In this document: positions 1 through 64,000 of the stretch, in pieces
How the letters are laid out: every line of letters starts with the position of its first letter
How positions within the stretch are numbered: the stretch's first letter is position 1
Source: Eledone cirrhosa
Taxonomy: Eukaryota
Reading direction: 5' to 3'
Assembly (NCBI GenBank): GCA_964016885.1
Contig: OZ024756.1
Location: 32,364,001 to 32,428,000 of the forward strand
DNA: 64,000 bases
Translations under genes and position numbers: made by a program
The notes under the pieces: model-generated
What the model saw: only the letters and a program-made list of their open reading frames with translations
Database searches by the model: none
Told to the model about the DNA's origin: nothing

Positions 1-465
1 ACAAAGCAACCAGATTCTGGGATATGGCAGTATACATAGATAGAGAGATCAAATACGAGCGACCAGCTGTTATAGTCGAAGCCAACATAGAAAAAGTTTC
101 TCTTCTAATTGATGTATCAAATCACACAAACAAAAATATATCTATTAAGAACATGGTAAAAATATCTAAACATAATGTTATAGTTATAGAAATAACCCGA
201 ATGGGGATGATAAAAAACAGAAACAATCCCTATAATAACAGATTCTCTGAGAATAATGAAAAAAGAAAAAAATATTCACAGGCATATACATAAACAAGGA
301 CTTACAAATATATAAAGCATACAGAAAAGAGCACTGCGTACATATTACAAAGTGTCCTCACAATACAATAGAAATAACAACACCGAGAATCACACTAAAT
401 GGACCAAATTCACACAGAGCTGTCCTCGGTAACGCAGTGAAAACACGCAATAAAACGACTACTAC
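1..465 (+). pseudogene. 3' end of an R4/Dong-like non-LTR retrotransposon: degenerate restriction-like endonuclease (RLE) domain plus 3' UTR
   Basis: Frame from nt 3 reads KATRFWDMAVYIDREIKYERPAVIVEANIEKVSLLIDVS..KNISIKNMVKISKH..IEITRM, then after a frameshift KTETIPIITDSLRIMKK. This follows the RLE pattern WD-x-TDR-x-RPD-x-LID-x-EK-x-KY-x-EI-x-W-x-PI-x-G-LG, with the catalytic D of RPD lost. AATAAA near 450. Confidence 0.8.
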
Positions 466-1027
466 TTCTAAAAATAATGATAATACTAATTTTAAAATGA
501 ATTCATATATTTCTCTCAAATTTGATAATAATCTGAAAGATTTCCAAATGATTTCCATCTCTCTTAAACTTCTGGCAAATTATCTATTAACGACTTCCTT
601 GTAGAAAAGATCATAAAGAATTCAGCATTGTTGTATCAATTTCAGGCGACTTTCTGTCGCTACAGCTGTCGATACTCTGGATCACACTTCAGGTATTGTT
701 GTCATTTATTTTCACTTCCTAGATATTTTTTCCCTTTACATATTTCCTACCCAGCATGGTGTTATTGATCTAACTCCAATATTGTTAACCCCATCACGAG
801 TAAATTTGTATGTTGTTGTTCTTGTCGCTGTTGTAGTTTCCATGTAATTTAATATTGTTTTTGGTTTGTTTCATCAACGAGCAAATAGAATATGTTATTT
901 TATTTTTTCTATCCAAAATCTTAAGGAAACAATCACCTTTATACAAGATGTCATTGAACACCAACAAACACACAGCATTGCGCTTCAACACTTCAATTCA
1001 TCTGTCCATAATGTATATATATATATA

Positions 1028-1070
<43 letters not shown>

Positions 1071-1907
1071 GATATGTCAAACGGTTTCCCTATGCTCGTC
1101 ACACTTCCACTTTGCAGGGCGCAACGCCTTGTAATATACGAAATGTTGAAATTTATACGAACGTGTGATATATTATTTATTTATTCATTTTCGATGAAAA
1201 CGTATAAAAAAAATCATATTTACATATATTTATATGTATGGACTGTTAATACAAAATATTCCACTACGTCATACAGAGAACAAAAATCGCCAAAAAACAA
1301 ACAAAAGTGGCGTACAGCTCAACAATAAAAATATCGAGCAACAAACAAACAAAAAAAAACAATCCTTAGAAAATAACAATAAAACATGAAGAACTGAAGA
1401 TATACTCAAACACGAATTTTTAAAAAAATGTCTACAAAGAAAATGAAAATTGTGTACAGCACGAAGAACAAAAACAAAACAAAAAACAAAAAATAATAAA
1501 TAAAACAACAACTGTAAATTAAAAACAAAACAATACTGAAGCAAGAAAAGATATTATCAAACATGTATTTAAATAAATTCTACAAGAGTTTGTTCAACTG
1601 TCAACGCATAAAGGAGACAAACACAAAACAACTTCACTTCTACAATGGATCGAGTTCAGCCATTTTGTTTAGCACTCTTCTCCTAAATCACAGCGAGAGA
1701 AATAAAAGAAAGAAAAGAGCAACATGTTCAAGCTGCATCTCCCTACATCCTTTCAAATAATCCCAGAAGAATGAGCAAAAGAATGAGTTGAACGAGGCTG
1801 ATAAAATGTCGACGCTATGATATTTTCAATGATAAAAAAGAAAATACAGAGAGGTTATCGGTCATTGCCCACTGAAAGATATATGGTATTGTATTCGAAG
1901 AGAGATT

Positions 1908-1960
<53 letters not shown>

Positions 1961-2046
1961 ATGTAAATATATACATATATATATATATACACATATTTAC
2001 ATACATATATACGCACACACATATATATACACATATATACACACAC

Positions 2047-2080
<34 letters not shown>

Positions 2081-2314
2081 TATATACAAATTTACATACA
2101 TATATACCCACAGAAACCTATATATGTGTATATATATATATAGTGTGTGTGTGTTTGATTATATATATATATATATAATCAAACATACACACATATATAC
2201 ATATATTCATGCATAAATATATAGATACATATATATATACACATATATATGTTTATGCGTGTATATATGTATGTAATATTCTCCCTATCGATCTATACGT
2301 ATATATGTATATAA

Positions 2315-2411
<97 letters not shown>

Positions 2412-2483
2412 TTATAGATATAGAGATACAGATGTTATATAGATATATACGTATATTATATCTACCTATCTATCTCCCTCACT

Positions 2484-2520
<37 letters not shown>

Positions 2521-2709
2521 AGTGTACGTGTGCATATATATATATATATATATATCGACATACAGCTTACTATCTGTTATAAGTTGCATAATATATAGCA
2601 AATAAAAAGGGAAAGAGAATCTGTTTCGTAATGGGATATTTCCATTCTCAGCGGGGATTCTTGTAATGGTATTACTACACAAACATTACCCGTTTCCCTC
2701 TTATACTAT

Positions 2710-2793
<84 letters not shown>

Positions 2794-2835
2794 CAAATAT
2801 ATGCGTGTATCTACGTATATATATATATATATACA

Positions 2836-2903
<68 letters not shown>

Positions 2904-5900
2904 TGTATATGTATGTATGTATATATATATATATATACATAGGTATTTGTGTGTTGAAGTGTGGCGGAATATACGTTTATGCCTTTGTTTTTATACTTAA
3001 CACACATATATCGTCGTTACGCTTTGCTTAGTTCCAGCTCAATCCCATTTTTGTTATTTTGGTTTAAACATCAGTCCTGCTTTAATAGAGATCTATCTAC
3101 AACGTTAAATTAACTGCAACTATTCTATTTTATCCACAATTCAATCCATGTGTATCAAGCATTAGCTCATCCAAAGTGTCCTTATAATGCGTCGAAAACT
3201 GAAGGTGTGATTTATGTAAAGTAATGATCCTATCTGCAACAGATGGTCGAACAATACGGACGCTTTGAAAATCCATATACAGCGGCGCACGCATGTGGAA
3301 GCCATTAATTGATCACTGGTCATGCTTATAGTAACAGTTAAATGTCCCTCAAATTCGATCCGAATGACGTAGATAAAATGAAAAGATACATTAGCATCTA
3401 ATGATTAGATAATATGCTCTTACTTCCTTTTAAAAAGACGAGAACTTCTGTTCGGTTAGGGATGACCTGAGTTAAAAAGTACTTCATGCAATTAGGAAAA
3501 TCATGTATGTTATTGTTTCCTCGCTTGAAATCGGGTCACGGGTGGTGGATAACAAATCGACCAACAGATGTGATGTTAAGTTGCAATGTAAGCGGGATCG
3601 TGTCACTGTTCGCTCCCGAGACCACCCGCCCAACCTAGTGATGTAGCTACGAAAAAGTGCGTAAAGGCCGCCGCTACAAAAAGCCTCGTCTCCGCGGCTC
3701 GAAAGTACCAGCGTTGTGACTCGTACGAATGAGGCCGCTAAAACACTGCAATATAGCCAGAAACAGTAAAGACATATATGTTACAGTTTTCCCATTCTTT
3801 TTTTAAAATATGCTGTATTTATTTGCATTGTACCAACTGTAAAGGAACAGTGGTAGAATCGTTGGACTGTATGATAAAATACTTGCTGTATTTATTCCAG
3901 CGCATATCGAAGTTGATTCTTCCTTTCATATTTTTAAGGTCACTTAAATAACATACGAATTCATGGTTGATACTTTGCCTAATTGTTAGAACATCATTTG
4001 TGATGTGTGCGGTATGTGTTGAGTTGTTTGTTTGGTAGTCTATATCTCATGTATTGTCCCTAGTTAATGTTTGCAGTGTACTATCAGTTGCAAACATTTT
4101 AACCTGGTTTCTGCCTTAAAAGAAAACAAAAAAAAACTTCCTTTCTTTTAAGCAGCATCAGAGATCCCATTTATGAAGGAAGCGGGGCATAAGACCCGCT
4201 CTTCTTTTCTTGACATAACGTTAAAAAACTCCCCCAAATAAATCTTTCATATACGCAAAACGGCAAAGTTGGGCAAACCATTAAACAATGTGATACTTTG
4301 TTCTGTGATTCAAGAAGACAATGTATACTTATTTTAATTAATTAATGATAAAGTTCAAATGTCGAAAACTAGTAATATTCGGAATTTATGTTGCTAAGCA
4401 AAGGGAACTCGACAAATTGAAACCTGAAATATGAACCTATAGTAAAATTGTATAATTGAAATCAATTGTCGTAAGTACACACGATATATGTACTTGAAAA
4501 TCGTAATGTTATTCTACTAGTAGTAGTAGTACAACTACTTCTACTGCTACTAGTACCACTATTATAATTTTTATTATCGTCATTATTAATCGAAATTTAC
4601 TTCCACTAAAATTGTTGGCCTGAATATTTATGGTTATAAATATTTGGTTTCACCCTGTTTATTTTTTCTATTTATTAGAAAATATTATAATAATTATATT
4701 ACCATATAGTTACTGGAGATATCCAATACTGGTAACAAGAGAGCTTCGGAATAAATGATTTTTAGTATTTAATTACACTCTATTTATGTGTAATGATTTC
4801 ATTGTAAGCTAGGTTGATTTGATACAGAAAGATATCATTTTAGATAGGTTATTGTGTGGTTATTCTTAGTGCTGCCACCGCTATTGCTATAAGAATGATT
4901 TCAGAACGAGCGCAACTATCAACAAACAAATTAAACTAGATGTATGTAGGAATTCTTATTAGATAACGAGGCAGCAAATTGGCAGAATCATTAAAACGTC
5001 GTAAAGAATGTTTAAGAGTATTCGGTCCAACTCTCTGGGCTCTGAATACAAAACTTTGCTTTCCTCCTTTCAAGTTGGAAAAAGAATACTTGTCAACAAT
5101 TGGTGTGCTGTTTTCACTATATCTCCTCTATTTCTCTCTATCAGTTTCCCTTCTCACTTTCTCAGGAAGAGATCGGCTGTGTTTTCAGACCTAGAGAGAG
5201 GATGTGCTCCGCCACGTGTAAAATGGTCAAGATACGTCATATATCATTATGGCTTTCATGCGACTCTGCCATGAGTTATAGGCCCATTCATATACAGTCG
5301 TATATATCCCCATTTAATAGGTGTACCAACAGTAGCTGCTGCATCAAATATCTTTTTCAAATACGTTTTTCTTTCATTTTACGATGTTAAGTCTTTTATG
5401 GATGTTGTTGCTGTTGGTCGATTGGAATAATCGGTGGAACGTCGAATAAAATACATTGCTCTATTGGTTTCTTTTCTGTCAATTATTTAAAACGCAGTCA
5501 TAGTAATTTAGTACATATATCTTGGACAATGAGTAATGAAAATATGAAAGAAAAATAGTGCATTTGATTTAAATGAAGGTAAAAACGCAATATAGTTATG
5601 ATCAGAGAAAAAAAATGAGATGACCAAGAATTTTCCGACGCAAGACAATAGTTCTACGCTTGATTTTATATAAATCACTAAGACCATTTCTATTTTCCCT
5701 GAAATTCCATACTTTCGCTTGAATTCTTTCCCTTTCTTTACATCTTCTGCCATTGACCATAGACGTTTTGTGTTTTTTCTCGTCTTAATACTGTCGCTTC
5801 GTGTTCCTTCATGTTTCATCCTTACTCCACTTTAATAACTGGCTTCTTTATTTAAGAGGGTTCCCATAATTCACTTTTCAGGTAATTCATTTTAGGTAAC

Positions 5901-6279
5901 GCTCTATATTCTTGTTTCTCTCCTATTAATTGTCGACCGTATTTTAAAGATCTAGTTCTGCCCTGTTTGGTTATCTTTCCTGGAAATTGATGAATCAATT
6001 TTTCCTCGTCATACTCCATTTGTCCAAGCTAATTCCGAACAGCTGTTGTGACAATTCTTCAAGTGGCTGGGGTGAGTTCTAAACATTAGTAGTTACTATC
6101 ATATATACGGAAATCTCTGATTACCTTTGATATCTGGCATATCCTAGGATATCGGTGCTCAGAATTAATAGCTGAAGATCGTAAGTTGCTTGTATCATAT
6201 ACAAAGCAAGATAATTTATAAATAAATAATGTTTCTATATAGATGATAAACACAACCACAAGGATATGGTACGAACCTG

Positions 6280-6475
6280 CAAGAGCCTAGCTCCCACTGC
6301 CATCGACTCCATCTAGCTCTCTCTCCCCATCTCTTTGTATTGTTAGCAAATGGAGTCGGCGGACAGAATGGGGAAGGCGTTTCCCCGAAGGATGGTAAGG
6401 GTGATGCGATGGAAGAGTCATTCCATCTCGCGAGGCTCACACCAGTGGCTGGCCAGCTCAGCGTCTATGGTGGTT
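6280..6475 (-). pseudogene. CRE-like non-LTR retrotransposon C-terminal remnant
   Basis: Minus strand reads CEPREME*LFHRITLTILRGNAFPILSA, resembling the CRE RLE end motif GDPR...FQRLSIAIQRGNAASIL. A diverged sister copy lies at ~39190-39370. Confidence 0.6.
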
Positions 6476-6781
6476 TGTCTAATCTAATTTATAGAATGTT
6501 TCGACGCAACACTGTTCTTCTAAGCTATGATTGCTATAGCAGGGATATACCAGACTGCATGGTTTGAGGCCAAGACACGTACCAAATTTTGACAAGTCTC
6601 TTGGTACGAAACTGCAATCTCTTGAGTCACTGTTGGGGTAATCTTTGCTAATAAAAGACTTTATATTCTTTGCTTTACGGCCTGATTTATATTTGTAAAA
6701 CCATACACACCAATGTACATATACATAGGCGTATATACACATACATACATGCATACATACATCTGTATATGTGTATGTGTT

Positions 6782-6984
<203 letters not shown>

Positions 6985-7042
6985 ATGTGTATATATATAT
7001 ATAACTATATATAAGGGTATGTATATATAAATAAATACATAA

Positions 7043-7130
<88 letters not shown>

Positions 7131-7236
7131 ACATATATATCTACACACGTACATCGATATATACATACATAATAAATACACACACTTATGTATATTTTTG
7201 TGTATGCGTCTATTCATACATATATATGCAAAAGTA

Positions 7237-7277
<41 letters not shown>

Positions 7278-7883
7278 GCATACGCACAGAAACGCACACA
7301 CACGTATACACGCACACATATATATGTATATATATCCCATATAGCAAATATGTATTTTTGTATTGCTTATATATGTTTGCATTAACATGTTAACATGGCA
7401 CCATCACCTGCCAAGTTGTAATATCAGACATTATAACAAGTTGATCTTTGTATATACACGATGGAATTGGAAATTTAACATTCCTCTATTAAATAATTCT
7501 TTATGTCAGAATTGATATATCGTGCTTTACATAAACTCATAATCTGAGTTTTAGAAATTCTTTGACAGCATTCTTCTATATTATAGTAGTGTTTCTAAAC
7601 CTTTTCTTTGCCTCCTTTTATTTAAATGAAAATGTTTTCACATGTCCCCACCGCTTCACACATTTTTTTAAACATCGAAAATAATAATGTTTCTAGTTTT
7701 GACACACGACCAGCAATGACTCCAATGCACTACTGGTACTTTATTTTATCGCTATTTCAGAGCATTTATTCCAATTTCTAATTTCTGCCGGACCGGCAAC
7801 CGCTCTTTCAAACCAGTTCCTGTACACAGCTAAGTATTCTATAAGTCTCTAGCTGTGTCATTCTCGATAAAAGCACTGGATAT

Positions 7884-7926
7884 GTAGTCCTGATGATTTC
7901 TAACAAGAATGAAACGCGTAGATTAC
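7884..7926 (+). ncRNA. Minimal type I hammerhead ribozyme
   Basis: GTAGTC-CTGATGA-T-TTCT-AACA-AGAA-T-GAAA-CGCG-TA-GATTAC. Helix I GTAGTC/GATTAC, intact core, palindromic CGCG at helix III. Confidence 0.9.
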
Positions 7927-8193
7927 TTCCCTTGCTTTTATCGAGAATCTAATTGTAATACGTGACGTATTCTATTCTATAGCGATTAGGTCTTCAAAAT
8001 GTTTATTATAAACATACAGAATATTTTCGAATATTCTATGTCTATATTCACATATATATCGCTATTTCAGAGCATTTATTCCAATTTCTAATTTCTGCCG
8101 GACCGGCAACCGCTCTTTCAAACCAGTTCCTGTACACAGCTAAGTATTCTATAAGTCTCTAGCTGTGTCATTCTCGATAAAAGCACTGGATAT

Positions 8194-8236
8194 GTAGTCC
8201 TGATGATTTCTAACAAGAATGAAACGCGTAGATTAC
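8194..8236 (+). ncRNA. Minimal type I hammerhead ribozyme (second tandem copy)
   Basis: Identical to 7884-7926, offset by 310 bp. Confidence 0.9.
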
Positions 8237-8514
8237 TTCCCTTGCTTTTATCGAGAATCTAATTGTAATACGTGACGTATTCTATTCTATAGCGATTAGG
8301 TCTTCAAAATGTTTATTATAAACATACAGAATATTTTCGAATATTCTATGTCTATATTCATATATATATATATATATATATATAATTGTTTTGGGATGCT
8401 TAAAGCATTGTTTCCAACAAATTATATATCCCTTCTACTTATATATATATAAGTAGAATAATCAAAGCGGTAGGCCGTTTGAGCACGCACACGATGCTCT
8501 TGCAGATTCTACGC

Positions 8515-8609
8515 GACGCATCTGAGGATCTTGCGATTTCAGAGTCAGGTTCGATCATTGCATCGATCGTGCCTCGAGCTGATCGCCAGAGAAACGATTG
8601 TAATATGTC
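8515..8609 (+). ncRNA. Type I hammerhead ribozyme with long helix II insertion
   Basis: GACGCAT-CTGAGGA-TCTTGCGAT...ATCGCCAGA-GAAA-CGATTG-TA-ATATGTC. Related in sequence to 10443-10527. Confidence 0.7.
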
Positions 8610-8723
8610 TTATAAATTTTATTCGTCGCACCACTGATTCTCCGTTTCCTATGTGATATATATATATATATATATATATACAATATTAAATAAATGGAAA
8701 CTATATTTATAAAACCATATTTA

Positions 8724-8785
8724 TTTCATTATATATATTTCAGGGATAACATATTAACAATACGCTATGCCTTCCTCAGACAAAA
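8724..8785 (-). ncRNA. Type I hammerhead ribozyme (inverted relative of 9065-9122)
   Basis: Reverse complement: TTTTGT-CTGAGGA-AGG-CATAGC...GTTAT-C-CCT-GAAA-TATATA-TA-ATGAAA. Confidence 0.75.
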
Positions 8786-8824
8786 TACAATATAAACATA
8801 ACCCAACAATTTAAATATAACTTT

Positions 8825-8889
<65 letters not shown>

Positions 8890-9064
8890 TAGAAGGGATA
8901 TATAATTTGTTGGAAATTCAACAAATATAAATGTTTACAACTGATTCAGAGCACTCGACAAGTTTCTGGAGTAAATATTCAATAATATTAAATACCCAAG
9001 GAAAATTCAACTGATAAGGTATGGTTTCCTTGGGTATGTCAAAATTTATAAAACACTCTTTGTA

Positions 9065-9122
9065 TTTTATCTGATGAAAGCGTACCAAAGTTGTTGGTAC
9101 CCTTGAAATATATATAATATAA
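9065..9122 (+). ncRNA. Type I hammerhead ribozyme
   Basis: TTTTAT-CTGATGA-AAG-C-GTACCAA-AGTTG-TTGGTAC-C-CTT-GAAA-TATATA-TA-ATATAA. Same family as 8724 and 50749. Confidence 0.8.
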
Positions 9123-9169
9123 TAAATATGGTTTTCATAAATATAGTTTACATTTATTTAATATCTTTG

Positions 9170-9244
<75 letters not shown>

Positions 9245-10442
9245 CGACACCGGAAGCATTACTGTGTGTGCTCTAGTTCACTGTACGATATCTCTGTCTT
9301 GATTTTGGAGATAAAGTAGTAATTGTCCAGTCCATGCCTGATATATATCTTATATAATTACATAGGCTGATCATGACTGGAACGATTTTGTTCGTAGATA
9401 TGAGCAATAAAAGTAGACTCAATGCAAACCTACAAGAATAGGTAAAACAACAACAATAAGAGTATCAATAACAACAGCAACAATAATAGCAAACATCTAG
9501 AAAAAAGCTGCAACAAAAACGACATCAGCAGCAACAACAGCAACACCGATAATGACACCAACAAAATTCAATTGAGCAGTAATGGCGGCCAACTTGTGTA
9601 CAAATTATTTGTGACTAGAAAAACGAAATGAAAATTATGTGATCAATGTTCAGACAGCAGGGTGGCTTAAACTATTTGCTGTTGTGTATCAAGTTTAGTT
9701 TCCCCCCTATTATGGATAAAACGAGTTTTGTGTTGCGGCAGAAGAAAAAAAAAGAAAATCGATATATTTCACTGATCGATCATAGCAAGTATATCCGGTT
9801 TTAGGAAATGAATGTTGCGTGAATTTACTTCTAAAATATTATATTTCGTTCATAAATAAACGGAAATTTGTTAATGTAGGGATTATTGGAACTGCGTGTC
9901 AATATAGAATAAAGATAAAAAAAAGAATGTAGATAAAGGTTACACGTCGGTTGTGGCGAAGGATATTGTTAATCCGTTAATTATAGACTATTGGCTGCTG
10001 GGCATTAATATAGCTTAGCGGAGGAGGTCATATAAGGGTTGATAAATAAACTTGTTTGCAAGTTGTTGACTATAGATTATTGGATTCAAAGAAAGGTAGG
10101 TGTCTCATAGAGGAGACCATTAAAAGTCCATCATTGTTTTAGATATCCGGAATGAGAGTTCATATCACGTTCATATGGCATGTTGTCTATATCTGTCAAT
10201 AGAACATATTTCACGTTAAGTGGTAAATGAAATATACGAGTGAAATACATTGGTATACAGCAGCCATTCAACCAGAGGTAGTTTCAATCCCCACTGTGAT
10301 CAGTGGGTTCATTGTCTACGTAAACACAAACACACACACACGCATATATATATATATAAATATATATATATCCAGGGAGATTATTCACCCGGGTGAGCAT
10401 TCGATGGTTCGGTTTACTTCTGTGTCGAGGTGTAGAGCTAAC

Positions 10443-10527
10443 GGTCTGACGCGCCGTGGATTACAGAGTCGGGCTAGATCGCTACAGATCGAACCTTGAG
10501 CTGATCAGTGGCGAAACGCGCGTCACC
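10443..10527 (+). ncRNA. Hammerhead ribozyme-like motif with long helix II (A9 substituted)
   Basis: GGT-CTGACGC-GCC...GGC-GAAA-CGCGCG-TC-ACC, followed by AATAAA, a short tail and (TA)n. Confidence 0.65.
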
Positions 10528-10574
10528 AACCAATAAACGTAATGAAGGAGTAACCACTCGTCCTTGTTTTATTT

Positions 10575-10633
<59 letters not shown>

Positions 10634-10687
10634 AGAGAGAGAGAGAGAGAGAGAGAAGGAGGAAAGTGATATGACGGTGACAGACAT

Positions 10688-10732
<45 letters not shown>

Positions 10733-10739
10733 GAGAGAA

Positions 10740-10785
<46 letters not shown>

Positions 10786-10824
10786 AAATAAAACAAGGAC
10801 GAGTGGTTACTCCTTCATTACGTT

Positions 10825-10860
<36 letters not shown>

Positions 10861-12489
10861 TAGAGATGACCAACAGACTTGTGTATATATATATAGAATG
10901 GCACGATCAACACTTTATGATAAACCGAATGACTTGCAACTAATGATTCGATTTTGAAATGGCTATGTATACAGAATGTATAGATGTATTGATAACGTGT
11001 AGAAATTGGATAGAGGATAACAACAAAACCGCCCAAGGGAAATGCATGCATCTGAAACCTTAGCAGTTTCTGCTGCACCTGGCTGTTTATGTAGTCAAAT
11101 GCATAGCTGTACATATTCAGCAAACCCGCAGTGATCATGCTACACGTCCATAGAGAAGCATAGATTCGTATAAATACATCTGAGAGTAAAGGTTATGTGT
11201 GTGTAAGAGAGAGAGAACAAAAAGGTAGTCATAATATAATAAAGGGAGGAATGCGGGACTGCATCCTAAATATATTTTTTTTATTCCGTTTGTAAAATAA
11301 GTTGGACCACTTTGAATAAATAATGAATGCATATTACATAATTTATGTATTACATTTCGTAACTGTTGATTAAGTATAAATAAGTTTATTGCTTATTTCA
11401 AGATTTACTTCATTAAAATTTTCAAATGTCAATACGTCCGGTTAACGCCCGTTATACTATAACATTTATTAGATCGCTTATATAAACGTTAATATATTTC
11501 CGTCGCTAATTTTCTCTAATGCAGTTTATATATAATATCGTCTTTTTTAAATATATCATGGATTACTTTACTGATTGCAGAAGACAGTGTAACAGTTTCT
11601 CTTCAATTTCTGTGCATAGTATCAATTACGATTTTATTTGACGTATCATATCTAAATGCATATATATTTACGTATAATATCAATATGGACACTACACATG
11701 CCAGCAGAAAACCACCCGAAGGGTGGCTTTTCCGCTAGTCTTGTTTAATAGTTGGTGCTGGTTTCTAAATAAACTACGTAATTTCTATGGGGTCAACTAG
11801 TAAATTGATAACGTCCACATACAATAAAAATAAAAAGGAATTATGCCTGGCGCTAACTGACTCGGTAACAGTACCAACAGCAAGTTTTACGTTAACTACT
11901 CAAACAGTTAACTTCGCTATTTATGGGAACTGGAAATGACGGTGACCAGAAATACACATCTCATATATATTCAAATTACCTACATATTTTGGCAGACCAG
12001 ACTTAAGCTGAATCACTATTTTTTATGGTTGTTGCTAAGTGTTCTTAAGTCGAAATAAAATAAGAGTAAAAGATAAAATTATAAATGTTCTCATTTTTAT
12101 TTGGCTTTCACTTTCCGTCCATTATTTCCAACTAGCATTGCAGTGGCTTTCTAAAGACTTTTGTTTGTCAGCGTTATTTCAAATGCATCGAGAAAAAATG
12201 GTCTACTCTAATGTTTATTTACATTTATGTGAGTATGCACTGATATGCACATGGATATATATATTTTTTTCGTTTTATATTATATCATACTCTGCTCTGT
12301 AAGAGCATAGAGTGCTCAACCGGCATACCGCCTATGGAAGCATCTTAGCTACCATCCGACACATATATATAATATACATATATAATATATATATATATAT
12401 AAATAATACACATATATAAATAATATACATATATATAAATAATACACATATATAAATAATATACATATATATATATATATGTATTATTT

Positions 12490-12543
<54 letters not shown>

Positions 12544-12608
12544 GTAAATAATACATATATATATATAAATAATACATATATATAAATAATCAATGTATAT
12601 ATATATAC

Positions 12609-12825
12609 AGGCGTGTGGCTGAGTGGTTAGAGAATTGGATTCGCAATCGTAAGGTTGTGAGTTCGATTCCTGGACCAGGCGATGCGTTATGTCCTTGAGC
12701 AAAACACTTTATTTCACGTTGCTCCTTTTACCTGGAGTTGCGACCGATAGATAGTATTGGCAATTGGAAAGACCAACGGAAACATTGTTCCCTCGGTCCG
12801 ATTTGACGAAGGTTGATCGTTACTC
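12609..12825 (+). mobile_element. tRNA-derived SINE with CORE-like central domain
   Basis: Box A TGGCTGAGTGG, box B GTTCGATTCC, then GTCCTTGAGCAAAACACTT. Close copy at 51451-51662 and a partial inverted tail at ~21950-22035. Confidence 0.85.
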
Positions 12826-14232
12826 TATATATATATGATGTCACCCCCACTAATATGTCATACGTAGCACTTCCCGGTATCACACAAATGATATTTAGTT
12901 TTAGATCATATTAATTCTGAGTTCAATCGCAGAGATGTGTTGTCCTAATTAAGAATAAGGAGTCCTATCTACACCACTTTTGAAATCAGAACATCCCTTC
13001 TCGTAAGCATAATATCACCCAAGTGTTATGAACGCTTTGGCTACACGAAGCAACTGGGTTAAAAGCGCCTGCCACCCACCTATACCCCCTCACCTTGTGA
13101 GTTCCAAATATCTCCGCCACAGGAAGTTTCCTAAAATTTCAACCATGCCTTCGTCCCAGATGCAGGATTTCGTTTCATAGATCCAGCGTTAGAATATCAA
13201 ATAGAATGTTTTGCTCTATTCATATCTGGTTCTTTGTGCCGTGTGTTCAAACCGTCACGAGGTCAACTTTGTCAGTCATAATTTCTTGATCGATAAAAAA
13301 AGTATCAGTATACTATTGGGGGTCGATTTTTAATCTATATCTCTTTCTCACTTTCTCTCTATAATCTGTTGTTCTTCCTTAGAAGATATCAATAGCATCT
13401 AGACATGAAAAGGAATGGCTTCCGCTCAGGATAATGTATCCCAGAAGCACTCTATGCCAATACGCCGCCCCTACGTTTCCACTAGGAGTTATGGCTCCAT
13501 ATTAAAACATTATATACATTTTTCGACATTATTGCCACATGAAAAGTAATTCATACGTGTTCAATTTCTAAAATTTTCTCAACGTTTCTCCATTTTATAG
13601 ATTCAATAACTTACCTAGATTTTTTTAAGCGTTCAATTTTATTAATATTAAATTCATTTAAACTGAAAATAAAATATGTTCCCCCGAGCAGTAAAAAAAT
13701 ATATCTGGACTATGAAAAATTTATATATTACTTATATCACGTATCTAAATATGTTGGAAAGTGAAATATTACAAAACGTGAAAAAAATATCAATGAAAAT
13801 TTATAAAATTAACAAGAAGTATGTAATTTCCCGTTTGGTTATAAAGTAAACGGATGTAGTAAAACTTTCGTAGTCTTATAAAAAATATTGTGGCTGGTAA
13901 TATATACAGCAGTGTGCCAAGATAACAGAGATATATTGCAATGGAAGGTAGCTTAGTGAATAGTGTTCGGCTCACAATCATGAAGTCATGAATTGGAGTG
14001 CTTGTGAAGTGTTGTTTCCTTGAATAAGAGTGTTTATTTAGCGTTACTACGGTGGACATACCTTGACAAAAATGAACTGTACTTGATTCAAATGGTCAGT
14101 CTTGCCATATGTGTTTGTGTGTGAGTGTATACAAGTATACGCGACATATTTCATTAATATATCAACATCTGACTCAGTTGTAGGTGATGCAAAAATACTT
14201 CAAATTGTTAAAACACACATATGCACTCACAG

Positions 14233-14299
<67 letters not shown>

Positions 14300-14585
14300 T
14301 TACACATATACATATACACATGTACATATACATATACACACATATATATTATTTGTATAAATATTATTTCTATACCCATTGTACTCGTCACCCTATTAAG
14401 CAAGAATTATTTATTCTGTTCCGTATACAAGACATTCACACCTATTGTGTTGTAAATTCACCATTTGTATGGCTATCGCTTTGAAAACAATGGCTTTATG
14501 CCCTATATATATACACACACATAAATATATAAGTGTTTATAAATATATGTGGATATATATCTATATATTTATATATATATATACA

Positions 14586-14647
<62 letters not shown>

Positions 14648-14648
14648 C

Positions 14649-14709
<61 letters not shown>

Positions 14710-14755
14710 CATGTATATATATATATGCTTGTATATATATACATATATATACGCA

Positions 14756-14803
<48 letters not shown>

Positions 14804-15392
14804 CATACATATATATATATGAAAAAAAATGAAACGAAATTTCATTTCTCACTCTTATATATATATATATATCCATATATATATCCATATATATATATAT
14901 ATATAAATACGTGTGTTATGTGCGAGAGTGTGTGTGTGTGTCTGTTTCCTTAGAATATTACCAATTAAGGGTGTATTGTGAATAACTACAGTCGACATTC
15001 TTCAGCAATTTGTGGAATACAAGATGAAAATGATATAAGGGTTTCCATCCTTGCTTTACAAAAAATATAACTCTGTGATTCCTTCGTATCACACTATTGT
15101 ACTCTTCCATACTATTTCTTCGGTTTTGGCCTCATTCTCTTTCATATTCTGTTGTTTTCAGTGAATTTTCTAGTCGTTGTGTTAGTTGTTGTTGTTGTTG
15201 TTGTTCAATGTTACCAAAAATATCAAAGTTGTCCTTGTAATATTCCTTCACCATCATCATCATCATCGTCAACATCATAACTACCATCATCATAATAAAC
15301 TTTCATCTAATGTACTTTAAATAACCAAGAGTCTTTCTTCTAAAATAAAGAAGACGGTGTCAAAGTCAACCCTTCTCTCTCTCACTCACTCA

Positions 15393-15477
<85 letters not shown>

Positions 15478-15950
15478 GTATGACTGTGAGTGTATGTCTA
15501 CGTGCGTGTGTATATATATATATATATATGTGTGTGTACGTGCCTGTATGAGTTTATCTTTTCTCTTTTCGCTAAAAGCTTTTTAACTTCTTTTCATTTT
15601 CTGTGGTTATTAAATTGCACTTAAAATTCACAGAGGTTCCCTTTGATGAATCATAAAGCTTACATTTATTTGGCCCGCTGGTAGAGTATAGTTAGTGTAA
15701 GATAATTGTGATGGTACGATGGTGATAATAGTGCTTATCTCGTGGCCAGTTATGTCTTCCGCAGTTGATTTGTGGCTTAATTTTAACTAAAATGTCCCAT
15801 TTATTTATTTTCTTTTGGTAACCAGATATTCCAATTATGTAGAAATACCATGGACCCCAGTATTCGTCTGGTACATAATTTTATCGACTACCTAAAAGTT
15901 GAAGTGTCAGGTGTTTTAAAAGATTTTGTCAAAACATTGTTTTTATGACA

Positions 15951-16142
15951 ATAATTGTTTCTACTTTTGGCACAAGGCCAGCAATTAACCAGTACATTAC
16001 TGGTACTTTATTTTATCGACCCCGTAAGGATGAAAGGCAAAGTTAACCTCGGCGGGATTTGAAATCAGACCGTAAAGGGACGTAATTCCATGCTGGAAAG
16101 CATGGCGTCCGACCTTCTACCGATACTGCCAATCCACGTCCT
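15951..16142 (-). mobile_element. tRNA-derived SINE family 2 (Deu/Nin-like central motif)
   Basis: Reverse complement of GGATTGGCAGTATCGGTAGA...GTTCAAATCCCGCCGAGGTTAACTTTGCCTTTCATCCTTACGGGGTCGATAAAATAAAGTACCAG..., which is repeated many times in the window. Confidence 0.85.
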
Positions 16143-16577
16143 TTATGACAACATGGTTCTTCATTTATGCACAAGACTAGCAATTTGGAGTGAGGACAAA
16201 ATCGATTAAATCGATACTAGCTCTTGATTGGTAGTTTATTATTTAATTCCGGAATGATGAAACATAGAGTTGACATCGACGTTAGTCATTACAAGTAATT
16301 ACAAAATACTGCAAAGCATTTTGTCGAACGCTCTACTGATCAACCCGAACACCGTCTTTTATTCTAACAATGTCTAAATTTAGTGCATAGTCAGTAAATT
16401 TCATGGGAATAAAAAGTCGACTATATCAGGCCCAGTATTTAACTAGAACTCTATTTTATTAACCCAGAAGGCTGAAAGGTAAAGTTGACCAAGATTTGAT
16501 TTCAGGATGTTAAGAGCTGTAACTAAATGACATAAAACATTCTTTTCAGACGCTCTAACGATTTGATCAATCCACTG

Positions 16578-16787
16578 CTTGGCAGAATCGGTAGAGCGTT
16601 GGACAACATTCTGAGAGGCATAAAGTTACAGCCCTTTACATTCTGAGTTCAAATCCCGCCGATGTTAGCGTTGTCTTTCATCCTTACGTGGTCGATAAAA
16701 TAAAGTACCAGTGATACACTGGGGTCGATTTAATCGACTTTTCCCTCCTTCAAAAATGGTTCGCCTTGTGACTAAGTCAGAAACCTT
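16578..16787 (+). mobile_element. SINE family 2 copy
   Basis: TTGGCAGAATCGGTAGAGCG...GAGTTCAAATCCCGCCG...TTTCATCCTTACGTGGTCGATAAAATAAAGTACCAG. Confidence 0.8.
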
Positions 16788-17573
16788 TGTTTTAATAATG
16801 GTTGAAAGCAGTATTTGTTCTGGCTCCTTAACTTCTTAGTGTAAATCCCGCCGGGGTCAACATGTCGAGCAACTTTGGTGGAGAAATTAACCTCGCCGAA
16901 ATTTGAAACTATACTGTAAAGAACCGTGACAAAATATACCTGTAAGACATTTTACAGGTATATTTTGTCACGGTTCTTTCATTCCAACAATAATGAAATG
17001 GTAACCGTAAAATGATTCTGATAATGATTATATCAACAGTAGTAATTTAATAGCGTTGTAATTGCACCGAATTGAAGAGAGAGAGAGAGCGTGCGAGGAA
17101 GAGGGGAAGCTAACGTGGGAGAGAGAGAGAGAGAGAGCGAGCGAGAGAGAGAGAGAGTGAGAGAGAGAGTGAGAGAGGTAGATAGAGAGTGAGAGAAAGA
17201 GAGGATGACAGGGAGAAAGGGAGAAAGAGAAGTAGCTTGTAATAGTGCAAGCTGCAATGGTGCACCTAACAGTAGTAGTATAAAGAGTGCAACATGGAAG
17301 TAGGTTGCTGAATTACTAAAATACATTCATAGCAAAAATGGTGAAAACTAGCAAAAGCAATTAACTAAAGGGGTAGAATATATAATGGCGGATGATGGAT
17401 ATAATGATTGTTATTTCATTTAGAATTATATCACTGTTGCTACCTCAGATGATAACTTGTTGACAGCAGTAGTGGTAGTGGTGGTGGTAGTAGTGGTAGT
17501 GGTGGTGGTGGTTGTAGTTGTGGTAGTACTGGTGGTGATTGTTGTGGTGGTGCTGGTAGTATATATATATATA

Positions 17574-17685
<112 letters not shown>

Positions 17686-17887
17686 GTATGTATGTGTATA
17701 TATATGTATGTATATGTATGTATGTATATTATCTCTTTCTCTTAATTTCGAGTATATTTTGACCGGCAACCTTTCTGGTGGCAAGGTTGTAAAAGAAAAG
17801 AAAGTGTATGTGTGTGTATGTATGTATGTATGTATGTATGTATGTATGTATGTATGTATGTATGTATGTATGTATGTATGTATGTAT

Positions 17888-18300
17888 CCGGGAGAGATGA
17901 CCCCCTTAGCCTTTGTCAAGGCAGAATTCTAGGAGAAGGAAAACTCTGATATAACACCTGCAACTCTGATGGTATCCAATGATGTTGACTTGTTCTTCTT
18001 TTTGGTAAATATCATCTTGGTTAAGAGAGTGGGACTGGCTTTGTGCAGTGCCTTTGCTCACTATAAAAGCTTCACGGCACAGGCATTGCTTTATATCTGG
18101 AGATCTCTCTGCACTTGTCGCCACGTGGTACCATGGGCCCAGCACTATGTGTCAATAATTGTCACAAGTGTAGTGTTTGTACCAGAGTTTTCAAGTCGCT
18201 GGCTGGACTAAAAAGTCACACTCGTTCAGTGCATCGGTAGGGGTTCTGCTACATGGATATAAAGTAGTGGCCGTACTCGAAAACGAGTTGGCAGCCACCA
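17888..18300 (+). mobile_element. Short non-autonomous RTE-like element with terminal C2H2 zinc-finger remnant, embedded in (TATG)n
   Basis: The 5' part has CTAGGAGAAGGAAAACTCTGA (RTE 5'-UTR-like). 18163-18240 encodes HKCSVCTRVFKSLAGLKSHTRSVHR*. A second 5'-truncated copy at 21660-21912 has the same 3' end. Confidence 0.65.
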
Positions 18301-18427
18301 TGTATGTATGTATGTATGTATGTATGTATTCCGTTCACATGCCAACACAAGAGCATGAATGAAGGGTTCATTCTATTGACATGGCTATAAATTGAGGCTC
18401 GTTTGCATAATTGCAAAAGAATCGAAC

Positions 18428-18527
18428 GTTTAACTTTGCCTTTCATCCTTACGGGGTCGATAAAATAAAGTACCAGTAATGTACTGGGTAATTGCTGGCC
18501 TTGTGCCTAAAGTAGAAACAATTATTA
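18428..18527 (+). mobile_element. 5'-truncated SINE family 2 copy
   Basis: TTAACTTTGCCTTTCATCCTTACGGGGTCGATAAAATAAAGTACCAG...GTAGAAACAATTATT. Confidence 0.8.
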
Positions 18528-18980
18528 ATATTCGAAAAACTCAGATTACATTTATATTTAACAATATATATATATTCAAATTTAAAAGTTATATGTAGAG
18601 ACAGAAAGAGAAATCTCTCTCTCTTTCACTCTCTGTATCTCTGTATTTATATATATATGTGTGTGTGTGTGTGAGTGTGTGTGTGTATGTGTGTGTGGGG
18701 TGTGTGTCAGTCAGTTATATTAATTACGGAAATCAAGGGATAGATAGATAGATATCGTATTGGCAAATATTTATTTTCGAAGCATGTTTGATTCATGCAT
18801 TAGCTTGAAAAGTATTGAGCTGTGAGAGTGCACAATATATATATATATATAATCATATATATATATATATGTTTATATATATATATATATAAACATATAT
18901 ATATATGTTTATATATATATACATATATATATATAGTGACGAAACATAAATCAATTGCATCAACTCATAATCCTCTATTT

Positions 18981-19036
18981 ACTGCTATATATATTTCGAT
19001 GATAGCCATTGAATTGCTATGACCTCATCAGGCAGT
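18981..19036 (-). ncRNA. Type I hammerhead ribozyme
   Basis: Reverse complement: ACTGC-CTGATGA-GGT-C-ATAGC-AATTCAATG-GCTAT-C-ATC-GAAA-TATATA-TA-GCAGT. Perfect 5-bp helix I. Lies in a ~165-bp island between (TA)n tracts. Confidence 0.85.
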
Positions 19037-19112
19037 TAGTCAGTTCTTAGATATGCCAGCTCTGTGTTTATGGTGTTGATGGTATCAGAGCCTTGGGACA
19101 TATATATATATT

Positions 19113-19238
<126 letters not shown>

Positions 19239-19305
19239 TCGAGTGTTCCATCGGGGCTAACAACAATAAGTAAGGTAATCAATACTTAAGATTTATTGTA
19301 GAAAT

Positions 19306-19357
19306 GGCCTCTACATGACTAGAACTGTTTCATTCTAAGGAAATCATCAGTAGAGCC
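19306..19357 (-). ncRNA. Hammerhead ribozyme motif (degenerate helices I/III)
   Basis: Reverse complement: GGCTCTA-CTGATGA-TTTC-CTTA-GAAT-GAAA-CAG-TTCTAGTC-ATG-TA-GAGGCC. Same family as 27971-28077. Confidence 0.65.
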
Positions 19358-20724
19358 AACTGTCATTTTGGTATTGTGGCATATATATGGTTTCTGGTGT
19401 TTGGGAAGGTGGTGATTAGTATGTGCCCTCGAGCTTCTGTACGTTATTTAAATACATGTGTAGTCTCTCTCATGGAAATTTCATTAGAATTTTACTCTGA
19501 ATCCCTACTCTGTCTCCAAATGCTTCTCCGAAATATGATTCTAAATTACATAAAACCTAACTCATCGACGACAAATTATTTAATTATGTGTTATATTTAT
19601 TAAATTATATATTATATACACGTATTTTAATGTTATCTGTAAACGCGTGGCTTAGAGTCAGGGCTATCACCTCACATTCGAAAGGTCATGAACTCCATTT
19701 GCCGGCGTTGGAATGTGTCCTTGAGCAGGTCTCTTGATATCACGTTGCTTCAATCCAACGAGGCCGCAGATTTGTGTTTCACTTTAAAACAAGAAGTCCA
19801 CATTGTCACAAAATGTATTACCAAGTATCTCCCTTTTAGCTACGTTAATGATACACGTGTCTGTAGAATACTCAACCACATGCACATTAGTTTCATGAGT
19901 TAGCTACTTCATTGTTCATTCAGCGGCAAAAATCTATCGTCGGAACCCCCTCGTATGAATCAGACAAACAGTTTCGTTTCGCTTAAAGTTTTCCATTCGC
20001 TATTTTTGTGTGTGTAGTAGGAGGGTTCCTCAGATTCAAACTTATCAATAAATTGTGTTGCGTTTTGTTCTGATAGTCTTATTTATTTACCTACCATTAT
20101 TGTTTTTCAAAAAGACTAAAATAAAAAAATAACATCTAAATTAACGTGTGCAAAATCTGGAATTTTTATTGACGAAAATCATGGTAGTTTGGTTCAGAAA
20201 TATTATTTGTTTGTTACACTCATTAATTCATAACCAGACAGAAACACACACATACATACACACACATGTACGTATACACATATATATACATACACGCGTA
20301 CAAATATATATAAATACGCATACATACATACACACATATGTATGTATACATATATACATACACACGTACAAATATATATAAATACGCATATATACATACA
20401 CACACATATATATATATATATACACACACATATGTATACATATACACACACACACATACACACATATATTTATACACATACATATATATACATACACACA
20501 CTCACACATATATATATATATATACATATATATGTATACATACACACACACATACATATAAATATACATATATACATAGAGAGAGAGGGGGAGAAGATGC
20601 ATATTTGTGTGTGTGTGAGTGTGTGCATCGAATAATGCATTATGTAATAAATATGCTTATTTATGATAGTAATTACTGATTAAGTGTGTACATTAATATA
20701 TATATATATACACTCATATATATG

Positions 20725-20806
<82 letters not shown>

Positions 20807-21207
20807 CACATTAGTTCATAAATTAGATATAAAATTATGGAGTTCGTTGTGATCGATCAATATATTTTTTTATTTAAAATCAATAAATAAATTTTAGATA
20901 ATTGTATTAAATAGGAACACAAGAAAAAGAGGAAACAAAAAAGAAACAGACGAACAAAAACAGGAGCAGCAACAACCCATCACCATCACCTCCACCAACA
21001 ACCCTAACACCATCACCACCACCACCAACCCCAACATCACCATCACCATCACCAACGACAACGTTACACTGACTATATAATATCTCTATTTACTGACAGG
21101 TTGTACTATAGATTTTCACCCGGAAGAACCGATCAGAATTTTATATGTATTATATGATGGCAAGTATAGTTCAGAGTTGAACATATATTTGGTTTCTTTG
21201 TTAGTTG

Positions 21208-21307
<100 letters not shown>

Positions 21308-21311
21308 ATAC

Positions 21312-21343
<32 letters not shown>

Positions 21344-21353
21344 ATAAATACAT

Positions 21354-21385
<32 letters not shown>

Positions 21386-21659
21386 TTATTAAAATAACAG
21401 ATTAAAGTTTAAGCAAAGAATCGCTGCTTTCACCCTTAACGGGATCTTCTGAAACTAACAAAGTCAATCTGTAAACGCAGAAGTGGATATTTCAAAAAAC
21501 GTTGCAACCGGAGCAAGACAGGAACACGATACTCTGGTTCGTGGAAACGTTCCTTGGCTCTACGGTTCTTATATATTTGATATATATTTATCCTTATCGA
21601 GCCCTCTTTGGATTTTAGTCTTCAAATTTATTATTATTACATATATATATATATGTATG

Positions 21660-21912
21660 TGCCTTTGCTGACTATAAAAGCTTCACGGCACAGGCATTGC
21701 TTTATATCTGGAGATCGCTCTACACTTGTCGTCACATGGTACCATGGGCCCAGCAATATGTGTCAATAATTGTCACAAGTGTAGTGTTTGTACCAGAGTT
21801 TTCAAGTCGCTGGCTGGACTAAAAAGTCACACTCGTTCAGCGCATCGGTAGGGGTTCTCCTACATGGATATAAAGTAGTGGCCGTACTCGAAAACGAGTT
21901 GGCAGCCACCAT
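21660..21912 (+). mobile_element. Second copy of the RTE-like C2H2 element
   Basis: High identity to 18050-18300. Zinc-finger codons at 21774-21851. Confidence 0.7.
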
Positions 21913-22529
21913 GTATATATATATATAGAGAGAGAGAGAGTCGATCGACTTTCGTCAAATCAAACCGAGGAAACAATGGTCTTTCCAATTGCTTATACAA
22001 TCTTTCAGTCGCAAATCCATGTAGAACGAAACGAGATAAATTATATTTTTTTCCATTTCCCTCAATGAATATATCATCGAATTGCCAGTATGTTTTGAGA
22101 ACGCTGTCCCAAAATTTAGTAATCTTTCATCAGTGACACTCACTGAGATCGAATTCCGACGAGGTCTACTTTACCTTTCATTTTTTTTCTTCTGGAGTCA
22201 ACAAATTAAAGTACCTGTCCAGTACTTGGGTCGATCTAATCGACTTTCTCCTACACTCAAAATTACTTGCCTTGTGCTAAGGTTAAAAGGAATTATCAAT
22301 ACTTTGTAAGATGGTATTATAGTATGTGAGAAGTAAACCCATAAGTATACAAGTGTATGTGTGTGTCTGTGAGAGAGATTCTAAGGATACATACATGCGT
22401 GTGCGTATGCATGTCGATATGTGCATGTGTTTCTATATTTTTCGTTGCGAAGAACCAACGTATCCGTAAGAGTGTGTGTGGGAATGCTTATCCGAATACA
22501 TGTGTTAATTTGCACACACACACACACAC

Positions 22530-22585
<56 letters not shown>

Positions 22586-22628
22586 CATAATCGAAGAAAG
22601 CTAATAGCGATACTCAGGCCTAATCCAA

Positions 22629-22684
<56 letters not shown>

Positions 22685-23689
22685 TATGTGTGTGTGTGTT
22701 TGTTAGTGTGTGTGTGTCTGTTTGTGTATGTGTGTGTATAGATATATGTGCCTCAGAGTGTATATATGGAGATGTATGTTTGCAATATTTATTCGTATGT
22801 TTATGTGAAATTGCATAAAGGTATTTATGTACGTGTGTACACATGTGCATGCATTTGTGTATATACTTGAGTTTATAGAAAACTATAAGCAAGAACATAT
22901 TTATAGTCAGTGTGTATGAATGTCCGTATATATGTTTGTACATGTGTCAGTATGTTTTTGTAGTTATGGAAGGCTACAAGGAAGTAAATATTTATAGTTT
23001 ATGGTATACGAATGATGGCTGTTTGTATATGCATGCATCTGTGCCTGGATGTATTAATGGTTATGGAAGGCCATAAGAAAGTAAATATTATTAATACCAC
23101 ATCAACCTAGCAAAAGTAGCATGAACAGACCAACAAAAGACATAAGTGTCTGCGCATAATATATGGATTGGAAAGCTAATCGAATTCGCTTTGCCAATAA
23201 TTAGGTGAAAGGTTACATGTGAATAGTTGCTATGGTTACCTCGTCTTCCGTCTTTCGTCTTTTATCCCCCCAGAAAATTTCCCACATTTAAACGTAGACC
23301 TTTATCTGTAATAATAATAACAACAACAACAACAACAACAATAACAGTAATGGTGAAGAAGAAGAAGAAGAAGAAGAAGAAGAAGAAGAAGAAGAAGAAG
23401 AAGAAGACAACGAGAACAACTGGCAATATTATTGATATAAGCGAGCATAAAGTTAGATAATGTGAATGGGTTCTTAGAATTGTAAAACCGGTGTTGGTGG
23501 GCGGTGGGCAGAGGTGAGGTAGGGCGAGCAGAGAAGGTGGAGGTGAATTTTGGAAACCATTTTGGAGGTTATTTCACGCTCCGTTGGAAATTTGGTTTAG
23601 AGAATGGTTTGGGGGAATTATGGAAGGTAAGTTTCCAATCTTTTTATTGTCTAATTTTGTTTTTGGAAACGTCCTCGCTAGGCCCAGAG

Positions 23690-23727
<38 letters not shown>

Positions 23728-23754
23728 GCCATCATCATCCTTATGTCCCCCTTC

Positions 23755-24050
23755 TGACATTCCGTCGGCTACGACGACGAGTGTTACAGTTGATACGATG
23801 AACGCATCAACTGATTTTGATAGTACATGCAAGTGGCTGAGCATTCCACAGACATGCGTACCCTTTATGTAGTTCTCGGGGAGAGTCAGGGTGACACAAT
23901 GTGACCAGGCTTGACCTTCCAATTACAGGTACAACTCATTTTTGCCAGCTAGGTGAACTGGAGCAACGTGAAATAAAGTATCTTGCTCAAGGGCACAATG
24001 TGCCACCGGGAATCCAACTAATACCCTAACCACAGAGCCACACACCTTTA
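23755..24050 (-). mobile_element. CORE-like SINE with long 3' tail
   Basis: Reverse complement contains GTGCCCTTGAGCAAGATACTTTATTTCACGTTGCTCCAG. The tail is shared with ~19650-19960, ~24690-24850 and ~54690-54820. Confidence 0.7.
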
Positions 24051-24090
24051 CTTATCACACCTATCATCATCATTAGTTTCATCATTTACA

Positions 24091-24280
24091 GTGGATTGGC
24101 AGAATCGGTAGAGAGTTTGATGCCATGCTTTACAGCAAAGAGTTACGGCCCTTTATGGTCTGAGTTCAAATCTTGCCGAGGTTAACTTTGCCTTTCATCC
24201 TCACGGGGCCGATAAAATAAAATACCAGTAATGCACTGAGATAATTGCTGACTTTGTGCCAAACGTAGAAACGATTATTA
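24091..24280 (+). mobile_element. SINE family 2 copy
   Basis: Full head (GGATTGGCAGAATCGGTAGAG), box B GAGTTCAAATC, and central motif. Confidence 0.85.
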
Positions 24281-25089
24281 TCATCATTTACGTCGTCATC
24301 GTCGACTTTGTCATCATCATCAAGTTTCCAATCTTTTATTGTCTAATTTTGTTCATGGAAACGCCCTCGCTAGGCCCATAGACGTCATCATCATCATCAT
24401 CGTTTCGTCATTATTATCATCATCATTATCACCAAGATTTCCCCAAATCATTGTGATCCTTCGAATCACCACTATCAGCACCAATGTCGTCATTATAATC
24501 TTCAAGCTCATCCATTTCACCACCATGAACATTGTATAGACAACTGTGCCCTTAAGGGAGAATCAGTGAGGCACAACATATAAAAAAACTCAAATCATGA
24601 ATTATGTTATGATTACTTCATTATATCTCGTTGATCCATCTACCCCGTTGAAAATAAAAAAAAGGAGTTAAGTTGAGCCAGTGATTCAAAGGAACAACCT
24701 TTTTCACGCACTGTCACGGAGAATCTACCATACAATTACGGTAAGAGTACACGTGGCTGTGAAATACTCAACTATAAACACATCAAATTCGCAAGCAGGC
24801 TCTGACATAAATCAAACAAGCGCAGAAAGTCATCGTTGAAAACGACGGAGTTTCAACAACAACAATTATAGCGTATTTCTAAAGGGAAGATATTTCCTTT
24901 GCTTATTGCATGTTTATATTCTTCAAATTAGGGATGACACTTAGAAGATATAGAAGTGTCCTTACCTCGGAATCCAATTATATTTCTGTGATAAACGTGC
25001 TTTAGATGGTTTAGGAAATGTGACAGGATTCTATAGAATGACTTCCTTTAATCTCAATGTCATTTTTTCTCATATCATTTAGTACCGGT

Positions 25090-25201
<112 letters not shown>

Positions 25202-25284
25202 ATATACACTTATAATTATATATGTTTATATATTTATATACATATACGCACACATATATATATATACTTATAAATATATATGTT

Positions 25285-25316
<32 letters not shown>

Positions 25317-25317
25317 G

Positions 25318-25365
<48 letters not shown>

Positions 25366-25399
25366 TTTGAGTATATGTTGGTTGTTTACCGACACCTCA

Positions 25400-25478
<79 letters not shown>

Positions 25479-26507
25479 AATATATATAGCTGAAACCTTA
25501 AGGAACCGGAAAGCAATGGGACGACTATAATGAGGAATTTTCTGTAAGGTATTTACTTGAATATTTACAGAACTTGATTCATATATTGAAATGACATTGC
25601 GATTATTTTTAATAAAGCAAGACAAGATGCTTTACGTTGTTATATGTTTCAGGTGAATTGCCAGCATGTCATGTCATTTCAAATATTTTGTGTTTCTCTA
25701 AACGTTGTTATTGATGTTGTTTAACATCTGGACTGCGCTAATTGAGTATGAGCGCTGTTTGATCTAGCTCTGTTGATCATGTATGTTTAAAAATATATAG
25801 TTGTATATACGATATACAGATAAAATGCTTGGCAGTATTCGATTCAACTTACTGCTCTCTATGTTCAAATCTTGGCGAGGTCAACTTTGCCTCATTTCAT
25901 CATTTTGAGGTCGATAAAAAAAATACCAGTTAGGCACTGAGGCCGATTCTTCCTCTATATCTCTTTCTCATTTCCAATATCTCACTTTCTATTTTCTCTG
26001 GAAGAAATCTGTTGTATTGAGACCTAAAAATGGATGGGCTCCGCTAGGTTTAAAATGCCCAAGAAACGCCATATGTCTCTACGGTGCCCCTACGATTCCA
26101 TTAAGAATTATGGGACCATACCATACCATCATATACGACTGTAAACGCACTATGGCCGAGTCGTTGACAAGTTCGTTTGTAATCGTGAAGTACCTGGCGC
26201 CATGCTGCAAGTAATATTTACCAGAACATCCGATCAACCCAAAGCTTGTGAGGGAAATTGGATAGACAGAAACCTCTAGCAAACTCGTCCTATCTGTAAA
26301 TAAAAATGCCTTCATTGTGGAGATAATATATATACATAAATACACACACCCATCCCCCATGTATATATATACATAAATACACACACGTATATATATACAT
26401 AACTATATATACATAAATACACACACCCATCCCCCATGTGTACATAAAGTATTTCCGTAGGAAAGGTAAATGAAAAAAGAGTGCTCTATGTAGGCTACAG
26501 AGGTTTT

Positions 26508-26630
26508 TAGTTATGTAATAAACAACATAAAATAATTAATTCATTTACCAGTGGTTTCTTGAAGAGCTTGTGTCAGGCTCTTCAAGAAACCACTGGTAAA
26601 TGAATTAATTACCTTATGTTATTTAATACA

Positions 26631-26636
<6 letters not shown>
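26508..26636. repeat. Fold-back palindrome with perfect 35-bp arms
   Basis: 26533-26567 is the reverse complement of 26577-26611, with a 9-nt spacer. Imperfect pairing extends outward. Confidence 0.9.
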
Positions 26637-26683
<47 letters not shown>

Positions 26684-27379
26684 CTTTCATACATTCATTT
26701 CTCTAATATTTCTAGACTGATTTCAGAGTCGTTAAAATGTCGAATAGAAGACTTACGATAATGTTTTTACGATTCCTTTCACTCCTGCTTTCTGCGATCT
26801 CAGATTATAAATCTCACCGACGACAAATTTGCCTTTCATCTTTTCAAGATCGATAATAGAAATGAACCAATCCATTACCGGGTTCAATTCTTCCTCTATC
26901 TACCAATCTCTCTCTCTCTCTCTGTTGAAGAAATCGGCTTTCTTTCGATCTGGAATGGATATAGATTCCACCAGGTTTAAAGTTCCCTAAAACACGATTG
27001 TGGTCTAACGATTTCACCCGGTGTTACTTATCCATACATACATAGTCATCAATTTCAGGCTTCTGGATCAAACCAGGGATTTTATCTTTGCGAAAAGCAC
27101 TTATTAACTTACACCCTCTCCAACCCCTACCTTCCACACTTAATACTTGCTTTCCTTAAAATAAAAAAAATGTAGGGTGTACAGTTTGAGTACGTTTCAT
27201 TTGCCATATCTAGCGAACATGTGGTGTTTTCATCCTAAGTTTCTTTGCTGATGTTTGTCATAAATTTTCCCAATGCAATATTAACATTTTTAAATATATA
27301 TATTTATCTCCGCTTCGTAGGCCTGAGTTTCTCAGTATCAAATTATTAAGGAATAATTTGTAATATATATATATATATA

Positions 27380-27435
<56 letters not shown>

Positions 27436-27483
27436 TATATATATATATATATATATATAATTATATATATATATATATATATA

Positions 27484-27535
<52 letters not shown>

Positions 27536-27553
27536 TATATATATATATATATA

Positions 27554-27627
<74 letters not shown>

Positions 27628-27643
27628 TATATATATATATATA

Positions 27644-27753
<110 letters not shown>

Positions 27754-27838
27754 TATATATATATAATGTAGAAGAACATCTTTTTTTTATTTTTATATAT
27801 ATATGTATATATATATTATTTTATATATATATATAAAT

Positions 27839-27907
<69 letters not shown>

Positions 27908-27954
27908 TACGTTATTCCGGGTTGAGTCGGAGGTAACCACATTGCAGAGTATAA

Positions 27955-28090
27955 AAGTTTTAATATAGATGAGATTCTACAGGACTAGAACTGTTTCATT
28001 CTTTAGAAATCATCACGAATCTCAGAGATTCCTGGTGATTTCTAAAGAATGAAACAGTTCTAGTCCTGTAGAATCTCATCTATATTAAAA

Positions 28091-28093
<3 letters not shown>
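27955..28093. repeat. Palindrome made of two back-to-back hammerhead ribozyme copies
   Basis: Plus arm 28025-28077: GAGATTC-CTGGTGA-TTTC-TAAA-GAAT-GAAA-CAG-TTCTAGTC-CTG-TA-GAATCTC. Minus arm 27971-28023 is the same but with core GTGATGA. Confidence 0.9.
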
Positions 28094-28165
<72 letters not shown>

Positions 28166-28551
28166 GAAATAAATAAAAAAAGATGTTCTATTATTTTTTC
28201 TTGTCCCCTGATTCTCTCGTATCCGAATTTTGGTTTGTCTCCAAATACCAAACACAAGCAGAAAAATGAAAATAACAAAAACGTATTGCATTGATTTATA
28301 TTTTTTTTTCATAATTTAATACCATTCATTTTTTGGTATAAATTTTACTCGGAGATATTCATAACATTTCTATACATATGATTTTGTAGTTGTTATAATA
28401 TTTCTGGTTTTTCTTTCCAAATGTATTAGCAAGAAAACAAAGTGTGAAGGAAGAGAATAAGAGAGTTTACCTAAAAATTATGTCTATAGAAAGAATAATA
28501 TACATGTGTATCAACAACAACAACGACGACGACGACGACAACACGACGACG

Positions 28552-28582
<31 letters not shown>

Positions 28583-28988
28583 CGACGACGACGACGACGA
28601 CGACGACAACAATGATGGGAAATACAATTACAGCGAGAAAAACAAACGACAAAGACGGGAGTCCAGAATAACATCAACAACGATTATGAAAATATTAAGC
28701 AAATAGGAAGACCAACAACAACGACAGAGAAAACAATACGAACAACATTAAGAAGAAGGACATCAACAACACCACCAACAACAACGATGACGACAGCAAT
28801 GCTAATAATAAAATAGACATAAAATCTCATAATATCTTAATGTTGCTATGTAATAGTTATAAACACGATAATGTGTGTATCATACATAAAACATGAATAC
28901 TAAAAACAGATTAGAGTGTATACAATAATTACGTAAGAAATACAGACCATGATATATATATATATTTATATATATATATATATATATA

Positions 28989-29685
28989 ACAAAGAGGGTG
29001 TAGTAAGATACCAGGTGGACCATAATGTGCTAGAGTACTCAATACTTATGGTAGCAGAGTGGGTAATAGGAAAAGAATCAAGACTCCGACGGCCGAACTC
29101 TAGCCGTTTCGATTGCTAGATCTGGTGGCTTAGTTCGGAGTTAACTGTAGAAAACGGCCAGAGCTCGGCCGTCGGGGTCCTGATTATTTACCATACTGAA
29201 GACTACGTATGGATTTGAATGTGAAGTTACTGTAGGTTTACGAAACTGAACACTCAATACGTAGTCTCCAGTATGGAAAAGAATCAGGACCCCGACGGCC
29301 GAGCTCTGGCCGTTTCGACAGTTAGCTCCGAACTAAGCCACCAGTGGTGGATTAGTTCTGATCTAGATATCAAACGGCTGGAGCTCGACCATCGAGGTCT
29401 TGACTCTTTTCCTGTTACCCACTCTGCTACCCTAATTATTGAGTAATCTGGCACGTTATGGTCCACCATTATATATATATATATATATATGAACAGATTC
29501 AGGAGCACGACGGCTGAGTTCCGGTTCGGATCTAAGAACCAGATTAGGATCTAGCTGTCGAAACGGCCGGAGCTCAGTCGTCGGGGTCCTGAATCTTTTC
29601 ATATTACCCACTCTAATACCCCATGTATCGAGTATTCTGGTGCGTTATGTTCCACCTGGTATCTTACCACACCCTCTTTGTTATA
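28989..29685. mobile_element. Nested inverted copies of a hammerhead-tailed, (TA)n-inserted element family
   Basis: Five copies, in alternating orientation, of GTCGAAACGGC-x-GAGCTC-x-GCCGTCGGGGTC, three with the tail TTACCCACTCT...ATGGTCCACC. 29013-29467 is one large fold-back. Confidence 0.8.
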
Positions 29686-29871
29686 TATATATATATATAT
29701 ATGTATATATGTAGATAAATCTACCACAATATACGGTAGTGGCCAATCCGTATGAAGAACTCAATGTAATCCAAATATCATGAAAAGAGAAGATGCATAC
29801 AAAAATGTTCGATGAAAATCATAGGAAAACAGAGTCAAGATAAATTAATAAAATGATCTCATTGTTTTTAT

Positions 29872-29902
<31 letters not shown>

Positions 29903-29913
29903 AATGTAAGTAT

Positions 29914-29956
29914 ACGGTGCTGATGATAGCTAACAAGCTTGAAACTAGTACATCGT
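29914..29956 (+). ncRNA. Minimal type I hammerhead ribozyme
   Basis: ACGGTG-CTGATGA-T-AGCT-AACA-AGCT-T-GAAA-CTAG-TA-CATCGT. Confidence 0.9.
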
Positions 29957-30107
29957 TCCTGTGTCAGTGTTGAACAAAAAGGTGACGTGGTTGCCTTAAC
30001 ACCGTACGGCATAAATTCAGGCTGTTCAGTTTGTTTACAAACGAACAAAGCGGGCGTTATAATAAGCGTACGCTAAACTGATACGTACATATATGTATGT
30101 GTACCTG

Positions 30108-30156
<49 letters not shown>

Positions 30157-30285
30157 GAAAAAAAAAAATGAAAACGAAATTTCATTTCTCACTCTTAGTA
30201 TGGCACTTACTTAAATGTAAGTATGTATGTATACGTACATACATATATGTATACATGCTCCGTTCAACTATCTGGCAGATGGGTA

Positions 30286-30330
30286 AACGGTGCTGATGAT
30301 AGCTAACAAGCTTGAAACTAGTACATCGTT
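30286..30330 (+). ncRNA. Minimal type I hammerhead ribozyme
   Basis: AACGGTG-CTGATGA-T-AGCT-AACA-AGCT-T-GAAA-CTAG-TA-CATCGTT. 7-bp helix I, palindromic CTAG at helix III. Confidence 0.92.
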
Positions 30331-30492
30331 CCTGTGTCAGTGTTGAACAAAAAGGTGACGTGGTTGCCTTAACACCGTATGGCATAAATTCAGGCTGTTC
30401 GCTTTGTTGACAAACAAACGAACAAAGCGGCCGGCGTTATAATAAACGTAGGCTAAACTGATGCGTGCATATATGTATGTGTACCTGTATGC

Positions 30493-30550
<58 letters not shown>

Positions 30551-30805
30551 ATATATATATATATGTGCATGCTACTGTACGTCTGTATACATATATGTAT
30601 GTACGTATACATACATACTTACATTTAAGTAAGTGCCATACTAAGAGTGAGAAATGAAATTTCGTTTTCATTTTTTTTTCAACTAATCGTTTTCGGTATG
30701 CCTGACCGATTTAACTCACTCAATATGCAAATTAGGCTGCTCAGCCGTTAATTTTCATAAGGAAAGTATATACTTTCGAACGTTCAACTATCTGGCAGAT
30801 GGGTA

Positions 30806-30850
30806 AACGGTGCTGATGATAGCTAACAAGCTTGAAACTAGTACATCGTT
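30806..30850 (+). ncRNA. Minimal type I hammerhead ribozyme
   Basis: Identical to 30286-30330, offset by 520 bp. Confidence 0.92.
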
Positions 30851-31012
30851 CCTGTGTCAGTGTTGAACAAAAAGGTGACGTGGTTGCCTTAACACCGTAT
30901 GGCATAAATTCAGGCTGTTCGCTTTGTTGACAAACAAACGAACAAAGCGGCCGGCGTTATAATAAACGTAGGCTAAACTGATGCGTGCATATATGTATGT
31001 GTACCTGTATGC

Positions 31013-31060
<48 letters not shown>

Positions 31061-31318
31061 ATATATATATATATGTGCATGCTACTGTACGTCTGTATAC
31101 ATATATGTATGTACGTATACATACATACTTACATTTAAGTAAGTGCCATACTAAGAGTGAGAAATGAAATTTCGTTTTCATTTTTTTTTTTTCAACTAAT
31201 CGTTTTCGGTATGCCTGACCGATTTAACTCACTCAATATGCAAATTAGGCTGCTCAGCCGTTAATTTTCATAAGGAAAGTATATACTTTCGAACGTTCAA
31301 CTATCTGGCAGATGGGTA

Positions 31319-31363
31319 AACGGTGCTGATGATAGCTAACAAGCTTGAAACTAGTACATCGTT
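31319..31363 (+). ncRNA. Minimal type I hammerhead ribozyme
   Basis: Identical to 30806-30850, offset by 513 bp. Confidence 0.92.
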
Positions 31364-31525
31364 CCTGTGTCAGTGTTGAACAAAAAGGTGACGTGGTTGC
31401 CTTAACACCGTATGGCATAAATTCAGGCTGTTCGCTTTGTTGACAAACAAACGAACAAAGCGGCCGGCGTTATAATAAACGTAGGCTAAACTGATGCGTG
31501 CATATATGTATGTGTACCTGTATGC

Positions 31526-31581
<56 letters not shown>

Positions 31582-31666
31582 ATATATATATATATGTGCA
31601 TGCTACTGTACGTCTGTATACATATATGTATGTACGTATACATACATACTTACATATATATATATA

Positions 31667-31697
<31 letters not shown>

Positions 31698-31812
31698 GCA
31701 TGCTACTGTACGTCTGTATACATATATGTATGTACGTATACATACATACTTACATTTAAGTAAGTGCCGTACTAAGAGTGAGAAATGAAATTTCGTTTTC
31801 ATTTTATTACAA

Positions 31813-31851
<39 letters not shown>

Positions 31852-31898
31852 ACAATAAATGTGAATACTGAAATACGAAGAAGGCTCGATAAGGTTTA

Positions 31899-31933
<35 letters not shown>

Positions 31934-32271
31934 TCTGAATAATATTATTTATCTATGAGTGAAAACAAAATCTGTTGAGACAAGAGGCATTGGGAAATTC
32001 AGAATTTTAAAATAGAGGCGACAGTACGGTAATAGTTGAAGTGATCGAGTAACGTATCCTCGTAGACGGAAATAATGTGGACAGAGGTGCAGAGTTAGTA
32101 TGCCGGACGAAGTATAGTAATTGTTAAATTATTATTATAGTTATCTACAATGTGGCGACTACATTTTGAAATTGTTTTCTATAGATAAAATCTAGCTATC
32201 AATGCTGTATGATTGCCTATCTATCTTTTTTTTGTATGTGTGTTTGTGTGTGTGTGTATATATATATATAT

Positions 32272-32389
<118 letters not shown>

Positions 32390-32857
32390 TTATATACATA
32401 TATACATATAACCAGAATTTCGTTATGTTATTTTTCTTAAAGCCCAAACTAATATACATATGTATGTAAGTATTTATATATTTGTGTGTGTGTGTATGTG
32501 TGTGTGTGTGTGTGCAAACATATTATATGTGCGTTTATATACCGGCGTTTCTGTTTCTATATGTGTGTTAGTATGAGTGTAATATGCAAACCGAAGGAGA
32601 AAGTGTAAACACACAGAAGCAAGAAAAACAGTGAAAAAATTATTTAGACACGAGTGGGAAATGTTTTGTTCACCACCACCACCACTACTACTACAACCAC
32701 TATTACTACTACTATTACCACTACCACTACTACTACTACGACGACTACTATTATTATTATTTGTTCTACAATCGACTGCAATTATTATTTGTTTATTGTA
32801 CACCTGACCTTGTAATGCCCATTTGGAAAATAAAAAAAAATCACCATTAATATCATC

Positions 32858-33240
32858 TGGATTGGCAGTATCGGTAGAGGGTCGTACGCCAAGCTTTGCA
32901 GCGTAGAGTTATGGCCCTTTATGATCTGAGTTCAAATCGCGCTGAGGTTAAACTTTGCCTTTCATCCTTACGGGGTCGATAAAATAGAGTACCAGTAATA
33001 CACTGGATTAATTGCTGGCCTTGTGCCTAAAGTAGAAACAATTATTATTAGTGGATTACCCGAGCCGGTAAAGCCTCGGGCAACATGCTTAGTGGCACAG
33101 AGGTACGACCCTTTACGTTCTGAGTTCAAATTCCGCCGAGTTTTAGCTTTGCATTTCATCTTTACGAGGTCGGTAATATAAAGTACCAGTCACGCACTGG
33201 GTCGATTTTGTCGACTTTCTCCTTCCCTTGAAATTGCAAT
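32858..33240 (+). mobile_element. Two head-to-tail SINE family 2 copies
   Basis: Heads at ~32858 and ~33050, each with box B and the central motif. Confidence 0.8.
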
Positions 33241-33838
33241 TTCAGTTTCGAAGATGAGTGTTCGAGATCGATCAACGTAAGAGCCTGCACGTGAAATTAA
33301 CGTGAAGTATTCTAGAGCCATGTAGTATCAATCACGTGATAGTATGCCACGTGATACTATGGAACACTATATGATACGATATTTGAGAAATGAGGCCTTT
33401 TAAATTACAGGTTTAGCCCATGGAATCGGCTTCCAAAATAGTTTTTTATTAACCAATATTAAATCACAAGTCACGAGTTGACCCTGGCTATGATATATGA
33501 CATTTGGCCAAAATACAATGCACTGAAATAAAACCGAGGCGGGGGAGGCGCTAAGTGAGCTTTGTAAAGATTGAGCCGAGCTGCATCAACACTTCCAGCA
33601 TCGTACAATAAAAAAAACTTCTTAACACAATTTTTAAAGTTTATGAAGTGATTGCTTTTATTTATTCTGTCCGAACATTCTATCTGTGTAACATTCAAAC
33701 TAACTTTTATAGTGTTTACTTTGATGTCCTGCCAATTTCTCGCCCTAACTCTTTGTGACTTACAAATGAACTAATGTATATGCGTATATATAAGTATGTA
33801 TTGATGCTTGAATGTATGTAAATGTGCACTCACACACA

Positions 33839-33878
<40 letters not shown>

Positions 33879-33931
33879 TGTGTGTGTGAGTACAGATTTA
33901 CATACATATATATTATATATATGGGTATATA

Positions 33932-34004
<73 letters not shown>

Positions 34005-34247
34005 GAATGATTATGTATGAGTCTGTCTGTATATAATGTTTGATGTTAAATCGGACAATACTTTACAAAGGACGCATTGCCTTTATTGTAAAGAGAATAA
34101 TTTGCTTCACATCTATTTAAGGGATAATAGTTTATCTATTTAACTTGTCTTTCAACTATTCTTTTAACAGTTATTATTTTAAAGATAGTAATATTTGTTA
34201 GGTAAGATTAATCGGTCTTTACTGGCAGTATCGTTATTGTATGGGTA

Positions 34248-34850
34248 AAGGCGGTGGACTGGCAGTATCGGTAGAACGTCGGACAATATATTTTGCGAAA
34301 TATAGTTACGGCCCTTTACGTTCAGAGTTCACATACCGCCGAGATTAACTTTGCCTTTCATCCTTGCGGGGTCGATAAAATAAAGCACCAGTAATGCACT
34401 GGGGTCGATTAAATCGACCCCCCTCCACCCTCCTAAAAAGAACTGCTGGCCATGTGCCTATCGTAAAAATCATTATCATCATTATTATTGTTGTAAGGAC
34501 GGTGGACTTTCAGTATCTGTAGAGGGTCACACGCCATTCTTTGAAGCATAAAGTTACGGCCCTTTATGATCTAAGGTCAAATCCCGCCGAGGTTAACTTT
34601 GCCTTTCATCCTAAAATAAAGTACCTGTCACGCACTGGGGTCGATTTAATCGACTTTCCCCTCCCCCAAAAGTGCTGGCCATTATTATTATTAGTGTAGT
34701 GCAGGGAAGTGGAATGCGCTATAGTATTCATTCTAATACTCTGCACTTTAAGTTCAAATCCTGTCAAGATCAACTCTCTCATTCACCCTTCCAGGTTTGA
34801 TAAAATACAGTACCAGTAACACATTGGTGTCGATATAATCGACTTATTTT
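34248..34850 (+). mobile_element. Three consecutive SINE family 2 copies
   Basis: Heads at ~34248, ~34498 and a degenerate one at ~34705. Confidence 0.75.
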
Positions 34851-35716
34851 TAAATTTGGTGATTTACCTGATTTACTACTGGAGAAATTTCACATTAATC
34901 TAACAAGTAGGAATTACAGTTGATAGACCTACTGAACATACATTGTCGAAACCAACAATCTCTTTTCTCTCCCTCTCGTTTCTAGGGTATTTTAAAATTA
35001 GGTGGTGCTCATCTCCTCCCTAGGCAGATTTCTTCCAGAAAAGGTTAGAAAGTGGGAATGAGATATAGAGGAAGAATTGACCCAAGCACTAAACTGGTCC
35101 TTTTTTATCGACCTTAAATGGATTAATGGCAAAGTTGACTTCAGCGAGATTTGAACTCAGGGGGTAGAGAATGGGAGCGAATAACGCAAAGCATCATATC
35201 TGTAGTACTAGTGACTGCAAATTCACAATCTGCGATCAACATCAGTTTCGTCAAAACTGAAAAACGAAGAAAAGTTGATTTATATATGTAGTAAATTTGA
35301 AAATAGAGTTGTCAAGTTCTATTTAGTCGACGACAAGAACATAATTCATAAAACGGATATATCGTTCAACATCTGTTACAGAGAAAGCTGCATTTTATTT
35401 TCATTTTAGACTTAAAGTTTCTAATGTAAAATATGATTTGAAGTATTATAGAAATGACGAGTAATAGATATTAAACATTGTACTGAGATATATTCCCAAC
35501 TAGAAACGACTGTTGAAATTATATTTAGATATATAGTCTATATGTGTCATGCCGAATGTTTATTATACATAAAACTTGTCTAAAGCAAAAAATAAGTACA
35601 CTTGTTTTACTATAAATTAAACATGAACTTCTGGACTGTGTTTGTTTGCTACACATATTTCATTATTTAGGTAAACATAACATTATGGTTATCTATAAAA
35701 CATTATTTGTTAAATA

Positions 35717-35902
35717 GGGCGGTGAATTGACAGTATCAATAGAGAGTAGGACGCCATGCCTTCTAGCATAGTTACGTCCCTTTACGGTTTAAGTTCAAAT
35801 CCCGTCGAGGTTAACTTTGCCTTTCATCCTTACGGGGTCGATAAAATAAAGTACCAGTAATGTACTGAGAAATTGTTGGCCTTGTGCCAAAATTAGAAAC
35901 AC
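35717..35902 (+). mobile_element. SINE family 2 copy
   Basis: GGCGGTGAATTGACAGTATC...GTTCAAATCCCGTCGAGGTTAACTTTGCCTTTCATCC. Confidence 0.85.
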
Positions 35903-36048
35903 TTGTTTGTTAAATGTCGAGCATATTTTCTTGCAGGTTTTGTAAATTCTAACACAAACACGTATATGCATGTGTGTATGTGTATACATGTATCTATAAA
36001 TATATGCGAAAGATTATACTGTATTATATATATATACACACACACACG

Positions 36049-36114
<66 letters not shown>

Positions 36115-36157
36115 TAAATATACACATATATATAAATATATATATATATATAAATAT

Positions 36158-36236
<79 letters not shown>

Positions 36237-36306
36237 TATAAATATAAAAATGAATATATATATGCGAAAGTGTATATTGTACTATATTACTATATGTATG
36301 TATGTA

Positions 36307-36345
<39 letters not shown>

Positions 36346-36566
36346 CGAAGGAAAAGTGGTAAGGAACCAGGTGGACCATAACGCACCAAATATACAGAAT
36401 TAGCCGTCGAAACGGCTTGAGCTCAGCCGTCGGGGTCTTACTTACTCCTATATATATATATATATATATAGGTGTGCCAGCCAAAATGTATACACATATT
36501 TTATTGTAATTCTATTAAAGTGTGTATACATGTTTTGGAGGAGTGGGTCACCCTATATATATATAT

Positions 36567-36945
36567 AACGAAGGAAATGTGGTGAGGAACCAGGTGGACC
36601 ATAACGTACCAAAGTACTCAATACTTAGGGTAGTAGAGTGGGTAATAGGAACGAGTAGAACCCCGACGGCTGAGCTCAAGCCGTTTCGACGGCTAATTCT
36701 GGACTAAATGAAAATGTTTATCCTGGTATATGAATAGCCGAGCTTCTCAGGGGGTAATTCCATATATGGTAAAAGTGATTGTCACAAGGATTGGTCAAAA
36801 GTTTGTTGTTGAGACATAATAATTCTATCATGGCAATTTGTGGAGGGAAGGGGTAGCTGAACCTGCAGGATAAACATTTTCATTTAGTCCAGAATTAGCC
36901 GTCGAAACGGCTTGAGCTCAGCCGTCGGGGTCCTACTCGTTCCTA
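36567..36945. mobile_element. Hammerhead-tailed element (minus) with an inverted truncated copy (plus)
   Basis: 36567-36760 lies on the minus strand. 36866-36945 is the reverse complement of ~36645-36725. Both sides are flanked by (TA)n. Further fragments at 36345-36448. Confidence 0.8.
36657..36760 (-). ncRNA. Near-complete hammerhead motif of the GAGCTC-loop family
   Basis: Reverse complement: CCCC-CTGAGAA-GCT-CGGCTA...TAGCCG-TC-GAAA-CGGCT-TGAGCTC-AGCCG-TC-GGGG. The core deviates from CTGANGA. Confidence 0.6.
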
Positions 36946-37311
36946 TATATATATATATATATATATATACGTGTGTATGTGTGTGTGTGTGTGTGTGTGT
37001 GTATAAGTCCTTTCCAGTTCTTATGTCTGCCCACATTACTGAAATGGTAAATGGGAAATAGTGTAGACCAGAAAAGATGAAATATATATATATATAAGAT
37101 TACCAATTGACTGCTTATGGATCCAAAGCAACTCCCGCGAGTCAGTGAAGTCATACCGTCTGCCATTGTTTCAACCACATGTGAGTGTCAGCGACGCCTG
37201 ACAATGATTAAGCGTGATAGACATAGCTTTATATCTATGTTGAAATCTAGCTGTCAGGTTATTTAAAGTCTCATATGGGAAGTGGTGAAAGGAAAGGCCT
37301 ATATATATAAA

Positions 37312-37384
<73 letters not shown>

Positions 37385-37395
37385 ACCCACATTAA

Positions 37396-37455
<60 letters not shown>

Positions 37456-37527
37456 TGTATATACATATATATATATATAGACCCATATGTATATATATAT
37501 ATATATGCATAAATCTAAGTGTATGTT

Positions 37528-37564
<37 letters not shown>

Positions 37565-37592
37565 ATATACATTTATATACAGATATATATAC

Positions 37593-37679
<87 letters not shown>

Positions 37680-37795
37680 CATACATATGTATATATTCAA
37701 ATGTTATATACATACACACATATATAACCATTAAAGAGGTGCTTTCTGCAACCCCTCAATCCTGCCGGGACCCACTGCCCTCTTTTCTCTACCTG

Positions 37796-37865
<70 letters not shown>

Positions 37866-37967
37866 ATAATAATAAATTTGAAGACTAAAATCCAAAGAGG
37901 TCACGATAAGGATTAATATATATGAAATATATAAGATCCGTAGAGCAAAAATTTATTAAAATAACAG

Positions 37968-38021
<54 letters not shown>

Positions 38022-38026
38022 TATAT

Positions 38027-38116
<90 letters not shown>

Positions 38117-38125
38117 CAGGTAGAG

Positions 38126-38156
<31 letters not shown>

Positions 38157-39189
38157 CGGTATACATATATAGGATACATATGCACATATACAAATGTACA
38201 CACACACACACTCCCATATATAGATGGTTGCACATTTTTTTTTCAACGCTCTTACAATTTAGATATGTTTCTAATGTCGGCACAAGACCAAGGATACTTT
38301 GGGGAGAAGTAACGCTAATCGATTTTAGTATTTTGTTTTATTGACACCAATAAGGAAGGTAAATGGCAAAGTTGAATCGTTAACTTCACACACGTAGTGT
38401 TGTAACTAAATGCGGCAAAGCACTTCGTCCTGTGCCCTAGAAATTCTGCAAGCGTAGTGCTGTAATGCGGTAAAGCATTTCGTCCTGTGCCTTAGAAATT
38501 CTGCTAATTCCACCCTCTAGTAATGATTTCTGATTTAGGCACACGACTAGCAATTTTGAAGGGTGGGGTGAGGTGTGTGGGTCGAGGAAATCGTCTCCAG
38601 TGTGTTACGGGTATATTATAGCAGTGACTCTGTAATGGCGAATGCAAAGTTATATTCGAAAGAATTTGAACTCAGAACGTAAACGGTCGTATCTCTATGC
38701 TGCGAACCGTTGTCTGAAGGCTCTACTGATACTTCCAAACCATCGCCCTCATACACCCACTAATAACAACTGCTAAATCTACCTCCAGCTCTGTCCTTTT
38801 CCATAATGAAGGCAGGTTATATTTTTATAGAGTATGGTCACTACTATTGGTATGACATAAAGAACAAAGAAGGCAGTAGCTCAAGGAATGGTTTAGAGAA
38901 TAGAGAAAGCAGCTCAGTTTTGGTTATTGAGCAGGAGTGAGGAGGAAATCTGAAAGTCAGTAGGGTAACGCAGATCAAGTTTGATAAGATTCATGTCCAA
39001 AATACCGACTGGACGTTGCATACCATCTCATGACAACAACTCTTGTGTTGATTATGGTGATGGTAATGGTGGTGGTAGTGATGGTAGAGTTGCAGGATGG
39101 GTGTTGTTGGTCTTGTTGGTGGTAGTAGGTGGTAGTCACAATGTTCGACAGAAGTATGAAAATACACACTTGACAGGTGCAATGTGTCC

Positions 39190-39370
39190 GAACACGGAAG
39201 AGTCGAACTCCCACCGTCATCGCCCCCATCTCTCTCGCCCTCCCCATCTCTCTGTATGGTGATAAAAAGGGGTCCCACGTGCTGGCCACCTCACAGCCCC
39301 GGCGGACAGAATGGAGAATGTGTTTCCCCGGATGATGGTGAGGAAGGTACGTGGCAAGAACCATGGAAAT
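39190..39370 (-). pseudogene. CRE-like retrotransposon C-terminal remnant (second copy)
   Basis: Minus strand reads FLPRTFLTIIRGNTFSILSAG. Nucleotide similarity to 6280-6410. Confidence 0.55.
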
Positions 39371-39854
39371 ATTTACCTAAGATGAATTAATGTGAGGCTG
39401 CCTCTTTGCGAAGTATTTATCCGCAAAGAATAAAGAATGGAAAGGCTAGGCGCCGATCATCAATTCGAACCAAGGAAACAATATTTCAATTGGTTTTCAA
39501 TCTGCTTATACTGTCTGTTGGTTGCAATTCCTGGCAGACAACATTAAGATAAAAATCTTCTCCACCCACTCAATACTAAAAAAAAAAAAAAAAAAATTTT
39601 AAATATAATCAGATAATAAAAAAAAAGCTAGGATGGTCTCAGCTGGAATGTCTTTGATCATAGTTCTGCTTGATCAGCATTGACCTAACACTGCACGATA
39701 GCAGCAATAACTACTACTACTACTACTTACCTACTACTACTAAACCTAATACGACTACTACTAAAGCCACTACTACTACTACTACTACTACTGTTGATGA
39801 TGATGATGATGATGATGATACTTAGGCATCATGATGATGATACTTAGGCGTGTA

Positions 39855-40760
39855 TCTAAATAATTGTTTCTACTTTAGGCACAAGGCCAGCAATTACCCA
39901 GTACATTACTGGTACTTTATTTTATCGACCCCGTAAGGATGAAAGGCAAAGTTAACCTCGGCATCTAAATAATTGTTTCTACTTTAGGCACAAGGCCAGC
40001 AAATACCCAGTGCATTACTGGTACTTTATTTTATCGACCCCGTAAGGATGAAAGGCAAAGTCAACCTCGGCGGGACTTGAACTCAGATCGTAAAGGGACG
40101 TAACTATGCTGGAAAGCATGGCGTCCGACCCTCTACCGATACTGCCAATCCACCGCCTCGGCATCTAAATAATGGTACCTGATTTAGACACAAGGCCAAA
40201 AAATGTAGGGGAGGGGAAAATCGATTAAATCGACCCCAGTGCATTACTGGTAATTTATTTTATCAACCCCGTAAGGATAAAAGGCAAAGTTAACCTCGGC
40301 GCGATTTGAACTCAGACCATAAAGGGCTATAACTCTATGCTACAAATCATGGCGTCGGACGCTCTGCTGATTCTGCCAATCCACCGCACTTGCGTGTTTC
40401 TAAATTTGGCACAAGGCCAGCAATACCCAGTACATTACTGGTACTTTATTTTATCGACCCCGTAAGGATGAAAGACGAAGTTAACCTCGACGGGATCTGA
40501 ACTCAGACCGTAAAGGGACGTAACTATGCTAGAAAGCATGGCGTCCAACTCTCTGCCGATACTGCCAATCTAAATAATTGTTTCTACTATTGGCACAAGG
40601 CCAGCAAATTACCCAGTACATTACTGGTACTTTATTTTATCGACCCCGTAAGGATGAAAGGCAAAGTTAACCTCGGCGGGATTTGAACTCAGAATGGCAA
40701 GGGCCGTAACTCTATGCGTCAAAGCATGGCGTCCGTCCCTCTACCGATACTGCCAATTCA
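39855..40760 (-). mobile_element. Head-to-tail cluster of five SINE family 2 copies
   Basis: Unit boundaries near 39855, 39964, 40164, 40398 and 40570, mostly at (CA)TCTAAAT. Confidence 0.9.
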
Positions 40761-40989
40761 AACATCTGTGCGTGTATATTTAAATCAGTGAATCTTTACG
40801 CGTCTGTGAGCGCATGCTTGTGGATCAATCTGTGAGTGAATACACGTATATAGGCGCATCCGTGTGTATATGTGTGTATCCCTCTATGTGTCTGTGTGTG
40901 TGTGCAAGCTTTGTGTGTGGATGTCTTCCAAGCGTTTGGGTGATGTTTGTATACAAAAGTTTATTTATATTTCAGCGCTGATCCTTTCG

Positions 40990-41067
<78 letters not shown>

Positions 41068-41239
41068 AAGGGTGTACCCCAAAATGTATACATGCTTTTA
41101 TTAGAATGTTGTTGAAGTGTGTATACCAATGTTTTAGACATCCTCCATATCTATATATTTACACACACCCACATATATATATGCATAAATTACACACACC
41201 CACACACAGTTAAATATATATATATATATATATAAATAG

Positions 41240-41294
<55 letters not shown>

Positions 41295-41332
41295 TTACAT
41301 ATCTCTCTCTATATATATAAATATGTAATATA

Positions 41333-41376
<44 letters not shown>

Positions 41377-41531
41377 TGTAATATATGTGTGTGTGTATAT
41401 ATATATATAAAAATATGTAATATATGTGTATATATATATATATATATAGAATATACATATAAATAGGAAATATATGTGTATATATATATGTATGTGTGTA
41501 TATATATATATATATATACACATATATTACA

Positions 41532-41600
<69 letters not shown>

Positions 41601-41815
41601 CATATATACATTTATATATACATATATATATACATATATTACATACACACACACACACACACATATAGACGCGCACACACACACACACACGTGTGTACAT
41701 AGAGGAATCAATAGCTATTTTTTTAGATCACTTGGTCTGCGTTTATTTTCGCGCTCTCGTATTTAGTGTAATACAGACGACGTCTTGCACGCAACCCATG
41801 GTGGATATATCTGTG

Positions 41816-42370
41816 CACATATGTTTATGTGTAAGAGTGTTCTGTGTATACATACACAAATATATACATACACACACATATGCATATATATATATAAATA
41901 TATATATATATACATACACACACATATGCATATATATATATGTATGCATGTTTACACATATGTTTATGTGTAAGAGTGTTCTGTGTATACATACACACAT
42001 ATATGCATACGCACACATATGCATATGCATATATATATATATATACACACACACATATGCATATATATATATGTATGTATGTTTACACATATGTTTATGT
42101 GTATGAGTGTTCTGTGTATACATACACACATATATGCATACGCACACATATGCATATGCATATATATATATATACATATACACACACATATGCATATATA
42201 TATATGTATGTATGTTTACACATATGTTTATGTGTATGAGTGTTCTGTGTATACATACACACATATATGCATACGCACACATATGCATATGCATATATAT
42301 AATATATATATATATATACATATACACACACACATGCATATATATATATATGTATGTATATTTACACATA
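41816..42370. repeat. Four ~130-140-bp tandem units built on TA/CA microsatellite
   Basis: CACATATGTTTATGTGTA(A/T)GAGTGTTCTGTGTATACATACAC recurs at ~41816, 41956, 42086 and 42219. Confidence 0.8.
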
Positions 42371-42409
42371 TATGTATATAATTGTGTGTTCGCGTGTCGT
42401 GTGCATACA

Positions 42410-43570
<1,161 letters not shown>

Positions 43571-43800
43571 TACGTATATATGTAAAAAGAGAAAGATCTG
43601 TGACGCTCTTAGAACAATGGATTAATTGACTACTTCGCCTTGTTCTATTCTCTCATAGTTTAACATTATACTTAACGACATATACAAGGATATCATCGTT
43701 GCACTTTTTTTTCGATATGATATCCATATCAGTACTATAATGATATCTACAATGGTTATAAAACCTTACTTTTATTTGATTATATAGCACACTAATTAGA

Positions 43801-43905
<105 letters not shown>

Positions 43906-44090
43906 CTTATATACGTATATACATATATGCATATATATATATATATATATGTGTATATATATATGTATATATATATATATATATATACATACATATGAAA
44001 CCATCAAATCATAGATGTGTGTGTGTCTGTACAACACACACACACTTACACACACACACATATATGTATATATATATAATATATATATGG

Positions 44091-44465
44091 GGTGAAGGGT
44101 CCGTGCATGCAACGCATGCAGTGCATGCATTAGATAATCTTGAGTTGATCAATGGCGTCGGTTGAAGCAAGCAGAATTTTGGGTGCTTACTAAAACGTAT
44201 AGACACAAAAAGAAAAATAACACACACACACATACACACAAACACACGACAGCTTTGGGGCAAGCAGAATTTTGACTGCTTACTAAACCGCAGTCACATA
44301 AAAGGATAACACACACACTCACACACACTAGATAACACTACATGCGGCTTTAACCGGGAGGGTCATTTAGAGGGAATTGGTGGGGAGGGGTGTAAGGCTG
44401 CACAGCCCCACTTTCCGCCATTGCGATTGGACTGCATGCCCTGCTTTCTAGGTAACCCTTCGCCA
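44091..44465. mobile_element. Possible MITE in (TA)n
   Basis: Ends GGTGAAGGGT / ACCCTTCGCC are a 9/10 inverted match. TA tracts on both sides and an internal direct duplication. Confidence 0.35.
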
Positions 44466-44574
44466 TATTATATATATATATATATGTGTATATATATATA
44501 ACGCAATCCAAAGTTTTATGTTGGCATACAGTATTTGGGGGTTTCGGATAGGGAGTCCAGGGAAACATTTCTTT

Positions 44575-45318
44575 AATAGAGGTCCATTGTCTGTCCTGGA
44601 AGACATGCGCAATAATTGTCAATACAGTTCGATAGGTATGCAGGCAGAGCGAGATTAGGTTATTTTCCTTGCCCTCCTTGATCAGTTGTAGAGTCAAGTG
44701 GACTGCATAGCAATTGCAAATGATTACTTTTGGTTGGTGTCGAAGGTGTTCACTTTCCTTCAGAAATATCTTCTTTAACCAATCATGGAATTGGGGACAC
44801 TCATTCCAGCCCTTTTCACTTGTTGTGTAACGTCCACCTCTCGTCCACCCTGGGTCCAATCAAGATACAGATTATTTCCTTTGTATATATTGGCGGTTGC
44901 ATCACAACGGCTGCAGAACCTCCTCAATTTACTGTGATCTGCTCTTGGCCAGATCCTTCAATAATCTGGCTAACACGCTTTGCACCTTTCCTAGGGTTTC
45001 TATACAATGATATGTACAAAAATCCTGAACACGATCCTTAACCTTAGCTTTGTTGAAGCCCCATCCCCAATCTGCTAAAGGTTTGAAGCATTCTGCGAGC
45101 TCCAATTCTTGATAAGGGGATAAAGTGCATGTGTTTCCCACTTGCGCATTAATCGGAATTTCTTCTCTAACCCTCCTCAGAAGAGACTTCTTATAAACAC
45201 CAACTTATTTGGCTCCCTTCTTAGCAGACATCGTCTCCATTATTGAGTTGTAGGCATCAGCCATTTCCTGCATAGTTTTCCTGGCACCCTCAGTCTCCTT
45301 CTTATAATGTCGTACGAT
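44575..45318 (-). pseudogene. pogo/Fot1-like DDE transposase remnant (HTH-psq, CENP-B-type HTH, DDE_1), with stops and an internal deletion
   Basis: IVRHYKKETE...MSAKKGAK*VGVYKKSLLRRV...LSPYQELELAECFKPLADWGWGFNKAKVKDRV, and YTTSEKGWNECPQFHDWLKKIF...PKVIICNCYAVHLTLQLIKEGKENNLISLCL (consensus SxxGW...F..WF...LLxDGHxSH...LP). Confidence 0.85.
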
Positions 45319-45589
45319 GTGAAGGGAAAAAATGGGATGGTGTATTAAGCAGCATGCATTTTTTAAATTATTTGCACAACAAAAATTAAAGAAACAAAGC
45401 AAGGAATGTTTCTTTACTTGTATATAGATTTAAATATCCCACAATGCAATTGTACCTGAGTATCTGTGCATTGTGACAACTAGAAACAACATTTGTGACA
45501 AAAAGAAATCTCTTCGGGGCATTAGGAATCAGACATTTTCAAATAACATAAACGTTAGGCTATAGAAAATTACGACCACCAGCCCCTAA

Positions 45590-45775
45590 AATAATTGTTT
45601 CTACTTTTGGCACAAGGCCAGCAATTATCCAGTGTATTACTGGTACTTTATTTCATCGACCCCGTAAGGATGAAAAGCAAAGTTAACCTCGGCGGGATTT
45701 GAACTCAGATCGTAAAGGCCCGTAACTCCATACTGCAAAGCATGGCGTCCAACCCTCTACCGATACTGCCAATCC
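45590..45775 (-). mobile_element. SINE family 2 copy
   Basis: Reverse complement of the full consensus. Confidence 0.85.
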
Positions 45776-46029
45776 TAAAATAATGCCCATATAAATGTAC
45801 ACTATACAGTAAGAAAACAAAAACAGCTACTATCCATATTTTCTGATTATTTATATCACTCAGTTTGGATTGCTACAAATATTACCACAGTGGCTATTCT
45901 TTTTTTCTTTAGACCTAATCAATCAAACACTACCCTTACCCATGTCATATTTATCTAAATTAGTACAGCAGTGACCCCAACTCATTCAAGCTGTCATATA
46001 TATGTATATATCTATATATATATATATAT

Positions 46030-46166
46030 AACGAAGGAAATGTGGTAAGGAGCCAGGTGGACCATAACGCACCAAAGTACTCAATACATAGGGTAGTAGA
46101 GTGGGTAATAAGAACGAGTAGTACCCCGACGGCTGAGCTCAAGCCGTTTCGACGGCTAATTCTGGA

Positions 46167-46170
<4 letters not shown>
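46030..46170 (-). mobile_element. 5'-truncated hammerhead-tailed element in (TA)n
   Basis: Near-identical to 36567-36708. Retains only the 3' half of the ribozyme. Confidence 0.8.
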
Positions 46171-46209
<39 letters not shown>

Positions 46210-46214
46210 ATCTA

Positions 46215-46431
<217 letters not shown>

Positions 46432-46633
46432 TAACAGATTAAAGTTTGAGCAAATAATCGGTGCTTTCACCCTTAACAGGATCTTCTGATAGTTATATAT
46501 ATATATATTTATGTGTGTATATATATATATATAAAAAAGAGAAAACACAGGTAAGCATTAAGAGAAGGATTTTATCCAGGTATTTTCCCTAACTATATAT
46601 ATATACATATGTATATATATGTATACATATATG

Positions 46634-46728
<95 letters not shown>

Positions 46729-46846
46729 ATATATATATATATGTTATACATATATATATATATATGTTATTACTCTAAGGTGTTATACCTTATCGAGTGC
46801 TTGGCTGCACTTCTGATTGCATTCGTTGGCCTAGCTGCGGTTCGGG

Positions 46847-46912
<66 letters not shown>

Positions 46913-47206
46913 TGTGTATGTATATATATACATATATACCCACAAATGTACGCAATTACACACACATATGTAGGCATACTTTGTTATACACATATAGCCA
47001 GCCAGATATGCATGATTGAATCTGGAGAGAAAACCGGTTCCAGTTGGATGATTCCAGTTGTATCCAGTCACACTTCACTTGGCTTCTTAGCACCACTTCT
47101 AACATTTTCTCTTCTTTCAATTCTAACATCCCATCATAATTTTATTCTTTTATCCTTTATTCCTTGTCTGCTTCTTACTATTTCGCTCTCACACTTTTTC
47201 TTCTAC

Positions 47207-47294
<88 letters not shown>

Positions 47295-47942
47295 TTACTT
47301 CTATTCTATCATTAAAACCGTCTTTTATTCTGTGATTACTTCTAACTATTCGTTCGCCCCATCTTTCTTCTACTCTCTCCGCACCTCTCTACTTTGTCAT
47401 TTACTTACTCTCACGAAATCTCCAACTATCTATCTGTCGAACTATCTATCGATCTATATTTTATTTTATTTTTATATATTGTTATTGCCTCCTCCTTATT
47501 GAGGACGCCTTGTTTTGTAAACTCCCCCCATTGTACTTGTCCCACTTTTGATGCCCTGGTGGCAAATAAAAGAAACATATCTATCGATCTATATGTAAAC
47601 AGAGGAAAGACAGGAACACCTAAACAACGTGTGCCTGGTGTTGACGGTTGTTCTATCCACAGGGTTATTCTATCACAGCAGTAACGTTCCCCCTATTGGG
47701 GATTTCAATTGTTATTTTATTATATATAATTTATTGTTATTTATTAATGTTAAAGTTATTTTTATGTAAAACCCCCGCCGTCACGTCTTGTAATGTCCCA
47801 TTTTTGTACGCCCCTGTGGCAAATAAATAAATATATCTATCTATATGTATATCTATCTATCCATCCATCCATTTATCCATAACCCTCTCTCTATCCCTAC
47901 ATCTCTATATATCTCTATCCATCAATCCACCAATCTATCTAC

Positions 47943-48033
<91 letters not shown>

Positions 48034-48085
48034 TATATATACCGATTGTGTTGTTATTTCTGTTTACCTTTTACATATATATACA

Positions 48086-48280
48086 GTAAGGAAGGAATTG
48101 TGGTGAGGAACCAGATGGACCATAACGCACCAAATTACTCAATACTTAGGGTAGTAGAGTGGGTAATAGGAACAAGTATGACCCCGACGGGAGAGCTCAA
48201 GCCGTTTCGACGGCTATTTCTGGACTCAAATAGCCGTCGAAACGGCTTGAGCTCTGCCGTCGGGGTCATACTTGTTCCCT
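48086..48280. mobile_element. Hammerhead-tailed element folded back at helix II
   Basis: Centre TTTC-GACGGCTATTT-CTGGACTC-AAATAGCCGTC-GAAA, with inverted arms of roughly 50 bp. Confidence 0.8.
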
Positions 48281-48851
48281 TATACAGTATATATCTATCT
48301 ATATATACATGCGGGTGTACTTTTCCTCCCATAAACCAAAGACACTTACACAAACGTATGCATACATATGTTAACTTATTTGCCTTCTTCCGTATCCTTC
48401 AGACATCCTGCTAATCATTCACTGGTTTCATTTCCTCCCCGTCCCCCCACATCTCTTTATAACCTTTTTTTCGCCCTCACTCAGCCTCTCCTTCTCTTTC
48501 CCTAACCCCCTCTCTCTCTCTCTCTCACTCTCTCTCTCTCTGTCTCTCTCTTTCTATATATCTCTCTCATTCTTCCTCTCTTCTCTCACTCTCTCTTTCT
48601 ATATATCTCTCTCGTTCTTCCGCTCTCTGTCGTATTTTATGTCACACTTTCATCAACCATTTCCTCCTTCTCTCATTCCTTCTGTTTTTATTAGCGTCTC
48701 CTAAATTCGGTTTCTCTCGCTGTCTCTCTCTCTAAACACACACACACGCGCGCGCGCACACACAAACCCAACAACACACACACATACACACACCAACGCA
48801 CACACACATATATATATATACATATACATATATGCATACGTATAGATTAAT

Positions 48852-49321
48852 ATGGTAGAAAAGCCAGGAACCACCATAAAATCCCTGATCAGCAACACCT
48901 ACCTTTTTAAGAAAACCCACTGTACTAATAGGAAATGTATCATATGTAAAGTAAACCCCCGGATAAACTGTAAAACTAGAAACGTAGTCTATAGCATAAG
49001 ATGTACAGAGGGTGCTTGCAGAAACATGACAACAACATACGCGAGACAGCTCGTAGCATAGGTGAAAGGATAGACCAACACTGGGGGGCACTAAAAAGAC
49101 GAAAAAACGGTTCAGTACTATACGAACATGCCAGACAACAACACGACGGTAACATAGACAACATAGAAATTAGAATAATATCTAAACATAGAAATGACCC
49201 AGCAGATAGGCAAATGAGAGAGGCCAGTGAAATAGAACTTAGAAAGCCAAGGCTAAACAGAAAAAATGAATGGAATAACAACAACACCCAAACAAACAAC
49301 ACTGACCTAAGAGAAGTATAA
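48852..49321 (+). pseudogene. Penelope-like element (Neptune-type) Cys-rich linker and GIY-YIG endonuclease, frameshifted
   Basis: HCTNRKCIICKVNPRINCKTRNVVYSIRCTEGACRNMTTTY / RETARSIGERIDQH...VLYEHARQQH...RQMREASEIELRKPRLNRKNEW. Shows the VVY..Y(IG)ET.R...R..H..E..LN signature, with a frameshift near 49040. Confidence 0.88.
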
Positions 49322-49574
49322 ATAAATAAATAGATAAATAAATAAATACACAAGCACAATAACAACAAACACATATAAACACACACTAGTAAAGATAGAA
49401 TACATTAACCAATACACAGTCACCCAATCACGAACACACATCAAACAAAACACTATACACACACGCAAACGCATGCGCAAAGAAGACAAAATAAAATAAA
49501 TAAATAAATAAATATATAAACAGACTAAATAAAGATGGCGTAGAAAATACAATGTAACGGGAGGAAACAATAGC

Positions 49575-49616
49575 ACCACTGACGATGTTGCAGATGTGCA
49601 ACGAAAGAACTTTGAT
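49575..49616 (+). ncRNA. Degenerate hammerhead ribozyme in the 3' pseudo-LTR of the Penelope-like element
   Basis: ACCA-CTGACGA-T-GTTGCA-GATG-TGCAAC-GAAA-GAAC-TT-TGAT, about 250 bp downstream of the GIY-YIG stop on the same strand. Confidence 0.7.
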
Positions 49617-49888
49617 AAACTATATATATGTGTTCGTGTCTATATTGTATCTGTGTTTTTGACCGTTGGTCAGTCAATGGCAACATTGAGGACCGAATAA
49701 ATTAAATTACCGATATAAAAGACACAGAAGCGAAAAGCGAAAACCAACCAAACAGTGAGTGTGTTCCGTTATTAATTCTGGCGATATTACACAAATATGA
49801 CCCTCCCCGAGTATAACTATATATATATGTACATATGTGAAAAAGAAAATTTCGCTCTACATGGCTGAATACAATAAATATAATCTGA

Positions 49889-50032
49889 GTTTTTGACAAA
49901 AACATAATAGTTAGGATAGAAGCTAAAGAAAGAAACCTCGGCATTCTTAGAATTAAAGAAGCACTAATTATAGACAAAACACGACCACCAATAAATAACA
50001 GACTAGAACTCAACACCCAATTTTTAACATGA
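49889..50032 (+). pseudogene. C-terminal fragment of a second Penelope-like GIY-YIG endonuclease
   Basis: VFDKNIIVRIEAKERNLGILRIKEALIIDKTRPPINNRLELNTQFLT* (R-I-K-E-A-L-x-I...P-x-I-N motif). Not in the ORF track. Confidence 0.7.
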
Positions 50033-50549
50033 TAGAGCACCTAGCCCCACACTTGCACGTCGTCCACGTACCATCTCACACACACACGCACGCTTACACC
50101 TTCACTTATTCTCTCACACACACATACACACACATAGACCAGTTTTAACATGATAGAGCATCTAGCCCCCACATTTACACCTTCACTTATCCTCACACTC
50201 TCACACACACACGCGCATGCTTACACCTTCACGTATTCTCCCACACACACTTAGACATACATGGGCAAACCCTTTTAAAGGGAGACAACCCTTTATCCAC
50301 CTAACCTTCACTCTTTGACATTAGAAATAGAATGGATTTTCTATACTATTTCCTGTCAGCATGACTTGGCAAGCTAATGAGAACACTGGATTAACCCCTT
50401 TACTTCCCTCCAAAGAAGAGATATTATCTCGAAAATTAAGGGTATTCAAATAAATTTAAGGTAAAAGACTAATTGTCAGCAATATCTTTTACATTTGTAT
50501 TTATATTCTATATCCATACCTGCATTGTTCTGGCATTCTAACTCCAAAC

Positions 50550-50600
<51 letters not shown>

Positions 50601-50748
50601 GTAAATGTATATATATATATGTAGAATACATATATATACAACAAGCAAATATTTTTATAACTGATATAAAGCATTCAACAATTTTTGGAGTAAAAATACA
50701 ATATATTAACAAATGGAAACTATATTTATAAAACTGATCTATATTATA

Positions 50749-50809
50749 TTTTATCTGATGAAAGCGCACCTTAATTTGCTTTGGTGTCCTTGAAATATGT
50801 ATAATGAAA
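50749..50809 (+). ncRNA. Type I hammerhead ribozyme flanked by 34-bp inverted repeats
   Basis: TTTTAT-CTGATGA-AAG-CGCACC...GGTGTC-CTT-GAAA-TATGTA-TA-ATGAAA. 50701-50734 is the reverse complement of 50818-50851. Confidence 0.8.
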
Positions 50810-50845
50810 TAAATATGGTTTTATAAATATAGTTTCCATTTGTTA

Positions 50846-50883
<38 letters not shown>

Positions 50884-50911
50884 GTAAATATATATATATA
50901 TATATATAATG

Positions 50912-50964
<53 letters not shown>

Positions 50965-51450
50965 GGGGGGGGGGGAGAGAGAGAGAGCGTGAGTGAAAGA
51001 TAGGTGATTGGCAGAACCGCTAGAGCGTCTGATAACTGTTTGCTTCATTTGTTCCTCCCCTTTACATTCGAATGAGGTCACATTTGATTTTTATTCTTCC
51101 TGGGTCGATAAAATGAAGTGCTAGTAAAGTAATGTGCCGATTTAATCGATCTCTACCTTCCTAAAATTCCTGGCCTTTAGTATGTAATCAAGATACGAAG
51201 CCTTAATTTTTTAGGTTCCAAATTTACAAATCCAAATTTTATTTCTCCCAAACTCCGTTTCATAAACATGTTTTTACTTTCTCTACCCTTTTTTTTAGTA
51301 TCTAAAATTTAATCACATCCTTACTTATATTTCTTCACTGAATTCCTGAACATACCTTTCAACTTTTCATCTCATTACTTCCTAACTTTCTTACCTGCAA
51401 TCTCATTCACCACTCAAGCACTTTCTTACTCAATATATCACATATTTATA

Positions 51451-51662
51451 CAGGCGTGTGGCTGAGTGGTTAGAGAATTGGATTCACAATCGTGAGGTTG
51501 TGAGTTCGGTTCTTGGACCGGGTGATGTGTCCTTGAGCACGACACACTTTATTTCACGTTGCTCCTTCTATCTGGAGTTGCGACCGATAGGGACTATTAG
51601 CAATTGGAAAAACCAATGGAAACATTGTTTCCTCGGTCCGATTTGACGAAAGTCCATCGTTC
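51451..51662 (+). mobile_element. tRNA-derived CORE-like SINE
   Basis: Close copy of 12609-12825. Confidence 0.85.
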
Positions 51663-53859
51663 CTTTTTTTTTTATACAGACCATTTTGTTTTTTTCTTTT
51701 CAGTACCCGTTTGTCCAAAACATGTGGAAATCAAACTGTCATCTGTGTTGATATTTTACCGAACATTTTTTAATCATGAAATAATATTTAATGAAATAAA
51801 GTGTTTTGTTTAAGATCACGACCTTACAATCAGCAAAGCGTCTCATTGTTTTAGTAATGGTGATTACTTGAACTGATTTTATTTATAGAAAAAAACTGAA
51901 GTAAATTAAATCTAACGATTCCCTCCCCTTACCGTTTTTTCTTTCTATATTCTTTTTTCTCTATAGTCCATTCTTCTCAGTCTAGATGTTTCTTTTCTTT
52001 TTCTGTTAAACTGTATTTACATGATATATTCCATAAATAAAAATGAGATAGTTTACTTCAACTAAATAGAGAAATGAAATACGCGAGTTTATTATTTAAT
52101 ACGAAACAAAAATGAAATCTACCCATGTAGTAAGTGTTATTGTATGAGGATCTTAAAGAAACTATTCTTTCTCTTTATTCCCGTAACTCTTAATAGAGTC
52201 GTAGGGGCGCCGTAGTGACATACGGCCTTTCTAGGGCAATTTTTAAGCCTGGTGGAGCCCATCCTTCTCCAATTCTGAACACAGTAGATCTCTTCCAGAG
52301 AAGGATAGAAAAGGAGAGTGAGAGGAAGTGAGCAAGAATCGACAACCGTATTAGACTGGTATATTTTTTTCAGCGACCTCGAAAGGATGACAGGCAAAGT
52401 TGACCTCAGCGGGATTTGAACTCAGAGAGCCGAGGTGAATACCGCAAGGCATTCTTGGAGCATTTATTCCTTAGTTGTAAATTTGCTCATACGGAATTTG
52501 TACACATTTTCTTTGAAGTTGAGAAGACAGCTTGAGGTAAACTTAATTTTGCTTATTAAAATTGTAAATTGTCCAGCCACTTTTGCCTCCCCAATCAGTA
52601 TATTTCTTAATTATCGTCTTAGCAATATAGTAGCCTAATTTAAAGGAAAATAACTGACAAAATATAAAGAAAATATCATCATGGTCAAACACTTCTCAAT
52701 AATTTTCTCTATTCATCTGAATTTTAAAATGTCCACTTTGATAAAAGCTGTATATTTGTAAAGATTTAAATTAAAATTACTCAACGAAACACGATGGCTG
52801 TAAAATTACTTTTCCTAAAGTAGTATAGGTAAATACGAAGCATTGTAAGATATGTAATAAAAGAATAAGTTTCAAATACCTGGTACAATGCTGTAGAAAA
52901 ATATAAAGAGCAAATGGGGTAAGCTAAAATAGAATACAGCTATCTTTCGTTTTGTTTTGAATAGTTTCAGCTCTATATTTGAAAAGAGGGTAAATAGCCC
53001 TGAATATCATGTTGAAATATATTAGGTAAAACATTACTCTATTTTAATTTACCATTTATATTTTTCTAACGATTTTGAATCATATTTTTCATAAATTTCC
53101 ACTGGGGAACCCTTAGCGTATTTAATTAAACTTAATATTCTTAGAAATTCATAAACGTTAACCACTTCTTAAATTATAGAGTCTCTAAATCGCGTATGTC
53201 TTATTAGTATGAACTATTAATTCACTAACGGCCTTAGGTGTCTATACAGTTGCGAATTGAAACAGACACCTTTTTGACCCCACCTCATTTGATCCTGGAC
53301 AGCATTCAGGTTGTGACAGCTGGAAAGAGAGGAATGGACTAAGCACTGGGCTGATACATTTTTGTCTCGACTCCGAAAGGCTGAACGTGAATGTACATCT
53401 CGGCAGGTTGTGAACTCAGAACGCAAAAAGAAGGAGCAAATATCCAACATTCTAACTATTCTGCCAACTCGACCTGCTTGAAGTTATTATAGTAGTGTAG
53501 TTTAAAGCACTTAGCAAGCAACTCCTTACATGTAGGTCCTATAGCATATGTTTCTCTTGTTAGTAGTTTAAAACCAGTATTGATTTCATTCTTTAAATAT
53601 TTCAACAATTCATCGTTCTTGAACTGATGATTTATTCATCAACCTCCAATAGGTTAAAAGGCAAAGTTGTCTTTAGCTGGGATTTGAACTCGGAGTGTAG
53701 AGAGCCGGAATATATACACATGTATTGATTCAATGGCTCTAAGGAATTTGCTAATTCGCTGCCATGACTTGTTTTTATAATTGCATGTAATGCAAATCAT
53801 GCTCCCCCCTTTCAAATATTCACAACAACCACGTGCGTACAATATTATTGTAAAGACAC

Positions 53860-54470
53860 GTGACCTAGTGATTAGGTTGTTCGGTTCACAATCGTAAGGC
53901 TGTGGGTTTGATTGCTAGTGTTGCATTGTGTCCTTGAGAAAAACACTTCACTTCACGTTCCTCCAGTCCACTCAGCTTGCCAAACGATTTTGGTCTGGAA
54001 TTCAAAGTGCCAGGCAGCTCAAACGCACACTGTGTCACGCTGGATTCTCTGACAACTCTGCTAAGGGCACACATGGCTGTTCAGTGTTGCACAGACACGT
54101 GTACCCTTAGCAGAGTTGTCAGAGAATACATTCTGAGTTCAAACCCCGCCGAGGTTAACTTTGCCTTTCATCCTTACGGGGTCGATAAAATAAAGTACCA
54201 GTAATACACTGGCTAATTTGCTGGCCTTGTGCCAAAAGTAGAAACAATTATTAATATCTAAATGGGCGGTGGATTGACAGTATCGGTAGAGGGTTGGACG
54301 CTATGTTTTGCATCATGGAGTTACGCCCCTTTACGATCTGAGTTCAAATCCCACCGATGTTAACTTTGCGTTTCATCCTTATGGGGGTCGGTAAAATAGA
54401 GAAGCAGTAATGCACAGGGATAATTGCTGGCTTTTGCCAAAAAGTAGAAACAATTATTAATATCTAAATG
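53860..54470 (+). mobile_element. Composite: CORE-like SINE, fold-back hairpin (54044-54127), two SINE family 2 copies
   Basis: GTCCTTGAGAAAAACACTT at ~53930. SINE family 2 motifs at 54131-54255 and 54264-54462. Confidence 0.75.
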
Positions 54471-54489
54471 CATTAACTTATCACTTTCT

Positions 54490-54596
54490 CGCAGAACCCT
54501 AGTGACCTCTAGCAGAACCCTAGTGACCTCTAGCAGAACCCTAGTGACCTCTAGCAGTACCCTAGGTTTTCGGGGAACACCGTTTGAAAAACACTG
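54490..54596 (-). mobile_element. hAT-like transposon end with a 21-bp tandem triplication
   Basis: Reverse complement begins CAGTGTTTTTCAAAC (Charlie/Buster-like terminus). GCAGAACCCTAGTGACCTCTA x3. Confidence 0.5.
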
Positions 54597-55179
54597 CTCT
54601 AAGCTCTCATATAGATTCCACATTAAATAACGGTAGACTTAATACGTCTCCTGGTAGACCACCATTTTATTGATAGATATAGTTAGCCTCATGCTAAATC
54701 TCCCCGAGAATTATATTAAAAGTGTGCCTGTCTGTAGAATGCGCAGCCACTTACATTTTAATTTCACAAACATTTCGTTCCATTGTTCGAACAACTGGAA
54801 CACAGTTCGTCAGAACGATGGAGGTAACACACACACGCACGCACACGTACAAACACACAGAAATACACACATATGAGTTCCTTTGATCGGATAATCATTG
54901 ATTTTGGTGTCCGTTAGCCTCCGCCGTCGTCAAGATATAAAGATCTGTTGATTGTTGGCCATAAATTTCCCGTTTTACAATTGCATGTCCAGGTCACGAT
55001 ATTTTCTCATCGATTGCCTTTTGTTGCATGAATTCCTTATTAGATGTTATAGTTAGTGTACGGTCTACCGCAGTATCTGTAGTCTACAGTGTGTAATGGT
55101 TTGACCTGTCTACCAGTTTAGGGTTACGGGTCGGATTAAGGTTCGGGTTAGTATTTATAGTTGAAACCTGCACGCTACG

Positions 55180-56480
55180 GTGTAAATGACCAGATAGAGC
55201 ACATGCTAACGAGCAAATGACCAGGTACACTACACGATAATGTCTATATGATCTGTCAGACCAGACGCTAGGGAGTAAATGACCATGTAAACCACATGCT
55301 AATGTCTAAATGACCAGGTAGACTATTGTTAAAGTTTAACTGATCAGGATGACCACACCTAAAATGTAAATGACAATGGTTAGGGTTAGTTTTTTACAGC
55401 TGAGAGGCCACACCGCAAAGTTTAAATGACCAGGTAGACCACACGCTTATGTGTCAATGACCACATGCTTATGTGTGAAAGACCAGGTAGACCACATGCT
55501 AATGTGTGAAAAAGCAGGTAGACCACATGCTTATGTGTAAATGACCATGTAGACCAAACACTAAAATGTAACTGACCAGCTAGATTCGCGGTAGGGTGTA
55601 AATGACCAGGTAGACGAAACACTAAAATGTAAACGACCAGCTAGACTAGGAAGACAACACACTAAAATGTAACCGACCAGCTAAACTCATGCTTGACCAG
55701 GTAGACCACACACTAAAATATAACCGACCAGCTAGACTCATGCTTGACCAGGTAGACCACACACTAAAATGTAACCAACAAGCTAGACTCCCGCTTGACC
55801 AGGTAGACCACACACTAAAATGTAACCAACAAGCTAGACTCCCGCTTGACCAGGTAGACCACACACTAAAATGTAACCAACAATCTAGATTCCCGCTTGA
55901 TCAGGTAGACCACACACTAAAATGTAACCAACAAGCTAGACTCCCGCTTGACCAGGTAGACTACACACTAAAATGTAACCAACAAGCTAGACTCCCGCTT
56001 GACCAGGTAGACTACACACTAAAATGTAACCAACAAGCTAGACTCCCGCTTGACCAGGTAGACCACACACTAAAATGTAACCAACAAGCTAGATTCCCGC
56101 TTGACCAGGTAGACTACACACTAAAATGTAACCAACAAACTAGACTCCCGCTTGACCAGGTTCATGAAACACTAAAATGTAACCAACAAACTAGACTCCT
56201 GCTTGACCAGGTAGACCACACACTGAAATGTAACCAACAAGCTAGACTCCCGCTTGACCAGGTTTATGAAACACTAAAATGTAACCAACAAACTAGACTC
56301 CTGCTTGACCAGGTAGACCACACACTGAAATGTAACCAACAAGCTAGACTCCCGCTTGACCAGGTAGACCACACACTAAAATGTAACCAACAAGCTAGAC
56401 TCCCGCTTCACCAGGTAGATGAAACACTAACATGTAAACGACTAGTTAGACTCACGCTGGAGTGTAAATGACGAGATAGT
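55180..56480. repeat. 51-bp minisatellite (~15 copies, 55690-56460) preceded by degenerate ~30-bp units
   Basis: Unit GCTTGACCAGGTAGACCACACACTAAAATGTAACCAACAAGCTAGACTCCC. Confidence 0.95.
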
Positions 56481-56736
56481 CTACACACTTAAGGGGACTC
56501 TGTATTTTGTAGTTTCCGTTTGTTCGAATGTGTTCATTGAAGCTTCAGAACTAGATTCATGTCTTTCAAACTGAAATCCTTCGTGGATAATAGGGACGTC
56601 ACAGCCTGCCGCTCCAGCCAGTACCATCCAACCGGTTATGGGTAATGTGAGCGTTATATCAGTGTCGTTTGGAGCAGTATAATCTTGTGTGTCTGTGTGC
56701 TTATGTCTGTGTGTGTGTGGATTCCTCTTTCGCTCT

Positions 56737-56740
<4 letters not shown>

Positions 56741-56832
<92 letters not shown>

Positions 56833-58600
56833 CTGTCTCACATACAGTCTCGCTCTCACTCACTCTATCTCACACACACAATCTCTCTCTCACACACAGT
56901 CTGTCTCTCTCACTCTCTCACACACACAATCTCTCTCTCACACACAGTCTGTCTCTCTCACTCTCTTTCTCACTCAGTCTCACACACACACTCTCTCTCT
57001 CAGTCGCACACAAACTCTCTTTTTCACTCAGTCTCACACCCACACTATCTCTCTCTCACTCAGTCTCACACACACACACTCTCTCTCTCTCTCAGTCTCA
57101 CACACACACTCTCTTTTTCACTCAGTCTCACACACACACACACTCTCTCACTCACTCAGTCTCACACACACACTCTCTTTCTCATTCAGTCTCACACACA
57201 CACACACTCTCTCTCTCACTCAGTCTCACACAAACTCTCTTTCTCACTCAGTCTCACACACACACACTCTCTCTCTCACTCAGTCTCACACAGACTCTCT
57301 TTCTCACTCAGTCTCACACACACACTCTCTCTTTCTCACTCAGTCTCACACACACACTCTCTCTCTCGCTCAGTCTCACACACAAACTCTCTCTCTCACT
57401 CAGTCTCACACACACACACACACTCTCTCTCACTCAGTCTCACACACACACTCTCTTTCTCACTCAGTCTCACACACACACACTCTCTCTCACTCAGTCT
57501 CACACAAACTCTCTTTCTCACTCAGTCTCACACACACACTCTCTCTCACTCAGTCTCACACAAACTCTCTCTCTCACTCAGTCTCACACACACACACACA
57601 CTCTGTCTCTCACTCAGTCACACACACATACTCTCTCTCTCACTCAGTCTCACACACACACTCTCTTTCTCACTCAGTCTCACACACACACACTCTCTCT
57701 CTCTCACTCAGTCTCACACACACACTCTCTCTCTCACTCAGTCTCACACACACACACACACTCTCTCTCACTCAGTCTCACACACACACTCTCTTTCTCA
57801 CTCAGTCTCACACACACACACACTCTCTCTCTCACTCAGTCTCACACAAACTCTCTTTCTCACTCAGTCTCACACACACACACTCTCTCTCTCACTCAGT
57901 CTCACACACACACTCTCTTTCTCACTCAGTCTCACACACACACACTCTCTCTCTCTCACTCAGTCTCACACACACACTCTCTCTCTCACTCAGTCTCACA
58001 CACACACACACACTCTCTCTCACTCAGTCTCTCACACACACTCTCTTTCTCACTCAGTCTCACACACACACACACTCTCTCTCTCACTCAGTCTCACACA
58101 AACTCTCTTTCTCACTCAGTCTCACACACACACACACACACTCTCTCTCACTCAGTCTCACACAGACTCTCTTTCTCACTCAGTCTCACACACACACACT
58201 CTCTCTCTCACTCAGTCTCACACACACACTCTCTTTCTCACTCAGTCTCACACACACACACACTCTCTCTCTCTCACTCAGTCTCACACACGCACTCTCT
58301 CTCACTCAGTCTCACACACACACTCTCTCTCTCACTCAATCTCACACACACTCTCTCTCTCTCACTCAGTCTCACACACACACTCTCTCTCTCTCACTCA
58401 GTCTCACACACACACACTCTCTCTCTCACTCAGTCTCACACACACAGTCTCTCTCTCTCACTCTCTCACACACGCAATCTCTCTCTCTCTCTTTCACTCT
58501 CTCACACACGCAATCTCGCTCTCTCTCTCAGTCTCTCTCTCTCACACTCGGTCTCTCCCTCTCTTACTCAGTCTCACATACATACAGTCCCTCTCTCACC
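56741..58600. repeat. (CA)n followed by a composite CTCACTCAGTCT-(CA)n-(CT)n minisatellite
   Basis: Variable-length ~30-bp units over ~1.7 kb. Explains the three overlapping 650-aa ORFs. Confidence 0.95.
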
Positions 58601-58811
58601 CCCCCCCCCCCTCTCTCAGAAGTGAAAGGAAGAAATCCGCTGTGTTCAAACACTGAGCAGGATAGGCTATGCCAGGTTTAGCTATATATACCAATGTTTG
58701 TATATGTATGTATATGTAAGTGTATATATGTATGCACATATTTGTATGTATATGTGTGGGTACGTATACATACATACATGCATGTATGTATATGTGTGTA
58801 AGTATGAATTA

Positions 58812-58845
<34 letters not shown>

Positions 58846-58961
58846 CAACATTGTAAACCTATTCATAATTACCGTTTCCTTCGTCACTCACTTCCCTTCG
58901 ATATCTTAACTCTTTCTCTCTCTTTGTAAGTCCCAATCTCTCCTCTCTCTCTCTCCCTCTC

Positions 58962-58994
<33 letters not shown>

Positions 58995-59103
58995 GTCTAA
59001 GTTGCAGTCTCTCTCTCTCTCTTTCACTCTCTCCCTCTCTCTGTCTAAGTTGCAGTCTCTCTATCTCTCTTTCACTCTCTCCCTCTCTCTGTCTAAATTA
59101 CAG

Positions 59104-59136
<33 letters not shown>

Positions 59137-59175
59137 AAGTCACAGTCTCTCTTTCTCTTCCACACTCTCTCTGAC

Positions 59176-59252
<77 letters not shown>

Positions 59253-59541
59253 CGCTTTTTCTTTCAGTGACTTCTCTTGCTATCTTTCTCAGTTCCATTT
59301 TCTTTCTACCTATCTATCTATCTGTCTATCTATCTATCTATCTATCTATCTACCTATCTATCTATCTGTCTATCTGTCTATCTATCTATCTACCTATCTA
59401 TCTATCTGTCTATCTGTCTATCTATCTGTCACCGTCATACCATATACCGTTTCACGCATTTACACATACACATATCTTTCTTTCGCTTTCTCTCTATCTC
59501 TGTCTCTTCCGCAGTCAGCCTCACCATTTTACACACACACA

Positions 59542-59626
<85 letters not shown>

Positions 59627-59889
59627 CTCTCTCTCTCATTCTCTCTCTCTCTCTCTCATTCTCTCTCTCACTCGCCCTCTCTATCTATATATATAATTCT
59701 TTCCCGGCATCATCATATACACAATCACACTTTCATTTTCTCTCTCGCTCTCTCACTGCCCCCTCTCTCTCTGGCTGTCTGTGTGTCTGTTTGGTACTAT
59801 ATCCTCCATCCCCGCAGTAGTAGTAACATTACAAAGTCTCTACTTCATTAATACATCCAATTTTTATCATCATTACAGAAGCAACAGCA

Positions 59890-62430
59890 TCACCACTACC
59901 ATTTACACCACCAAACATACTACTATTTACACTCGCACAACCACTACCAACACCACTTCCATTTACACCACCAAACATACTACTATTTACACTCGCACAA
60001 CAACTACCAACACCACTACCATTTACACCACCAAACATACTACTATTTACACTCGCACAACAACTACCAACACCACTACCATTTACACCACCAAACATAC
60101 TACTTTTTACACTCGCACAACAACTACCAACACCACTACCATTTACACCACCAAACATACTACTATTTACACTCGCACAACCACTACCAACACCACTACC
60201 ATTTACACCACCAAACATACTACTATTTACACTCGCACAACAACTACCAACACCACTACCATTTACACCACCAAACATACTACTATTTACACTCGCACAA
60301 CAACTACCAACACTACTACCATTTACACCACCAAACATACTACTATTTACACTCGCACAACAACTACCAACACCACTACCATTTACACCACCAAACATAC
60401 TACTTTTTACACTCGCACAACAACTACCAACACCACTACCATTTACACCACGAAACATACTACTATTTACACTCGCACAACCACTACCAACACCACTACC
60501 ATTTACACCACCAAACATACTACTATTTACACTCGCACAACAACTACCAACACTACTTCCATTTACACCACCAAACATACTACTATTTACACTCGCACAA
60601 CAACTACCAACACCACTTCCATTTACGCCACCAAACATACCACTATTTACACTCGCACAACGACAACAACACCACTACCATTTACGCCACCAAATATACT
60701 ACTATTTACACTCGCACAACCACTACCAACACCACTTCCATTTACGCCACCAACCATACTACTATTTACACTCGCACAACCACTACCAACACCACTACCA
60801 TTTACACCACCAAACATACCACTATTTACACTCGCACAACGACAACAACACCACTACCATTTACACCACCAAATATACTACTATTTACACTCGCACAACC
60901 ACTACCAACACCACTTCCATTTACACCACCAAACATACTACTGTTTACACTCGCACAACCACTACCAACACCACTATCATTTACACCACCAAACATACTA
61001 CTATTTACACTCGCACAACCACTACCAACACCACTACCATTTACACCACCAAACATACCACTATTTACACTCGCACAACGACAACAACACCACTACCATT
61101 TACACCACCAAACATACTACTATTTACACTCGCACAACCACTACCAACACCACTTCCATTTACGCCACCAAACATACTACTATTTACACTCGCACAACCA
61201 CTACCAACACCACTACCATTTACACCACCAAACATACCACTATTTACACTCGCACAACGACAACAACACCACTACCATTTACACCACCAAATATACTACT
61301 ATTTACACTCGCACAACCACTACCAACACCACTTCCATTTACACCACCAAACATACTACTATTTACACTCGCACAACCACTACCAACACCACTACCATTT
61401 ACACCACCAAACATACTACTATTTACACTCGCACAACCACTACCAACACCACTACCATTTACACCACCAAACATACTACTATTTACACTCGCACAACCAC
61501 TACCAACACTACTACCATTTACACCACCAAACATACCACTATTTACACTCGCACAACCACTACCAACACCATTTCCATTTAGACCACCAAACATACCACT
61601 ATTTACACTCGCACAACCACTACCAACACCACTTCCATTTACACCACCAAACATACTACTATTTACACTCGCACAACCACTACCAACACCACTACCATTT
61701 ACACCACCAAACATACCACTATTTACACTCGCACAACCACTACCAACACCACTTCCATTTACACCACCAAACATACTACTATTTACACTCGCACAACCAC
61801 TACCAACACCACTACCATTTACACCACCAAACATACCACTATTTACACTCGCACAACGACAACAACACCACTTCCATTTACACCACCAAACATACTACTA
61901 TTTACACTCGCACATCCACTACCAACACCACTACCATTTACACTCGTACAACCACTACCAACACCACTACCATTTACACCACCAAACATACTACTATTTA
62001 CACTCGCACATCCACTACCAACACCACTACCATTTACACTCGTACAACCACTACCAACACCACTACCATTTACACCACCAAACATACTACTATTTACACT
62101 CGCACAACCACTACCAACACCACTACCATTTACACCACCAAACATACTACCATTTACACTCGTACAACCACTACCAACACCACTACCATTTACACCACCA
62201 AACATACTACTATTTACACTCGCACAACCACTACCAACACCACTACCATTTACCCCACCAAACATACTACTATTTACACTCGTACAACCACTACCAACAC
62301 CACTACCATTTACACCACCAAACGTACTACCATTTACACTCGTACAGCCACTACCAACACCACTACCATTTACACCACCAAACATACCACTATTTACACT
62401 CGTACAACCACTAGCAACACCACTACCATT
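59890..62430. repeat. 60-bp minisatellite (~42 copies) with 59-bp and 36-bp variant units
   Basis: Unit CACCACTACCATTTACACCACCAAACATACTACTATTTACACTCGCACAACAACTACCAA, in register with the 60-nt lines. Confidence 0.97.
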
Positions 62431-62779
62431 CACGCTACTGCTATAGTTACTACTACTACTATAGATACACCACCAACACCACTTCTATTAACACTGCCAG
62501 CAACACTACCAACACCACTGGCAACGCTACCATTGACACTATCGCACCATTGGCAACGCTAGAATTAACACTACCAACGCTAGAATTAACACTACCAACA
62601 CTACCATTAACGCTAAGACTGCCATTAACGCCAAGACTACCATTAACACCAACACTATCATTAATAGTAACACCACCACCACTAGTAATACTACCATTAA
62701 ATCTAACCATTACACCACTACCGTTAACACAACCAAAACCACATATACCAATACCATCAACACTACTAATTTTATCATT

Positions 62780-63510
62780 AAACACTAACAACAAAAAGGC
62801 CTACAACACTAACAACAAAAAGGCCTACAACACTAACAACAAAAAGGCTTACAACACTAACAAAAAAAAGGCCTACAACACTAACAACAAAAAGGCCTAC
62901 AACACTAACAACAATAAGGCCTACAACACTAACAACAAAAAGGCCTACAACACTAACAACAAAAAGGCCTACAACACTAACAACAAAAAGGCCTACAACA
63001 CTAACAACAAAAAGGCCTACAACACTAACAACAATAAGGCCTACAACACTAACAACAAAAAGGCCTTCAACACTAACAACAAAAGGCCTACAACACTAAC
63101 AACAAAAAAGCCTACAACACTAACAACAAAAAGGCCTACAACACTAACAACAAAAAGGCCTACAGCACTAACAACAAAAAGGCCTACAACACTAACAACA
63201 AAAAGGCCTACAACACTAACAACAAAAAGGCCTACAACACTAACAACAAAAAAGCCTGCAACACTAACAACAAAAAGGCCTACAACACTAACAACAAAAA
63301 GGCCTACAGCACTAACAACAAAAAGGCCTACAACACTAACAACAAAAAGGCCTACAACACTAACAACAAAAAGGCCTACAACACTAACAACAAAAAGGCC
63401 TACAACACTAACAACAAAAAGGCCTACAACACTAACAACAAAAAGGCCTACAACACTAACAACAAAAAGGCCTACTGCACTAACAACAAAAAGGCCTACA
63501 ATACTAACAA
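62780..63510. repeat. 24-bp minisatellite (~30 copies)
   Basis: Unit AACACTAACAACAAAAAGGCCTAC. Confidence 0.97.
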
Positions 63511-64000
63511 GACCAACATCACTACCAGCAACACTACCAATAACACGAATAGTACCACAAATAAGCCTCCACCAAATTCAACAGCCACAACACCCCGAAC
63601 AAGATCACCAACTTTACTAACACTACCATTAACATTACTAATACCACAACGAAAACCAGCAACATTATCATTAACACTACCACCAACACTACCAACACTA
63701 CTGAAATCCCTTACAAAACCTTTAAAACTACCACCAATAGCATTAACTATCAAATGACCGTCAACCCCATTAAAACTACCACCCATACCATTGACACTAT
63801 CGATAATATCCCAGCACTACCACCAACATCACTAATACTACCATTAATATTGCTAGCACTACCATCAACCCCATTAAAACCGACCACCAACCCAATTAAA
63901 GCCCACCATCACACCAACACCATTAAAAACTACAAACCAACACCATTAAAAACTACAAACCAGTACCATTAAAAACCACCACCAACGACATTAAAAACTA

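Follow-up and report, generated by a model that had tools for sequence, protein, structure and literature searches.

The closest described counterparts of the element reported here are the metazoan non-LTR retrozymes (Cervera and de la Pena, 2020; PMC7229834; here and below, statements on published systems refer to the accessible portions of the cited sources). These consist of tandem low-GC repeats of 170-400 bp with a type I hammerhead ribozyme (HHR), have no LTR, PBS, PPT or ORF, and coexist with Penelope-like elements (PLEs); our unit agrees with them in repeat size, GC content and ribozyme type, in lacking LTR structure and an ORF, and in sharing its genome with PLE-like elements. Their sequences are genome-specific, and circles have been shown for them, whereas in our family circles are only predicted. 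In one of them, the axolotl HHR_Amex2, helix II has a U·U at its base as in our unit, and the ribozyme cleaves better as a dimer. Mobilisation of the circles by PLEs was hypothesised in the same work, the main text of which, supplement aside, holds no inverted two-armed insertions, fixed outer ends (sites A and B below) or (TA)n targeting.

The EN+ PLEs (PMC8557442, PMC3846280, PMC11167929) resemble our family in the form of their insertions: an inverted, 5'-truncated copy placed head-to-head, a 30-40 bp tail at one end and microsatellite targets make up their described structure (see also 10.1101/2021.04.23.441226). The anole Poseidon protein, a predicted dimer, cuts AT-rich DNA on both strands; in vitro, reverse transcription (RT) starts at two internal sites, the spacing of which equals the tail, and the HHR lies upstream of both sites, a layout with which that of our family agrees (PMC11167929). 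The same work saw no difference in start site between strands, a point against the model put forward below. In contrast to PLEs, the 310-bp family has no RT/EN ORF and repeats whole units many times on both arms. Non-autonomous Chlamys elements such as MRC1 are likewise non-coding PLE dependants with multicopy head-to-tail insertions; however, these elements have 3' sequence in common with autonomous families and most Chlamys lack HHRs (PMC8557442). A preprint on Xenopus retrozymes from PLE pLTRs (bioRxiv 10.64898/2026.07.22.740005) proposes that non-LTR retrozymes originate from PLEs and, as is done here, that PLEs mobilise them. Its evidence is co-occurrence and pLTR homology, and it suggests local tandem amplification, whereas the evidence here is an insertion footprint that points to multimers made at insertion.

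The locus lies in a 64,000-nt stretch of contig OZ024756.1 of Eledone cirrhosa (the window). Positions 7747-8360 hold 1.98 copies of a 310-bp unit, and the array is short of two full units (Table 1). The earlier note had read two essentially identical 310-bp units here, and rightly so: one position in 310 differs between the copies (8051 C versus 8361 T), and this sole difference falls where unit 2 stops, at 8360 (unit position 304), to be followed by (TA)n. The 5' junction has a 5-nt microhomology, TATCG (7747-7751), with an older dispersed repeat, presumably SINE-like; a cluster of partial tandem copies of that repeat occupies 39854-40765 of the window. Elsewhere in the window, a 51-bp minisatellite of 16 copies spans 55640-56458, its plus strand being open for 273 codons. 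The unit has 106/310 G+C (34%) and falls within the range of non-LTR retrozymes (~150-450 bp, GC <50%). On the sense strand the window ORF scan gave no ORF of at least 90 aa at 7747-8360, the RT and GIY-YIG ORF of an autonomous PLE is absent from the same interval, and the insertion ends are A/B sites rather than LTRs, with no LTR structure. The copy has its A end in (TA)n and is devoid of a second, inverted arm, as are nine other one-armed arrays. With two units and a truncated 5' end, the window locus belongs to a young family of non-LTR retrozymes. Its dimeric state, taken by the earlier note as the form of the element, is that of a truncated array; it is the shortest form with two ribozymes left, and hence might release a monomer.

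Table 1. Features of the window locus (window coordinates; cleavage, pairing and start-domain entries are predictions).
Feature	Position	Strand	Remark
Older copy of dispersed, presumably SINE-like repeat	7679..7751	.	truncated by insertion; ~85% identity to other copies
Retrozyme unit 1	7747..8056	+	310 bp; unit position 1 = 7747; 5'-truncated insertion end
Clamp 5' arm, 16 bp	7860..7875	+	second copy 8170-8185
CT-GGA-TAT, 5' side of two internal loops and 3-bp stem	7876..7883	+	partners 7927-7932
Type I hammerhead 1	7884..7926	+	predicted cleavage between 7920 and 7921
Helix I	7884-7889 / 7921-7926	+	GTAGTC / GATTAC
Core CTGATGA	7890-7896	+
Helix II	7897-7910	+	T·T at base
GAAA	7911-7914	+	followed, past the palindrome, by A17 at 7920
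Palindrome ACGCGT (helix III)	7914..7919	+	predicted partner 8224-8229 in double hammerhead
Predicted 310-nt monomer from two cleavages	7921..8230	+	ends paired via helix I and clamp
Clamp 3' arm, 16 bp	7933..7948	+	second copy 8243-8258
Inferred reverse-transcription start domain	7979..8092	+	stem 7979-7986/8058-8065; role by analogy to PMC11167929
Sites A and B within start domain	A 8050; B 8085-8092	+
Retrozyme unit 2, positions 1-304	8057..8360	+	stops at the family's fixed 3' end A
Type I hammerhead 2	8194..8236	+	predicted cleavage between 8230 and 8231
(TA)n target tract, 3' junction	8361..8384	+

The canonical metazoan type I HHR has a helix I of 6 bp, a helix II of 4 bp and a short palindromic helix III (1-2 bp), while the min-HHR of PLEs has a helix II of 7-8 bp, a helix I of 4-5 bp and an extra base between 9 and 10.1 (PMC4209133). 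Our unit has the features of the former, intact core included, and not those of the latter; hence, 'minimal', as the earlier note had it, is not the fitting term. Judged from its sequence, the ribozyme belongs to the canonical metazoan type I HHRs; its palindromic helix III is weak, and it is predicted to work as a dimer. It differs from the PLE min-HHR with its long helix II in having a 4-bp helix II and loops 1 and 2, the latter better read as a TAACAA hexaloop. The best Rfam match of the unit, HH9, is weak (19.2 bits, E 0.11, under the gathering score of 52), and the best 150 matches of a whole-window Rfam scan comprise only microsatellite-driven miRNA-type matches.

The two clamp arms are exact reverse complements over 16 bp, as against a best perfect stem of 11 bp (mean 7.7) in 200 shuffles of the unit. 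The earlier note had described a perfect stem that extends helix I beyond one internal loop: the stem stands, but the intervening region has two internal loops, TAT/T (which is loop 1) and CT/CT, with a 3-bp GGA/TCC stem. Left unconstrained, 7860-8258 folds at minimum energy into the double hammerhead (-109.3 kcal/mol versus -101.0 for two single folds), the predicted monomer folds at -72.5 (linear) and -67.8 kcal/mol (circular), and a folding z of -3.85 was obtained for 7922-8231, a span near-identical to it. The release of a 310-nt monomer by the dimer, claimed earlier, stands as a prediction. As the predicted fold pairs the ends of the monomer via helix I and clamp, the clamp is better read as a stem that would close these ends, well placed for ligation, and would stabilise the double hammerhead. 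Only one of nine predicted Xenopus dimers was cleaved in vitro (Li et al. preprint), and a predicted hammerhead is hence no guarantee of activity.

A genome-wide search (3.0 Gb, 1,796 contigs) with a 33-nt degenerate ribozyme pattern, the copy-number check that had been proposed, yielded 17,771 exact matches against none for the reversed control; another ribozyme pattern gave 14,718, its control likewise none. The family makes up ~5.5 Mb of the genome, and we estimate ~1,900 very young insertions (17,771 units at ~9.2 per insertion). Its members are dispersed, multicopy and range from dimers to multimers, with a type I HHR in each unit, as in non-LTR retrozymes at large. The unit occurs in sequencing runs from four studies, and in three of the four runs examined a contig crosses the unit-to-unit junction without mismatch. 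Contigs of 340 nt (310 + 30) were found in three runs of unknown kind (X1, X3, X6), and would arise from tandem DNA as readily as from a circle; among the listed runs with the unit there is no RNA run.

Conservation of the ribozyme was gauged in 22 hand-picked examples: six from this family, 11 from a sister group, four from a family at ~30 kb of the window and one from a 468-bp family. Pairs were counted from a motif-anchored parse and, since the sequences are related and were picked by a pairing filter, the counts are supportive rather than a formal test. Helices I and II have several pair types at every position; C3-G8 becomes U3-A8, a known active covariation (PMC3088659), in eight; an exactly palindromic helix III occurs in 13; and a long distal stem is present in each, its sequence differing between families. 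Where pairing fails the bases are T·T: in six at one position of helix I, in nine at the base of helix II. Across 98 loci of the 310-bp family no variant is fixed in the 11 scored core positions, where four singletons occur. Loops 1 and 2 form an architecture common to four ribozyme groups of the genome, which makes a tertiary contact between them plausible. That the AACA loop recurs in the 30-kb family holds, TAACAA being the loop 2 of both, but neither this loop nor the T-T mismatch is invariant in the 310-bp family: among the 98 insertions TAACGA is fixed in 32 and TAATAA in 15, and A-T replaces the T·T in 19. These features and the dimer are already known or variable, the U·U being present in the axolotl ribozyme.

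The 30-kb family (29900-31850 of the window) is indeed unrelated, as had been proposed, its likeness being limited to a 37-nt ribozyme match and TA-rich noise. Its ribozyme has loop 1 and the TAACAA loop in common with our unit, and its helix III (ACTAGT) is likewise palindromic. At 30117-30254 a short inverted arm precedes a plus-strand array ending in (TA)n at ~31815, and this family hence likely uses the same insertion route as the 310-bp family. Several further groups were noted: 1) sister retrozyme subfamilies (L161-L190, L283-L302) with 316-318 bp units and ~2,400 motif matches; a U3-A8 core and a helix III of 10-13 nt mark some of them, and an older 312-bp variant of the 310-bp family occurs in L283 and L287. 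2) The 468-bp tandem ribozyme family (L121:474-2942), with a G-C closed helix II, TAACAA loop and inverted arms. 3) Hammerhead-like motifs with a long helix II and TATATA loop 3 at window positions 8779 (-), 9071 (+), 50755 (+) and 19031 (-), a type that recurs in many loci (e.g. L119, L123, L124, L247). 4) Another short HHR-like family at ~27950-28100 and 19331 (-) of the window and in L107, L129, L135, L151 and L179; it has a TTTC/GAAT helix II with the same T·T, a longer helix III, and small inverted pairs in (TA)n with one short and one long end.

As an element, the repeat is nothing unusual among the non-LTR retrozymes, a known class; its value lies in the family-wide insertion footprint. 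A typical insertion consists of two head-to-head tandem arms in (TA)n; the first ten arrays, picked by the ribozyme alone, show a minus arm followed by a plus arm, their 5' ends meeting, mostly inside (TA)n. The outer ends fall at two sites: site A, at unit positions 292-3 (mode 304), and site B, at 18-36 (mode 29), ~35 nt further on. Exact junctions with (TA)n number 676 for A and 1,173 for B. Divergent end pairs among the matches listed for the first 248 Mb of contig C1, on which all examined arrays of the family are located, are A+B in 41/41, with neither A+A nor B+B. At the loci examined, A+B was found in all 79 insertions of which two arms and both outer ends could be seen; 38 of these had been pre-selected as pairs and 41 had not. 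A second set of 40 loci picked by the A end only gave A+B in 34/34, five others being one-armed and one running off the stretch. Combined, the tally of A+B is 113 of 113 such insertions, 75 of them picked by ribozyme or one end only, and each presents an inverted 5'-truncated copy, a 30-40 nt tail on one end and a microsatellite target. Left out of these counts were a duplicate L203 row, L143 and L280 (off the stretch), L033 (N), one of two identical L254 copies and, dropped beforehand, nine one-armed arrays (L038, L128, L136, L152, L253, L260, L264, L269, L273); L275 was omitted from the junction count alone. A crude classifier finds A+B in most two-armed loci of the sister group too; inspection of apparent exceptions showed L287 and L292 to be A+B, while in L295 one end lies at B and the other at neither site. 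One insertion (L034) has an 11-bp target duplication, as against 8-10 bp in Adineta PLEs. Two oddities were met on the way: a 272-bp GC-rich unrelated sequence captured between the arms at L037:3099-3370, with no match in the other loci examined, and a different ~600-bp tandem repeat ending in (TA)n directly beside a retrozyme insertion (L040:5000-6390).

By analogy with the spacing of the anole start sites, the ~35-nt offset from A to B would be the PLE 'tail'. The inferred start domain contains the conserved motifs GGTCTTCAAAATG and GCTATTTCAGAGC; an internal AUAUAUAU adjoins site A and could pair with a TA primer, and site B falls in a stretch that the fold predicts to be unpaired. From this family-wide footprint we regard twin priming of the PLE type as highly probable.

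The arms also keep a record of their template. They average 4-5 units, with a maximum of 27. Of 162 5' ends, 3 are found no more than 6 nt from the cleavage site (~6 expected if uniform), which indicates that the template is not a cleaved linear monomer. Over the unit their distribution departs from uniformity (chi-square p = 0.002), a point against the reading preferred here. Among 98 loci with at least three full units (914 units) we counted 34 haplotypes and 151 singleton differences, which, along with the lack of an ORF on the sense strand, supports the earlier view of a young non-autonomous element. Both arms carry one haplotype in 68/70 loci, as against 12% for random pairs; of the two exceptions L242 represents two separate insertions and L151 a real switch within an arm. 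Of the 34 fixed variants 17 are confined to a single locus. One haplotype per locus with private fixed variants is what a monomer bottleneck predicts. Clean inversion junctions number 82, and 51 of them have microhomology of at least 2 nt (18% expected); inserted bases occur at 30 of 112 arm-to-arm junctions. The simplest reading is that two target-primed cDNAs are drawn off one endless monomer-length template, namely a circle, and then joined; a circular template is, in our judgement, probable.

The main rival keeps the PLE-type twin-primed insertion but has the enzyme copy a long linear transcript, left uncleaved, from a young array of uniform units, with the ribozyme a passenger or serving another step. 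In its favour, HHR cleavage is dispensable in the anole PLE, where HHR mutants inserted normally and uncut RNA was the main template in vitro (PMC11167929). It also fits the mosaic arrays, in which a variant is limited to a subset of the units (L035/36, L037, L134, L143, L256, L257, L277, L280, L281), and the haplotype switch of L151, which one circle does not explain. Against it, new variants, half of them private to a locus, are fixed in every unit of both arms, several loci of 16-22 units have a single unit sequence throughout (L127, L138, L157), and covariation preserves the core, helices and clamp from one subfamily to another, implying selection on cleavage and end pairing. On balance we consider a long uncut template unlikely.

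Subset variants also bear on the proposal that short insertions, either monomers or pLTR-like, grow in place into minisatellite arrays by unequal crossing-over or slippage (bioRxiv 10.64898/2026.07.22.740005). Four variants occupy periodic subsets in L280 (at least 28.9 units), a period-7 pattern is present in L035/36 and a duplicated block in L254. Periodic variants in the long arrays of L280, L035-L036 and L143 likely stem from local duplication after insertion. However, such variants occur in just 10 of the 98 loci, the two-insertion locus L242 set aside; private variants are common to opposite arms; and both arms are usually multimeric with independent lengths (Spearman 0.19, p = 0.085). 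The ten loci show that local duplication or template switching also occurs, and growth in place as the origin of the arrays is very improbable. We hold it equally improbable that reverse transcription made one arm and fold-back DNA synthesis on the first cDNA the inverted one. That scheme would account for the haplotype common to both arms, self-priming has been suggested for PLE inverted repeats (PMC3846280) and a few junctions lie inside the clamp (L034, L142), but the junction positions of the two arms are not mirror images, either arm can be the longer (A in 19, B in 18 of 38 typed pairs) and the two outer ends are always different sites. An assembly artefact or chance core match, to which near-identical units (which may collapse and so distort the unit count at this one locus) and the lack of an examined contig across the whole array would lend themselves, has a negligible chance of being true in view of the 17,771 copies against a control of none, the covariation, and the unit and its junction in runs of other studies.

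A-to-I editing of the template was entertained as a further source of variants and not accepted. A>G makes up 8/30 fixed substitutions versus 8/101 singletons (p = 0.011; polarity is relative to the window copy, and the test was picked after the data were seen); a second set had A>G in none of six new fixed variants and the excess was not replicated. The A>G fixed variants lie at unit positions 22, 80, 82, 123, 140, 159, 176 and 194.

Returning to the circular template, we judge with fair assurance that a Penelope-like RT/endonuclease copies the predicted 310-nt RNA circle by rolling-circle synthesis into both (TA)n strands. The cycle would start from what is observed, dispersed tandem arrays with an intact hammerhead in every unit. 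A transcript of at least two units is predicted to form the double hammerhead via the ACGCGT palindrome and be cut at the two sites of Table 1; helix I and the 16-bp clamp would keep the two ends of the monomer in contact, and the circle may then be sealed by a ligase of the host, of RtcB type, in the way reported for axolotl and mussel retrozymes. A PLE protein, likely a dimer, would nick both (TA)n strands; one cDNA would start at site A beside the internal AUAUAUAU and the other at B, ~35 nt downstream on the same RNA, each RT rounding the template up to ~27 times. Finally, the two cDNA ends would join by microhomology, giving the head-to-head insertions that are observed. The window dimer would be a one-armed product, its cDNA end joined to the flank via TATCG. 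For the most specific version, a dimeric Penelope-type enzyme that starts two RTs 35 nt apart on one circle, one per target strand, for up to ~27 turns, we see even chances.

Potential sources of such an enzyme abound: first-look candidates with PLE-like RT and GIY-YIG ORFs number 24,143 and 50,056 in two families. Their PLE and clade labels are presumptive and follow characteristic motifs and one weak match to RVT_1. Copies of family 1 terminate in (TA)n as well, some with a tail and others without; the 1,213-aa ORF of this family in L123 has the weak RVT_1 match (E 7e-05) and no endonuclease match in Pfam or PDB. A 3' fragment of an abundant PLE-like family with a GIY-YIG-like C-terminus and an HHR-like motif in its 3' region lies at 48995-49830 of the window, and ORFs of this family (946-1,213 aa, with an Asn-rich stretch) occur in L121-L123. 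As partners by sequence, families 1 and 2, a Neptune-like element near L033 and L040 (in L033 an N run separates it from the array) and the 3' regions of 15 other ORFs were set aside, since inspection showed nothing in them that resembles the unit. No pLTR homology was seen in the PLE-like 3' regions covered, a partial survey of the PLE families of the genome, and a motif search for a third sequence context returned only further retrozyme subfamilies.

In the literature searched, most subscription papers and a key supplement lying outside it, we found no description of the A/B footprint for retrozymes or of the 310-bp family, and a 2026 octopus repeat annotation (PMC13282606) gave no match for 'ribozyme'. 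Copying of retrozymes by PLEs through a rolling circle had been proposed earlier and, in the literature found, has not been traced in genomes. The enzyme that moves animal retrozymes, and the role of the circle as its template, are a matter of hypothesis in PMC7229834 and still an outstanding question in the 2026 preprint, as far as these sources go; likewise, the PLE cycle behind inverted copies and tails is described in the literature as undefined. With an estimated ~1,900 young insertions of one 310-nt RNA, the family provides a large record of a probable PLE-type reaction, with ends that are strictly one A and one B, a single haplotype for each event and joins by microhomology, and both questions hence become testable with a short defined RNA. 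If a dimeric enzyme does act on a circle as proposed, this would explain at once the retrozyme arrays, the one-end PLE tail and the head-to-head inversions of PLEs, and the family would offer a 310-nt natural substrate for rolling-circle target-primed insertion.
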